Source: an uncultured delta proteobacterium (GTDB taxonomy: Bacteria > Myxococcota > UBA727 > VGSZ01). From it: a DNA stretch of 64,000 nucleotides. The notes under the pieces were generated by a model. The model made no database searches. It was not told where the DNA came from and was given only the letters and a program-made list of their open reading frames with translations. Location: the NCBI GenBank assembly GCA_963775425.1, contig CAVZJB010000011.1, positions 768,001 to 832,000 on the forward strand, read 5' to 3'. The translations under genes and the position numbers were made by a program. This document shows positions 1 to 64,000 of this stretch, in pieces (the first letter of the stretch is position 1; each line of letters opens with the position of its first letter).

Positions 1-403
1 CCGAGCGTGTGCGGGCCGCGGCGCACGAACGTCGCCGTCGTGGTCACCGTGGCCACCTCGCCTGCGCCGAGGGCCACGGCGTGCCGGCGATCGGGGTCGC
101 CGCCCACGGGGAGCGCGCGCGCGGGCAGCGAGTCGACGACGTCGAGGACCACGCCGCTTTGCGCCGGCGCCGCGAGCGAGAGCCTCAGGTCGGCGGCGCG
201 GCCCTCGACGAAGTGCTCGGGCAGGATGCGCTCCACGCGCACGCCCCTGGGCGAGCGCGCGAACACCGCGTCGGCGGCGGCGGCGAGCGCGACGCCCGCG
301 AGGACGAAGATGGCGGCCTCGCCGAACGCGGGCACGCCGAGGCCCATGGCGCCGACGATGGCGACGACGACGAGCAGCCACAAGGCGCGCTCGGTGGGCT
401 CGA

Positions 404-407
<4 letters not shown>
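1..407 (-). CDS. DUF58 domain protein, N-terminal part (runs off window)
   Basis: Own translation [24 protein letters not shown]...[14 protein letters not shown]...RRGPHTLG. ATGA overlap with the MoxR stop; usual MoxR partner. Confidence 0.8.
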
Positions 408-1378
<971 letters not shown>

Positions 1379-1547
1379 ATGGGGCGCACGATCGTCGACG
1401 ACGAGGGTGGCCGTCAACGGGGGCGCAGGTCGTCGCTGACGATGACGTCGTCGAGGACCATGGTGGCGGGGACGGTGCCGTCTTCGACGCGCTCGTCGCC
1501 CGTGATGTCGTTGCGCGACGCGCAGACAGCGGCGGTAGAATCGCTCC

Positions 1548-2306
1548 ATGCCTCCCGTACCCGAGCGCGGCTCTCGCAGGAGCGGCGCGCGACGAATCGC
1601 CCTCGTCATCACAGGCTGCGCGCTCGCCGCTGCGTGCGCGGCGCCGCCCCCCGCCGGCCCCGCCGTCGCCGTGCGCCTGCCCGCCGGCGACTGCCGCCCC
1701 GGCGACGACTGCGCCTTCGACTTCGGCGCCGTCGACGCCGAAGGCAGCAGCGTCCGGGCCTTCGACATCGTCAACACCGGCGACGACGACACCGAGGTCA
1801 CCAACGTCGGCCTCGTCGGCGATCCTTCGTTTCGCATCGGCTCCGCGGTGGAAGATCAACTGCACGCCGGCGGCAGCATCCCCTTCGCCATCGAGGTGAG
1901 CCCGAGGACGGCCTCGACCATCACCGCCGACCTCCGCATCACCAGCGGCGTCGGCGTCGTCGACGTCTTGTTCAGCGCCACCGGGATTGCGCGGGGCGTG
2001 GAGCTCACGCCGCACGTGTGCTCTTTCCGCGACGTCCCCGTCGGCGCCACGTCGGAGCCCTGCACGCTCACGTTCGAAAACTCCGGCGACGCCACCAGCG
2101 TCATCGACGACCTGCGGCTCGGCCCCGCCGTCTTCCAGCCCACCGCCGCGCTCGTCCTGCCGTTGTCCATCGCGCCCGGCGAGCGCGTCGACGTCGACGT
2201 CGTCGCGCGGCCCGAGGAGCGGGGCCGCGTCTCCGGCGCCGTCTCCTTCCTGAAGGACTCCATCGAGGTCAGCGGCGCCGCCGTCCTCGACGTGAACGGG
2301 ATCTGA
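1548..2306 (+). CDS. Lipoprotein with two Ig-like (choice-of-anchor D/ASH-type) domains
   Basis: Signal peptide with lipobox-like LAAAC; two FDFGAV/CSFRDV...NTGD/NSGD...IAPGE beta-sandwich repeats. Confidence 0.7.
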
Positions 2307-3216
2307 CGAGCAGCGCCGCCAGCGCGCGCGCCTGTGCTTCGGCGGCGGGCGCCCCGCGCGCGTCGTCGCCGGCGCGCGGGGGGTCGCCGGGGCGAGGCGC
2401 CAGCGACAGCAGCGACAGCGGCACCAGCAGCGCCAGCGCGAACAGCGCCGTGAGCGGTCCGGTGCCGCGGGCGGCGGCGGCGATGAGCGCGATCTTCCTG
2501 CGCGAGCCGTGGTGCCGCTCGTCGACGACCACCGTGCGCCCGCCGGCCTCAGCGAGCAGGAACGCGGCGTTCCCCGCCTGCGCGATGCCGTCGTTGGCGA
2601 GCACCGTGGCGCTGCCGACCACGCTCACCATCCCCGCGCCGAGCGACCGCTTCACCACCACGCCGTCGTGGCCCGACGACCACGCCACGAACGCGGGCGC
2701 CTTGGGCCGCGGCTCGACGCGGCCCGTGCCGCGCACGTAGAGCGGCGGCGCGTACGCGGGCATGGATCCGGTGGCGCGCGTGAGCAGCTCGTCGCCGATG
2801 GGCACGTCGACGCGCTTGCATTCGACGCCCACCGCCTCGAGGAGCGGGCGCAGCCGCTCGTTGCGCACGCCCTCGTCGTCGTCGCACAGCACGAGGAGGT
2901 GGTCGCCTTGCTTTACGCGGCCGAGCGCCTCGTCGACGTCCGCGCGGCTCCATTCCGAGCCCTCGGGGGGAGGCACCACCAACAGCGCGCCGCCGGCGGT
3001 GCTCGACGGGAGCGGGTCGTCGAAGCGCGCGCGCACCACGACGGGCACCGCCTCCGCGGCGAGCAGGAGCCGCAGCCCGAGCAGCCCGCGCGGCGCGCCG
3101 TTTGTCACGCTGGCGGTGGGGTCGGTGTTGGCGGCGTCGCCGCAGCCCTTGATCAGCGCGGCCCCGAGCACGACGAGGAGCACCGTGACGACGACGATGC
3201 GGCCCGCGCCGCTCAT
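2269..3216 (-). CDS. DUF4350 domain membrane protein
   Basis: N-terminal [50 protein letters not shown]-terminal TM; MoxR operon context. Confidence 0.8.
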
Positions 3217-4118
3217 GCGGCGCCCTCGGCGGCGGCGAGGCGGCGGGCGGCGTCGTCGACGCTGCGCAGGAAGGCGAAGGCGTCGTCGAGCGCAGCCGGC
3301 TTGCCGAAGAACATGGCGTCGAAGGAGGCGAGGGCCGGGCGCACGGTGTCGGCGACGTCGGCGCGCAGCCGCCGCAGGATCTCGCGATGCGTGCGCGCCG
3401 GCGTGACGGCGCGCGCGTCGAGCTCGCCCACGCGGGCGAGCAGCGCGGCCTCGCCGGCGCGCAGGGCGCCGCGGGCGTCGCCGCCGTCGAGCGCGCGCTG
3501 CGCCTGCTCGCGCCAGGCGGCGAAGGCGCGGGTGCGCTCGCGGATGACGGCGGCCGCCGTGCGCGCCGCCGCCCGCGCCTTCTTCGTGCGGCGGAAATTG
3601 CGCGCGAGGCGCACGGCGACGAGCAAGACGACGACGGCGAGCAGCGAGAGGTACACGAGGCGCGCGCTGGTCGCGTACGCGCGCAGGCCCGCGCTCTCGA
3701 ACAGCGACGCGAGCCACGCCTGGACGCGGTGCTCGATGCGGTCGATGAGATCGTCGCCCGTGCGCACGCCGCCGAAGCGCGGATCGCGGGCCATGATGCC
3801 GGCCACCTCGGCGGCGGGGTCTCCCTCGCGCGGCCTCGGGGCGCAGCCGTCGCGCAGGGCGCCGCCGACGACCTCCCACGAGCGCCCGAGCGAGCCCTCG
3901 TCGCCGGCGAGCTCCCGGGCCCGGGCGGTCACGGGCGCGGCGTCGGCGGGCAGCAGCGCGAGCACCTCGTCGAGCTTGTGCATGTCGTCGGCGCCCTCGG
4001 CCGCGAGGGCCTCCGCCCTCGCACACCACGGCGCCGCCTCCGCGGGGGACGAGCCGGCAGCGGGGGACGCGGCGACGGCGGGCGACGCGGCGAGGAGCGC
4101 GACGGCGAGCGGGATCAC
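3213..4118 (-). CDS. DUF4129 domain protein
   Basis: GTG start overlapping the upstream stop; C-terminal GDARGALR...PARTHREI...FDAMFFG pattern. Confidence 0.7.
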   Translation of the reverse strand: MIPLAVALLAASPAVAASPAAGSSPAEAAPWCARAEALAAEGADDMHKLDEVLALLPADAAPVTARARELAGDEGSLGRSWEVVGGALRDGCAPRPREGDPAAEVAGIMARDPRFGGVRTGDDLIDRIEHRVQAWLASLFESAGLRAYATSARLVYLSLLAVVVLLVAVRLARNFRRTKKARAAARTAAAVIRERTRAFAAWREQAQRALDGGDARGALRAGEAALLARVGELDARAVTPARTHREILRRLRADVADTVRPALASFDAMFFGKPAALDDAFAFLRSVDDAARRLAAAEGAA

Positions 4119-5071
4119 GGCGGGGACGGGGCCGCCGGCTCGAGGTCGAGGGCTTCGTAGCGGACGCGCAGGTCGTAATAGAAGAGCGTCATCAGGGCGC
4201 CCGAGAAGGGGATGATGAGCGTGGTGCTCGCCACCTGGAGGAGCCCGAACGGGATGATGAACCAGATGGGCATGGACGCGAGCGGTGGGAGGCCGTCGGC
4301 GATGGACCACCCGCTCGCCATGGCGATGAAGAGGCGGGGCAGGGCGAAGAGGGACTGCAGCGGACCGGAGATCGCGAACACGACGAGATAGAGCATGCTC
4401 ACGCGGAACTTGGGCGCCGCGAAGAAGGGCAGCCCCCGCCCGGCGGTGAGCTCCTTGCTTCGCCGCAGCGCGCCGGTGCCGGCGCACCCCTCGACGACGA
4501 TGGCGGGGGTGATCAGCGACCAGCGCAGAAACAGGAAGACGAACCCGATGATGCCGAGCGCGAAGAGCGCCAGCGCGGCCACGCCGCCGGCGACGCCCGC
4601 GGCTCTTTCACCCGAGGTGAACCCGACGACGGCGCCGACGGCGGCGGCGAGCGCCGGCACGAACGCGGCGAGCAGGAGCAGCGTGACCAGGAGCGTGGTC
4701 AGCACCGTGGCCGCGCCGCGGTCGGCGACGGCGCGGAGCGCCTCGGGCACCGTCGGGACGCGTCGCTCCCAGCCCGCCGACGCCATGGCCGTCGACGCGA
4801 CGCTCGCGAGCACCACGGCGAGCTGCCCGCCGAACAGCAGGCCGAGCCCGCCGACGGCGGAGCCGAGCACGGTGACGAGGTCGCCGGTCCCCGCGCGCGT
4901 GGGATCGAGGTTCTTCAAGACCGCGAAGGCCGACTGCGCCGCCTCCGACAGCAGCACGTTGGCGGCGCAGAAGGGCAGCGCCATCACATAGAAGACCTTG
5001 AAGTGGCGCCGGAGCAGAGCGATGGAGTCGCTCAAGATCTCCCCGGTGGTGCGCGGCACCCGCTCGGTCAT
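4115..5071 (-). CDS. Multi-pass membrane protein (GPDPase-membrane-domain-like) of the MoxR operon
   Basis: PRTTGEILSDSIALLRRHF start, PAIVVEG...ALRRSKEL, LFYYDLRVRYEALDL end. Confidence 0.75.
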   Translation of the reverse strand: MTERVPRTTGEILSDSIALLRRHFKVFYVMALPFCAANVLLSEAAQSAFAVLKNLDPTRAGTGDLVTVLGSAVGGLGLLFGGQLAVVLASVASTAMASAGWERRVPTVPEALRAVADRGAATVLTTLLVTLLLLAAFVPALAAAVGAVVGFTSGERAAGVAGGVAALALFALGIIGFVFLFLRWSLITPAIVVEGCAGTGALRRSKELTAGRGLPFFAAPKFRVSMLYLVVFAISGPLQSLFALPRLFIAMASGWSIADGLPPLASMPIWFIIPFGLLQVASTTLIIPFSGALMTLFYYDLRVRYEALDLEPAAPSPP

Positions 5072-5127
5072 CGCGCCCCCTGGGCGGTCCATTTGGCCCT
5101 CCGCCCGAAGACGCTAGCATTGCCACG

Positions 5128-6714
5128 ATGCGCACACCCACCCTGAGCGTGGCCGCCGGCCTCGTCCTCGTCCCGGCGCTCGCCGCGTTGCTCGCCGCCG
5201 CCCCCGGCCACGCCGAACCTGCCGCGGGCGGCGCCAGCACCGCCGCGGCCGGCGGCGCCACCGCCGCGGCCGGCGCCGCCACCACCGGGGATGCCGCCGC
5301 CCCGGGTGCGGCGCCCCATGAGCTCGCCGGCGCCCAGGCCTTCGAGGACAAGCTCGCCACCGGCGCCCTCGAGGCCGGCGCCATCAAGCCGTGCACCGCG
5401 TCCGCGTCGTTGGACGCCCCCGAGGACGGCTCGTTGTCGGGGAAGATCAAAAACGCCCTCGCCGCCGGCAACATCGCCATCGCGCTCGTGCTCGTCCTCT
5501 TCGGTGGGTTTTTGACGGCGCTGTCGCCGTGCGTCTACCCGCTCATCCCCATCACGCTCTCCATCCTCGGCGCGCGGCAGGCCGGGTCGCACACCAAGGG
5601 GTTCCTCCTCGCGAGCACGTACGTCGGCGGCATGGTGATCCTCTACTCCACGCTCGGCGTCGCGTTCGCCGCGTTCGGCTTCCTCGCGGGGTCGGCGCTG
5701 CAAAGCCCCGTCGTCACCATCGGCGTCGCGCTCTTTTGCATGCTGATGGCCGCGAGCATGTTCGGGGCGTTCGAGCTCGCTTTGCCCTCGAGCGTCCAGA
5801 CCCGGCTGTCCCAGGCCGGCGGCGGCGGCTTCAAGGGCGCCTTCATCATGGGCCTCGTCGCGGGCATCATCGCGGCGCCCTGCACGGGCCCCGTGCTGAG
5901 CTTCATCCTGGCGCTCATCGCCCGCGACGGCTCCGTGGCCAAGGGCGCGCTCTTGATGTTGACCTACGCGCTCGGCATGGGCTTCCCGTTCCTCGTGCTC
6001 GGGACCTTCTCGCAGGCGGTGGCGCGCATGCCCAAGAGCGGCCGCTGGATGGAGGTGGTGAAGAGCATCTTCGGCCTCCTGATGCTCGGCGCCGGCCTCT
6101 ATTACCTGCGCATCGGCGTCCCCGCCGTCGGCGACGCCTTCGCCCCGCTCGGCAAGAGCCCGTGGCTCGGCCCCGCGCTCGTGGTGCTCGGCGTCCTCCT
6201 GGGCGCGCTGCACCTGTCGTTCAAGATGAGCTCCTCGCCGGAGAAGGCCCGCAAGGCGGCCGGCGTCGCCCTCGCCACCCTCGGCATCGTCTCGTTCATC
6301 GCCTGGGCGGTGGCCGGCCCCGCGGAGAGCGCGGCCGGGGGCATCGCCTGGACCGTGGTGAAGAACGAGGCCGACGGCACCGCCAAGGTGGACGCCGCGC
6401 TCGCCGCCGCGAAGAAGGACTGCAAGCCCGCGATGATCGACTTCTTCGCCGAGTGGTGCGTCGCCTGCAAAGAGCTCGACCACAAGACCTACGTCGACGG
6501 CGCCGTCCAGCAGGAGGCGCAGCGCTTCGCCGCGCTGAAGATCGACGCCACCGACGACTCGCCCGCGCTCGACGCGCTCCGCAAGCGCTACGGCGTCCAG
6601 GGCCTGCCGACGGTGGTCTTCGTCGACGGCAACGGCACGGTCCGCGAGCGCCCGCGCATCACCGGCTTCGTCGACGCGCCGACGTACCTGGAGCTGATGA
6701 AGTCCGTGCGCTGA
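5128..6714 (+). CDS. dsbD: Thiol:disulfide interchange protein (DsbD membrane domain + thioredoxin)
   Basis: LSPCVYPLIPI and AAPCTGP transmembrane cysteines; IDFFAEWCVACKE thioredoxin motif. Confidence 0.92.
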   Translation: MRTPTLSVAAGLVLVPALAALLAAAPGHAEPAAGGASTAAAGGATAAAGAATTGDAAAPGAAPHELAGAQAFEDKLATGALEAGAIKPCTASASLDAPEDGSLSGKIKNALAAGNIAIALVLVLFGGFLTALSPCVYPLIPITLSILGARQAGSHTKGFLLASTYVGGMVILYSTLGVAFAAFGFLAGSALQSPVVTIGVALFCMLMAASMFGAFELALPSSVQTRLSQAGGGGFKGAFIMGLVAGIIAAPCTGPVLSFILALIARDGSVAKGALLMLTYALGMGFPFLVLGTFSQAVARMPKSGRWMEVVKSIFGLLMLGAGLYYLRIGVPAVGDAFAPLGKSPWLGPALVVLGVLLGALHLSFKMSSSPEKARKAAGVALATLGIVSFIAWAVAGPAESAAGGIAWTVVKNEADGTAKVDAALAAAKKDCKPAMIDFFAEWCVACKELDHKTYVDGAVQQEAQRFAALKIDATDDSPALDALRKRYGVQGLPTVVFVDGNGTVRERPRITGFVDAPTYLELMKSVR

Positions 6715-7443
6715 CTACGGGCGGCCGACGACGTCGAGGTCGACGAGGAGGTCGGTGACGATGCTGTCGACGAGGGCGCCGGCGCCGCCGCTGCCGTCGT
6801 CGGTGGTGGCGTAGTCGACGCCGTCGATGGTGGTCTTGGCGACGATGTCGTAGCTGGCGCCGACGGTGACGGGCTCGAAGTCGAAGGTGGCGGTGCCGCC
6901 GGCGCAGGTGACGGTCTTGTCCTGAACCACGACGTCCTCACCGAGCGGCGCGCTGTTTTCGCGCAGGGTGAAGGTGAAGCTCTGGGCGCCGGCGTCGCCG
7001 CAGTCCTGGCCGATGACGGTGAAGCGCGAGTGGAGCCGCCCCTTCACGAGGGCGATGTCCGTGTTCACCGGGGCCGACGCGTCCTCGCCCGGGTAGGCGC
7101 CGGCGCCGGGCGCGAGCGCGATGGGGCCGACGGTCCCGAAGAGCACGTCCTTGCCCTCGACCTTCTCGACGAGGTCGAGGAAGAGATTGGAGAAGGCCGC
7201 CGACTGCACGGTGGCTGCGGCGTCGCCGCACTTGGCGACCGTGGTCTCCTCGACGGGGCTCGCGTCCTGGCTGTCGCGCTGCTCGAGGCGGAGCTGGACG
7301 GTGGCGTCCGTGAGCGCGCCGCACTCGTCGGCGGGCGCGAAGCCGTCGATGGTCCAGGCGACATTGACGTCGAAGCGCGGCGCGCAGCCGGCGAAGAGCG
7401 CGGCGGCGACGGGGACGAGGAGGGCGAACGGAACGCGGGTCAT
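6715..7443 (-). CDS. Hypothetical lipoprotein
   Basis: Lipobox LFAGC; two Cys-containing beta-rich repeats; GC3-biased codons. Confidence 0.7.
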   Translation of the reverse strand: MTRVPFALLVPVAAALFAGCAPRFDVNVAWTIDGFAPADECGALTDATVQLRLEQRDSQDASPVEETTVAKCGDAAATVQSAAFSNLFLDLVEKVEGKDVLFGTVGPIALAPGAGAYPGEDASAPVNTDIALVKGRLHSRFTVIGQDCGDAGAQSFTFTLRENSAPLGEDVVVQDKTVTCAGGTATFDFEPVTVGASYDIVAKTTIDGVDYATTDDGSGGAGALVDSIVTDLLVDLDVVGRP

Positions 7444-7510
7444 GGATCGGGCCTCGGTCTTCAGGGAGCCCGTTTCTGCCATGGTTGCGTGCCGTCGTCG
7501 AGCGCGCGGC

Positions 7511-8455
7511 TCAACGGACGATGAACCGGCGGGGGTTCACCGGAACACCGTTGATGCGCACCTCGTAGTGGAGGTGCGGTCCGGTGGAGCGGCCCGTGGT
7601 GCCGATCTTCCCGATGTGCTGGCCGCGCTCCACCTTGTCGCCGGGCTTCACCAGGATGGACGACAGGTGGCCGTAGAGCGTGGTGATGCCGCCGCGCATG
7701 TGGTCGACGACGATGCAGTTGCCGTAGGCGGCGTGCTCGCCGGCGAGGATGACCACGCCGCTGGCGGGGGCGACGACGTCGGTGCCCTCGCGGGCGGCGA
7801 TGTCGAGGCCGGAGTGGAAGGAGTGCTCCCCGGTGAAGGGGTCCTCGCGGCTGCCGAAGCCCGAGGTCAGAAGGCCACGCGCCGGCGCGATGGACGGCGT
7901 GGACTTCAGCATGATCTCCTGCTTGCCGAAGTAGTCCACCAGCTCCGACAGCGACTGCAGCTCGCGGTTGGCCTCCTGGGCCAGGCCAGCCACGCGGCTG
8001 TCGAGGAGCGCGTTCCTGAGCTGCTCGACGGCCGGGTCGTCGCCCACGGCGGGCACGGCGAAGGGATCGATCTCGCTCGGGACGTCGGCGCCGCCCTGGG
8101 GGTTGGCCTTGAGCGGGCCCATGGCCAGCCCGCGCTCGTCGTCGCGCAGGTCCGTCATGGCGCGCAGCTTCTCGTCGAACTGCTTGACCTGGACGATGCG
8201 CGCGTCGACGTCGTCGACCTTGGACTCGAGCAGCGCGATGCGGTCCTTGAGCTTGCCGTTCTCCTCGCGGAGCGTGCGCGCCTCGAACACCTGGCCGACG
8301 ATGTACGCGTAGTGCACCATCAGCGACAGGATGGCGCCCACGATGGCGACGACGACGATGGCGCCGAGATAGATGGCTTTCTTGGGGACCTGCACGCGCC
8401 GCACGTGCGCGTGGGCCTCCGGGACGATCATGAGAGTGAAGTTCTTGCTCGCCAC
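7511..8455 (-). CDS. M23 family peptidoglycan metalloendopeptidase with coiled coil
   Basis: HSGLD, YGHL, GRSTGPHLHYEV; N-terminal TM and coiled coil. Confidence 0.95.
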   Translation of the reverse strand: MASKNFTLMIVPEAHAHVRRVQVPKKAIYLGAIVVVAIVGAILSLMVHYAYIVGQVFEARTLREENGKLKDRIALLESKVDDVDARIVQVKQFDEKLRAMTDLRDDERGLAMGPLKANPQGGADVPSEIDPFAVPAVGDDPAVEQLRNALLDSRVAGLAQEANRELQSLSELVDYFGKQEIMLKSTPSIAPARGLLTSGFGSREDPFTGEHSFHSGLDIAAREGTDVVAPASGVVILAGEHAAYGNCIVVDHMRGGITTLYGHLSSILVKPGDKVERGQHIGKIGTTGRSTGPHLHYEVRINGVPVNPRRFIVR

Positions 8456-8576
8456 GGCGTCCGTTCAGCTCTCGGGTCTGGATCTGTGAGTCTTGTTGCG
8501 GGTATGCGTGACTAAAACGCTCGTAGATTCACTGTCAACCGGATCTCGTCGGAGACACACCCTGGACCGCAAAGGG

Positions 8577-9425
8577 TCAGGACGCCCCGGCGTTGAAGGC
8601 GGCGCCCCCCGGCACCGGCTCTTTGAAGGACTCCGCGTCGTCGTCCCAGGCCACGTCCTCGCCGTCGACGACGTAGGCCACCACGACGGTGCAGTTGTCG
8701 TCGCCACCGCGGCTGTTGGCCATGTCGATGAGGGTCTCCGGGACACGGTGCAGGAAGTTGTCGCTGACGACGTCGTTTATCTCCGGATCCGTGACCAGGT
8801 TGCACAGGCCGTCCGAGCACATGAGGTAGGCGTCCCCGGCCTTGACCTCGACCGCGATCATGTCGACCTCTACGTCGGCGTCGAAGCCCACCGATCGCGT
8901 GATGATGTTTTTGAAGCGGCTCTGGCGCGCCTGGGCCTCGGTGATGAGCCCGGCCTTGAGCTGCTCGTTGACGAGGCTGTGGTCCTCCGACAGTTGGAGG
9001 ATACGGCCGTCCCGGATCAGGTAGGCCCGGGAGTCGCCCACGTGGGCCACGAACGCGTGTTTGTCGTGGAACAGGATGGCGGTGGTGGTGGTGCCCATGC
9101 CCTGCAGCTCGCGCACCTGCTGCGACTTCTGGAAGACCGCGTTGCAGGCGCCGCGCACGGCGTCCGAGAGGAGCCGCGCGACCGGGCTGCGCTCGATGGG
9201 GCCCTCGTGCTGCGTCTCCGGGTCCACCACGGTCTTCTGGCCGCGCACGTGCTTCTCCACGGTGCGCACCGAGATGCCCGACGCCATCTCGCCGCCGGCG
9301 TGGCCACCCATGCCGTCCGCGACGATATAGAGGTTGAGGTCCGGCGCGAGGAGATAGCTGTCCTCGTTGTGGTCCCGCTTCATGCCGACGTCGGTCGAGC
9401 CCCACGAGTAAACGCGAAACTTCAT
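8577..9425 (-). CDS. PP2C-type Ser/Thr phosphatase (Stp1/IreP family)
   Basis: DVGMKRDHNED, VADGMGGHAGGE, GMGTT, HVGDSRAY, CSDGL, GGDDNCT. Confidence 0.95.
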   Translation of the reverse strand: MKFRVYSWGSTDVGMKRDHNEDSYLLAPDLNLYIVADGMGGHAGGEMASGISVRTVEKHVRGQKTVVDPETQHEGPIERSPVARLLSDAVRGACNAVFQKSQQVRELQGMGTTTTAILFHDKHAFVAHVGDSRAYLIRDGRILQLSEDHSLVNEQLKAGLITEAQARQSRFKNIITRSVGFDADVEVDMIAVEVKAGDAYLMCSDGLCNLVTDPEINDVVSDNFLHRVPETLIDMANSRGGDDNCTVVVAYVVDGEDVAWDDDAESFKEPVPGGAAFNAGAS

Positions 9426-9499
9426 GGGCAGCATGCTCGTCGATCAAACGGCGCAGGGCAAGTGTTTCGCGGGTCCCGCGGCCGCGCTAAAGGCCCCGG

Positions 9500-11875
9500 A
9501 TGGTCGCGCAGCCGAAGGCGGAAAAGAGCACTGCTCTGGGGGCCCGGTTCCTCTCGTTCATCGTCGAGCAACACCCGTTCGCCTTGCCGGCGGCGCGGGC
9601 GGCGTGGGCGAAGCACGGCGCCGATCCCGAGCGCGTCGCCGAGCAGGTCGTCGACGAGCTGCCCATCCACACCGCCGATCTCCCGGAGAGCACGCCCTTC
9701 GTCACCGCGGCCGCGCGCGTGGAGCAGGAGCGCGCGCGCCTGCGCGCCGCCGTCACGGCGTTCTTCGCGCGGGCGTCCGTCGTCGACGGCATCACCGACG
9801 AGGAGAAGCGCTGGCTTTTGAAGGGGATCATCCTCACGCGCGCCGTCGACAACCGGATGAAGCAGCTCTTCCTGTCCTCGGAGATGCGCTACGGCGAGCT
9901 CGGCTTTCAGGGCAAGGGCTTCCGCTCCCTCGGGCAGGAGGCCATCTACGGCGCCGCCCTGCGCCTGCTGCGCGGCCGGCCCGACGGCGACGTGGCCGGG
10001 CCGCTCATCCGCGATCTCGGCGTCACCCTCGCCTTCACCGACGACGTCGAGATGGCGCTGAACGCCCAGGTCGGCAAGGCCGGCCCGCCCTCCGGCGGCA
10101 AGGACCTGCACCTCGGCGATCCCGATCGCGGCATCGCCATGGTCGCGGCGCCGCTGTCCATCGCCACCTGCACCGTGGTCGGCCACGCGCTGGCCTTTCA
10201 GCGCCGCGGGGAGCGCCGCGTGGCGCTGTCGTTCATCGGCGAGGGCGGCTCGTCGCTCGGCGAGTGGCATGAGGCGATCAACTTCGCGGCGGCGATGAAG
10301 CTGCCGTGCGTGTTCTGCGTCGAAAACAACCAGACGGCGCTGTCGACGCCGGTGGGCCAGCAGAGCCGCGTGCGCGTGTTCGCCGAGAAGGCCGCCGGCT
10401 ACGGCATCCCCCACGTCACGGTCGACGGCACCGATCCCGAGGCCATCGCCGCCGCCTTCGCGTGGGCCGCCGGCCGCGCCCGCGACGGCGAGGGCCCCGC
10501 GCTCATCGAGACCGTGGCCATGCGCATGTGCGGGCACGCGCACCACGACGACATGCTCTACCTGGGCGCCGATCCGCCGCTCGGCTTCACCGTTCCGCCG
10601 CCGCCCGAGCGCGGCTACGCCGATCGGGTCGCGTACGCGCGCTGGCTCGGCCGCGACCCGCTGGCGACCTACGCGGGGAAGCTCATCGACGCCGGCGTCG
10701 TCGACGCGCGCGCGGTGTCGACGTGGCAGGAGGAGGCCGTCGCCCGCGTCGAGGAGGCGGTGGCCCGCGTCAAGGCGCGCCCCTGGCCGGACCCGGCGGA
10801 GGTGACGCGCGGCGTGTACGCCTCGGCGAGCGAGAGCGCCGCGCCCACGCCGGGCGAGGGCGCCCTGCGCGCGCTCGAGGAAGCGCCGCCCTTCGACGCG
10901 AAGGGGTCCACGTACCTCGACGCCGTCGGCAAGGGCCTCGGCGACGTGCTCGCGCAGATCCCCGAGGCGTTCCTCCTCGGCGAGGACGTGGGGCCGCCCT
11001 ACGGAAACGCGTTCCTCCTGTTGAAGCCCCTCGTGGACGCGTACCCGGACCGGCTCGTGAACACGCCGCTCGCCGAGGGCGCCATCATCGGCGCCTGCGT
11101 CGGCAGCGCTGTCGCCGGCATGAGGCCCATCGGGGAGATCCAGTTCAACGACTTCGTCGCCAGCGGCTTCAACCAGGTCGTCAACAACGCGGCCAAGCTC
11201 CATTACCGCGCGGGCACCAAGGTCCCGATGACGTTGCGCATGCCGTGGGGCGGGCTGCGGCGCGCGGGGCCGTACCACTCGCAGGACACGGCGCCGTGGT
11301 TCTACCGGACCCCAGGGCTCAAGATCGTGGCGCCGTCGACGCCGCACGACGCCCGCGCGCTGATCATGAGCGCGGTGAAGGACGACGACCCCGTCCTCTA
11401 CTACGAGCACATCGCGCTGTATCGCGATCCGAAGATCAAACAGCGCGTCGACGTCGTCACGCCCGTGCCGCTCGGCAAGGCCGCCTTCCGCCGGCTGGGC
11501 GACGACCTCTCGCTCATCGCGTACGGCGCCTACGTCCACAAGGCGTGCGCCGCCGCCGACGCGCTCGCCGCCGAGGGCTTCTCCTGCGACGTGCTCGACC
11601 TGCGCTCGCTCAAGCCCCTCGACTGGGCGCGGATCGAGGCCACGGCCAAGCACACCGGCAAGGTGCTCCTCGTCGGCGAGGACGCGCGCACGGGCTCCAT
11701 CCTCGAGTCCATCGCGGCGCGCATCGGCGAGGAGCTGTTCACCTGGCTCGACGGACCGGTGCGGGTGCTCGGCTCGCTCGACACGCCTGTCCCGTATTCC
11801 CCTTCGCTCGAGGACGCGTATCTGCTGTCCCCAGAGCGCATCCTCGAAGAAGCGCGCGCCCTCGCCCGCTGGTGA
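9500..11875 (+). CDS. 2-oxoacid dehydrogenase E1, fused alpha/beta subunits (TPP-dependent)
   Basis: GEGGSSLGEWHEAINF...VENN TPP motif; LGEDVG, NTPLAEGAIIG, EIQFNDF, GPYHSQ beta-subunit motifs. Confidence 0.92.
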   Translation: MVAQPKAEKSTALGARFLSFIVEQHPFALPAARAAWAKHGADPERVAEQVVDELPIHTADLPESTPFVTAAARVEQERARLRAAVTAFFARASVVDGITDEEKRWLLKGIILTRAVDNRMKQLFLSSEMRYGELGFQGKGFRSLGQEAIYGAALRLLRGRPDGDVAGPLIRDLGVTLAFTDDVEMALNAQVGKAGPPSGGKDLHLGDPDRGIAMVAAPLSIATCTVVGHALAFQRRGERRVALSFIGEGGSSLGEWHEAINFAAAMKLPCVFCVENNQTALSTPVGQQSRVRVFAEKAAGYGIPHVTVDGTDPEAIAAAFAWAAGRARDGEGPALIETVAMRMCGHAHHDDMLYLGADPPLGFTVPPPPERGYADRVAYARWLGRDPLATYAGKLIDAGVVDARAVSTWQEEAVARVEEAVARVKARPWPDPAEVTRGVYASASESAAPTPGEGALRALEEAPPFDAKGSTYLDAVGKGLGDVLAQIPEAFLLGEDVGPPYGNAFLLLKPLVDAYPDRLVNTPLAEGAIIGACVGSAVAGMRPIGEIQFNDFVASGFNQVVNNAAKLHYRAGTKVPMTLRMPWGGLRRAGPYHSQDTAPWFYRTPGLKIVAPSTPHDARALIMSAVKDDDPVLYYEHIALYRDPKIKQRVDVVTPVPLGKAAFRRLGDDLSLIAYGAYVHKACAAADALAAEGFSCDVLDLRSLKPLDWARIEATAKHTGKVLLVGEDARTGSILESIAARIGEELFTWLDGPVRVLGSLDTPVPYSPSLEDAYLLSPERILEEARALARW

Positions 11876-11882
11876 ACAAGAC

Positions 11883-12269
11883 ATGCACGTCGCCACCGCC
11901 CTCGCCGCCGTCGTCATCGTGTGCCGCGACCTCCAAAAGAGCGTCACCTTCTACAAGGCCCTCGGCGTCGACGTGCGGGAGACCAAGCAAGGCGGGCGCG
12001 TGAGCTTCACCTGCGCCCTCGGCGGCGTGCACTTCGCCCTGCGCCCGCCCGACGGCGTCGAGCGCGGGTCACAGAGCGGTCAGCAGCTCGGCTTCATGAT
12101 CGCCAACCTCGACGGGGCGCTCGAAGCGCTGGCGGCGGCCGGCGGCACCATTCTCGAGAAGCCCACGCCCAAGCCCTGGGGCGTCACCGCGCTCGTCGAA
12201 GACCCCGACGGCCGCAAGGTCGAGCTCGTCTCCACCCGCGTCGAGCTCACGGGCCCGATGCCGTTTTAA
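11883..12269 (+). CDS. VOC/glyoxalase family protein
   Basis: DLQKSVTFYKALG...KPWGVTALVEDPDGRKVEL. Confidence 0.9.
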   Translation: MHVATALAAVVIVCRDLQKSVTFYKALGVDVRETKQGGRVSFTCALGGVHFALRPPDGVERGSQSGQQLGFMIANLDGALEALAAAGGTILEKPTPKPWGVTALVEDPDGRKVELVSTRVELTGPMPF

Positions 12270-12415
12270 CGCGCTGACGCGCGTGGAGCAGCCGCGCGCT
12301 CCGCGCGCCCGGAGCGCGGTGAAATCGCGCGCGGGGTCGGCGGCCGGCGTGCTCTGACGCACCGCGTGAGCCGGGTCAACGGCAGATCGAATTCGAGCCA
12401 CTACGGTCCGCGCCC

Positions 12416-14472
12416 ATGGATTCCCACAGCGACGCCACTCCTCCGACTCTTGCCATGCGCACCCGGGTCCGCGGTTGGACCGTCTGGGAGCCCCTCGAGG
12501 GCGAAGGAGGGATGCACGAGGTGCTCGCGGCCGACGCCGCCGGCGCCTGCGTGGTGCTCCGCGTCCCCCCGATCGCGAGACCGCCGACCGCATGCGCGCC
12601 GAGGCCGAGCTCGCGCAGCAGCACCCGCACAAGGGGATCGTGCAGAGCGTAGGCGTCGTCGAGCACGAGCGCTGGCCGGTGCAGGTCATCGAGCACGTCG
12701 ACGGCCTGCGCCTCGACACCATCCTCCTCATCAACGGCGCGATGAGCACCGAGGGCGCGTGCCGCGTGGGCTGGCAGACGGCCATCGCGCTCGCGGAGCT
12801 GCACCACCGCCAACCCGTCGGGTTTCACGGGGCGCTCGCGCCCGACCGCGTCGTCGTCGACGTCGAGGGCAACGCCCGCCTGCGCGACGTGGGCCGGCTG
12901 TTGAACGCGCAGGCGCCCTCGCGGCTGTCGCCCGAGCGGCGCGCGTGTGAAGGCGGCCCCACCGAGGCCGACGACATCTACGCGCTCGGGCTGCTCGTCG
13001 CGGAGGCGGCGCTGGGCCAGCCGCTCGAGCTCGACGGCGGCTTCCTCGACGTGAAGGTCATCGAGGGCCTGCTGCCGGAGCGCCTCGTCGACGCGCTCGC
13101 GGCGCTCCTCGCCCCGGCCGAGACGCGCATCAAGAACGCTGCGGCCGCGGCGCGCATCTTCCTCGAGGCGGAGTACTCCTTCGGCGACGGCTCGCAGGCC
13201 CTGCGCTCCGCCCTCGAGCGCGCGCGCTTCGGCCTGTCCGCGGACGCGGAGACGGCCGACGGCTTCGACGTCCACGGCCCGGTCACGACGCCCGACGGCG
13301 TGCTCGCGCTGCACCCCGCCGACCTCGATCTCGAGGTCACCGCGCCCGGCCTGAAGGTGCCCGGCCCCGCCGCTCCGTCCGCGAAGAAGAGCGGCGCCGG
13401 CCTCGTCGTCGGCCTCTTCGCCCTGGGGCTCTTCGGCCTGGCGCTCCCGGCCGCCGTCGCCGCCGCCGTCGTCGTGGCCAAGGTCGCGCCCGGGCGCTTC
13501 GCCCTCCACATGCCGTCGCTGACGTCGCTGGCGTCGCCTTCGCCGGCGGGGGCGCCGCCGACGGAGTCGCCGCCGTCGACGGCGCTGCCCTCGACCGCGC
13601 TGCCCTCGACGTCGCTGCCCTCGACGTCGCTGCCCTCGGCGTCGCTGCCGCCGACGCACATGCCCTCGCTGCCGTCGGCGCACATGCCCTCGCTGTCGTC
13701 GGTGCACATGCCGTCGCTGCCGTCGGTGCACATGCCCTCGCTGCCGTCGCTGCCCTCGGTGCACATGCCCTCGCTGCCGTCGCTGCCCTCGGTGCACATG
13801 CCCTCGCTGCCGTCGCTGCCCTCGGTGCACATGCCCTCCCTGCACATGCCCGATCTGCACCTGCCGTCCTTCTCGCTGCCGTCGTTCTCGCTGCCGTCGT
13901 TCTCGCTGCCGTCCCTGGCGTCGATCGAGTCGCGCGTGCGCGGCGCGCCCGGCGCGGAGGCCGACGCCATGGGCGGTGACGGCGTGAAGCTCGCGCTCGC
14001 CGACGTCGCGGACACCAAGGTCGTCAGCGACGCGGCGCCGTCGCTGCTCGGCACCGACGCGCCCGCGTTCGTCACCACGACGAGCGCCAAGGCCGAAGCC
14101 CCCGCGCACCCCGCCCACGCGCACCCGCGCTCCGACGCGCACGCGCGCGCCGACGTCCACCCCGCGCACGTCGCCGCCCGCCCCGCGCATGTCGCCGCAC
14201 ACCCGCGCGCCGACGTCGCCGCGCCGCACCCCGCGGCGCACCCGGTCAAGCTCGTCATCAACGTCGACGACGGCACGCGGCTGCGCGTCCAGAAGAAGCT
14301 CGCCGCGTGCGGCGTGACGGCCTCCACCGTCGGCGTCATCCACGTCGTGGTCCCCGCCGGCGCCGTGCGCGCCCACAGCGACCCGCACAACGGCTGCGTC
14401 GACCGCGTCCTCACGCGCGCGCTCTACGGCGCCATCGCCAACGACGACGAGCCCTTCGAGATCGTGCCCTGA
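12416..14472 (+). CDS. Membrane-anchored Ser/Thr kinase-like (pseudokinase) protein with repeat stalk; apparent frameshift at ~12565-12570
   Basis: ORF 12416 (WEPLEGEGGMHEV, glycine-loop-like) joins ORF 12475 (HPHKGIV, IEHVDGLRL, FHGALAPDRV, SPER, DDIYALG) if one C is added to the C6 run. TM helix then Ser/Pro/His/Met repeats. Confidence 0.7.
13508..13916 (+). repeat. Coding tandem repeats (LPST, PSVHMPSL, LPSFS units)
   Basis: Repeated cacatgccctcgctgccgtcg units; 33-nt unit in three tandem copies; 15-nt LPSFS x3. Confidence 0.9.
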
Positions 14473-14503
14473 CCCGCGCCGCGGACGAGCCGCCACCGCA
14501 GAT

Positions 14504-15163
14504 TCAGAAGCGCTCGAGGGTGGCGGCGGTGACGTGGCCCTCCAGGTCGACGTCGTAGCCGTGCATCTCGCCACGGGCGAGGTCGACCACGGCGAAGCCG
14601 GGCTCGTCGCGACGCGACAACGTCCCCGGGTTGAGGAACGTCAGCGATCCCGCGCGGCGCCCCGTGAGCACCCGCGCGAAGCGCTCGTGGCTATGGCCGC
14701 CGACCACCACGGACCACGCGCCCGCCTGGATGAGCGCCTCCATCTCGTCGCACGCGGAGACGTCGCTGTCGGCGCGGAAGCGCACCATGTCGTTGTCGCC
14801 GACGCCGTGGCACAGCAGCAGCGACCCGCGCGCCGACTCCAGCGTGCGCACCGCGGGCAGGGCCGCGAGCCACGCGAAGCTCTGCTCGGACAGCTCGTGC
14901 CTGCGCGTCCAGCCGAGGCGCGCGCGCTCGGCGTCTCGCAGGACGGCGCCGTTCACCAGCCAGCAATCGTGGTTGCCGCGTACGCAGACGACGTCGTTGT
15001 CCTCGAGCAGGCGCACGGTGCGCTCGGGGTCGCCGGGGCCGTCGACGATGTCGCCGACGCACAGCAGCGCGTCGACGCGCTCTCCGCGCAGGAAGCCGAG
15101 CACCGTTTCGAGCCGTTCGTCCTCGACGTGGACGTCACCGAGAGCCGCGAACCGTGAGAGCAC
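14504..15163 (-). CDS. Calcineurin-like metallophosphoesterase
   Basis: GDVH, VGDIVD, RGNHD, CHG, GHSH, NPG motifs. Confidence 0.92.
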   Translation of the reverse strand: MLSRFAALGDVHVEDERLETVLGFLRGERVDALLCVGDIVDGPGDPERTVRLLEDNDVVCVRGNHDCWLVNGAVLRDAERARLGWTRRHELSEQSFAWLAALPAVRTLESARGSLLLCHGVGDNDMVRFRADSDVSACDEMEALIQAGAWSVVVGGHSHERFARVLTGRRAGSLTFLNPGTLSRRDEPGFAVVDLARGEMHGYDVDLEGHVTAATLERF

Positions 15164-15221
15164 GCGGGCATCCTACGTCATCGCCGCCGCCGCGCGGACG
15201 GCGCCGCCGTCACAGCCGCCG

Positions 15222-15620
15222 TCACAGCCGTTGTCGGTCGCGGTGATCGAGCGCGGCGAGGTGCGGCCGCGCCGCGGCCACGATGCTCCTGCCGGCGCCG
15301 AGCGCCGCCGTCGCTTCGTCGGGCCAGCGCCGCGCGAGCGCCGCCAGGTCGCGCAGCAGGCCCGCCACGATGTCGCGGTCGCGGCCCGTGAGCCGACGCG
15401 CGAGGAGGCTCATGACGTCGAGCTCGCGGGCAAAGGGGAACGCCCTCGCGGTCCAGTCGACGCACGCCTCGTGCGCCGCCTCGGGATAGCGCACGATCCA
15501 GCAGCGGCCGTCGAGCACCCCGCCGCAACGCACACAGCAGCGCCGGACGCCCACCGCCGACGCCACGACGAGCGAGGCGCCGTCGACGGCGCGGGCCGCC
15601 GGGGGAGGGGGCGTGGGCAC
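15222..15620 (-). CDS. Hypothetical protein with possible zinc finger
   Basis: CVRC...HEAC pattern; plausible codon usage; start uncertain. Confidence 0.4.
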   Translation of the reverse strand: MPTPPPPAARAVDGASLVVASAVGVRRCCVRCGGVLDGRCWIVRYPEAAHEACVDWTARAFPFARELDVMSLLARRLTGRDRDIVAGLLRDLAALARRWPDEATAALGAGRSIVAAARPHLAALDHRDRQRL

Positions 15621-15786
15621 CGAGCTCTTCTACCGCTCGCGGCGCGCGCGCCTCGGCGGGTCTCACGTTGAGGCAACGCGCCCGTCGACCGAGCGTCGGT
15701 GCGCACGCCGCGCGACGCGCCGTCGCATGCGACCGCACCGTCGGCGGCGGCGTGGATCTTGTGGGGACCCAGGGTGGAGGTTTCCG

Positions 15787-16458
15787 ATGAAAGCGCTCCC
15801 CCTGTTGGTCCTCGCCCTCGCCCTCGCCGCCGCCGGCTGCGGCGTCGACACCCACTTCCATGTCGCCCAGGAGGGCGAGGTGAACCTGCGCCTCGGACCG
15901 GTCGGCCCGTCGTGCAGCCTCGCCAGCGTCGCCACCGGCGTCCCGTACAGCGACGGCTCCGTCGTCACGTTCATCCACCACGTCTCCGCGGGCGTCTGCA
16001 TCATCAGCGCGACGTGGACGGGGCCGGTCATGGACACCGCGGCGATCGCCGCCGAGGCCCTGGGCGAGATCCACGGCGCCACGATCGCCGACACGCGGAT
16101 CACCGGGCTCAAGTACACGTTGCGCAGCGAGCGCCTGCGCGATCTCGGCAACGACAACGAGCTCATCGACGTGCCCGGCAACGCCGTCCGCGAGATCCAC
16201 GCCGTCGTCCGCGTCGACAACGACCGGGCCATGGCCGCCGACTACGGCGGCGCCGGCGACCCCGAGCACCCCGACGAATTCGCCGCGGCCGCCGACGCCC
16301 TCGTCGCCCACGCCAACGACGCCTGGCCGACCGGGCAGGACCTCATCGGCGACGGCGACGCGGAGCTGCAGATCGACATCGACGGCATCGACGCGCTGGT
16401 GCTCGCCGACAATCCCGCCTTCGTCCTCCGCTACAAGATCGAGGTCGACGGCGAGTGA
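15787..16458 (+). CDS. Hypothetical lipoprotein
   Basis: GGAGG RBS; MKALPLLVLALALAAAGC lipobox. Confidence 0.8.
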   Translation: MKALPLLVLALALAAAGCGVDTHFHVAQEGEVNLRLGPVGPSCSLASVATGVPYSDGSVVTFIHHVSAGVCIISATWTGPVMDTAAIAAEALGEIHGATIADTRITGLKYTLRSERLRDLGNDNELIDVPGNAVREIHAVVRVDNDRAMAADYGGAGDPEHPDEFAAAADALVAHANDAWPTGQDLIGDGDAELQIDIDGIDALVLADNPAFVLRYKIEVDGE

Positions 16459-16461
16459 GCG

Positions 16462-17019
16462 TCAACGCAGGGCGTAGTGGCGCGCGAGCCGCGCCGGCAA
16501 CGCGCCGTCGCCGTCTTCGACGAGCCACGGCATGGCGAGCTTGCGCGGGACGCGCACGAGGCCCGGGCGCTCGAACGTGCCGAAGACGATGTCCCACACC
16601 GGGCTCGTCACGCCGTGGTTGGCGCGCGGGTTCTCGAAGTGGTGGTGGAAGTGGTGCCGGCGCAGGTACCGCCCGTAGGGGGTGAAGCCGGGGTGCGCAT
16701 GGGCGAGCCAATGAAACGCCTCGTACGCCGCGTACATCGCGGCGAACGACACGCCGAACACCGCGCCGCGCACGCTCCCCACCACGAGCGCGGCGGCGGC
16801 GGCGGCGAGGGGGATGACGGCGAGCGCCACGAGCACCTTCTTCCACATGGGCGCGAAGTAGCCGCCTTCGGCGTGGTGGCGCGTGTGCTCGGCGGCGAAG
16901 GCGTTCGGGCGCGTGCGTGGATCGTGACCGAGCACGCGGTGCAGGCCGTACTCCGCGAGCGTCCAGCAGACGACGCCTGCGAGCGCGCACGCGATCAGGT
17001 CCCACGGCATCAGGTCCAT
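16462..17019 (-). CDS. Sterol desaturase / fatty acid hydroxylase family protein
   Basis: His boxes EYGLHRVLGH, HTRHH, YEAFHWLAH, HHFHHH; NHGVTSPVWDIVFGT. Confidence 0.9.
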   Translation of the reverse strand: MDLMPWDLIACALAGVVCWTLAEYGLHRVLGHDPRTRPNAFAAEHTRHHAEGGYFAPMWKKVLVALAVIPLAAAAAALVVGSVRGAVFGVSFAAMYAAYEAFHWLAHAHPGFTPYGRYLRRHHFHHHFENPRANHGVTSPVWDIVFGTFERPGLVRVPRKLAMPWLVEDGDGALPARLARHYALR

Positions 17020-18740
17020 CGCGCGCCCTCCGCGGCGCGCTGCGGCCCGCGCACCAGCCGGCCGGGCAGCGCGCCGGTGAACGCGTCGTCCTCGACGATG
17101 ACGGCGCCGGACGCGACGGTGGCGGCGTAGCCGCGCGCGCGCTGGAGCAGCCGCCGTCCGCCCGCGGGCAGATCGTCGACGACGCGCGCGCTCTCGAGGT
17201 GGAGCTTGTCGAAGTCGATGACGTTGAGGTCCGCCTTCATCCCCGGGGCGACCACCCCGCGATCCTCGAGGCCGAACAACGCTGCGGTGTCGCGGGTCTG
17301 CCGCTTGACGATGTATTCGAGCGGGAGCCGCTCGCCGCGGCGGCGGTCGCGCGCCCAGTGGACGAGCATGAACGTGGGCATGCCGCCGTCGCAGATGGCG
17401 CCGCAGTGGGCGCCGGCGTCGGACAGCCCGAGCACCGTGCGCGGGTGGCGATGCAGCGCGCGCAGCGGCTCGAGGTCGCCGCCTGCGTAGTTGAACAGCG
17501 GCAGGTAGAGGAGCTTCTCGTCGAGGAGCGCGTCGAGCGCGAGCGCCCGCGGCGACGTGCCGGACGCGGCGGCGAGCGCGGCCAGGCTCTTTTCGGGCGC
17601 GGGCTCGTAGTCGAAGCCCTCGTCCATCAGGAAGATCTTGTCGAAGCGCGTGGTGACGAGCGCGGCGAGCGCCGCCTGCGGTCCCTCGAGGGCGAGCGGC
17701 TCCTCCTCGAGCAGGCGGCGGCGCCGCTCGGGATCGCGCAGCAGCGCGCGACGCTCTTGCCAGGGCTCGGAGACCACCTCGAGGTACGCGGGCGTGAGCA
17801 GGAAGGGGTGCGCGGTGGCCTGCATGGACATCGAGATGCCGATGGCGCGGCCGGCGACCTGCGCGAACAGCGGATCGCCCGCGCGCGCCGCGTCGTCGAG
17901 GATCTCCACGCCGCGGCGCCAAAGCTCCGGCGCGTCGTCGATCTGGCTGAGGTTGAACGTCACGGGACGGCGGGTGCGCGCCGCGAGCGCGCGCATCCAC
18001 GACAGCTCCGCGGGGACGTCCTTGTGCTCGAGCGCGGCCTGGAACACGCCGCGCCCGGTGTCGGCGAGGGCGTCGGCGATGCCGAAGAGCTCGTCTTCGG
18101 CGGCGGTGGTCCCGGGGACCAGCTCGCCGTCGATGGCGCGGTGCAGGGACGTCCTCGACGTCGAAAAGCCCAGCGCTCCCGCCACGAGCGCTTCGCGGAC
18201 GAGCTCGCGCATGCGCGCGATGTCCTCGGGCGTCGCCTGCGCGTTCTTGGCGCCACGCTCGCCCATGACGTAGGCCCGCAGCGGGCCGTGGGCGATCTGC
18301 GCGCCGACGTCGATGGCGCGGGGCATGGCCTCGAGCGCGTCGAGGTACGCGGGGAAGCCCTCCCATGCCCAGCGGATGCCCTCGACGAGCGCGCTGCCCG
18401 GGATGTCCTCGACGCCCTCCATGAGCCCGATGAGCCACTCGTGGCGGTCGGGGGAGGCGGGGGCGAAGCCGACGCCGCAGCTCCCCATGACGACGGTGGT
18501 GCAGCCGTGGAAGCCCGACGGCGTCAGGTACGGATCCCACGTCGCCTGCGCGTCGTAGTGCGTGTGGATGTCGACGAAGCCGGGGGTCACCACCTTGCCG
18601 CGTGCGTCAATCTCGCGGCGCGCGTCGCCGACGGCGCCGACCGCGCTGATGCGCTCGCCGTCGACGGCGACGTCGGCCTCGCGGGGCGCGCTGCCCGTGC
18701 CGTCGACGAGGGTCCCACCGCGAATGATCAGATCGTGCAT
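17010..18740 (-). CDS. N-acyl-D-amino-acid deacylase family amidohydrolase
   Basis: [51 protein letters not shown]. Confidence 0.92.
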
Positions 18741-18752
18741 GCCGCCTCCGTG

Positions 18753-18828
18753 AAGTGTGAACATCGTTCACGGTTTGATCGGATCGCGCAAGCGACGTTT
18801 GACACGAAAGTGAACGACGTTCACACTT
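18753..18828. promoter_or_regulatory. Two TetR-type operators GTGAAC-N3-GTTCAC plus a sigma70-like promoter
   Basis: Palindromes at 18757-18771 and 18810-18824; TTGACA (18799) -17 nt- CACACT (18822) just upstream of the tetR GTG. Confidence 0.8.
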
Positions 18829-18833
18829 TGCCC

Positions 18834-19547
18834 GTGCCCCCGCGCCGCCGGCTCCCCACAAGCGGGCCCGCCGCCCGCCCGTCGCCCACCCCGGGCAAGC
18901 GGGCGCTGCGGCGCGTCGAGCGGACGGACGCGTTCCTCGACGCCGCGCTGCGGATCGTGGGGGAGGAGGGCGTCGAGGGGCTGACCATCGCGGCGCTGGC
19001 GGCGGAGGTCGGCGCGGCGGTGGGCGCGCTGTACCGCTACTTCCCCGGCAAGGACGACCTGCTGGCGGCGCTGCAGGAGCGGGCGCTCGACGCGCTCGCC
19101 GGCGAGCTGAGCGCGGTGGCGGTGCGCCCGCCGCTGGCGCGGATCGTCGCCGTGGCGGCGGAGGTGGCGACGCTCGCCGAGCGCGACGCGCGCCGCCACC
19201 GGCTGCTCGACGAGCTGCTGTCGGCGCCCGCGCCGGTCTACAGCGAGGCGCGCGCCCGCGCGCTGGAGGAGCACCTCGCGCGGGTGCTCGCGGTGGTGGA
19301 GGAGGCGTTCGCGGCGGCGGCCGGCGCCGGCGCCTTGAGCCCGGGCGACGCCGCCCTGCGCACCCGGGTCCTGTGGTCCGCCATCCACGGCGCCGGACAC
19401 CTGCGCAAGCGCGATCGCCTCGAGCCGCCGCCGCTGCGCCACCGCCGCGTGGAGGCCGCGGCCGTGGAGGCGTTGCTCGTCGGCTTCGGCGCGCGGCCGG
19501 CGTCGGCGCACGCGGCGCTGCGCGGCTGGCCCCGCGCCCCTCGCTAG
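18834..19547 (+). CDS. TetR/AcrR family regulator
   Basis: FLDAALRIVGEEGVEGLTIAALAAEVGAAVGALYRYFPGKDDL helix-turn-helix. Confidence 0.93.
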   Translation: MPPRRRLPTSGPAARPSPTPGKRALRRVERTDAFLDAALRIVGEEGVEGLTIAALAAEVGAAVGALYRYFPGKDDLLAALQERALDALAGELSAVAVRPPLARIVAVAAEVATLAERDARRHRLLDELLSAPAPVYSEARARALEEHLARVLAVVEEAFAAAAGAGALSPGDAALRTRVLWSAIHGAGHLRKRDRLEPPPLRHRRVEAAAVEALLVGFGARPASAHAALRGWPRAPR

Positions 19548-19631
19548 CCGTGGACCCGGGTCCGCGCCTCGGCACGACGGTGCAACAACGGTGGCAGCGC
19601 GCGTTTTGCCCCGGCTCGCTATGATCCGGTC

Positions 19632-20075
19632 GTGATCCCTCCAGCGCGCGTCTTGTTCGTCGACGACGAGGAGCCCATCCTCCGCGCGCTGGACCGTGCG
19701 CTGCGCGGCGGGCCCCACGCGCTCTTCTTCACCAGCGATCCGCTCGCGGCCGGCGACATCGTCGAGCGCGAGGCCATCGACGTCCTCGTCTGCGACGTCG
19801 TGATGCCCGGCAAGAGCGGCCTCGCCGTCATGGCCGACGTCGCCGCCGCGCGCCCCGACGTCTTTCGCATCATGATGACGGCGAGCACCGAGCGCGAGGT
19901 CGTCATCCGCGCCATCAACGAGGCGCACGTCGACAGGCTGCTCGAGAAGCCGTGGCGCCTCGCCGACCTCAAGGAGGTCCTCGACGAGGCGGTCGCGATC
20001 GTGCGGCTCAAGCGCGTGCAGAAGAGCGCCGAGCCCGACCCCGTCGAGGCCATCCGCGCCTTCGGCAAGCGGTGA
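19632..20075 (+). CDS. Single-domain response regulator
   Basis: VLFVDDE, VLVCDVVMPG, MMTA, LEKPW. Confidence 0.92.
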   Translation: MIPPARVLFVDDEEPILRALDRALRGGPHALFFTSDPLAAGDIVEREAIDVLVCDVVMPGKSGLAVMADVAAARPDVFRIMMTASTEREVVIRAINEAHVDRLLEKPWRLADLKEVLDEAVAIVRLKRVQKSAEPDPVEAIRAFGKR

Positions 20076-20081
20076 TCGGCA

Positions 20082-20112
20082 CGTAGGGCGCGCCCCTTGC
20101 GGGGCGCGTCGG
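20082..20112. repeat. GTAG-type REP-like palindrome
   Basis: cgtagggcgcgccccttgcggggcgcgtcgg, near reverse complement of 29119-29148. Confidence 0.55.
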
Positions 20113-20156
20113 TGGGCGACGTCGACGTCCACGGCGGCCGTACGCGTCACCCGACG

Positions 20157-20182
20157 AAAACGGCTCCCTCGTCGGGAGCCGT
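20157..20182 (-). terminator. Intrinsic terminator after tRNA-Ser
   Basis: ACGGCTCCC-5 nt-GGGAGCCGT hairpin followed by a T run on the minus strand. Confidence 0.75.
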
Positions 20183-20206
20183 TCACGTCGCGCCTGGCGC
20201 GCTATC

Positions 20207-20296
20207 TGGCGGAGCGAGAGGGATTCGAACCCTCGATAGAGTTACCCCTATACAGATTTAGCAAACCTGCGCCTTCAGCCACTCGGCCATCGCTCC
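20207..20296 (-). tRNA. tRNA-Ser(GCT)
   Basis: GGAGCGATGGCCGAGTGG...CAGGTTTGCTAAATCTG...long variable arm...GGTTCGAATCCCTCTCGCTCCGCCA. Confidence 0.97.
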
Positions 20297-20411
20297 GTAC
20301 GCCATGGTTTTGTCTCCTGCGCTGTTTCTCTAGCACGCGCCGGGGCGCCGTCAAACCGCCGCGGCGCCGCCGTCGACGACGGTTCCAGCTCCGCCGCGGC
20401 GCGCGTCGCGG

Positions 20412-21062
20412 TCAGGGGATGGCGCGCAGCAGATCAAACGTCGTGATCACGCCGACGATGCGGCCGGCAGCGGAGATCACCGGGGCGCGGTGGATGCCGG
20501 CGGCGGCGAACACCTCGGCGGCGCGCGCGATGGGCTCCTCCTCGCGCAGGACGCAGCCGATGGGGCTCATGACGTCGGCGGCGGTGACCGCGCGCGGCGC
20601 CTCAGCCATCGTGGGATCGAAGCTGTCGAGCTCGCCGCGGCGCAGGCGCCCCTCGGCGTAGGCCTTCACGACGTCGCTCTTGGAGACGACCCCGATGGGC
20701 TTGTCCTCGTCGTCGACCACGGGCAGCCCGCCCATGCGCCGCTCGAGGAAGATGGGCACGAGGTCCTCGAGGGGGACGTCGGGCTTTACGCAGATCACGT
20801 CGCGGCTCATCAGCGCGCCGACGGTGCCGGGCGCCGCCTCGACGGGGTCGGCGTCGCGGTCGACCACGCAGAGCATGCGTCGGGCGCCGCCCGACGGATC
20901 GGGCACGGGGGCCCGCAGGTACGGGCAGCCGGCGCAGACGTCGAGCTCGACGGCCTCGTGCCGGCGGGGGCAGCCGGCGACGCCCCGGTGCTGCCGCCGG
21001 GCGTCGCCCGCCACGGTGGTGATGCGGTGGATGGTCGTCGGGGCCGTCTTCTCGTCGAGCAT
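20412..21062 (-). CDS. CBS-pair protein with Cys-rich N-terminus
   Basis: VGALMSRDVI, LPVVD..IGVVSKSD, ADVMS, IHRAPVI..GVITTFDL; N-terminal CP..CAGC..C. Confidence 0.85.
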   Translation of the reverse strand: MLDEKTAPTTIHRITTVAGDARRQHRGVAGCPRRHEAVELDVCAGCPYLRAPVPDPSGGARRMLCVVDRDADPVEAAPGTVGALMSRDVICVKPDVPLEDLVPIFLERRMGGLPVVDDEDKPIGVVSKSDVVKAYAEGRLRRGELDSFDPTMAEAPRAVTAADVMSPIGCVLREEEPIARAAEVFAAAGIHRAPVISAAGRIVGVITTFDLLRAIP

Positions 21063-21237
21063 GGCGCCCTGATCAAAGCAACCGACGTGCCCGGCGCAGG
21101 CGCCGCGGGGCGCGCCCGGGCCGGAGAACCCCGTGTGCTTTGCCCGCGCCAGCGTGGAAAATGGCACAGGGCGGGGGCGCGCCCGGCCACGCGTGCGCGC
21201 GGGTGAGGTGGCCCGGGGCGTGCATTTCGGCCCAGCG

Positions 21238-22593
21238 ATGTCGAACCGCCAAGACCTCCTCGCCCGCTACGGCACGGCCGCGGTGCCTCGCTACACCAGC
21301 TACCCCTCGGCCAACACCTGGCCCACCCACGACGAGGGCTTCGCCAGAGGCGTCCTCGCCCGGGCGACGCGGCCGCTGTCGCTCTACGTGCACGTGCCGT
21401 TCTGCCGGAAGCTGTGCTTCTACTGCGGCTGCAACATGATGGTGACGCAGGACGAGGACCTCGTGGAGCGCTACCTGCGCGCGCTCGACGTCGAGGTCGA
21501 GCGCACAGCCCGCGTCGTGCCGTCCCGTGACGTCGTCCAGCTTCACCTCGGCGGGGGCACGCCCACGTACCTCGACGTCGGGCAGCTCACGCGCGTGATG
21601 ACGTCGCTGAAGTCGCGCTTCCACTTCGCCGACGACGTCGAGGCCGGCATCGAGGTGCACCCGGCGGTGACCACGCTCGATCAGATCGACGCCCTCGGCG
21701 CCCTGGGCTTCAACCGCCTCTCGCTCGGCGTGCAGGACTTCGACCCGGACGTGCAGGCCCGCGTGAACCGCATCCAGCCCTTCGAGCACACGCGCGACGT
21801 CGTCGAGCGCGCCCGCGCCGCCGGCTTCGTCAGCGTGAACATCGATCTCATGTACGGCCTGCCGCTGCAGACGCCCGAGCGCTTCGAAAAGACCCTGGAC
21901 CAGGTGCTCGAGCTGTCGCCCGACCGCATCGCGCTGTTCGGCTACGCGCACATGCCCAAGCTCAAGAAGCACCAAGGGCTGATCGTCGTCGACGAGCTGC
22001 CGGGACCGGAGGGGCGCCTGGCGCTGTTGTCGGGGACCATCGAGAGCTTGCTCGCCGCCGGCTACGACTACGTCGGCCTCGATCACTTCGCCAAGAAGGA
22101 CGACGAGCTGTCCCGCGCCCGCCGCGCAGGGACGCTCCGGCGGAACTTCATGGGCTACACCACCTGCGCCGAGAGCGACGTCGTCGCCTTCGGCCCCTCC
22201 GCGATCTCCGAGGTGGGCGGCGCCTTCCTCCAGAACGAGCGCGGCGTGCGCGAGTGGGCCGCGCTCCTCGAGGGCGGCGCGCTGCCCACCGTGCGCGGCT
22301 ACGCCCCCACGGCCGACGACGACCTGCGCCGCGACCTCATCCAGCAGCTCTTCTGCCGGCTGGACGTCGACACCGACGCATTCTCTCGCGCCCACCAGCT
22401 CGACTTCGACACCGCGTTTTCGTCCGAGCTATCGGCGCTGTCGGCGCTCGAGGCCGACGGGCTCGTCGAGCGCTCGCCCGGCCACCTGCGGGTGACGCAG
22501 GAGGGACAGCTCTTCCTGAGGAACGTCGCCGCCGTCTTCGACGCCTTCCTCACGGGGAAGGAGGGGCCGCGGCAGCACTCGACCGCGGTCTGA
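21238..22593 (+). CDS. hemN: Oxygen-independent coproporphyrinogen III oxidase
   Basis: PRYTSYP, YVHVPFCRKLCFYCGC radical SAM motif, GGGTPT, GLDHFA, RNFMGY. Confidence 0.95.
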   Translation: MSNRQDLLARYGTAAVPRYTSYPSANTWPTHDEGFARGVLARATRPLSLYVHVPFCRKLCFYCGCNMMVTQDEDLVERYLRALDVEVERTARVVPSRDVVQLHLGGGTPTYLDVGQLTRVMTSLKSRFHFADDVEAGIEVHPAVTTLDQIDALGALGFNRLSLGVQDFDPDVQARVNRIQPFEHTRDVVERARAAGFVSVNIDLMYGLPLQTPERFEKTLDQVLELSPDRIALFGYAHMPKLKKHQGLIVVDELPGPEGRLALLSGTIESLLAAGYDYVGLDHFAKKDDELSRARRAGTLRRNFMGYTTCAESDVVAFGPSAISEVGGAFLQNERGVREWAALLEGGALPTVRGYAPTADDDLRRDLIQQLFCRLDVDTDAFSRAHQLDFDTAFSSELSALSALEADGLVERSPGHLRVTQEGQLFLRNVAAVFDAFLTGKEGPRQHSTAV

Positions 22594-22840
22594 AAGGCTG
22601 ACGAAAAACAAGGCTCGTAGCAGCACTCGGCGAAGCCGCCCACAAGGTGGCTCGCCGCGCGGAGTACGTGGCGAGGCACGTCGGCGCGCAAGAACCGCTG
22701 CAGGTTGTGAGGAAACGACGGGTCCGAGCGGTGTTGTGATCCCGCTATCAGCGCACGTGGCGGGTTCGTGTCCCGCGGCGATCGAGCTCCTTGACGTCGT
22801 CGCGGTTGAAGTGGTTCGCGCGACGGCGGTCTGAGCGGAG

Positions 22841-22870
22841 AAAAAGAAGCGGGCCGCCAGGGCCCGCTTC
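22841..22870 (-). terminator. Intrinsic terminator
   Basis: GAAGCGGGCC/GGCCCGCTTC stem with an A run on its left, downstream of the 22902 gene. Confidence 0.75.
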
Positions 22871-22901
22871 GGTCAGAGATCGAGATGTGGCGAGGCGCTC
22901 T

Positions 22902-23477
22902 TCAGCCCCGCGAGTCGAGCACGAAGGTCGTGTCGGAGGTCTCGGTCTGGTCCGTGACGTCGCCCGTGGCCGGGTCGATCGTCGCGGTCGCCGTGTGGAA
23001 CTGGTACTGGCGGCCGTTGGGCGTGTCCTGCACGGTCGCGGTGACGTGGTCCACGGGCCTGTCGTAGTCGATGGACGCGCTGTCGGTGCCGGAGCAGACA
23101 TTCATGCTCACCGGCGCGGCGTCGAGGGAGTTGGGGTCGTAGTCATACTGGTGGGCGCCGACCTCGAGGTTCTCGAGGGTGATGCCGTTGGTCCAGATGA
23201 TGACCATGCCGGTGCCGCGGGTCTGCTCGGAGCGCGCCACGGTGACCGTGGAGGTGCGCCACTCGGGATCCGAGGAGCCCTGCATGTCCGTGGCGTTGCC
23301 GTCGAAGCCCGTGCGCGGGCCGAAGTCACCCTTCAGGGTGCCGTCCGCGAGGCCGATGTTGCTCTGGGGTCCACCCCCGAAGCTCGCGTTCTGCGTCGGG
23401 TCCATGTAGACGCGCTCGTTCATGCAACCGGTGGCGGCCACCGCTGCGACGGCGAGGATGGGGAGAACGTACTTCAT
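22902..23477 (-). CDS. Hypothetical lipoprotein
   Basis: MKYVLPILAVAAVAATGC lipobox; GGAAGGAA RBS. Confidence 0.85.
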   Translation of the reverse strand: MKYVLPILAVAAVAATGCMNERVYMDPTQNASFGGGPQSNIGLADGTLKGDFGPRTGFDGNATDMQGSSDPEWRTSTVTVARSEQTRGTGMVIIWTNGITLENLEVGAHQYDYDPNSLDAAPVSMNVCSGTDSASIDYDRPVDHVTATVQDTPNGRQYQFHTATATIDPATGDVTDQTETSDTTFVLDSRG

Positions 23478-23784
23478 GGTTCCTTCCTTCTCTGCTTTCT
23501 CGGCTGCTGTCTGAACGGGCTTTCTCTCTCTCTGACCGTCACCTCACGGCGACAGTCCTATTGTGAGTCCGCGGACGCGCCGCTGCAACTCACAGGGATC
23601 ATCCATCCGTCCGAGGTGGGCCTATGCCACCAGCGCCGCCGAAATTCGCGACAGTTGGCGGACTTGCGCCGTCGACGTCGACTGTGCGGACTGTCTCTTG
23701 ACGTCGGGGCGCTCTGTCGCCGTGGGCGCGGGCGCGCGATCTGTCGAGGAAAGCGGTCCGATCGACGCCGGGGCGAGGCCCCGC

Positions 23785-26631
23785 CTACTTCTTCTTGGCA
23801 GGCGCCTTCGCCTTCTTCTTCTTGGCCGGCGGCGCCTTCTTCTTCGTGGAAGCGGCCTTCTTCTTGGCGGCCGCCTTGGGCGCAGGGGAGGCCTTCTTGG
23901 GCGGCACCGGGCGGCGGCCTCGGCGGCCGCGGCCAGCGGCCTTGGGCGCGCGCGGATCGATGCCTTGCTCCCGGAGGCGCTGCTCGCGCTGCGCGATGAG
24001 CTCGAGGGCGTCGTCGCGCGAGAGCTTCTGGGGATTGCGGGCCGTGGGGATGGTGGCGTTGACCACGCCGTCGGTGACGTAGGCGCCGAAGCGGCCCATG
24101 CGGACCGTGATGGGCTGCTTGGTGACGGGGCTGTCGCCGAGCGACGCCAGCGGCGCCGCCGCCTGCTGCCGTCCCCGCGGCTGGCGCGGCTGGGCGAGGA
24201 GGGCCAACGCCTCCTCGAGGGTGAGCGACGTCATCTGCTCGCGCGACTGCAGCGAGCGGGACTCCTTGACGCCGTCGCCGAGCATCTGGACGTAGGGGCC
24301 GAACTTGCCGTCGTGGACGGCGACGTCGAGGCCGGTCTCCGGGTGCTTGCCGAGCACCTTGGGGAAGGAGAGGACCGCGAGCGCTTCGTCGAGCGACAGC
24401 TCCTTGACCGTCATGCCCGGCCACAAGGACGCCATGCGCGGCTTTTCGCCCTTGGGCTTGCCCTTGTCGTTCAGCTCGAGCTCGCCGAGCTGGACGTAGG
24501 GCCCGAAGCGTCCGGCCTTCACGTAGATCGCCTTGCCCGTGGCCGGGTCCTTGCCGATCTCGCGGTTGGCGTCGGCGGCCTGCGCCAGGAGCTCGAGGGC
24601 CTTGTCGACGTTGAGCTCGTCGGGGGCGGTGTCCTCGGGGATGTTGGCGCGGCGGTCGCTGTCGGCGATCTGGACGTAGGGCCCGTAGCGGCCGACGCGG
24701 GCGGCGACGAGCTCGCCGCCTTTCGTCTTGCCGAGGGGCATTTCGCAGATGAGGCGCGGGTCGATGTCGTCGATGCCACCGGTGACCTTGCCCTTGAGCC
24801 CCACCTGGTCGAGCGTCGCGTCCTTGCCCGCGGGCGCGGCGCCCGCCTTGTGATCACCGAAGTAGAAGTGCTCGAGCCAGGGCGTGGCCTTCTTCTCGCC
24901 CTCGCTGATGGCGTCGAGATCCGCCTCCATGGAGGCGGTGAAGGCGTAGTCCACGAGCTCCTTGAAGTGCTGCTCGAGCAGGTTCACCACCGCGAAGGCG
25001 GTGAAGGTGGGGACGAGCGCGCTGCCCTTCTTGAAGACGTAGCCGCGGTCCTGGATGGTGCCGATGATGCTGGCGTACGTCGACGGGCGGCCGATGCCCC
25101 GCTCCTCGAGCTCCTTCACGAGCGACGCTTCCGTGAACCGCGCCGGCGGCTGGGTCTGGTGGCCTTCGGCGGCGATCTCCCTGGCGGTGAGCACCTGGCC
25201 TTCGGCGAGCGGCGGCAGCACCCGCTCCTGGTTGTCGAGCTCGGCCTCGGGATCGTCGCTGCCCTCGACGTAGGCGCGCAGGAAGCCGGGGAAGTGGATG
25301 ACCTTGCCGGAGACCTGCGCGATCACCTCGGTGCTCTCACCCGTGGGGGTCGCCTTGAAGCGCACCTGGGTGCGCTCGCCGGAGGCGTCCTTCATCTGTG
25401 ACGCGACGGTGCGCTTCCAGATGAGGTCGTACAGGCGCCACTGATCCTCGTCGAGCTCGCCCTTCACGCTCTCGGGCGTGCGGAAGCTCTCGCCGGCGGG
25501 CCGGATGGCCTCGTGGGCCTCCTGCGCGCCCTTCGCCTGCTTGGTGTAGCGGCGCGGCTCCGCAGGCACGTAGTCCTTGCCGTACAGCTCCTCGATCTGC
25601 GCGCGGGCGGCGTCGATGGCCTGCTGCGACAGCGTGGTGGAGTCCGTGCGCATGTACGTGATGTAGCCGGCCTCGTAGAGCCGCTGCGCGTTGCGCATGG
25701 TGCGCTGCGCGGTGAAGCGAAGCTTCTTGTTCGCCTCCATCTGCAGCGACGACGTGATGAACGGCGCGTAGGGCCGCTCGGTGAACGGCTTCTTGGTGAC
25801 CGCGTCGACCTTGAAGGGCTGTCCCTTCAAGCGCTCGGCGAGCTCCCTGGCGCGGGCGCCGTCGAGCAGGAAGGCCTTGGCGTCCTCCGCGAGCTTGCCC
25901 GTGTTGGGATCGAAGTCCTTGCCGACGGCGATGCGCCGGCCGTCGACCTCGACGACGTTGGCCGTCAGGGCCACCGGCGGCGCGTCCGCCGCGAGCGAGG
26001 CCGCGAGGGACCAGTACTCACCGCTCTTGAACGCGATGCGCAGCCGCTCGCGCTCCACGATCAGGCGCGTGGCCACCGACTGCACGCGGCCGGCGGAGAG
26101 GCGCGGCGCGACCTTGCGCCAGAGGATGGGCGAGACCTCGTAGCCGTAGAGGCGGTCGAGGATGCGGCGGGCCTCCTGCGCGTCCACCAGCTTGTCGTCG
26201 ATGTCGCGGGGCTCCTTGAGCGCCTGCTTGATCGCCTTCTCGGTGATCTCGTGGAACACCATGCGCTTGGTGGGCACCTTGGGGTTCAAGACCTCCTTCA
26301 GGTGCCACGCGATGGCCTCGCCTTCGCGATCCTCGTCGGTGGCGAGGTAGAGGGTGTCGGCGTTCTCCAGCAGGTCCTTGAGCTTCTTGACCTGGGCCTT
26401 CTTCTCCGCGGGCACGATGTACAGCGGCTTGAAGCCGTTTTCGATGTCTACGCCCGTGCGGCGCCACGGCTTCTTCTTGTACGCCGGCGGAATTTCGTCC
26501 GCGCTCGAAGGCAGATCACGGATGTGACCGATCGAGGACTCGACGACGTAGTCCTTGCCCAGATACTTCGCGATCGTCTTCGCCTTCGCGGGCGACTCGA
26601 CGATGATGAGGCTCTTGCTCACTCTCGACAC
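23785..26631 (-). CDS. topA: DNA topoisomerase I with C-terminal repeats and Lys/Ala-rich tail
   Basis: IVESPAKAKTI, ATDEDREGEAI, SAGRVQS, ITYMRTDS, AHEAIRP, GIGRPSTY; four G(R/K)(F/Y)GxYV repeats. Start may be the GTG at 26622. Confidence 0.97.
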   Translation of the reverse strand: MSRVSKSLIIVESPAKAKTIAKYLGKDYVVESSIGHIRDLPSSADEIPPAYKKKPWRRTGVDIENGFKPLYIVPAEKKAQVKKLKDLLENADTLYLATDEDREGEAIAWHLKEVLNPKVPTKRMVFHEITEKAIKQALKEPRDIDDKLVDAQEARRILDRLYGYEVSPILWRKVAPRLSAGRVQSVATRLIVERERLRIAFKSGEYWSLAASLAADAPPVALTANVVEVDGRRIAVGKDFDPNTGKLAEDAKAFLLDGARARELAERLKGQPFKVDAVTKKPFTERPYAPFITSSLQMEANKKLRFTAQRTMRNAQRLYEAGYITYMRTDSTTLSQQAIDAARAQIEELYGKDYVPAEPRRYTKQAKGAQEAHEAIRPAGESFRTPESVKGELDEDQWRLYDLIWKRTVASQMKDASGERTQVRFKATPTGESTEVIAQVSGKVIHFPGFLRAYVEGSDDPEAELDNQERVLPPLAEGQVLTAREIAAEGHQTQPPARFTEASLVKELEERGIGRPSTYASIIGTIQDRGYVFKKGSALVPTFTAFAVVNLLEQHFKELVDYAFTASMEADLDAISEGEKKATPWLEHFYFGDHKAGAAPAGKDATLDQVGLKGKVTGGIDDIDPRLICEMPLGKTKGGELVAARVGRYGPYVQIADSDRRANIPEDTAPDELNVDKALELLAQAADANREIGKDPATGKAIYVKAGRFGPYVQLGELELNDKGKPKGEKPRMASLWPGMTVKELSLDEALAVLSFPKVLGKHPETGLDVAVHDGKFGPYVQMLGDGVKESRSLQSREQMTSLTLEEALALLAQPRQPRGRQQAAAPLASLGDSPVTKQPITVRMGRFGAYVTDGVVNATIPTARNPQKLSRDDALELIAQREQRLREQGIDPRAPKAAGRGRRGRRPVPPKKASPAPKAAAKKKAASTKKKAPPAKKKKAKAPAKKK

Positions 26632-26747
26632 CTTCGCGCTGCCGCTTTCGACCGTCCGGATCGGGTGCTCCTAGCGGAGACCGGACCGCAATGCGAGATA
26701 TTTCTTCGCGCGCACGGATCCACGGCGCGCCCGCCAATGCCCGCCCG

Positions 26748-27810
26748 ATGACCTTTCCGAGCGCTCTCCTCGTCGTGATCGCGGCGCAATCGCCCGCGCC
26801 TCTTCCTCCCCCCGTGACCTGGGATGACGTCCCGGACGAGCTGGAGAGAGCGGCCTCCGGAGGGCTCGACGCCTGTGAGGCCGCGAGCCTCCCGCTCTCG
26901 CTCGTGCCCGGCGTCGGCGGCGCCGTCGGCACGGTGAGCGAGTGGCTGTGCCTGGTGCCGGCCGCCGTCGCCGTCGACACCGTGGCCATCCACTTCGGTC
27001 AGCGCGACGCGAACACCTGGCAGGCGGGCGTGGCGCTCGTGGGCCAGAAGCTCTTCGAGGATTCTGATCGACACGCCGCTCGACCTCGCCATCGGCTTCG
27101 CCGCCGTCAGCGGCGTCGCCGCGCTCGTGGGCAGCGCGCTGCTCGCGATGTACGTCGTGCCGGGCTTTCCGATCTTCCTGCCGACGCTCCTGGCCATCGG
27201 CATAGGGACCTTCGCCATCGCGCCGGTGGCCTTCGTGAAGCACAAGGGCGGCGAGTGGATCTTCCAGGCGCTGATGATGTCGCTCACCAGGCGCCTCACC
27301 GGCGACGACCTCGACGAGCACCGGCGCGCCGCCCTCGTGCAGCCCGGCGCCGTCCCGGGCTGGGCCCGGCCGTACGCGTTGATGGCGACGGCGGCGGGGA
27401 GCGAAGCGGAGGACGAGCCCGCCTTCTTCATTCCCGTCGCGGGGCCGCTGTTCAAGGCCGCCGGCGAGGCCGCGGTGGAAAAGGCCCGGATGCGCCGGGT
27501 GGGCAGGGACCTGCTGCACGACGCGCCCGGGCGCGATCTGTCGACGATGGACGCCACCGTCGACGCCATCGCGGGCGTGAAGGGCGTGACCGGCGCCGTC
27601 GGGCAGGGGCTCGCGCTCGCGGGCCTCGGCGTCGGCGTCGCGGGCGCGGTGATGCCGCCCTTGAAGTGGAGCGATCAAAAGACCGGCGACACCGTCGGCT
27701 TCGTCGGCCTCGGCATCGCGCTTGCCGGGCTCGGCGTCTACGCCCTGTCGACGTCGCTGGACACGGTGAAGACCCTCGCTGTCCCATGCGCCTACGGGTG
27801 CTTGGAGTGA
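26748..27810 (+). CDS. Hypothetical membrane protein; apparent +1 frameshift at ~27063
   Basis: MTFPSALLVV...QKLFED joins LIDTPLDLAIGF... if one T is removed from GATTC. Confidence 0.6.
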
Positions 27811-28074
27811 CCCGCGCTCGGATGAGGGAGCGGCCGCGCCGGCGGGTCAGCGCGGCGCGAGCGTGAAGCCCACGCGGTCGATGCGCGGATGGAACGAAGG
27901 CAGATCGCGCTCGAGGCCGGGCTGCACCGGGAACGCGCCGCCGTCGGCCTGGGGCAGCGCGCGCCTTCTGCCCGGCCGCGCGGGTCGTGCGCCAGGCCGC
28001 GCCTCGGAGAAGAAAAAGGCAGCACCGAACGTCTTGACGCCGCCCTCGTTCTCAAGGACAAGGGAACACCCTCT

Positions 28075-28151
28075 GCGCCCGTAGCTCAGCTGGATAGAGC
28101 ATCAGACTACGAATCTGAGGGTCGGGCGTTCGAATCGCTCCGGGCGCGCCA
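28075..28151 (+). tRNA. tRNA-Arg(ACG)
   Basis: GCGCCCGTAGCTCAGCTGGATAGAGC...CTACGAA...GTTCGAATCGCTCCGGGCGCGCCA. Confidence 0.97.
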
Positions 28152-28292
28152 GTCGTTGCCCTTCGTCATCTCGGCAAGGATGGCGAAGGGCTTTTTCATT
28201 TCCCATCGCACCGTGACGCCGTCGAGCACCGGGTTCGAAAGCACCATTTCGAGCAGTTGACGCTTCTCCGAGGGCGTGCGCTGGTTCCACAA
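28107..28292 (-). pseudogene. C-terminal remnant of a probable large serine recombinase reading into the tRNA
   Basis: [44 protein letters not shown] resembles tails of tRNA-targeting recombinases; no catalytic N-terminus. Confidence 0.6.
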
Positions 28293-28293
28293 C

Positions 28294-28422
28294 GGTCTCG
28301 CCCCAGACCTTCATCGCGACGTCGGCGACCTCCTCCTTCGGGCACTTGGCGCTCACGACGCGCGCGACGAGGTGCGCGTGGCGCACGAAGAAATCTTGGA
28401 AGGGTGTGTTGTCCTCGCTCAT
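28294..28422 (-). pseudogene. N-terminal fragment resembling ECF sigma factor region 2
   Basis: FQDFFVRHAHLVARVV...EEVADVAMKVW, truncated against the recombinase remnant. Confidence 0.35.
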
Positions 28423-28508
28423 GCCCGCGGGACTGCAGCGAGCTCGCCACCTCTATCGCACCGGGCGCGCGTTTCGAACCGTTCGCGACGTCGGCTACGT
28501 CGACGACC

Positions 28509-28588
28509 CGTAGGGCGGGGGCTCGTCCCCCGCCTTTTCCGTCGGCGGGCGCGCGGGGGGGATGCGGGGGACAAGCCCCCGCCCTACG
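28509..28588. repeat. REP doublet (REPIN-like), GTAG family
   Basis: cgtagggcgggggctcgtcccccgc ... gcgggggacaagcccccgccctacg inverted pair, 24/25 complementary. Confidence 0.75.
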
Positions 28589-29055
28589 CACCGCGGTTCG
28601 CAAATCGTCACACCCGGGCGCGCGTCTCGAACCCGTTGAGCCTGGGGGCGGTCTCGCTCCGATCTCCGCCGGCCGCGAGCCGCTTGCCGCCGGCCGCGGA
28701 TCCGATCCGGGCTGCCCTCGTGTCCCTCGTGTCCCTCGTGTCCTCGGCCAGGACCGCTGCGACCACTTCTGCGCCATGCTCTACAAGTTTCGCTGAGGCT
28801 CGGCGCGCGCGGCGGGGCTCGTCCTCGCCGCGCGTCGAGGTCCGATCTCCGCCGGCCGCGATCCGCTGGCCGCCGGCCGAGCGCCCGAGTCGATGTCGCT
28901 TCAGCGCACCTCGTGTTCTTCGTTCCTCGTTCCTCGTCTCCTCGATCTCTCGCGTCGCCCATCACCCGTCGCTGATCCTCCGCGGGGCCGTTTGAAAGTC
29001 GTCACACCGGGCGCGCGTTTCGAACCCGTTCGCGTCCTCGGCTACGTCGACGGCC

Positions 29056-29148
29056 CGTAGGGCGGGGGCTTGCCCCCGCATCGTAGTGACCCGGCGCCAT
29101 CGAAGGTGCCGGTCCCCCCCGACGCGCCCCACGAGGGGGCGCCCTACG
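29056..29148. repeat. Second, hybrid REP doublet
   Basis: cgtagggcgggggcttgcccccgc ... gggggcgccctacg. Confidence 0.65.
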
Positions 29149-29217
29149 CGCCGGCCGCAATGCCGTCGTCGTTTCGCAGCGCGGTTCGGAAATCGTCACA
29201 CCGGGCGCGCCACACAC

Positions 29218-29263
29218 CCCTCGAAGTTGCAGCATTTTCGATGTTGCGACTCCGAGGGTTTTT
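29218..29263 (+). terminator. Long intrinsic terminator following the duplicated tRNA 3' end
   Basis: 18-bp stem CCCTCGAAGTTGCAGCAT/ATGTTGCGACTCCGAGGG (two G-U pairs, one mismatch) then TTTTT. Confidence 0.75.
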
Positions 29264-29407
29264 CGATCTTGTGGCACCGGTGCCACCGACCGCGTTCGCG
29301 ACGTCGTCGTTTCCGGGCTCGCAATCGTCGCTGCGGGCGCGCGTTTCGAACGCGTTCACGTGCCGACGCAGCCCGTGCCGTCGTCGCTTCGCGACACAGC
29401 CCCCGAG

Positions 29408-30298
29408 CTAGGCGAGGGCGGTGGGCTCGAGGTCGGCTGGCTTTTGAAAGAGCTCGTCGTCGGTGAGGCGGGCGTAGACCTCGACGAGGTTCCCACTTGG
29501 ATCTTCGAGCCACAGCTCATGCAGCGGCGTCCCGCGCCACGTCGTGCGCGGCGGCTTGTGGATCACGACGCCGGCGGCTTTGGCGAGCTCGTACGCGCGA
29601 ACGACGGCGTTCTTGTCGGCGAGGGCGACGCCGAGATGGTTGAGCGTGTCCTTGTGGAGCTCCTTGCCGTCCGACACGAGCAGCACGAGGTTCGTCTTCA
29701 GCTCGGGGCGGACGAAGGTGACGTAGCGGTGCGTCCACTCCTTCGGCTGCGCGCCGAGGAGCCAGGCGTAAAAGCGCGCGCTCTCGGCCAGGCTCTTCAC
29801 GCGCATGCTGAGGTGGAATTCCTCCGGCCGGGGGCTCTCGGGCACGTCGAGGAGGGCGGCGAGGACTTCGAGCCTCGTTTGAATCTGATCTCTCGCCGTT
29901 CGAAAGCGCGCGAGCATCTCGTCGCGCGGCAAGGACGGGTCTTTGCTCGCCGGATCCTGGATGGGCCAATGGAGCCTGCGCGCCTTGCCGAGAAAGACCG
30001 GGCACACTTCCTCGGCGCACAGCGTGATCACGGTGTCGACGGTGGTGGCGTCGATGGTCTGCACGGACTTCGAGTGGTGCGTCGTGAGGTCGACGCCGAG
30101 CTCGCGCATGACCTCGATGGCGTACGGGTTCACCTCGGAGGGCTCGCTGCCGGCGCTCTGCACGGGGATACGCGCGCCGAAGAGCCTTCGCGCGAGGCCC
30201 TCGGCCATCTGGCTCCGGGCGGAGTTCGCGACACAGAGAAAGAGGATCGCCTTGTCGGTGTTCCTGGAGGTGCCGAGCTTGCCGATGTCCCCGGTCAC
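29408..30298 (-). CDS. arsC: Arsenate reductase (LMW-PTP/thioredoxin type) fused to a VOC (ArsI/CadI-like) domain
   Basis: [33 protein letters not shown], then [17 protein letters not shown]...NHLGV...[16 protein letters not shown] overlaps the arsA stop. Confidence 0.85.
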
Positions 30299-32067
30299 GG
30301 CCTCGCCTCCGCGGAGGTCCTCTTCGCCGAAGCGTCGCCGAGCGCGAGGTTTGCGCTCCACGGCTCGACGACGATGTGCGCGGTGTGCTCGCCAAGCTCT
30401 TTGAGGTGGCCCGCTTCATGGGCCTGACGCGCGCGGAGCACGGGATCCGTGACGGCGAGCGGGGTGAGGCTCTGGTTCACGACCCAGGCGAAGGGCTTGA
30501 TGTCGGCGCGCGCGAGGTCGCGCTCGAGCTGCATCGCCTCGTGGATGGGCGTCGCTTCGGGGAGGGTCACGAGGAGGACGTGGGTGAAGTCGGCGTCACG
30601 GAGGCGCGGCAGGAGCTTCTGCACGGCTTCCGGGCTCCCGCTCGGCTTGCGCAGCACCTCGCGGTGGTAGGACTCCGCGGCGTCGAGCAGCAGGAGCGTG
30701 TGACCTGTCGGCGCGGTGTCGATGACGATGAAGCGATCCTCTCCTTGGGCGACGGTCTCCGCGAACGCGCGGAACACCGCGACCTCCTCGGTGCAGGGGC
30801 TCCGGAGGTCCTCCTCGAGCAGGGCCTTCCCCTGCGCGTCGAGGGTCTTGCCGGCGCTCGTCATCACCTCCTCGGTGTAGCGGCGCGTCTCGAGCGCGGG
30901 ATCGATGCGTGTGACGCGCAGGCCGGACGCGCCCGCGCCCAGCTCGCGCACCGCCGCTTCGACGTGGGCGGCGGGATCGGTCGTGGTGAGCGTAACGGGA
31001 AAGCCTCGGCGCGCGAGCTCGCTGGAGATGCGCGCGGCGACGGAGGTCTTTCCGACGCCGCCCTTCCCCATCGTCATGATGACGCCCTTGCCCCGCACGG
31101 CGAGCTCATCGACGAGCGTGGACAGCCGCTCCCCGCGCAACGCGCTCGCCGGAGGCGTCGCGACCGGCCGCTCGGCGCGGTCGCGGGGCGCGCACATCTC
31201 TCGGAGCGCGTCGACGCCGACGAGCCCGAACGGGAGGAGCGGGACATCGATGCGCGGCACCGCGCGCAGACCGGCGGGGAGCTTCTCGAGAGAAGCCCGC
31301 CCCCGCGCCTCCATGGCGACGGCGGTCGGGTCACTCTCGTCCTGCGCGAGGAACACGCCGTTCAAGATGAGGCGCACGTTGGCGACGCCGAGCTGCGCGA
31401 GCTCAGCGCGGGTGCGCTCGGCCTCCGTGAGCGAGGAGCGATCAGGGCGCGCGACCAGGACGAGGATCGTCTGCGAGGGGTCGCGGAGCGCGTCGTTCGA
31501 TGCCGCGTACAGGGCCTTCTGCGCGCTCAATCCGGAGAGCGGACCGAGGCACGAGGTGCCGCCGACGCTTGAGTCGATGTGGCTCGTCCACGCCGCAGGC
31601 AGCTCGAGCAAACGGAGCGTGTGGCCGGTGGGCGCCGTGTCGAAGATGACGTGATCGAACTGCGCTGTCGCGCTGCCGTCGCCGAGGAGCTTCGAGAATT
31701 CGTCGAACGCGGCGATCTCGACGGTGCAGGCGCCGGAGAGTTGCTCCTCCATGCTGGCGATGGCGCTGGCGGGCAAGAGCGCGCGGTACGGACCCACGAC
31801 CCGCTCGCGGTAGTCGTGCGCGGCCTGCTCGGGATCGATGTTGAGCGCCGAGAGGCCCGGGACGTTCGGGACCGCCGTCGGCGTCGCCGACAGCTCCACG
31901 CCGAGCACCTCATCGAGGTTCGACGCGGGATCGGTGCTGACGAGGAGCACGCGTTTGCCGGCGTCGGCGAGCCCGATGGCCGTGGCGCAAGCGGAGGACG
32001 TCTTTCCGACGCCGCCTTTGCCCGTGAAGAACAAGATGCGGGTGGGAATCTTCACGAGCGTAGGCAT
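30295..32067 (-). CDS. arsA: Arsenical pump-driving ATPase
   Basis: Two [20 protein letters not shown], two [19 protein letters not shown]. Confidence 0.96.
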
Positions 32068-32105
32068 CACGATTCCTCTCGGCAGCGAACCCGACGAGCC
32101 GCGAC

Positions 32106-32546
32106 TCAGCAGCACCCGCCGGACTTCTTCGGGGCGGCGGTGCTTTCGGCAGGCGCGCAGCAGCTCCCAGCGCCGATGCCCGCGATCCGGACGAGGCCGG
32201 GTGCGGCGTCGACGGGCCCGGTAGCGATGCTCGGCACGGGAGCCGGGAGGCCGGCCCAGGCCGCGAGCTCGTCCCGCGACGGGTACACGCCGCTGCTCTT
32301 CACCTCGCCGTTGACCTTCACGAGGGGCAGCCCCTCCTCACCGCGCGCCTCGAGGGTGGCCTTCGCCACCGCGTCGGCGACGAAGGCCGCGGGGTGCTGC
32401 GAGAGGTTGTAGCGCTCGACAAAGACGCCCTGGGCCTTGAGCCAGTCGAGGTCGGCGGCGAAGCGCACGAGCTTGTCGTCGACGGACGGGCCGCAGACGC
32501 CGGTGGAGCAGCACTGCGCAGGATCGAAGACGCGAATGGTGTTCAT
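32106..32546 (-). CDS. arsD: Arsenite metallochaperone
   Basis: FDPAQCCSTGVCGP, GVYPSRDEL, C-terminal CC pairs. Confidence 0.95.
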   Translation of the reverse strand: MNTIRVFDPAQCCSTGVCGPSVDDKLVRFAADLDWLKAQGVFVERYNLSQHPAAFVADAVAKATLEARGEEGLPLVKVNGEVKSSGVYPSRDELAAWAGLPAPVPSIATGPVDAAPGLVRIAGIGAGSCCAPAESTAAPKKSGGCC

Positions 32547-32583
32547 GAGGCACTTCCTTGTCATCGCAGGACAACGATGACGG

Positions 32584-32925
32584 CTAGATTCCCGCCACGA
32601 GCACCCTCAGGCGGCGCATCGTGCGCGGCTCGATGCAGTAACAAACGCGCGGCCCGTCGATCTCACCCCGGATGAGGCCGGCTTCCTTCAGCACCTTGAG
32701 GTGCTGTGAGACGGTGGACTGGGCGAGCGGGAGCTCGCTGACGATATCCCCGCACACGCACGACGATCGCCTCGTGAGGATGCGAAGGATCTGCACACGC
32801 GCGGGGTGACCGACGGCCTTGGCGAGCTCCGCGAGCTCCTCATCGGCCTCGTCCCCCTCTACCGGGCGGAGGTCGGGCGACACGGTCCCGGGCGGGCAAC
32901 AGGCGGCGGCGTCCACGCCATTCAT
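32584..32925 (-). CDS. arsR: ArsR/SmtB metalloregulator
   Basis: N-terminal [43 protein letters not shown]. Confidence 0.93.
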
Positions 32926-32959
32926 CGTAAGATAGCGATAACCACCGATCGCTCGAGCG

Positions 32960-33736
32960 TCAAGGTGGTCCACCGAGAGAAGCTGGATCCTGACCGTAGA
33001 ACTCCTGCAACTGCAGGTAGAGCTCGGGGTGCTTTCGACGGAGCTGGTGCGGCTTCTCGAAGAACGACTCTGTGGCGACGGCGAAGAATTCGGCCGGGCT
33101 CTTCGCTCCGTATTTGTCGAGGACGGTTCGATGTCTCAGCGCCGTGTCCCGCACGAGCTCGTCGTACTCGTGGGCGAGCACGCGCGCCCAGGCGACGTAC
33201 ATCGAGCGGCGCGGCAGCACCGGCGAGCCCGCGCCGCCGCCTTCCTGGTCGAGTTGATGAGCGAACTCGTGCAGCACGACGTTGTGTCCGTCGTGGATGT
33301 CGGCCGCGCCGGCGAGCACGCTGTCCCAGGCAAGCACGACGATGTCGTGGCTCCACGACTCGCCCAGGCGCGCTTGCGGGCTCTCGTCGACGACGCCGGC
33401 GGCGTCCTTCCGCTCGGAGTGGACGAGGAACGTCGTCGGGTACACGAGGATCGTGCTGAGGTTCGGGTAGCAGTCATCGACAAAGCGGTGAAGCAGAAGG
33501 ACGCAGGCCTGCGCGGCGATGGTCACGCGAATCTCGTCGGTGATCTCGATGCCGGCACACCCCTCGAAGCGTTTCTCCGCGAGGAACACCTGCACACATC
33601 CAAAGAGGTGAAGGCGATCCTGCTCGGACAGCCGCGCGACGAACGGGACGTTGCGCTCGATGAACCCGCGCCAGCTCTCCGGCATCGCCGCGCTGCGTAT
33701 CTTTGAGCGGCGCCTGCGCGTCCACCAGCCGGTCAT
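32960..33736 (-). CDS. MtfA-like zinc-dependent peptidase (M90)
   Basis: [53 protein letters not shown]. Confidence 0.92.
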
Positions 33737-33951
33737 GCGCGACCATACCGAAAGCTTCCGCTGAACGCGCACGCACGTAGATGCCGGCGCGCGTCCACGA
33801 TGGCGGCAGCGGTGCGATGGCGCACGGGCTTCCGGGCGGTCGAACACGTGCGACGACGGCCGCCTTGCCTTCGAGCGCGCGGCGTCGCTCACCGCTTGAT
33901 GGCATGCAGCGTGCTGAGGCCGGAGCGCTGCGAGCGCAGCCGAAGGAGACG

Positions 33952-34452
33952 ATGATGAAACGCGTTGCCCGAACCCTCACGCTGTCGCTCGTGGTGCTCG
34001 TGGCCGCGGGCTGCATGGGCTCGTTCGTGCTGACCAGGAAGCTCTACGCCTGGAACGAGTCGTTCACCGACAGCAAGATGGTGAACAACCTGGTGTTCTG
34101 GGGCTTGAACATCCTGCCGGTCTACTCGCTGGCGGTCGCCGGTGACGCCGTGATCCTCAACCTGATCGAGTTCTGGAGCGGCAGCAACCCGTTGGGGGAC
34201 GCCAAGGTCACGATGGTCACGAACCCCGACGGCACGATCACCCTGACGCGCGGGGACGAGGTGTTCGTGCTCGTGCCGCGCGGCGACAACCGCGTCGACG
34301 TGCTCGTCGATGGAGCGCTGGCCGGCTCGGCCGAGCACACCGACGTCGGCGGCATCGTCGCGTTCGACGCGAGCGGTCATGAGATCGGCGTCGTGACACC
34401 CGAGGAGGTGGAGGTCAGCGAGCGCGTCGTCGCCGCCGAGCTCGCTCGTTGA
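33952..34452 (+). CDS. DUF3332 family lipoprotein
   Basis: AAGCMGSFVLTRKLYAWN...PVY...GDAVILNLIEFWSGSNP; AAGGAG RBS. Confidence 0.85.
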   Translation: MMKRVARTLTLSLVVLVAAGCMGSFVLTRKLYAWNESFTDSKMVNNLVFWGLNILPVYSLAVAGDAVILNLIEFWSGSNPLGDAKVTMVTNPDGTITLTRGDEVFVLVPRGDNRVDVLVDGALAGSAEHTDVGGIVAFDASGHEIGVVTPEEVEVSERVVAAELAR

Positions 34453-34468
34453 CGCGGCGGATCGCCGC

Positions 34469-35764
34469 CTACTGGAGCCCGAAGGCGATTCGATCGATGG
34501 CGACGTTGCCGTCCCGGTCGGTCACGGTGGCGGTGATCGTTCGAAACTGCCGGGGCGAGGTGATGGAGACGGTGAAGGGCGCGCAGCCCGTGCCGAGATC
34601 GCCGTCGAGGTCGCTGGTCCAGGTGACGTTCGCGGGGCTGCCGTCCTCGGCGTCGCTCGTGGAGCAGCGGAAGGTCACCGAGCCCGCGGGGACGGTGGCG
34701 CCGTTTTGGGGGGAGAGGATGCCGACGACGGGAGGGTTGCCGACGGGGGCCGGCGGTGAATCCGCGCCGTCGGCCATGCAAGCGTCGTACGCCGTCAGCC
34801 AATCGAGGAAGTCGGCGTAGGCGGGGTCGCTCTCGTCCTGGAACTTCTGGCCGCCGCCGTGCGGGTTGTTCGCGAGGTCGTTCAGCGGCTTGTGCAGGAG
34901 CAGGCTGTTTTCGGGCGTCGTCAGGTTGACGACCTGAAGGCCGATCATGTTGAACATCGTGAAGCGCGCGTCGTCGGGGCCCTCCGGCGACTCCTGCGAG
35001 CCGTAGAACATCTTCGGCGCGGCGCCGCCGGTGGCGGGGTCGGTGTTGGCGCCGTAGGTCGCGTGGCAGCTCACGCAGCGCCCGCGCCAGGAGAAGACCT
35101 TCTGGTCGAAGAGCTGCACGAGGCCGGCCTCGTCGCAGCCGTTGAGCGGCGAGAGCACGTCGGGCGGCGGCGCGTCGGTCGCGCCCGTGCCGCACGGATC
35201 GGAGGGCGCCGGCCCGCACACGCTGTCGTTGCAGCGCGCGCTCCAGTCGATCCACCCGAGCACCCCGTCGTGCTCCTGCTGAATCACGTCCGGCGTGATC
35301 AGGTTCGATGCGGGGTTGCTGTTCAAGATGAAGGTGAGCACCGGGCTCGCCGTCGGCGGGTCGAACACGACGACGCCCTGGTTCAGCATGCACGCCATGG
35401 TGCCGCACGGGCTGTTCTGCACGTAGAGCGAGAGGTCCACGCCCTCCATGTGGCACTGGTTGCACGTCGTCGGGACCGCACCGGAGACCAGCGGCTCGAT
35501 GCGTCGCCGATACAGGTCGAGGCCCGCCTCGCTCGTGCAATCGGCTTCGCCCTCACCCTCGCCGGCGGCGTCGCCTTCACCCTCGCCCTCGCCCTCCGCG
35601 GCGGCGCCTCCTTCTCCCTCTCCTTCTCCTTCTCCGTCTCCCTCCCCTTCACCGACATCGTCGCCATGATCGCCGGGGTCGCGCGCGCGTCCGCTCGGCA
35701 GCTCGGTGGTGCATGCCGCGAGGAGGGCGAAGAGGGCGCAAGCGAGGAGGCAGCGGGGGCGCAT
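34469..35764 (-). CDS. Di-heme c-type cytochrome lipoprotein with Gly-Glu linker and C-terminal Ig-like domain
   Basis: Lipobox LAAC; CNQCH and CVSCH; PENSLLLHKP..HGGG; PPVVGILSPQNG..SDAEDG..WTSDLDG. Confidence 0.8.
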   Translation of the reverse strand: MRPRCLLACALFALLAACTTELPSGRARDPGDHGDDVGEGEGDGEGEGEGEGGAAAEGEGEGEGDAAGEGEGEADCTSEAGLDLYRRRIEPLVSGAVPTTCNQCHMEGVDLSLYVQNSPCGTMACMLNQGVVVFDPPTASPVLTFILNSNPASNLITPDVIQQEHDGVLGWIDWSARCNDSVCGPAPSDPCGTGATDAPPPDVLSPLNGCDEAGLVQLFDQKVFSWRGRCVSCHATYGANTDPATGGAAPKMFYGSQESPEGPDDARFTMFNMIGLQVVNLTTPENSLLLHKPLNDLANNPHGGGQKFQDESDPAYADFLDWLTAYDACMADGADSPPAPVGNPPVVGILSPQNGATVPAGSVTFRCSTSDAEDGSPANVTWTSDLDGDLGTGCAPFTVSITSPRQFRTITATVTDRDGNVAIDRIAFGLQ

Positions 35765-35847
35765 GGGAGCTCCTGGGGCAGAGTCGGGCCTTACGGGGCG
35801 TGCTCCAGATCGCGATCCGCGGATCCCGCCGGTGTTCGCGTCCGCCG

Positions 35848-36612
35848 ATGATCAAGTCGCAGACCTCGTCATTGTCGCTGTCATTGTCGCTGTCATTGTC
35901 GCTGTCATTGTCGCTGTCATTGTCGCCGCCGATGGCCGTCGCGCTCCTCGCCGCGGGGCTCGCGGGCTGCCCCCCGGCGGGGGGATCTTCGCGGGGGGCG
36001 CCACCGACGCCCAGGGCATCCTCGTCGGCGCAGAGTGCTGGGACGACGGCCTGTGTCGCGTGGGCTGCGCGCCGCCCGACCCGGACTGCCCGGCGTTCCC
36101 GGATCCGTCGTCGAGCTGCGCGGAGGGCGACACGAGCTGTGACGGCCTGTGCGACGGCTTCAGCGCGATAAAGTGCACGCGCACGGACTTCTTCGGGCAC
36201 GTCGTCGATCAGCTGGCCGACGCCACCGCCGACATCCTGGCGTCTGGGACTGGGCGCACATGAAGAAGAGCGTCGACGGGTTCGGCCCCACCATGGCCAC
36301 GGTCAACCACCGCGCCAGCTTCGAGGGCGACGGCTGGGACGCCACCGAGGACGACGTCAAGGCGGACGGCAACCTCTTTCACCCTCGCTGTTGTTCTTCG
36401 ATCGCACAGGCCCGCGAGCACGTGGGGTCAAGCACGGGCGCGGCTGGGCCGTCCACATGTGGCTGCGCCAGGGGCAGCCCCGCCCCACCATCGCGCGCTT
36501 CGACCCCGACATGCGCTGGGCGGACGCCCCGAGCGGCCGCATCGCCCTCGACAACGAGCGCTTCTTCTTCTTCCAGGACGCCGACGCCTGCTGCGGCGAC
36601 GTCTGCCACTGA
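35848..36612 (+). CDS. Cys-rich lipoprotein split by about three single-base frameshifts (pseudogene or sequencing error)
   Basis: LAGC lipobox, then coding-like segments in successive frames (AECWDDGLC..; VWDWAHMKK..; LFFDRTG..CCGDVCH). Junctions fall at short C/G runs. Confidence 0.5.
35868..35926. repeat. 12-bp tandem repeat GTCATTGTCGCT, about five copies
   Basis: Directly visible; encodes (SL)n in the putative signal region. Confidence 0.95.
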
Positions 36613-36618
36613 CCCGAG

Positions 36619-38097
36619 CTACGGCGCGGCGCACTCTTCCACGGTGATCGAGCCGGTCGCGGCGCGCGCCGCGTCGCAGGCGGAGCCGAACAGCTCCAGG
36701 GTGCCGACGCCGACGACGTCCCAGCCGTCGTTGCGCGTGTCGTCGTGGGCGACGGTCGCGCCGTCGATCCGCACCGTGAGCGCGGCGGCGTCGGGGTGCC
36801 CACCGAGGTCGAACCTGCAAGAGCCGACGTCGGTGGCGATGCCCTCGACGGTGGTGGCGAGGTCGTCGGACGACGTCACGCTGAAGAAATCGCCGCTGCC
36901 GCCTGCTTGCGCGATGTTCGTGAGCACGTCGTTGAACGCGACGGCGCCGTCGATGCCGAGGACGTACACGGGGTAGCCCGCCTGGCTCAAGGCCGTCGCC
37001 GCCGCCACGGTGTCGGCGTCGTCGAGGCAGTTCGCGGAGAACTGCTGACACTGCGAGCGGTCGCCGACGCAGCGGCAGGTGTCGCCGTCGAGCGAGCGGT
37101 TGCAGTTGGGTCCGCCGTCGGTGGCGAGGATCACCGCGCGCTGACCGCCGTCCTGGGGGAGCAGATCGAGCACGCCCTTGGCCTGGAGCAGCGAAGCCGC
37201 CGTAGGCGTGGCGCCCGAGGGCTCCGTCAAGAAGAGCGCGGTCTTGATGGAGCTGTGGTTGTCGAGGCGCACCGGGCGCAAGAGCGCGCCGGCGGCGCAA
37301 ACGTCGTCGGGGTTGTCTGCGGGGAAGGTCAAAAGCCCGATCGCCACGTGGTCCTCGAGCTGGCCGACGACGCCGTCGCCGCCGCCGAGCAGCGGCCCGA
37401 CGAGCGCCTCGCGCGTGGCGTCCCACTTGCTGCCGGAGAAGCCCGGCGCGGCCTCGGACATCGACGCCGAGCGATCGACGAGGAGCAGGATGCGCGGCGG
37501 GATGGGCGCCTGCGGATCGAAGCTCTGCGTGGTGCACGTCGGCTCGCTGTCGTCGGGGACGCCGTCGCCGTTGTCGTCGGGGTCGAGGCTGTCGGGGGTG
37601 CCGTCGCCGTCGGAGTCCGGCGCGCCGCTTCCGGGCGGGCTCCCGTCGTCGCACGGGAACAGACCGGACTCGACGCCGAGGCAGTAGCCGTCGCAGTCGT
37701 GGTTTTCGTCCTCGGGGACGCCGTCGCCGTCGCAGTCGTTGGGCCCGATGACGCCGTCGGGGATGCCGTCCCCGTCGTCGTCATTGTCGTCGATGTTGGG
37801 GATGCCGTCGCCGTCCGGATCGCCCCAGGGCCCCGTCGTGCCGTCGGGGTTTGTGCCGTAGGGCGTGTCGTCGTCGGCGTTGGCGATGCCGTCGCCGTCG
37901 ATGTCGTCGTCTTCGGTGTTGGGGATGCCGTCGCCGTCGATGTCGTCGTCCACGGCGTTGGCGATGCCGTCGCCGTCGAGGTCGCTCGCGCTGGCGCCGC
38001 CGCGTCCCTGGACGTCATGTTGGGGGCCCGTGCACCCCTCGCAGCCGCAGAGCGTGAGGACGGCGACGGACAACGACGTGGTCATGAGCCTGCGCAC
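36619..38097 (-). CDS. VWA domain lipoprotein with thrombospondin-3-like Ca-binding repeats
   Basis: Many DxDGDGIPN/D repeats; LLVDRSASM MIDAS, GATPT, ILATDGGPNC. Confidence 0.88.
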   Translation of the reverse strand: MRRLMTTSLSVAVLTLCGCEGCTGPQHDVQGRGGASASDLDGDGIANAVDDDIDGDGIPNTEDDDIDGDGIANADDDTPYGTNPDGTTGPWGDPDGDGIPNIDDNDDDGDGIPDGVIGPNDCDGDGVPEDENHDCDGYCLGVESGLFPCDDGSPPGSGAPDSDGDGTPDSLDPDDNGDGVPDDSEPTCTTQSFDPQAPIPPRILLLVDRSASMSEAAPGFSGSKWDATREALVGPLLGGGDGVVGQLEDHVAIGLLTFPADNPDDVCAAGALLRPVRLDNHSSIKTALFLTEPSGATPTAASLLQAKGVLDLLPQDGGQRAVILATDGGPNCNRSLDGDTCRCVGDRSQCQQFSANCLDDADTVAAATALSQAGYPVYVLGIDGAVAFNDVLTNIAQAGGSGDFFSVTSSDDLATTVEGIATDVGSCRFDLGGHPDAAALTVRIDGATVAHDDTRNDGWDVVGVGTLELFGSACDAARAATGSITVEECAAP

Positions 38098-38316
38098 GGG
38101 GACCTCCGAAAGACGCCGGAGGGTCCGCCACAATCGGAGGGCGGCGGTCGGACGATTGGCTGATGAGTTCATCGGTCGGCTGCCCGACGCGCATTGCAAG
38201 CAACAATGACCGCAACAGTCCGGCGGCGCGCTTCGGGAGCCGCGCATGTCAGGCCGACGACGTCGACACCGCGACCCGATTGACGGCCGCCGAATCGCCG
38301 ACTGTGATCGGGCCCG

Positions 38317-38940
38317 ATGAAGCCCTACCGCCCCCTCGCCCGCGTCGCCGTCGTCACCCAGGTCCTGCTCGCGTCGCACGCGGTGCTGAACCTCGTCGCC
38401 CTCGGCATCGACGACAGCACGTTCCAGGGCCTCTCGGACGATGCGTCGCTCGGCCACGTCATGGGAACGCTCGTCGGCCTGGTCGGGCTCATCTCGCTCA
38501 TCGGTGTCGTGCTCCTCGGCACCGTGGTCGCGTTCCTCATCTGGCTGAACCGCGCCGCGCACAACGCGCGGGTCCTCTATCCGGGGGCATTCTTTTCGAT
38601 CACCCCCGGCTGGGCGGTGACCTGGTGGTTCGTGCCCATCGCGTTCCTCTACAAGCCCTACCGCGCCGTGCAGGAGCTGTGGGACGCGGCGCGGCCGGGC
38701 GGGGCGGCGCTGGTGGGCGTGTGGTGGTGCGCGTTCGTGATGCGCGCGATCCTGTCGCGCTTCACGATGAACGCCGCGGCGGGCTCCGGCTTCGAGGTCG
38801 CCTACGCCGCCGTCAACGCCGTCGCCGCCGTCCTGTGCATCGCGGTGGTTCGCGCCATCAGCGCGGCCCAGGCCGAGGCATGGGTGCAGCAAAAGCGCGA
38901 GAGCATCGGCGACGTCGTCGCGCACGTCCCGCAGGGCTGA
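38317..38940 (+). CDS. DUF4328 membrane protein
   Basis: FLIWLNRAAHNA..PGWAVTWWFVPIAFLYKPYRAVQELW..VWW. Confidence 0.85.
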   Translation: MKPYRPLARVAVVTQVLLASHAVLNLVALGIDDSTFQGLSDDASLGHVMGTLVGLVGLISLIGVVLLGTVVAFLIWLNRAAHNARVLYPGAFFSITPGWAVTWWFVPIAFLYKPYRAVQELWDAARPGGAALVGVWWCAFVMRAILSRFTMNAAAGSGFEVAYAAVNAVAAVLCIAVVRAISAAQAEAWVQQKRESIGDVVAHVPQG

Positions 38941-39074
38941 AGACGCGCGCCGATCCCGCGCGGCCGCTCGCCCCCGTCGACGATCGACCGATGATGCCCG
39001 GCGGCTCGACAGCCAGCGCCCTCCGATAATGTCCGCGTGGCTCGCACCTTTCGCGCGCCGCGAAGGGTGGCCAC

Positions 39075-40340
39075 ATGCTCGGGTCGGAACGAAGGGCGCG
39101 CGGGGAATGGTCGACGGCAAGCGCGTGCGGAGCGGTCCTGGCGCTCGCCGTCGCGGTCGGTGGTTGCGAGCCGCCGCCGCCGCCGCCGCCGCCCGATGAC
39201 CGCGACACCCACGTGAAGCCGGCCGCGTTCGAGCCCGCCGAGGTGCCGGAGCCGCCGCAGGTGATCGACCTCGGCGGCGAGGTGCTCGCCACGCCCAGGG
39301 TTGCGATGCTGTACTTCGCCGGTGAGCCGCTGCAGGACATCATCGATCCGTTCGTCGCCGAGCTTCAGCCCGCCGGGTTCTGGACGCCCTCGACGTCGGA
39401 GTACGGCGTCGGGCCGCTCACCGTCTCGCCGGCGCTCCACTTCGCGGATGCGGCCCCGTCGTCGCTCACCGGCGACGAGCTCATCACGCAAATGGACGAC
39501 GCGTTCACGAGCGGGGCCTTCGGGGCCCCCGATCCGTCCACCATCTACACGGCGGTGATCCCCTCGAGCACCGCGTTCGACGACTTCGGCACGTGCTGCG
39601 GAGACTTCGACGGCGAGCACTTCGCCGCCAGCGCCGGCGGCGCCACCATCCCGATCGCCGTGGTGTGCGCTTGCGACGACGGCTTCGCCGGACCCGGCCT
39701 CGGCGCCGACGACGAGCTCACCGCCACCATCGCGCACGAGCTCGCCGAAGCGGCGACCGATCCGTTCGACGATCCCGCCTTCGCCGAGACCGACGACGCG
39801 CACATCGCCTGGACCCTCGCCAGCGGCGGCGAGGTCGGTGACATGTGCGACCTCAGCGACAACGCGTCCATCGTGCTCCCCGGCATGGAGCACGCCATCC
39901 AACGCATCTGGTCGAACCAGGCCGCGCTGGTCGGCGCCGACCCCTGCGTGCCTGCGCCGGCCGGCGCCGTCTACTTCCAGAGCGTGCCCGTGCTCGAAGA
40001 CGATCTCGTGCTGAACATCGACGGCGTGGGCACCGTGCACACGCTCGGAAAGAAGCTCGACGTCGGACAGACCGGCACCATCGAGGTCAAGCTCTCGAGC
40101 AGCGCCGACACCGAGGCCTGGACCGTGACGCCCCTCGACGCGTCCTTCGGACAACCTCAGCTCGACTTGCGGCTCGACAAGCGGTCCGGCAACAACGGCG
40201 ACACCCTCGTGCTCACCGTGACCCTGAACGCGGTGGACCCCGACATCGGCGCGGCGCTGTTCTTCCTCGAGTCGAGCACCGGCAATCCGTCGGCGCCGTC
40301 GGCGTCGAGCGCCAGCGTCGGCCTCGTCGGACCCTCGTGA
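39075..40340 (+). CDS. Hypothetical lipoprotein with HELAEAATDP motif
   Basis: VGGC lipobox, AHELAEAATDP, GEVGDMC, IQRIWSN; start uncertain. Confidence 0.75.
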   Translation: MLGSERRARGEWSTASACGAVLALAVAVGGCEPPPPPPPPDDRDTHVKPAAFEPAEVPEPPQVIDLGGEVLATPRVAMLYFAGEPLQDIIDPFVAELQPAGFWTPSTSEYGVGPLTVSPALHFADAAPSSLTGDELITQMDDAFTSGAFGAPDPSTIYTAVIPSSTAFDDFGTCCGDFDGEHFAASAGGATIPIAVVCACDDGFAGPGLGADDELTATIAHELAEAATDPFDDPAFAETDDAHIAWTLASGGEVGDMCDLSDNASIVLPGMEHAIQRIWSNQAALVGADPCVPAPAGAVYFQSVPVLEDDLVLNIDGVGTVHTLGKKLDVGQTGTIEVKLSSSADTEAWTVTPLDASFGQPQLDLRLDKRSGNNGDTLVLTVTLNAVDPDIGAALFFLESSTGNPSAPSASSASVGLVGPS

Positions 40341-40343
40341 GCC

Positions 40344-41735
40344 TCACACCACGGGCAGCGTGAACTCGAACGTGGTGACGCCGCCGTTGGACGACGCGCG
40401 GACCTCGCCCCCGTGGGCGTTGACGAGCCCGCGCACGATGTAGAGGCCGAGGCCCAGGCCGCGCGACGGGCTCGACGCGGCGGCGTGCGTGCGCACGAAG
40501 CGCGAGAACAGGGAGGCGAGCTCCGACGTCGGGATGTCGCGGCCCCGGTTGTCGACGGAGACGCGCATCTCGTGCGCCGTGCGGCGCAGGCGGACGAGCA
40601 CGGGCGTCTGCGGCTCGGCGTACTTGCACGCGTTGGTGAGGAGGTTGCCGAGCACCTGCTCGATGCGGCCTTCGTCCGCGGGCACCACCGTGTCGAGACC
40701 CTCGGGGACGTCGAGCACGATCTCGTGTTCCTGCGAGGGGACGTGCATGATCACCTCCCGCGCGCACGTCGCGAGGCACATCGGCGCCTTGGCGATGCGC
40801 AGGCGGCGCGCCTCGATCAGTGACGTGTCCACCAGCTCCTCGAGCATGGCCCACATCCGCCGGGCGCTGATCCGGATCCGCTCCACCGCGCGGCGCACGG
40901 TGGGATCTCCCTGGGGGATGCTCTTCGAGAGCAGCTCGTCGGAGAGCCGGATGACGCTGAGCGGTTGCCGCATGTCGTGCGCGACGATGGCGGCCCACTC
41001 CTCGCGCAGCTTCTCGACGCGGCGCAGCCCGGTGACGTCGCGGCACAGGCACACGGCGCCCCTGCGCTCGCCGCACGGCGCGATGATGGGAGCCGCGCTG
41101 ACGAGGACGGGCATGTCGCGGTCGTGTGCGTGCAGCACCAGGTCGAGGTCGGACACCCGCTCGCCGCGGAGCGCGCGCTCGAGAGGCATCTGGTCGACAT
41201 TGATGATTCGTCCGTCGGGGGTCCGCATGTCGAACCGCGGCGCGCCGGTGTCTCCGGCGGTGGAGAACGGCCGCGCCTTCTCGTTGGCGATCACGTTGCC
41301 CGAGGGGTCGGAGATCATCACGCACTCGGGCATCTTGTCGATCACCGCCTGCAGCCACGCCTCGACGCGCGCGCGCTCGCCGACGTCGACGAGCGCGACG
41401 ATGGACTGCGTCCCCTCGTGCGTGCGCAGCGGCGTCGCCACCGCTTGGAACGTGCGCCGGCGCCCCGCCGGCATGTCGATGTCCAGATCGACGGTGAGCG
41501 GAGCCACCGCTTCGCAGCACGACGACACGCCATGCCAGAACGGCTCCTCGCGCACGACCGCGACCACATCCAGAAAGGACGAACCGGTCACCGGCGCGGC
41601 GCAGCCGAAGAGCCGCGCGAACGCGGTGTTGGTCGCGCGGATGACGCCGGCGGCGTCGACGACGACGTGCGCGACGGGTGAGTCGTCGAGCGTGGAAAGG
41701 TGGCGCTCGAGAGCGGCCCTCGTGTTGATGATCAT
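40344..41735 (-). CDS. PAS-domain sensor histidine kinase (cytoplasmic)
   Basis: Two PAS-like segments; VAHDMRQPL, QVLGNLLTNACKY, GLGLGL. Confidence 0.9.
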   Translation of the reverse strand: MIINTRAALERHLSTLDDSPVAHVVVDAAGVIRATNTAFARLFGCAAPVTGSSFLDVVAVVREEPFWHGVSSCCEAVAPLTVDLDIDMPAGRRRTFQAVATPLRTHEGTQSIVALVDVGERARVEAWLQAVIDKMPECVMISDPSGNVIANEKARPFSTAGDTGAPRFDMRTPDGRIINVDQMPLERALRGERVSDLDLVLHAHDRDMPVLVSAAPIIAPCGERRGAVCLCRDVTGLRRVEKLREEWAAIVAHDMRQPLSVIRLSDELLSKSIPQGDPTVRRAVERIRISARRMWAMLEELVDTSLIEARRLRIAKAPMCLATCAREVIMHVPSQEHEIVLDVPEGLDTVVPADEGRIEQVLGNLLTNACKYAEPQTPVLVRLRRTAHEMRVSVDNRGRDIPTSELASLFSRFVRTHAAASSPSRGLGLGLYIVRGLVNAHGGEVRASSNGGVTTFEFTLPVV

Positions 41736-41979
41736 GTTCCCCCGCGCTCGGTTGTAACGGAGCGCCAAGGAGGCGAACAAGCCGGGATTCAATGTGAATC
41801 GTTTTGTCGATTCGTAGGGCGCGAATCGGTATGGGTGTTCACGGCGACGTGCCGCGCGTGATCGCGATGCACCACGAAAGAATCCTGCCGGACGGTGTCG
41901 CGAATTTGGTGGGGTGACGGCACGAGCCCAGAGCGTCCGTGGGCTCCGCAGGCGCGTGATCGGAGGGCGGGCGGCGCGT

Positions 41980-43122
41980 TCAGGGAGCGCGCGGTGCAGG
42001 GAGCGCGCGCTTGCCCTTGGGCAGCACCTTGCGCGGCACCGACTTCTTCTTCTCCTTCGCCTTCTTTTCTTTCTCCTTCGCCTTGTCGAGGTCTTCGAGC
42101 TCGCGCTGCCGTTGCTGCTGGAGCTGCGCGGGCGGGGCGCGTCCCGCGCGCTCCTGCTGCGCGTCGCGGTCGATGATGCGCCGGCGCTGCGCGTCGAAGC
42201 GCCCGTCGACGTCGTCGGCGGGGGTCCTGAGCGGGCGCACCTCGACCTTGGAGGGCGGCGGCGCGCGGCGGTCGGGCACGATGTCCCGCGCACCGGTGCG
42301 GCGCTCGACGTCCGGCGCGCGGCGGATGGGGACGGCGTCGTCCCGGGTGCGCGGGCGCGCCTCCGGCGTGCCGTCCACGACGTCGACGACGGGCCGCGGC
42401 GTCACGCGCGTCCCCGTGGCGCGCTCGATGTCGCGCGGATCGACGCCGGGGTCGACGATGCGCCCGTGATCACCGCGCTCGGGCCGATGCAGCACGTGCG
42501 TCCGCGGCAGGATCGTGCGGCTCTGTGCGTGCGTGTGCACCACTGTGACGACGTTGATGACGAGGAAGTTGCGCTCGTCGACGAAGACCCACGCCCACGG
42601 GCCGATGCGGGCGCCGACGTCGGCGACCAAAAAGCCCCGGCCCGGGATCCACACCGCGTCCGGCCCGAGCGGCGCCCAGCCGATGAAGCCGGGGCCTGTC
42701 CGCCAGGCCACCCACGCCGGCGCCCAGACGCTGCCGGGCACCCAGATCCAGCCCGCGTCGTCGAGCCAGAGCCAGCGGCCGTAGTGATGGCAGACCCAGC
42801 CGAAGGGCTCGCCGGAGACCCACACCCAGCCGTACTCGGTGGTGTAGCTCCAGTGCCCGACCGTGTACGGCCGCCAACCCGTGTCGACGTACGGGCTGAA
42901 GACCCAGCCGTATTGGTCGTTCCACCACCAGTCGCCGTACGCGGAGATGTCCCGATAAAAGAGCGGCTCGTCGGCGACCGACGGGCGCGGCGGCGGCGGC
43001 GGCGGCGCCGGCGTCGCCTCCGCGCATGACGACGTCGTCAGCACGGCGAACAGCGCGAGCGCGAGCGCACGCGCGAGGCGCGCAGGGGACGGATGGAGCG
43101 AGAGGCGGGACGTGAGGCGCAT
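41980..43122 (-). CDS. DUF6600-type Trp-rich exported protein
   Basis: YGDW..WRPYTVGHW..GWVWVSGEPFGWVCHHYGRW..WAPAWVAWR..GWAPL. Confidence 0.85.
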   Translation of the reverse strand: MRLTSRLSLHPSPARLARALALALFAVLTTSSCAEATPAPPPPPPRPSVADEPLFYRDISAYGDWWWNDQYGWVFSPYVDTGWRPYTVGHWSYTTEYGWVWVSGEPFGWVCHHYGRWLWLDDAGWIWVPGSVWAPAWVAWRTGPGFIGWAPLGPDAVWIPGRGFLVADVGARIGPWAWVFVDERNFLVINVVTVVHTHAQSRTILPRTHVLHRPERGDHGRIVDPGVDPRDIERATGTRVTPRPVVDVVDGTPEARPRTRDDAVPIRRAPDVERRTGARDIVPDRRAPPPSKVEVRPLRTPADDVDGRFDAQRRRIIDRDAQQERAGRAPPAQLQQQRQRELEDLDKAKEKEKKAKEKKKSVPRKVLPKGKRALPAPRAP

Positions 43123-43239
43123 ATCGCTGCGATCAGCAGGATCTGCGCCACGGGGGCGCCGCTCGCTGACGCAGCCGCGCTCCGCTCGACGGTGCGACCG
43201 GACACGGCTCGCCGGGTGACAGCGCGCGGGCGCGCAGCG

Positions 43240-43866
43240 TCACTCGGCGGCGATGGGGAGATCGTCGCCGGGGTCGTGGTCGTGGTCGTGGCGGGCGATG
43301 CCCTTGCGGGCCAGGGCGCGTTGCAGCACGGGCCTCGGCACCTGCAGCAGGCGCGCGGCGCGGGAGCGGTTCTCGACGGCGCGGTTGATTGCCTGGTCGA
43401 CGAACGCCTGCCGCGCCTCCTCCTCGAAGTCGAACAGCCCCACGCGGCCGACGAACGGCGCCACCAAAGACGCCACGTCGGGCAGCGGCTCCTCGCGCGC
43501 CGCGTCCAGCTCCGCGAGGAGGACGTCGCTGCCCAAGGGGCCGTCGAAGAGACGGTCCACGCCCCAGCGCCCGAGGGCGAACGCGTCCGCCGCCGACAGC
43601 GCCTGCTCGTGGACCGCGAACACGATGGGCGTGGGCATCCGGCGCCGGGCCGCGATGGCGATCCAGACGGCCCCCTGGAGGCTGTCGATGTCGACGAGCG
43701 CAAAGGCAATCGGCACCCCGCTCGTCAGGCGCTCCACCGCGCGCTCGAGCGAAGTGGCAGCGACGACGTCGCGAAAGCGCGTCTCGAGCGCGGTGCGCAG
43801 ACCATGGGACGAGCGGGCCTTGTTCCCCACGAGGAGCGCCACGCCCCAGTCGACGAAGTCCCCCAT
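43240..43866 (-). CDS. Degenerate receiver domain + Fis-type HTH regulator
   Basis: FALVDID receiver-like strand; ENRSRAARLLQVPRPVLQRAL HTH. Confidence 0.6.
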   Translation of the reverse strand: MGDFVDWGVALLVGNKARSSHGLRTALETRFRDVVAATSLERAVERLTSGVPIAFALVDIDSLQGAVWIAIAARRRMPTPIVFAVHEQALSAADAFALGRWGVDRLFDGPLGSDVLLAELDAAREEPLPDVASLVAPFVGRVGLFDFEEEARQAFVDQAINRAVENRSRAARLLQVPRPVLQRALARKGIARHDHDHDPGDDLPIAAE

Positions 43867-44006
43867 GCGTGGATGGTGCGCATCCGCACGTGCTCCGGTC
43901 AACCGGTCGGGGGCCGGCGGCCCCCGGGCCGGCCGCCCGAGGCCCGGCTTCGGCAATCCCGCCACGCCGACCCCCTGCACCGCGCGGGTCCAGGGCTCCC
44001 CGGCGC

Positions 44007-46313
44007 CTAACGGCGGGGCGCCTGACGGGCGGCGTCGAGCAACAGCCCGCGCTCCGCCGACGCCACCGCGTGGCGCGCCTTGTCCACGGCATCGATGTTC
44101 ACCGAGATCGACGTGATGCCGAAGCGCACGAGGTGCGCGGCGAAGTCCGGGTAGTTCGAGGGCGCCTGGCCGCACAGCGACGACGTGATCCCCGCCGTGC
44201 GCGCCGCGGTGATGATGCGCTCGATGGCGTCGAGGACTGCGCCGTCGCGCTCGTCGAACAGCTCGGAGCACGTCTCGGAGTCGCGATCCACGCCGAGCGT
44301 GAGCTGCGTGAGGTCGTTGCTCCCGATGGAGACGCCGTCGATCCCCATGCGCGCGTAAAACGGGATCCAGTAGGCCACCGACGGCACCTCGGCCATCACC
44401 CAGCGGTGCAGACCGCGCTGCTTGCCGAGCGGGCTCTTGTCGACAATCTCGAGGCACGCCTCGAGCTCCCAGCGCGTGCGCACGAACGGGATCATGATGT
44501 GGACGTTGGGTGACTCCTCGCGCACGCGCGCGAGCACCTCGAGCTCGACCTGGAACAGCTCCGGGTCCTTCACGTAGCGGTAGCAGCCGCGGTAGCCGAT
44601 CATCGGGTTCTCTTCGACCGGCTCGTACTTCTCGCCGCCGGCGAGGCCGCGGAACTCGTTGGTCCGGAAGTCGTACGACCGATACACGACCGGTCGCGGG
44701 GCGAAGGCGCGCGCGATCCTCGACAGGGATTCGGTGAGCTTGTCGACGAGCTCCTTGCGACCACCCGACGCCATGAGCTCCTTCGGGTGTTTGCCGGCGA
44801 GCGCGTCGGTGATCGTGAATTCCGCGCGAAGCAGGCCGACGCCGTCGACGGGGAGCTTGGCCACCGCCTCCGCCTGCTGGGCCATGGCGAGGTTGACGTA
44901 GAGCTTGGTCGCGATCGTCTCCTCGGCCGGCGCGGCCGTCGGCGCCGCCGCCGCCGCCGCCTTGCCCGTGGCCGCAACGGTCACGGGAGACGGGGCGCCC
45001 TCGAGGACGATCCCCTTGGCGCCGTCGACGGTGATCTCCTCACCGTCGCGCAGGATGCGGGTGGCCTGGCGCGTGCCGACGACGCACGGGATGCCGAGCT
45101 CGCGGCTGACGATGGCGGCGTGGCAGGTGATGCCGCCGCTGTCGGTGACGACGGCGGAGGCGCGGCGAATGGTCGGCACCCAGTCCGGCGCCGTCATCTG
45201 CGCCACGAGGACCTCGCCGTCTTTCAGGCGCGCGCCCTCGTCGGGGCTCTTCAGCAGTCGAGCCTTGCCGCCGGCGATGCCCGGTGACGCGCCGAGGCCG
45301 GTGACGAGCGGTTTGCCCGCAGGCGCCGCGCCCCTGGTCGGCGCGGAGCCGGCCGGAGCGTCCTCGTGCAGCGTCGTGATCGGGCGGGTCTGCACCAGGT
45401 AGAAGCGGCCGCCCTCCTCGGCCCACTCGATGTCCTGGGGCTTGCCGTAGTGCTTCTCCACGTTCAGTCCGACGACGGCGAGCGCCACCGCCTCGTCGTC
45501 GGAGAGCACCCTGCGGAGAGCGTCGTCGCCCTTGAGGTCCACGCGATGATCGCGCCCGTTCTTGCCGCGCACGATCTTGAACGCCTTTTCGCCCACGCGC
45601 GCCTCGAGGAGGCGGGGGCCCTCCTTCAGCAGCGTGTACGTGTCCGGCTCGACCTGGCCGCCGACGACGACCTCGCCGAGGCCGAAGGCGCCTTCGATGA
45701 CGATGCGGGCGCGGTCGCCGGTGGCGGGATCGGCGGTGAACATCACGCCCGAGCGCGCGGAGTGCACCATCTTCTGCACCACCACCGCGAGCTGCGGCTC
45801 GTCCGAGAGGTGTTGCGCCTTGCGATACGCGAGGACGCGCGGGGTGTACGCCGAGGCCCAGCACGCCTTGATGTGTTGCAGGAGGGAGCTCGCTCCGGCC
45901 ACGTCGGTGAAGGTCTCGTGCATCCCGGCGAACGACGTGCCCGCCGTGTCCTCCGAGGTCGCCGACGAGCGGACCGCCACGGCCTCATGGGCGCCGATGC
46001 GGCGATACGCCTGGGTGATCTCCTCCTCGAGAGCTGGGGGAATCGGCACATCGAGGATGATGTGGCGGAGCTCGTCCGCGGTGCGCGCGACGCCCGCGGC
46101 GTCGTTGGCGTCGACGCCTGCCATGAGCTTCCGCAGCTTCTCCCGTGCGCCCGCCGCCTCCAGCGATGCGATGAACGCCTCCGCGGTGACGACGAAGCCG
46201 GACGGCACCGGGAGCCCGGCCCGCACCATCTCGCCGAGGTTGGCGCCCTTGCCGCCCGCGTGGGCGACGTCGTTCTTGGTGAGCTCAGCGAGGGGGATGA
46301 CGTTTTTGGACAT
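44007..46313 (-). CDS. ppsA: Phosphoenolpyruvate synthase
   Basis: [57 protein letters not shown]. Confidence 0.96.
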
Positions 46314-46373
46314 GCCCCGCCCCTTCCGAGATCCGTGCCAGTGTTGGCGCGGCGGATGCTTGCTCCGTGGGGC

Positions 46374-46868
46374 ATGCGGACTCTCCTCGTCGCCGTCGCG
46401 TCGTTCTTCCGGTTCCTGGTGCTGATCGGCACGGGCCGGTTGCATCAGCCCCGCGCGCGCCTCGGCCTCGAGGTGGACGCACCGCGGGAGAACCACTTCG
46501 TGGCGTTTCGCGAGACGCGCGTCGCCGCGCACGGCGACACCGTGTTGCTCATCTGGTTCGAGCTGCGCTTCGTCGCGCCGAAGAACCGCCGGCGCGCGTC
46601 GCTCTTCCGGCGCGTGTGCATCATCACCACGCCGTTCTTCAGCGGCGTCGACGGCTTCGTGAGCAAGCTGTGGATGGAGGATCGTGTGGCCGCGCGCTAC
46701 CTCGGCATCTACGAGTTTGCGTCGGCGTCCGCGGCGTCGGAGTACGCGAGCTACATCGCCGCCGTGTTGCACCCGTTGTCGAAGCCGGGCTCGATCTCCT
46801 GGGAGATCGTGGAGCAGGAGAGCGTCGCCGACACCATCGCCACGCACGCGCCGGCGCGCGCCGCATAG
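46374..46868 (+). CDS. YdhR-like dimeric alpha-beta barrel protein
   Basis: [24 protein letters not shown] pattern. Confidence 0.55.
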
Positions 46869-46936
46869 CCAGTCGTGCGCCTCGAGCCGCGCCGTCACCT
46901 CGCTTGGGGGTGCTTCGTTCGGCTTCGAGCGCGCGC

Positions 46937-47251
46937 TCAGCGAGCGCCGCTGACCCGCGTCACCGGCGGCGGCGGCGTGAGCGGCGGGGTGTCGCGCGTC
47001 GCGCGGTCGCAGATGACCATGCCGCCGAGCAGCAGCAGGAACGCGATGCCGGTGGCGAAGGCCAACGCGGAGCTCAGCTTCGCTTCGCGGATCTCCATGA
47101 ACACGCCCACGACGACGGCGGCCTTGACGAGCGCGATGCTGAGGGCCACCGGCACGCTGAGGCCGTGGAGGTGCAGGAACGACAAGCCGAGGCTCGCGCC
47201 CGCGAGCAGCACGAGCGCGGCAAACGCGAGGAGGACAGCGCGCACGGTCAC
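46937..47251 (-). CDS. coxD: Cytochrome c oxidase subunit IV
   Basis: [16 protein letters not shown]; three TM helices; operon position. Confidence 0.85.
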
Positions 47252-47862
47252 CCGTGGCCGCCCGTGAGATAGAAGAGCGGCCACAGGAAGATCCAGACGA
47301 CGTCGACGTAGTGCCAGTAGAGCGCGGCGTTCTCGAACGCGTGGTGCCAGCCGTTCGAGCGGCGGCCGAGCGCGAGCACGCAGGCGACGATCAGCAAGAC
47401 GCAAAAGCCGACGGCGACGTGCACCGCGTGAAACGCCGTGGCCACGTAGTAGAGCGTCCAGAACGCGGCGGGCCCCTTCGCGCCCGCGGACACGCCGGGC
47501 ACGATGCCTTCGTGGACGTGTAGGCCGTACTCGATGCCCTTGAGCAGCAGGAACGTCCCGCCGAGGAGCGCCGTGACGAAGGTCAGTGCGGCGGCGAGGC
47601 GCGCGCGCCCGGCACGATTGACGATGACGCCGAGCGCCAGCGTGCAACTGCTGGTCAGCAGAATGAAGGTGTTGACGCTGCCGATGGCCTTCCTGCCGTG
47701 CGCCACGCCGGCGGCGAAGCCCGCCGGAATCCGCCGCGCGCTCGGCCGTGTACAGGACGAAGAGCGCGGTGAAGAACATGACTTCGCTGCCGATGAGGAG
47801 CCACATGCCGAGCCGCGTGGCGTGGTGTTGCTGCCCGGCGTCCTCGAAGTGCGCGGCGTGGC

Positions 47863-47866
<4 letters not shown>
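47248..47866 (-). CDS. coxC: Cytochrome c oxidase subunit III; apparent frameshift at ~47729
   Basis: [14 protein letters not shown] joined to [33 protein letters not shown] by removing one T from GATTC. Confidence 0.85.
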
Positions 47867-49481
<1,615 letters not shown>

Positions 49482-49485
<4 letters not shown>

Positions 49486-50429
49486 GGCGGCCCCCGGAGA
49501 CTGTGGATGAGCTCGATGATGTCGGCGACGTCTGCAGGCGAGAGCACGCCCTGAAAGCGCGGCATGACATCGGCGTAGCCCTCCACCACGCGCGCGCTCG
49601 GGAACACCATGGACTGCGTGAGATAGGCGTCGTCCGCGACGACCTCCTCCCCGCCGGTCATGCGCACCGTGCTCCCTGCGAGCTCCCGCCACGAGGGTCC
49701 GATGCGCGGCGCGCCGTCGAGCGAGTGACACGACAGGCAGCCGGCGCGCGCGGCCGCGAGCATCCCGCGCCGCGCCGCCGGCGACGACGGACGAGACGGG
49801 GCGAGGGCGCCGTCGTACTCCGCGAGCGGCACGACGTGGATGGTGCCGAGCATGCGCGCGTGGCCCGCGCCGCACATCTCCGCGCAGCGCACGGGGAAGT
49901 CGCCGGTCTCGCGGGCCTGGAACCACGCGGTGACGTAGCGGCCGGGGATCACGTCTTCCTTCAAGCGAAACGCCGGCACATAGAAGCTGTGAATGACGTC
50001 GCGGGACGTCATGACGACCTCCACCGGGATGCCGCGTGGCACCGTCAGCGTGCCGAGCTCGATCTCGCCGCTGTCGTGCTCGAATTTCCACATCCACTGC
50101 TTGGCGGTGACGTGGACGACGAGCGCGCCTGGCGGGACCTCGTGCATGTGGTCGTACTGCTGAAACCCGATGGACCACCACAGCAGGAACATCGCCAGGA
50201 TGGACGACATGATGAGCGCCTCGCCCGTGGTCGACGCGTAGCCGCTCCGCTTGGGCCGCGGTGGGCCGGTCCGGCGGTACTTGGCGATGAAGAAGACCGC
50301 GACGAACGTGATGCCAAGGCTGCCCACCACAGCGGTGCTGAAGACGAACGCGTGGAGCCAGTCGATGTGCTTGGCGAACGTGGACGCCTGTGGCGGCAGG
50401 TTGAGGGCCCAGATGATGAAGCGGTTCAT
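49482..50429 (-). CDS. coxB: Cytochrome c oxidase subunit II with fused cytochrome c (caa3)
   Basis: KQWMW, DVIHSF, CAEMCGAGHARM CuA motif, CLSCH. Confidence 0.95.
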
Positions 50430-50764
50430 CGCGCGCTCCGCTCGACGATCAGCGCCTTCGCGTCGTCGATGGGGATGTGGGCGACGCCGTCGGCGCGATC
50501 CACCCAGCCGAGGGAACGCAGCGCCTCGTCCGCGCGTCGCCGCTTTGGCGCCGCCAGGGCCGGGCCGCGGATGGGCGTCTGGTAGACGCCGCCGATGCTT
50601 ACAGGCGCCGTCGCGCTCTCGCCGCGGTGCACCGGGCTGCTCATCGCCACGACGACCACGAGCGACACGGCGATGACGACGAGCGAGACCAGCGTCACGA
50701 TGACGATCGGCCGCGCCTGCAGCCGATCGTGCTCCTGGTGGACGGGCGGCGGCGCGGCGCTCAT
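50426..50764 (-). CDS. Alternative complex III ActG-like small subunit
   Basis: Single TM; LGWVDRADGVAHIPIDDAKAL. Confidence 0.75.
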   Translation of the reverse strand: MSAAPPPVHQEHDRLQARPIVIVTLVSLVVIAVSLVVVVAMSSPVHRGESATAPVSIGGVYQTPIRGPALAAPKRRRADEALRSLGWVDRADGVAHIPIDDAKALIVERSAR

Positions 50765-51684
50765 GCAGGCTCCTGAAGGCGCTCGAGCGCGAAGAGGACC
50801 GTGATGCAGGTCGCGACGACGCCGACGCCGATGACGAAGCCCACCACGCGCGCGAACGGTGAATCGAGCGGGCCACCACCGTGGGCCGAGGGGACCACGA
50901 GCCACACGGCCTCGAGGAGCTGGGCGCACGCGACCCACGCCCCCATCGTCGCGGTGCCCCACGGCCGCTCCTTGAGCGCGCGAAAGAGCAACAGGAACAT
51001 GGTGGTGGCGACGCCGCCCGCGGCGAGGAAGCCGGCGACGACGGGCCACGCGCCGGTCATCCGCTCGGCGTAGTAGGCGTTTTCGTGCGGAAGGTTCCCG
51101 ATCCAGACGATCAGGAGCTGCATGAAGCTGACGTAGCCCCAGAACATCGTCGTCGCGAACATCATGGTGCCGAAGTCGGCGCACACCTGGGGCGCGCGAC
51201 GGGCCCACAGGAAGCTCGCGATGCCGAGCGCGCCGGCGGCGCCGGCCGCGATGACGATGACGCCGAAGATGGTGGAGCGGAAATGGGGCGTGAGCTCCAT
51301 GAGCCAGTCGAACGACGCGAGCATGGAGAGCCCGAACAACGACAGCATGCCCAACGCCGCCGGCCACTCGCGATCTCTTCCGGTGCGGCGTCGTACGAGG
51401 AGCGCCACCGCGGCGAGCCCGGCGAGCACGACGCCGCTCCGCACGCCCCACCCGGCGCCCGACACCTCGCCGCGCAACGCGTCCCAGGCGTACAGGTGCG
51501 GCGCGTCGACGGCGACCGGGATGAACAAGATCGGCAAGAACACGGTGAGTCCGCTCAGCGCCCGCATCGGCGCGCGCAGGGCGGCGAGCCAGCGCGCGTC
51601 CACGAGGCCGTCGAGGAGCACGAAGAAGAGCGCGCCCCAGCCGATCATCGCGGCGTAGGTGAAGGCGGCGAGGTAGCCGATCAC
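50761..51684 (-). CDS. actF: Alternative complex III membrane subunit ActF (short)
   Basis: FDWLMELTPHFRSTIFG, DFGTMM, FWGYVSFMQLLIVWIGNLPHE. Confidence 0.85.
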   Translation of the reverse strand: MIGYLAAFTYAAMIGWGALFFVLLDGLVDARWLAALRAPMRALSGLTVFLPILFIPVAVDAPHLYAWDALRGEVSGAGWGVRSGVVLAGLAAVALLVRRRTGRDREWPAALGMLSLFGLSMLASFDWLMELTPHFRSTIFGVIVIAAGAAGALGIASFLWARRAPQVCADFGTMMFATTMFWGYVSFMQLLIVWIGNLPHENAYYAERMTGAWPVVAGFLAAGGVATTMFLLLFRALKERPWGTATMGAWVACAQLLEAVWLVVPSAHGGGPLDSPFARVVGFVIGVGVVATCITVLFALERLQEPA

Positions 51685-52250
51685 GGCACCGCCTCCAGCC
51701 GTGCGCGCAAGCGCGGGGGAAGCTCGGCCGCCGGCGCGTGCCGGCTCAGTTGCAGCGCCTTTACGTACCAGGCCACGGCCCAGCGCTCGCGCGCGTCGAG
51801 CTCGGCAGCGTACGAACGCATCAGCCCGTAGCCGTTCGTGGAGACGTCGTAGAAGTACGCAGGCGGCTCCGCGCGCAGCCGCGGGATGTGCAGGTCGCGC
51901 GGCTTGACGAGCTCCATGTGCTCGGCGACGACGCTGTCTCCGTCCCCGAGGCGCCCGTGACACGCGGCGCACGTGACGTTGAACTCGCGCTCGCCCTCGT
52001 CGAGCAGCGCCTGCGTCACCGGCGGGCGGGTGCCCGGCTTCGGCGACAGATAGGCCACGGTCCCCGGCGGCGGCGCCTGCAGCACCTTGCCGTCGCTGAA
52101 GAAGTCGCTCCTCTCGAAGTCGTCGGCGCGCTGCTGCTCGAGCATGCGCTCGAGCGACGGGTCCGGCAGGACGAACGCGTCCGCGCACGGTGTGCACGAC
52201 GACGCGAAGGCCGTGAGCGCGACCGCCAGGGGCAGGTGCTTGCGGGTCAC
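51681..52250 (-). CDS. actE: Monoheme cytochrome c lipoprotein ActE
   Basis: MLEQQR..FFSDG..PPPGTV, CAACHG, GYGLMRSY, RWAVAWYVKALQLS. Confidence 0.9.
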   Translation of the reverse strand: MTRKHLPLAVALTAFASSCTPCADAFVLPDPSLERMLEQQRADDFERSDFFSDGKVLQAPPPGTVAYLSPKPGTRPPVTQALLDEGEREFNVTCAACHGRLGDGDSVVAEHMELVKPRDLHIPRLRAEPPAYFYDVSTNGYGLMRSYAAELDARERWAVAWYVKALQLSRHAPAAELPPRLRARLEAVP

Positions 52251-52795
52251 CCCACGGCTCCTTGGTCGCCGGTCGCGGGAGGGACCCCGACACGCAGCGC
52301 GCCCGCGGCGACCAGCGCGTCGCGCAGACGCGGGAAGCCGGCGACGTCGACGACGGCGCAGACGAAGAAGCGATCGCTTGTTGCGCGCTCGATGCCGTGA
52401 AGCGCGAAGGAGGGGTGCGCGAGGCGCGGCATCCGGCTCGCGACGAAGAACGCGATGAAGATGGAGACGCCCGCGACGAGCACCGTGGTTTCGAACGTGA
52501 GCGGGATGAACGCCGGCGCCGAGTGCAGCGGCCGCCCGCCGACGTTCAACGGGTAGTCGACGAGGTTGATGTACCACTGGAGCCAGTACGCGAAGATGCC
52601 GCCGCTCACGCCGCCGAGGAGACCCGTCGCCGCCACGGCCTTCTCGCGTACACGCGCTTGCGGCAGCTCCTTGCGGTCCAGCGGAAACGGCGAGATCGCT
52701 TCGATGTCGCGCGCGCCGCTCCTGCGCGCCGCCGCGAGGACGCGCACCAGCGTGTCCTCGTCCGCAGCTTCGGCGACGCAGAAGACGTCAGCCAC
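52247..52795 (-). CDS. actD: ActD (DUF3341)
   Basis: SPFP, DYPLNVGGRP, FIPLTFETTVL, SDRFFV. Confidence 0.9.
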   Translation of the reverse strand: MADVFCVAEAADEDTLVRVLAAARRSGARDIEAISPFPLDRKELPQARVREKAVAATGLLGGVSGGIFAYWLQWYINLVDYPLNVGGRPLHSAPAFIPLTFETTVLVAGVSIFIAFFVASRMPRLAHPSFALHGIERATSDRFFVCAVVDVAGFPRLRDALVAAGALRVGVPPATGDQGAVG

Positions 52796-54110
52796 GACGC
52801 ACCTCCGCCTTCAGCTCCGACAACGGAATGAAGGGAACGAACCGGAGAAAGAGGAGAAAGAGGAACGCGAAGAAGCACAGGGAGCCGGTGAAGAGCCCCG
52901 CGTCGATCCACGACGGCTTGAACGTGGCCCAGCTCGACGGCAGGTAGTCGCGCGACAACGAGCCCGCGATGATCACGAATCGCTCGAGCCACATGCCGAG
53001 GTTCACGACGAGGGACATCGCGAACAGGACCGCCGGCGAGCGGCGCAGCCGCTTGAACCACAGCACCTGCGGGGCGGCGACGTTGCAGGCGAACGTGAGC
53101 CAGAACCAGAAAGCGTACGGCCCTGCGGGGCGCAGGTGGAACGTGAACTCGCGCTCGATCTCGTCGCTGCTGTTCCACGCGAGGATGTGCTCGGCGGCGT
53201 ACGCGTACGCGAGCACCAGGCTCAGGAGGAGGATCATCTTCCCGAGCATCTCGAGGTGGCGCGTGGTGATGACGTCTTCGAGGCGGTAAACCCAGCGGAT
53301 GGGCACGATGAGCGTGCACAGCATCGCGAAACCCGAAAACAGCGCGCCCGCGACGAAATACGGCGGGAAGATCGTGGAGTGCCAGCCGTGGACGATGGCG
53401 ATGGCAAAGTCGAGCGACACCACGCTGTGCACGCTGACGACGAGCGGTGTCGCCAGCCCGCCGAGGAGGAGCGAGGTCTTCGCGTGCAGCTGCCATTGGC
53501 CGCTCGTGCCGCGCCAGCCGAGGGCGAAGAGGCCGTACACGCGGCGCCGAACGGCGCCGACGGCGTGGTCGCGCGCAGCCGCGAGGTCGGGGATGAGCCC
53601 GACGTACCAAAACAGGAGCGAGATGGTCCCATAGGTCGTGATGGCGCCGACGTCCCAGGTGAGCGAAGAGCGAAACTGCGGCCAGACGCCCATCTGCTCG
53701 GGATAGGGGATGAGCCAGTAGGCGAACCACGCCCGCCCCATGTGGAGGATCGGGAACAGCATCGCCTGCACCACGGCGAACAGCGTCATGGTCTCCGCCA
53801 GCCGGTTGATCGACGTGCGCCAGCGCTGTCGCAGCAGGAGGAGGATGGCGGAGATGAACGTCCCCGCGTGGCCGATTCCGATCCACCACACGAAGTTGGT
53901 GATGGCGAAGCACCACGCCACCGGGATGTTGTTGCCCCAGGTGCCGATGCCCGCGACGAGTGTGTAGAGCATCGCCGCGAAGAACATCAGCGTGCCCGCC
54001 CCGCTGATGACCATGAGCGGCAGGAGGCCCCGCGGCGGGTGCATGTTGAAGTCGACGATGCGCGTCGTGAGCGCGCCGAGCTCATGACGGCCGAGGATCA
54101 CGTCGCTCAT
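52788..54110 (-). CDS. actC: ActC, NrfD/PsrC-family quinol-binding subunit
   Basis: NFVWWIGIGHAGTFISA, WRTSINRLAE, HMGRAW, SVHSVVSLDF, GMWLERF. Confidence 0.95.
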   Translation of the reverse strand: MSDVILGRHELGALTTRIVDFNMHPPRGLLPLMVISGAGTLMFFAAMLYTLVAGIGTWGNNIPVAWCFAITNFVWWIGIGHAGTFISAILLLLRQRWRTSINRLAETMTLFAVVQAMLFPILHMGRAWFAYWLIPYPEQMGVWPQFRSSLTWDVGAITTYGTISLLFWYVGLIPDLAAARDHAVGAVRRRVYGLFALGWRGTSGQWQLHAKTSLLLGGLATPLVVSVHSVVSLDFAIAIVHGWHSTIFPPYFVAGALFSGFAMLCTLIVPIRWVYRLEDVITTRHLEMLGKMILLLSLVLAYAYAAEHILAWNSSDEIEREFTFHLRPAGPYAFWFWLTFACNVAAPQVLWFKRLRRSPAVLFAMSLVVNLGMWLERFVIIAGSLSRDYLPSSWATFKPSWIDAGLFTGSLCFFAFLFLLFLRFVPFIPLSELKAEVRRG

Positions 54111-57061
54111 CGGTCATCACCGCGGCGCACGCGCGCGAGGTAGCGCGTGCGCGGTCTGGTGTTTTCCTCCCCGAGCGCGGAGTAGGCCCTCCGATCGTCA
54201 CGGAGCGCGCTGACGCGCGAGCTCGGGTCGTCGATGCGACCGAAGGCGATGGCGTCGGTGGGGCAGGTCTGCGCGCACGCGGGCGTCACCTCGCCGTCCG
54301 CGATGTCGCGATGCTCGACGTCGGAGTCGATCACCGCCTTGCGAATGCGCTGCACGCAGTAGGTGCACTTCTCCATCACCCCGCGTGCGCGCACGGTGAC
54401 GTCGGGGTTCATGGCGAGCTTCTCGACCGGCGACTTGTCGCGGTTGAAGTTGTACCAGTTGAAACGCCGGACCTTGTAAGGGCAGTTGTTGGAGCAGAAC
54501 CGCGTGCCGACGCAGCGGTTGTAGATCATCTCGTTGAGGCCGTCGGCGCTGTGGACGGTGGCGTTGACGGGGCAGACGTATTCGCACGGCGCCGTCTCGC
54601 AGTGCTGGCAGAGCATGGGCTGGAAGATGGGCTTGGGGGACTCGACGTCGCCTTCGAAGTAGATGTCCAAACGCAGCCAATGCATCTCGCGGCGCAGGAG
54701 CACCCCATCGCGGCCGACCACCGGCACGTTGTTCTCGGCCATGCACGCGACCACGCAGGCGGAGCAGCCCGTGCAGCGGTCGAGGTCGATGCTCATCCCC
54801 CACTGCACGCCCCGTTGCCGCGGCGGCTCATACAGCGTCGTCAGCGTCGGCTTCTTCAGCGCGCGCGGCGGCTTCGCCGACGCGAGATCCCGCTGGCTCA
54901 CGGCGACGGCGACCTCGGACCGGACGCGGTGATGCGACTGGGTGCGCGCGAGCTCTCGGCGGGCGCCGCGCTTGTGCACGCCGACGGTGGCGCCGAGCTC
55001 GCCGAAGGACGCGAGGCGCCACGCAGAGAAACCCTTCCCGCGCGCGAGCGGTGCTTCCACCTGCCGGCCCCAACCGGTGTGCACGACGACGACGTCGTCT
55101 GCCACGCCGGGTTGAACGATGACGGGCGCGGCGAGGTGGGTGTCGTTGCGGACGAGATCGACGAGGTCGCCGTCGGTGACGTCGAGCGCCGCCGCCGTGC
55201 GTGGAGAGACCAGGGCCGCGTTTTCCCAGGTGAGCTTGGTGATCGGATCGGGCAGCTCGAGCAGCCAAGACACGTTGCACAGCTCGCCGGTGTGCATCCG
55301 CAGGTCGGTGCGAACGGAGAGCGCGAGGGTCTTCTCCGTCCCCGTTTCGCCTGCAGGCACCCGGCCGGCGGCGGGCGTGGCGGATGCGGAGGGGGTCGCG
55401 GTGCTGCCGGCGCCGGTGGCGATGCGCGCGAGGATTTCGGCGGCGCCCTGCGTGGATGCGTAGGGCGGCGTCGAGGTGCCGGGGAGGAAGCCGAGGCGCA
55501 GCGTGTCGTCGACGGCGGCGCCTTGTTCGCGGATGACGCGGCCCACGAGCTCGCGCGGATCGGAGACGTCGACGCCGGCGAAGCGTGCGAGGATCTCGGG
55601 GAGGCTCTGCGAGCCGTACAGCGGCTTCACGGCGGGTTGCACGATGGAGATCGTGCCGTCCAACGCGCGCGCGTCCCCCCAGCTCTCGAGCGTGTGCGCC
55701 AGCGGCAGGAACCATGACGACGAAGGCGCCGTCTCGTCGGCGAGCAGCGCTGCGTGGATGTGCTCACGCGGGCGACCGAGCAAGTGGGCGCGCGCGGGGA
55801 ACGCGTACGCGAGGTTGACGTCGAGGGTGGCGAGCACATCGACGGCGCCGGCTTCGAGGGCTTCGAACAGGAGGTCCGGGTCGTGCGTGGGCGCGCCGGC
55901 CTCGAGGACGGCGGGGCGAACCAGGCGCACCACGGGGCTGTGCCCGCGAAATGCGCCGAGTGCAGCGTGAATGGCGTGCGCGGCCGCGTGGACCTCGGGC
56001 GGTTGCCGGTCGCCGACGAGCACCACCCCGGGGCCGGCAGCGAGCGCGCGCGCGGCGGCGTCGACGAACGCGCGCTCGAGGTCGTCGACGTCCGCGGCGC
56101 CGGAGCCGCGAACAGCGCCCGCGTCGGCGCTGCCGTGGATGACGGCGCGCGCGAGCGCGCGCGCGATCAACGGGACGCGCGCAGGGGAGATGCGCACGCG
56201 GACGTCCGCGTTCATGAACGCCAGGCTGGCGCCGTCGTCGGCGGCGAACAGGCGCGCGTCGGCGTCGGTGCGACGCCGCGCGGCCCAGTCGTAGGCGAGG
56301 CGCACGCTGTCGGGCGCGTCGGTGAAGATGTCGGCGTCGAGGCACACCACGTGCCGCGCGGCGGAGAGGTCGGCCACGACGTCGAGGGCGCGACCGAACG
56401 CGCGATCGGCCCCGCGCCACGCGTTGGCCCTCGGCGCCGACGAGACGAAGTGCACGGATGCGCGCGGCATCTCGTCCCGCAAACGCTGGAGCAGGAACGC
56501 CACGCTCGGTGCGCTCGTGGGCGGCAACACCAGGTGGAGCCCCTCGCCTGCGCGCGCACGCAGGTCGTTGCGCAACAACGCGAACGCGTCGTGAAAGCCG
56601 GTAGGCGTGCCGGGCCGTTGACGCCTGCGCACCTCTTGGGCCCGCGCGGGGTCGTAGAGCTCGAGGATCAACGCCTGCTGCCACGCGCTCGCGCGCCCGA
56701 GGCTCATGGGGTGCCGCGGGTGACCTTCGATCTTGGTCGGCCGGCCCACGTGCGTCTCGACGAGGATGCCCGTCGCGTACCCGTCGCGAACGGCGCTGCT
56801 GGCGTAGAACGCCGGGATGCCCGGGTGCGTCTCCGGCGGCGCGTCGACGTACGGCATGATGTTTTCGAACGGCTGTCGCGCGCACGACGCGAGCGCGACG
56901 CTCGCGCCCATGAGCTCGAGCAGGTGCCGCCGCTTCAACGAGAACGGCTGCTCCGGCACCTCGTCGAGCGGTTCGTCATCGGCGCCGCCGAGGTACTCCT
57001 CGACGTCACGCCAGCGGAGCCTCTGCGACGCGGCGTCGAGCACCGTCTTCCAGCTCGTCAT
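54107..57061 (-). CDS. actB: ActB, molybdopterin-oxidoreductase-like plus Fe-S subunit
   Basis: Tat-like KRRHLL, GRPTKIEG, CTGCSACVVAC, CQHCETAPCEYVCP, CVGTRFCSNNCP, KCTYC. Confidence 0.93.
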   Translation of the reverse strand: MTSWKTVLDAASQRLRWRDVEEYLGGADDEPLDEVPEQPFSLKRRHLLELMGASVALASCARQPFENIMPYVDAPPETHPGIPAFYASSAVRDGYATGILVETHVGRPTKIEGHPRHPMSLGRASAWQQALILELYDPARAQEVRRRQRPGTPTGFHDAFALLRNDLRARAGEGLHLVLPPTSAPSVAFLLQRLRDEMPRASVHFVSSAPRANAWRGADRAFGRALDVVADLSAARHVVCLDADIFTDAPDSVRLAYDWAARRRTDADARLFAADDGASLAFMNADVRVRISPARVPLIARALARAVIHGSADAGAVRGSGAADVDDLERAFVDAAARALAAGPGVVLVGDRQPPEVHAAAHAIHAALGAFRGHSPVVRLVRPAVLEAGAPTHDPDLLFEALEAGAVDVLATLDVNLAYAFPARAHLLGRPREHIHAALLADETAPSSSWFLPLAHTLESWGDARALDGTISIVQPAVKPLYGSQSLPEILARFAGVDVSDPRELVGRVIREQGAAVDDTLRLGFLPGTSTPPYASTQGAAEILARIATGAGSTATPSASATPAAGRVPAGETGTEKTLALSVRTDLRMHTGELCNVSWLLELPDPITKLTWENAALVSPRTAAALDVTDGDLVDLVRNDTHLAAPVIVQPGVADDVVVVHTGWGRQVEAPLARGKGFSAWRLASFGELGATVGVHKRGARRELARTQSHHRVRSEVAVAVSQRDLASAKPPRALKKPTLTTLYEPPRQRGVQWGMSIDLDRCTGCSACVVACMAENNVPVVGRDGVLLRREMHWLRLDIYFEGDVESPKPIFQPMLCQHCETAPCEYVCPVNATVHSADGLNEMIYNRCVGTRFCSNNCPYKVRRFNWYNFNRDKSPVEKLAMNPDVTVRARGVMEKCTYCVQRIRKAVIDSDVEHRDIADGEVTPACAQTCPTDAIAFGRIDDPSSRVSALRDDRRAYSALGEENTRPRTRYLARVRRGDDR

Positions 57062-57699
57062 CGGTGGCACCCCACGCAGTCGGTGGTGGGGTGCGGCTTC
57101 AGCTCGCGCACCAACTGCGCCTCGGTGGCGGGGTCGGCTTGCCACTCCATGTCCGTGATGCGATCGAGCGGCCGGAGGTGCCCCTCCGGGTGCCGGTGGC
57201 AATCGAGGCACCAGTTCATAATGACGGGGTTCACCATCACCACCTGCGCCATGAGATCGACGCGGCCGTGGCACTCGACGCAGCCGACGCCGCGCCGTGT
57301 GTGCGCCTCGTGGTTGAAGAAGACGAAGTCGGGTGCGTCGTAGACGCGGACCCACGGGATGGGTTTCTTCCTCTCGAAGCTCTCGCGCACGGGCGCGAGG
57401 AGCTTGCTGTCGATCCAGATTTGCGCGTGACAGCCCATGCACACCGACGTCGCCGGCACGGAGGCGCGCGGGCCCTTCTCTGCTGTGTCGTGGCAGTAGA
57501 GGCAGTCGATGCCGTCGTCGCGCACGTGGTGCCGATGATCGAAGAGCACCGGTTGGATCACCTGCCGCTGATCCTCCGTGCACGACGGCGCGCGAATGAG
57601 GACGATGAGCAGCGTGGGGACGCCGATGATGCCGCCGCCGAAGGCGACGAGCGCGACGCGCAGCAGATCGTCCGACCACGATGGAAAGAGCGCCGGCAT
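57058..57699 (-). CDS. actA: ActA pentaheme cytochrome c
   Basis: Five CxxCH motifs (CLYCH, CMGCH, CVECH, CLDCH, CVGCH); QPVLFDH, FNHEAH. Confidence 0.95.
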   Translation of the reverse strand: MPALFPSWSDDLLRVALVAFGGGIIGVPTLLIVLIRAPSCTEDQRQVIQPVLFDHRHHVRDDGIDCLYCHDTAEKGPRASVPATSVCMGCHAQIWIDSKLLAPVRESFERKKPIPWVRVYDAPDFVFFNHEAHTRRGVGCVECHGRVDLMAQVVMVNPVIMNWCLDCHRHPEGHLRPLDRITDMEWQADPATEAQLVRELKPHPTTDCVGCHR

Positions 57700-58022
57700 T
57701 CGCGAGTTGTGATGCTCGGGCGCCTCGAGCGCAACTCGAGATCGCTCCATTCGTCGACAACGTTCGTGCATCTCGGAATGAACATGCGCGCGACGCTCGC
57801 GCACGTGAGGAGCGCCGCCCCGCCCTCGACTGAACGTTCGCTATGACGCGAGCGACTCGGCGTCGATGAGGGCGGCGCGAACATCGGTGAATCGCTCACG
57901 GAGCGCGGCGGAGTAACGAGATCGCCTCGAGCTCCCACACTCGAGCGACTGCGCGCGCCGCTGCAAAGGAACGGGACATGCAGCCGTCGTCGTCATGAAC
58001 ACATCTCATAAAGTCGTCGTCG

Positions 58023-58178
58023 TCTCACGGCGCCCACGGCGTGTTCGATGACAGGAGTCGCGCGCACAGCCTGCAGGTGTGGGCGAACCGCCGGCGCGGC
58101 TGGCTCGCAGCCGCCGGCGCCGCCGTGGCCGCGACCGTCGTCGCCGTGCGCGCCGTCCGCCGCTTGCGCGGACGTTGA
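58023..58178 (+). pseudogene. C-terminal remnant resembling an SDR oxidoreductase tail
   Basis: Own translation [37 protein letters not shown]...; in-frame stop upstream and no start codon ahead of this segment. Confidence 0.45.
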
Positions 58179-58187
58179 CCGCGCCCG

Positions 58188-58949
58188 CTATGCGCGCCGC
58201 TTGCGGGGCGCGCGCGTGTCGATCAGGAGACGAAGGAGCGCGTCCATCTCCTCCTGGTCGCGCAGGTACCATTCGGCCTCCGACGCCGCCGAGCGGCCCA
58301 CGCGGATGCACAGGAGGCGATCGGGTTTGTGCAGCGCGAAGACGTCCTCGTCGGTGACGTCGTCACCGATGTAGATGGCGCAGGCGGAGCCGCTCTTCTT
58401 GCGGAGCTTCTCGAGCGCGTCTCCCTTGTGCGGTGCGCGCGCGGGGACCGCGTTCACCACAGCCTTGCCGAGCACCACGCGCATCTCCGGCGCGACCCGG
58501 GAGAGCGCGCGGAGGATGCGCGCGAGCGCGTCCTTCTTGCGCCGCGCCTTGCGGTAGTGGATGGCGAGCGAGTAACGCTTGTTCTCGACGTCGACGCCCT
58601 GGACGGCGGCGAGCGCGCGCTCGAGGGCGGGGAGGACGGCGGCGACCTCGCGCTCGAAGCGCACCATCTTCGACCCCGACTCCGCCCCGTGGTTCCCCAC
58701 GACGCTCTGCACGCGCGCGCCGCGCACGCGGGCGGCGGCGTCGGCTGTGCTCCGCCCGGAGATGACGACGCACGGGTAGAGCGTGCAGACGCGGTTGAAC
58801 AAGCGCCGCGTGGGCGCCCGCATCCTGGCGGCGCCGCGCTCGGCCACGATGGGCGACAGCGTGCCGTCGAAGTCGAACGCGAGGAGGACGCGGGCGCGCG
58901 CGAAGTGGGTCACGGCGTCGATGCCCGCGGGGGACATGATGTACTTCAC
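58188..58949 (-). CDS. otsB: Trehalose-6-phosphate phosphatase
   Basis: AFDFDGTLSPIV, ISGR, GNHGAE, ENKRYSLAIHYR, HKGDAL, IGDDVTDEDVF. Confidence 0.93.
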   Translation of the reverse strand: MKYIMSPAGIDAVTHFARARVLLAFDFDGTLSPIVAERGAARMRAPTRRLFNRVCTLYPCVVISGRSTADAAARVRGARVQSVVGNHGAESGSKMVRFEREVAAVLPALERALAAVQGVDVENKRYSLAIHYRKARRKKDALARILRALSRVAPEMRVVLGKAVVNAVPARAPHKGDALEKLRKKSGSACAIYIGDDVTDEDVFALHKPDRLLCIRVGRSAASEAEWYLRDQEEMDALLRLLIDTRAPRKRRA

Positions 58950-59077
58950 GGACGCCGGGGTACACCGCGCGGCCGGCGGCTCCAACCGAATCACGCGCGA
59001 CGCCGGAGGCGAGGTGCGAGGTGCGAGCTGGGACCGCGGCTCGCCAGGCGCCGCGCGTCGACGCGCCCGTGGCAGGG

Positions 59078-59656
59078 TCAGCGTTGCGGCGCGAGGCGGC
59101 GGCGGATGGCGTCCACGACGCCGGCAGTGGCGTCCACTCCGGCGACGCCGCGCCGGTGCAGCGCCGTGATGTCGAAGCGTGCGAGCTCTCCGGCGTCGCT
59201 CGAGAGGCGGAGCTCGCCGAGCGGCGTGGCCGCGATGTCTGCGCCGCCCTCTGCGCCGCCGGTGAGCACGACGACGTCGACGTCGCCGCGCAGGAGCGCG
59301 CCGGCGGCGTCGCCCTCGATGATGGCGCGTTCGTAGGGAATGTCGAGCAACGCGCGCGCGAGGCCCTCGGGGAGAGAGACGCGGACGAGCCGCCCCTCGT
59401 TGCCGAGGCCCTCGTCGACGATGCGCATCGCTTCGCGCACGTGCGCGAGCAGCCGCCGCCCCTGGTCGTTCAGGACGAGGCGCGTGCCGGTCCGGTGAAA
59501 GAGCGGCGCGCCCACCGCCTTCTCGAGCAGCTTCAACGTTCGCGACAGCGCAGGCGGGCTGGTTCCGAGCAAGGCGGCCGCGCGCGGGAGGTGCTCGGTC
59601 TCGGCGACGGCGCGAAACGCCGGCAACCAGTTCCACAGGCTCGCCACGCGCTTCAT
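59078..59656 (-). CDS. LysR family regulator with a short substrate-binding domain
   Basis: FRAVAETEHLPRAAALLGTSPPALSRTLKLLEKAVGAPLFHR; only ~192 aa. Confidence 0.75.
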   Translation of the reverse strand: MKRVASLWNWLPAFRAVAETEHLPRAAALLGTSPPALSRTLKLLEKAVGAPLFHRTGTRLVLNDQGRRLLAHVREAMRIVDEGLGNEGRLVRVSLPEGLARALLDIPYERAIIEGDAAGALLRGDVDVVVLTGGAEGGADIAATPLGELRLSSDAGELARFDITALHRRGVAGVDATAGVVDAIRRRLAPQR

Positions 59657-59766
59657 CGGGGGACCGTTCTCGGATTTGGAATGCATCGTGAGAGTTTCCG
59701 ACATTGGTGATCCAGTGTCACATGCTTCGGCGGCCTCCCGTAGTGAGCGACACGGAGGTTGAGTTC

Positions 59767-60333
59767 ATGAAAGCTCGCAGTACCTTGATGTTCGCCGTCA
59801 CGCTGTCCTTGTCCGCAGCCGTCACCGCCCTCGTCGTCGCCGCCTGCGGCACGGCGGCCGCCGAGGGCGAGGGCGAGGGCGAAGGAGAGCAGACGCAGGC
59901 GCAACAGGCGCAGACGCCGCCCGAAGGAGACGCCAATCTGCAGACGTGGCTCGCCCAGGGCTTCTACAAGAATTGGACGTGCGAGAGCGCGCCCCATGAT
60001 GCGCGCTCGCCCTCGCCCCACGGGCGCAACCGCATCTGCAGCAACGACACCCTCGCGCTCGCCCAGCAGGCCCCGTGGCCCGTGGGCTCCGCCGCGGTGA
60101 AGGAGCTGTTCGACGACAACGACAACCAGGTCGGCGTCGCCGTCTATCGCAAGACCGCGGAGGGCACCGACGGCTCCAACTGGTACTGGTACGAAAAGAC
60201 CGACGGCGACGGCCTCGTCGCCGACGGCCACGGCGACACCGGGGTGCCGCTCACCGTCTGCGTCGACTGTCACTCGCACGCGAACGACTTCGTGTTCACC
60301 CAGGTGGGCGCGGGCGGCTGCGGCGGCGGGTGA
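59767..60333 (+). CDS. Cytochrome P460/c'-beta-like monoheme lipoprotein
   Basis: Lipobox [19 protein letters not shown]-terminal CVDCH..NDFVF. Confidence 0.65.
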
Positions 60334-60424
60334 CGCGTGCGGCGTCGGCCTGACGCGCTGCGCATCGCGCGTCAGGTCGCCCGGGTTTTCGTCCAGACGG
60401 CCGGTCCGCTGTAGACTGCCCGGC

Positions 60425-62239
60425 ATGGCGTATCTCCCCATCGAAGACCACGGCGTGATCGGCGACCTCCACACGGTGGCGCTCATCGGAACCAACGGCA
60501 GCATCGACTGGTGGTGCTATCCCCACTTCGACTCGCCCTCGGTCTTCGGGGCCATCCTCGACGACAAGAAGGGCGGCCACTTCCAGATCGAGCCGATGGA
60601 GAGCTGCAACAAGAAGCAGCTCTACGTCGCGGACACCAACGTTCTCATCACGCGCTTCCTTGCGTCCGACGGGGTGAGCGAGCTGACGGACTTCATGCCG
60701 GTCCGGGAGCGCAACGCCAAGGAGATCGCGCACAAGATCGTGCGCAAGGTCGACGTCGTGCGCGGCCGCATGAAGATGCGCATCACCTGCCGGCCCGCGT
60801 TCGACTACGCCCGCGTGGCGCACCAGACCACCATCACCCCCACGGGCGCGGTGTTCACCACGCCCAACCTGCGGCTCGGCCTGGCCACGTCGGCGCCGTT
60901 GGTCCTCGACGGCGACGGCGTCACCGCCGAGGTGGAGCTCACCGAGGGGACGACGCTGTGGTTCGAGCTCGAAGAGCTCCCCGCGTCCAAGCCTGCGCCG
61001 ACGGCGCAGGCGGCGGAGGCCCTGACCGAGGCCTACAACAACACCGTCCACTACTGGCGGCGCGCCCTCGCGGTCGGGCACTACGACGGCCGCTGGCGCG
61101 AGTGGGTGAACCGGTCGGCGCTCGTCTTGAAGCTGCTGCGCTTCGCCCCCACCGGCGCCATCGTCGCCGCGCCCACCACCAGCTTGCCGGAGCACATGGG
61201 CGGCGTGCGCAACTGGGACTACCGCTTCACCTGGATCCGTGACGCCAGCTTCACGCTCTACGGCCTGCTGCGGCTCGGTTTCGGCGAGGAGGCGCAGCAG
61301 TTCATGGACTGGCTGGGCGCGCGTTTGCGCGATCCGCACGAGGGCGCGAGCGGCGCGCCGATGCAGATCATGTACTCCATCCGCGGCGAGCAGAAGCTCG
61401 AGGAGGCCCAGCTCGATCACCTCGAGGGCTACAAGGGCAGCTCGCCCGTACGCATCGGCAACGGCGCGTACAGCCAGAAGCAGCTCGACGTCTACGGCGA
61501 GCTCATGGACGCGGTGTACCTCTACAACAAGTACGTGCAGCCCATCGGCTACGACCTGTGGCTCGCGCTGCGCCCGCTCGTCGACTACGTCTGCGATCAC
61601 TGGCACGAGCCCGACGAGGGCATCTGGGAGGTGCGCGGACCACAGCAGCACTTCGTCTACTCCAAGGTCATGTGCTGGGTGGCCATCGATCGCGCCTTGC
61701 GTCTCGCGGACAAGCGCAGCTTCCCCGCGCCGCGCACGCGTTGGTTGTCCGTGCGCGACACCATCTACGACGAGGTCATGACCAAGGGTTGGAGCCGCAA
61801 ACGCCACAGCTTCGTGCAGGCCTACGGCAGCGAAGCCCTCGACGCGTCGAACCTCATCATGCCGCTCGTGTTCTTCCTGTCGCCGACGGACCCGCGCATG
61901 CAGTCCACGCTCGACGCCACCATGAAGGAGCTCGTGAGCGACAGCCTCGTGCACCGCTACAAGATCGACGACACCGACGACGGCCTGCCCGGCAATGAGG
62001 GTACGTTCAGCATCTGCACCTTCTGGCTCGTCGAGGCGCTCACGCGCGCCGGCCGCGTCGAAGAGGCGCGGATGATCTTCGAGAAGATGCTCACGTACGC
62101 CAACCACCTCGGGCTGTACTCCGAGGAGATCGGCCGCACCGGCGAGGCGTTGGGGAACTTCCCGCAGGCGTTCACCCACCTCGCCTTGATCAGCGCGGCG
62201 TACAACCTGAACCGCGCGCTCGACAAACGGCATCGCTGA
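60425..62239 (+). CDS. Glycoside hydrolase family 15 (trehalase/glucoamylase-like)
   Basis: [53 protein letters not shown]. Confidence 0.95.
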
Positions 62240-62346
62240 CGTCGCCAAGCCGCTGACCCGCACGGGAGCCGTGCGCTCAAGCGATCGACGGTCGAGCGCG
62301 CGCGCGCGCTTGCCCGTGCGCGGAAGCTTTGGTACCGCACGATTCC

Positions 62347-63999
62347 ATGCCGACGCACCGCTGTTCCATTCTCTTCGTCGTCGTCGCCACCGCCGTCATC
62401 GCCGCCACCGGCGCTCGCGCGGACACACCACCTGACGCCGGGCCCGCGGGACAGGCGAGCGCCGCGTCCGAAAAAAAGAGCGGCCCCGCAAAGGGGGCGC
62501 CGGGGTCGCCGCGTGCGTCGCTGCAGCGCTTCTACAATCTCGGCCGCCGCGGCGACTTCAAGTCCGCGGGCGGCTTCCTCGAGCCCGCGCCCGAGCTCGG
62601 GGATCCGGCCACGCTCGCGCGCCGCCTGACCCTCGTGCTCGACCGCTACCTCGCCATCGACCTCTCCCGGGTCTCCGGCGCCGCCGCGTCCGGCACCACC
62701 GTCGACGTCGGCGTCATCCACCTCGACGGCGGGCTCAGCATCCCCATCCGCCTCGTTCGCACCGAGCGTGACGCAGGTGTTCGCTGGCTATTCTCGCGCG
62801 CCACCGTCGACGGCGTCGACGAGGCGTACGCCACGCTCCCGCACCGCTCCTTGCTCGAGCGGATGCCGGACGTGCTCTTGCGGGTCGGGCCGCGTGAGGC
62901 GCTCTGGTACCAGTGGCTGCTGCTCCCGCTCGTGATCCTTCTCTCGTTCGCCGTCGGTTGGGTGATCAGCAAGATCGCGCGCGCGGTGCTCAAGCGACTC
63001 ACCGTCGAGACGAGCACGCATTGGGACGACAACCTCGCCGAGCGTCTCGGGGGCCCCATCAACCTCGGCCTCACGGTGGCGTTCGCGTTCCTGTTCATCC
63101 CATGGTTGGACATGCCGGCGCGGGCGCAGTCGCTGGTGGAGAAGCCATTCACGGTCATCCTGTTGCTCGCGCTGTTCTGGGGGCTCGCGCGATCCGTCGA
63201 CGTCACCGTCGCCCACCTCGTGACCACGTGGGGATCCACGCGGCCGTCGTCGAAGGCGCTCCTGCCGCTCGGCGGGCGCATCACCAAGGTGGCGGTGGTG
63301 GCGGTGGGAGCGGTGACCATCGTGTCCTCGCTCGGCTATCCGGTGGCGAGCATCCTCGCCGGTCTCGGCATCGGCGGACTCGCCGTGGCGCTGGCGGCGC
63401 AGAAGACGTTCGAGAACCTCCTCGGGGCGTTCGCCATCGGCATCGATCAACCGTTTAGAGAGGGCGACTTCGTCCACATCGACGACTTCGTCGGTACCAT
63501 CGAGTCGATCGGCTTGCGCTCCACGCGCATCCGCACCCTCGACCGCACCTTGATCGCCATCCCCAACGGGCAGCTCGCGGAGAAGCGCCTCGAGTCATTC
63601 GCCGAGCGCGATCGCATTCGTCTCTTCGTCACGCTCGGCGTCCTCTACGAGACCTCGGCCACGCAGATGCGCGGCATCCTCGCCGACATCATCGCCACGC
63701 TGCGGGCGAACCCGAAGGTCTGGCCGGACGCCGTGATCGCGCGCTTCGCCGGGTTCGGCGCCTCGAGCCTCGACGTCGAGGTGATGTGCTGGTTCAACAC
63801 CACCGACTATGACGAGTTCTGCGCGCTGCGCACGGCCACGTTCCTCCAGTTCATGGAGGTGGTGGAGAAGCACGGCAGCGGGTTCGCGTTCCCCACGCGA
63901 ACGCTTCACTTCGGGTCGGGCGCGCCCTTCCCCGTGGTCTCCGCGGGGACGGCGTCGGGCTCCGGCGACGGCGTCGGCGCCTCGGCGAGCGCCGGCTGA
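62347..63999 (+). CDS. MscS family mechanosensitive channel with periplasmic N-domain
   Basis: GLGIGGLAVALAAQKTFENL, PFREGD, IGLRSTRIRT, IPNG, FAFPT. Confidence 0.93.
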   Translation: MPTHRCSILFVVVATAVIAATGARADTPPDAGPAGQASAASEKKSGPAKGAPGSPRASLQRFYNLGRRGDFKSAGGFLEPAPELGDPATLARRLTLVLDRYLAIDLSRVSGAAASGTTVDVGVIHLDGGLSIPIRLVRTERDAGVRWLFSRATVDGVDEAYATLPHRSLLERMPDVLLRVGPREALWYQWLLLPLVILLSFAVGWVISKIARAVLKRLTVETSTHWDDNLAERLGGPINLGLTVAFAFLFIPWLDMPARAQSLVEKPFTVILLLALFWGLARSVDVTVAHLVTTWGSTRPSSKALLPLGGRITKVAVVAVGAVTIVSSLGYPVASILAGLGIGGLAVALAAQKTFENLLGAFAIGIDQPFREGDFVHIDDFVGTIESIGLRSTRIRTLDRTLIAIPNGQLAEKRLESFAERDRIRLFVTLGVLYETSATQMRGILADIIATLRANPKVWPDAVIARFAGFGASSLDVEVMCWFNTTDYDEFCALRTATFLQFMEVVEKHGSGFAFPTRTLHFGSGAPFPVVSAGTASGSGDGVGASASAG

Positions 64000-64000
64000 G

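Follow-up and report, generated by a model that had tools for sequence, protein, structure and literature searches.

In the 64,000-nucleotide stretch of Myxococcota DNA that we analysed (the window), a tRNA-Arg(ACG) gene (28075–28151, + strand; found by ARAGORN and matched by Rfam RF00005 with 65 bits) is followed by an array of short sites that repeat its own 3' end. The question raised by this locus is what these sites are and how the segments between them came together. An earlier reading of the letters alone (the sequence-only reading) had described five degenerate direct repeats sharing the end of the tRNA, and rightly so. CCGGGCGCGC occurs exactly at 28140, 28461, 28614, 29007 and 29201, always on the + strand, the first time within the tRNA and then in four of the repeats, and the fifth reported copy (29333–29342) carries one mismatch. 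The five sites have a common tRNA acceptor-end core, in which GGGCGCG ends at 28469, 28622, 29015, 29209 and 29341. Measured between these ends, the spacing is 153, 393, 194 and 132 bp; the last two values agree with those first given, while the first two replace 148 and 394. We consider it probable that this is an accretion array, similar to SCC and CIME structures, built on the attachment (att) sites of a decayed mobile island of a large serine recombinase (LSR) at tRNA-Arg, with pick-up and drop-off of modules through internal sites.

The core by itself would be compatible with chance matches in GC-rich DNA, as the sequence-only reading had cautioned for such an all-GC string: the 10-mer occurs 10 times in the whole window against 4.75 expected, an enrichment of only about twofold, and one of 100 shuffles also reached 10, so little can be built on the 10-mer by itself. 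The similarity among the sites extends, however, over 25–34 nt, which is beyond chance, and has the consensus GGTTCGnAAAnCsTC, then about five variable bases, then the acceptor core GGGCGCG. This arm pattern (19 specified bases) has 17 matches in the source genome (G000) against none for its reversed control, and the modules that the sites delimit are 86–100% identical between loci, which leaves a chance origin with hardly any credibility.

The anatomy of the locus is that of an island inserted at the tRNA 3' end. On the near side lies the remnant of an LSR gene, its last 58 codons (28128–28301, − strand), which align in tblastn with residues 461–518 of an intact copy on contig 3 of the same genome (90% identity) and whose reading frame enters the tRNA 3' end antisense. 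Inside this C-terminal coding sequence and directly 3' of the tRNA there is a hairpin with a T-run (28158–28197, + strand; 14 pairs in the terminator scan; −25.5 kcal/mol, z −5.8). It is predicted to serve as a replacement terminator, and the same hairpin lies downstream of the tRNA in the related genomes G006 and G002. The homology of relatives' DNA ends at window position 28302. On the far side, attR (29181–29212, + strand) consists of an LSR attP-type arm followed by a copy of the tRNA 3' end (29201–29212), identical over 12 nt to the last bases of the tRNA (28140–28151, the attL block); in G006 and G123 the corresponding block is shorter, at 9 and 8 nt. A second strong hairpin (29218–29258) followed by T5 comes next, forming the displaced tRNA terminator (29218–29263, + strand; −27.5 kcal/mol, z −5.7). 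Sequence and fold thus bear out the earlier description of an exact 12-nt copy with a strong terminator behind it.

The proposal that the tRNA's own terminator has been pushed about 1.05 kb away also gains support, with 29201–29212 behaving as attR and the terminator lying beyond it. The tRNA-Arg(ACG) genes of relatives have a hairpin like 29218–29258 immediately downstream. In four relatives the gene upstream in the window is syntenic with tRNA-Arg(ACG), and none of these four loci carries an array; two of them have a terminator right behind the CCA, these empty-site relatives being members of other genera in which the downstream flank is not conserved. Site 5, the degenerate one (29316–29357, + strand; repeat family D1; 86% identity to site 3 over 37 nt and four mismatches to the arm consensus), lies downstream of the supposed native terminator. 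This position is unexplained and counts against the reading we prefer; the site may be an older relic, or a 132-bp module bearing the terminator may end here.

The enzyme behind such an island can be recognized from its intact relatives. The source genome has one intact LSR, that of contig 3, and both this protein and its homologue in G006 contain all three Pfam domains (Resolvase, Recombinase and Zn_ribbon_recom), with matches at E 2e-6 to two structures of the A118 integrase (4kis and 6dnw); the LSR's closest annotated matches in a phage collection are serine integrases with 26–28% identity. Of 201 Myxococcota genomes, 8 have homologues at E ≤ 1e-60, and in 8 of the 11 homologue loci scanned the LSR open reading frame overlaps at its 3' end with a tRNA gene (tRNA-Met, four Arg isoacceptors, Gln, Asp and Glu). 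This points to an LSR clade that sits on tRNA 3' ends in Myxococcota. With three recombinase domains in the intact homologues, a shared att core and an unoccupied target in relatives, the locus has the features of an LSR integrative element. The integron-like drive suggested by the sequence-only reading therefore holds for the link between sites and recombinase and fails for the enzyme, which is a large serine recombinase and not an integron-type integrase. A candidate joint between the end of contig 13 and the start of contig 18, which would have united an island tail with an LSR, was rejected, as there was neither overlap nor N-terminal coding sequence.

Relatives also reveal where the arm of the sites comes from. 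In G006 it ends both islands, at distances of about 5.7 and 8.7 kb from their LSR genes; in G005 a single copy is followed by a terminator; and in G123, whose LSR is 35% identical and sits at tRNA-Glu, the attR, located independently through the duplicated tRNA 3' end, combines the same GGTTCnAAAnTCnTC arm with a tRNA-Glu core. The stretch previously called T-loop-like is thus the conserved far-end (attR) arm of these LSR islands, and the tRNA-specific part of each site is limited to its last 8–12 nt. The view of the repeats as att-type sites tied to the recombinase remnant that abuts the tRNA is supported by this shared arm, while their derivation from the tRNA applies to these last bases and not to the attP-type arm of the LSR clade.

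The sites could instead be functional RNA elements, tRNA-like 3'-trailer or processing signals co-transcribed with the tRNA, since they lie on its strand and carry its acceptor 3' strand and a TTCGAA-like stretch. We regard this as very improbable: at the repeats, Rfam at E ≤ 1 returns only noise, the one match being 28075–28148, ARAGORN finds in this region the real tRNA alone, the site at 28590–28645 folds no better than its shuffles (z +1.2), and the terminator at 28158–28197 lies directly 3' of the tRNA. Nor do the sites have the dyad layout of a recombinase target that was first attributed to them. In sites 1–5, attL, attR and the reconstructed attB and attP, dyad symmetry passes the 95% shuffle level by one match at most, and we abandoned the dyad argument, together with the placement of a central dinucleotide, because the scores resemble those of shuffled sequence. 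The 9-nt inverted arms do exist, but they are the paired termini of a single 146-nt hairpin module (z −6.3).

The segments between the sites are modules without a recombinase, in agreement with the earlier view of them as non-autonomous. Module alpha (153 bp; 28470–28622, + strand) follows the left half of site 1 (28455–28469, + strand; repeat family D7) and is a REPIN-like doublet of REP hairpins (fold z −6.3) that ends in its own arm (28593–28622); it has 16 copies on 8 contigs, 86–100% identical. Next comes a segment of 393 bp (28623–29015, + strand) with its own arm variant (28988–29015), and here the description of the segments as non-coding is only partly right. Positions 28737–28796 (+ strand) hold the last 19 codons (28737–28793) and the stop of a PF05635 gene (gene 2; tblastn residues 92–110, 89% identity), the sole remainder in the window of a gene pair that is intact in sister copies. 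These have an extra 0.7–1 kb at 28739/28744, and the full module elsewhere measures 1.37–1.40 kb and contains two divergent genes with PF05635 matches (E-values 1e-19 and 2e-18; the family is the 23S rRNA IVS protein, a four-helix bundle). The segment is thus a deletion derivative of a two-gene module. Module delta (194 bp; 29016–29209, + strand) is a second type of REP doublet, 77–84% identical in its body to scattered REP doublets, and its end arm forms attR. The filler that separates the recombinase remnant from site 1 (28302–28454) is unique, with no similar DNA or translated match in the genome or the compared loci and no Pfam match; it is unexplained and, like site 5, we count it against the preferred reading. 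With its LSR down to 58 codons and its only coding module without its genes, the array in the window appears to be inert.

The same modules recur across the source genome. A looser scan for the arm gives 57 hits, 40 of which fall into nine clusters, and two clusters directly abut other tRNA-Arg genes (TCT, contig 10; CCT, contig 16), with modules joined at or next to the acceptor core; the alpha modules at these two genes have no terminator of their own between them and the tRNA. The intact LSR island on contig 3 ends in the order arm, RAYT module, alpha, DUF433/DUF5615 module, alpha, attR. Alpha has at least five different left neighbours and five different right ones, always cut at GGGCGCG, and each module type retains its own arm variant in every locus. 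The PF05635 genes, 99–100% identical across five loci each, indicate that the modules have spread recently. The idea that they are a fixed constituent of the LSR element was rejected, as they are absent from the G006, G002, G005, contig-3 and contig-18-start loci; that the contig-3 island, home of the only intact LSR, is among these speaks against the preferred reading. Likewise rejected was the encoded CCA as a marker of the crossover: it is missing from the contig-10 tRNA-Arg(TCT) at its alpha junction, and this is not diagnostic because four of eight relatives' tRNA-Arg(TCT) genes lack it too.

Amplification by RAYT of BIME-like clusters of REP doublets, with the tRNA-like core as a linker motif of the REP family, might be proposed for such a distribution. 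Alpha and delta indeed have bodies in which a GTAG-tagged REP hairpin stands in inverted pairs, this hairpin has 138 copies in the genome, three Y1_Tnp (RAYT-like) genes were hit, one of them within an array module, and contig 8 has a tandem array of a 77-bp REP. These features fit REP/REPIN elements with RAYT for the bodies of alpha and delta only. Scattered REP copies align to window positions 28487–28533 or 29038–29148 and never to the core, and both core and arm are lacking from the 95 copies that lie outside arrays, so scattered REP units do not include the array sites with their arm and tRNA core; the arm ends LSR islands in G006, G005 and G123 without any REP, and the same sites also bound gene-bearing modules. 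An explanation by REP and RAYT is, in consequence, improbable for the array as a whole.

How the modules came to be stacked is a separate matter. The sequence-only reading had proposed serial integration of single elements, one by one. The block alpha, PF05635 pair, delta is repeated in the same order in six loci, and contig 18 has three tandem alpha copies, 99–100% identical and with private variants in common. The conserved order argues for movement of blocks, or for duplication and gene conversion, over integration cassette by cassette, and unequal crossing-over is sufficient for the three contig-18 copies. Serial single-cassette integration is not supported because the modules mostly move in blocks; block transfer and unequal crossing-over explain much of the pattern.

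These same observations nourish a more conservative explanation, in which all copies are inert relics of one ancestral LSR island tail, multiplied by homologous recombination, gene conversion and tandem duplication, with the internal sites as fossils. The block order kept in six loci, the locus-specific and nearly identical tandem alpha copies, the insignificant dyad symmetry and the single intact LSR in the genome are all consistent with it. Homologous recombination cannot, however, explain the exact placement at the acceptor core of three tRNA-Arg genes and a tRNA-Met-type repeat, and duplication of a single tail would hardly give every module type, those with RAYT and DUF433/DUF5615 among them, an arm variant of its own. 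We therefore find this explanation rather unlikely, though more serious than those based on REP amplification, RNA function or chance.

Under the accretion reading, the island would carry a tail of passenger modules devoid of recombinase, and the array would read site-module-site-module because every passenger ends in its own attP-type arm variant. Upon integration, the near end of the island would rebuild the last bases of the tRNA and supply a new terminator, both within the LSR C-terminal coding sequence, while the original tRNA end and terminator would be moved about 1.05 kb off, to attR. If excision used an internal site and not the outermost one, the distal modules would stay at the tRNA; an island could integrate beside such a leftover tail, and a later excision through the outermost site would take it to the next tRNA-Arg gene. 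Unequal crossing-over would locally expand tandem alpha copies. The modules in the window are not autonomous, and any movement would require the contig-3 LSR in trans. Canonical LSRs are known to join attP to attB only, or attL to attR if a directionality factor is present; recombination through internal sites would be non-canonical, a point against this reading.

A close parallel in organization is provided by the SCC and SCCmec composite islands of Staphylococcus, in which the large serine recombinases CcrAB and CcrC target the 3' end of a housekeeping gene, rlmH (orfX), which stays intact, and recombinase-less elements lie in tandem between short att-like direct repeats. Here, too, there is an LSR, an intact 3'-end target and recombinase-less tandem elements between att-like repeats (five sites in the window, 40 in nine clusters). 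The target, by contrast, consists of tRNA genes (several Arg isoacceptors and Met) and not rlmH, and the modules measure 50–1400 bp, many of them non-coding REP doublets, whereas SCC elements reach kilobases to tens of kilobases. With tRNA genes as its targets, the array would work like SCC without being a member. The CIME-ICE systems of Streptococcus thermophilus (ICESt1/ICESt3), for which PMC5704250 sets out a three-step model of integration, decay and accretion, resemble it in having decayed elements with att sites alongside which newcomers integrate and in a tandem that can move jointly; they depend on tyrosine integrases and conjugative elements instead of an LSR. The islands studied here are of 5–9 kb, with miniature passengers and no conjugation genes seen.

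Integration of serine recombinases in tRNA genes is called rare in PMC3218068, which names phiRSM1 at tRNA-Ser and Mycobacterium AICEs at tRNA-Leu. These share with our islands a serine recombinase acting on a tRNA 3' end, and ours differ in clade and phylum, in an open reading frame whose 3' end overlaps the tRNA and bears the replacement terminator, and in their tails of site-bounded modules. Islander-type islands likewise have a tRNA gene that is split and restored and a displaced 3' fragment marking the far end, but they are credited to tyrosine integrases in the literature on them (PMC4383910). Compared with integrons, the array also has short modules, each with its own variant of the recombination site, and cargo genes that are TA-like or of unknown function. 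It lacks attI, an IntI beside it (the sole recombinase remnant there is of the serine type) and attC-type folded sites (z +1.2 for 28590–28645), and among its modules are non-coding hairpins and divergently oriented gene pairs. An integron equivalent run by a serine recombinase, in which the LSR stockpiles, drops and re-collects attP-armed modules (REP doublets, the RAYT gene, the DUF433/DUF5615 pair and the PF05635 gene pair) and reaches every tRNA-Arg isoacceptor gene, is a more speculative idea that we put forward tentatively.

The arm pattern matches G006 twice and G005 once and is absent from eight other genomes of the family. Among 185,579 species genomes it gave 28 single hits, of which inspection by eye retained three as real (the G006 and G005 copies), the other 25 being chance hits in coding sequence. 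A metagenome scan with a 20-nt arm string revealed no further arrays, its two hits being a short contig with an attR-like arm and a chance hit in coding sequence. The public read run X1 (0.07 of sampled words) gave foreign tRNA matches and one 198-nt contig on 28536–28725, with no joints; no excision circle, empty allele or copy-number variant came to light, and at this coverage the run speaks neither for nor against them. In limited term searches, we found no description of LSR-bounded arrays of mini-modules at tRNA genes.

Islands at tRNA genes are usually credited to tyrosine integrases, and here a whole clade of Myxococcota LSRs appears to use tRNA 3' ends; its crossover would fall within the recombinase gene itself, which also brings a replacement terminator. 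One genome has accumulated about 40 copies of the clade's attachment arm, with miniature passenger modules between them. Should the internal sites be inert, they still provide a clear record of how islands decay and leave their tails behind tRNA genes. If they are active, this would be a simple natural system to stack and move short DNA modules by means of a serine integrase. Such a system, with its several natural tRNA landing sites and arm variants, would be of interest to integrase engineers as well as to those who study mobile elements.

Behind tRNA-Arg(ACG) (28075–28151, ARAGORN), the window carries exact copies of CCGGGCGCGC at 28461, 28614, 29007 and 29201 and, with a single mismatch, another at 29333; these five sites (1–5) all lie on the plus strand. 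The acceptor core GGGCGCG ends at 28148 in the tRNA and then at 28469, 28622, 29015, 29209 and 29341, giving intervals of 321, 153, 393, 194 and 132 bp from the tRNA to site 5. On its own, the 10-mer shows only a roughly twofold enrichment (10 copies in the window vs 4.75 expected, with 1 of 100 shuffles reaching 10), and the likeness among the repeats extends beyond it, over 25–37 nt. The copy at 29201–29212 is identical to the final 12 nt of tRNA-Arg(ACG) and is followed by a hairpin with a T5 tract (29218–29258; fold −27.5 kcal/mol, z −5.7). These coordinates, the extended similarity and the fold confirm the repeats and the tRNA-end copy with its terminator that had been noticed in the sequence-only reading. 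The “dyad layout” then ascribed to the sites is not evidence, since their dyad symmetry is no higher than that of shuffles. A second hairpin terminator (28158–28197, terminator scan and fold) lies immediately 3′ of the tRNA; site 5 is placed past the supposed native terminator and, just past the array, a minus-strand gene (29408–30361) encodes a fusion of low-molecular-weight phosphatase (LMWPc) and Glyoxalase domains.

Comparison with relatives, all from other genera, bears on the idea that the array displaced the tRNA's own terminator. Of the 15 loci compared in relatives, 4 have tRNA-Arg(ACG) in synteny with the gene that lies upstream in the window, and the arm pattern scan detected no arm (the conserved sequence preceding the core) at this locus in any of the four. 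In two of them, G009 and G005, a terminator immediately follows the CCA. Displacement of the terminator in the window would agree with this, although conservation between genera does not extend to the downstream flank. In the relative G004, the same hairpin-rich stretch of ~60 nt occurs 3′ of tRNA-Arg(ACG) (L005, C203) and of tRNA-Arg(TCT) (L035, C283) and may be another small module common to tRNA-Arg genes.

The recombinase remnant said to abut the tRNA is present. The minus-strand frame reading into tRNA-Arg(ACG) corresponds, with 90% identity, to residues 461–518 of a 518-residue protein whose gene adjoins tRNA-Met on contig 3. This protein and its homologue in the relative G006 contain Resolvase, Recombinase and Zn_ribbon_recom domains, match A118 serine integrase structures (E 2e-6) and have serine integrases as their nearest annotated matches in the phage collection (26–28% identity). 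These three lines of evidence identify the enzyme as a large serine recombinase (LSR), of which the window keeps only the last 58 codons. The window's own genome (G000) has one intact LSR copy, on contig 3, and a broken one with which contig 18 begins. In the latter (1–3510), which is truncated by the contig start, a ~2 kb interruption separates residues 454 and 455 and an in-frame stop occurs towards the end; it adjoins a tRNA-like 3′ fragment without a tRNA gene. LSR homologues (E ≤ 1e-60) occur in 8 of the 201 Myxococcota genomes sampled. In a scan of 11 loci that left out the contig-18 fragment, a tRNA gene overlaps the 3′ end of the LSR ORF in 8 (Met, Arg-CCT, Arg-CCG, Arg-ACG, Arg-TCG, Gln, Asp, Glu), the other 3 having no tRNA call; the G006 ORF stop falls within the tRNA. 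Part of the conserved LSR C-terminus is encoded by the element-borne terminator hairpin at 28158–28197, which is also found 3′ of the tRNA in G006 and G002.

The arm had been read as T-loop-like. In G006 one arm lies at the far end of each of its two LSR islands, ~5.7 and 8.7 kb from the tRNA side, and G005 has a single copy followed by a terminator. A more distant LSR (35% identity) is located at tRNA-Glu in G123, where the far end of the island (attR) was found independently of the arm, through a repeat of the last 8 nt of tRNA-Glu; the 22 nt preceding this repeat contain the same GGTTCnAAAnTCnTC motif, followed by the tRNA-Glu core in place of the Arg core. The arm is thus the conserved attP-type arm of this LSR clade, the copy of the target tRNA being limited to the last 8–12 nt. 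A pattern of 19 specified arm bases matches 17 times in G000, twice in G006, once in G005 and never in 8 other family genomes, and its reversed control matches nowhere in these genomes. In a collection of 185,579 species genomes that excludes G000, it gave 28 single matches, of which only three, the G006 and G005 copies, look real by eye. G123 also has, ~30 nt before the start codon of the LSR, a second arm-like motif (L086, 1725–1751; C178) that may represent an internal site, a regulatory site or chance; contig 3 and G006 have no counterpart at that position. The outer flank of attR in G006 (L022/L014, about 6517–6545; C17) is similar to the sequence natively found downstream of tRNA-Arg(TCT) in G002 (L034, C260), even though the near end of the island is at tRNA-Arg(CCT), which may reflect rearrangement between tRNA-Arg loci.

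The segments between sites are modules of several kinds. Alpha (28470–28622) is a doublet of GTAG-tagged REP hairpins in inverted orientation and folds into one long hairpin (z −6.3); the inverted arms described earlier exist, but as its two ends. The REP hairpin has 138 copies in G000, and none of the 95 outside arrays carries an arm or core. Five tandem copies with a 77-bp period lie on contig 8 (146603–146958), remote from array sites. The 393-bp segment (28623–29015) is a shortened form: six other loci have an extra 0.7–1 kb at 28739/28744, and the full-length form contains two divergent 110-residue genes of the PF05635 family (23S rRNA IVS protein; E 1e-19 and 2e-18), each intact in 5 loci with 99–100% amino-acid identity. 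Only codons 92–110 of one gene remain in the window, and the “non-coding” status given to the segments has to be corrected for this module. Delta (29016–29209) is a second REP-doublet type, and its arm forms attR. The segment at 28302–28454 matched nothing in sequence, translated and Pfam comparisons, and the left half of site 1 is non-arm sequence. Site 1 (28455–28469) carries a 15-nt fragment that matches the 3′ end of G002 tRNA-Arg(CCG) at every position; ARAGORN found no tRNA-Arg(CCG) in the G000 assembly, which is 94.5% complete and has several arrays at contig ends, so that some tRNA loci may be missing from it.

A looser scan of G000 yielded 57 matches, 40 of them in 9 clusters: at the start of contig 2, on contig 3 (259–261 kb), at each end of contig 6, on contig 10, in the window, on contigs 13 and 16, and on contig 18 at 265–269 kb. 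One good copy is isolated (contig 11, position 478878), and the remaining 16 matches, with four mismatches and without the arm, are chance-like. On contig 10, the acceptor core of tRNA-Arg(TCT) adjoins the first module, on contig 16 a module lies immediately 3′ of tRNA-Arg(CCT), and the clusters of contigs 13 and 18 and of the contig-3 island sit at the end of low-GC (55–65%) DNA. This island begins with tRNA-Met and another tRNA-like 3′ end, to which the LSR gene is fused, and continues with ~6 kb of cargo up to the first arm. Beyond this arm come an 879-bp module encoding a Y1_Tnp (RAYT-like) protein, alpha, a 738-bp DUF433 + DUF5615 module, alpha again and a tRNA-Met-type repeat junction; the island lacks the PF05635 module. 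Downstream of the island, tandem units with a 104-bp period (L013, 10640–12000; contig 3, about 261.1–261.6 kb) each repeat the T-arm and acceptor 3′ end of tRNA-Met, and it is one such unit, not tRNA-Met itself, that holds the inserted LSR element with its tail. Across loci, at least five left-hand and five right-hand contexts of alpha can be distinguished, with the cut at GGGCGCG every time. Alpha copies share 99.3% identity on contigs 3, 6 and 13, as do those on contigs 13 and 16, and each module type retains its own arm variant. Alpha, the PF05635 pair and delta keep the same order in 6 loci, which indicates that blocks, rather than single cassettes, are the usual unit. The three tandem alpha copies on contig 18, 99–100% identical and with private variants, are as unequal crossing-over would give.

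This anatomy agrees with what is most likely an LSR island integrated at a tRNA end, with a tail of modules that lack a recombinase and are individually bounded by att-type sites. Excision via an internal site would leave the distal modules at the tRNA and would yield the direct tRNA–alpha junctions on contigs 10 and 16, whereas excision via the outermost site would take the module tail along. Precise junctions at three tRNA-Arg genes and at the tRNA-Met-type repeat, the varied contexts of alpha, the module-specific arm variants and the near-identical copies across loci favour sites that would be active or recently active. The block order, the tandem alphas of contig 18, the dyad result, the intact-LSR island without PF05635 and the position of site 5 speak against this or limit it. 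The original interpretation, serial integration of miniature elements or an integron-like cassette array, receives partial support, with corrections to the enzyme, to what the arm is and to whether one module is coding.

SCC composite islands also combine an LSR island with a tail of recombinase-less, att-bounded modules; the array described here works alike without being a member, its target being a tRNA. The same holds for CIME–ICE accretion, which is known to have this layout too (PMC5704250), with the further difference of recombinase family. The resemblance to integrons is confined to site-bounded modules, and none of the defining integron features tested applies here; the REP/RAYT system accounts for the alpha and delta bodies, though not for the sites. 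One paper terms it rare for serine recombinases to integrate into tRNA genes and gives phiRSM1 and Mycobacterium AICEs as examples (PMC3218068), and the Islander paper ascribes tRNA islands to tyrosine integrases (PMC4383910). A limited literature search retrieved no account of LSR-bounded mini-module arrays. In the window, the copy is an inert relic; the object of interest is the genome-wide family of LSR-site-bounded modules.
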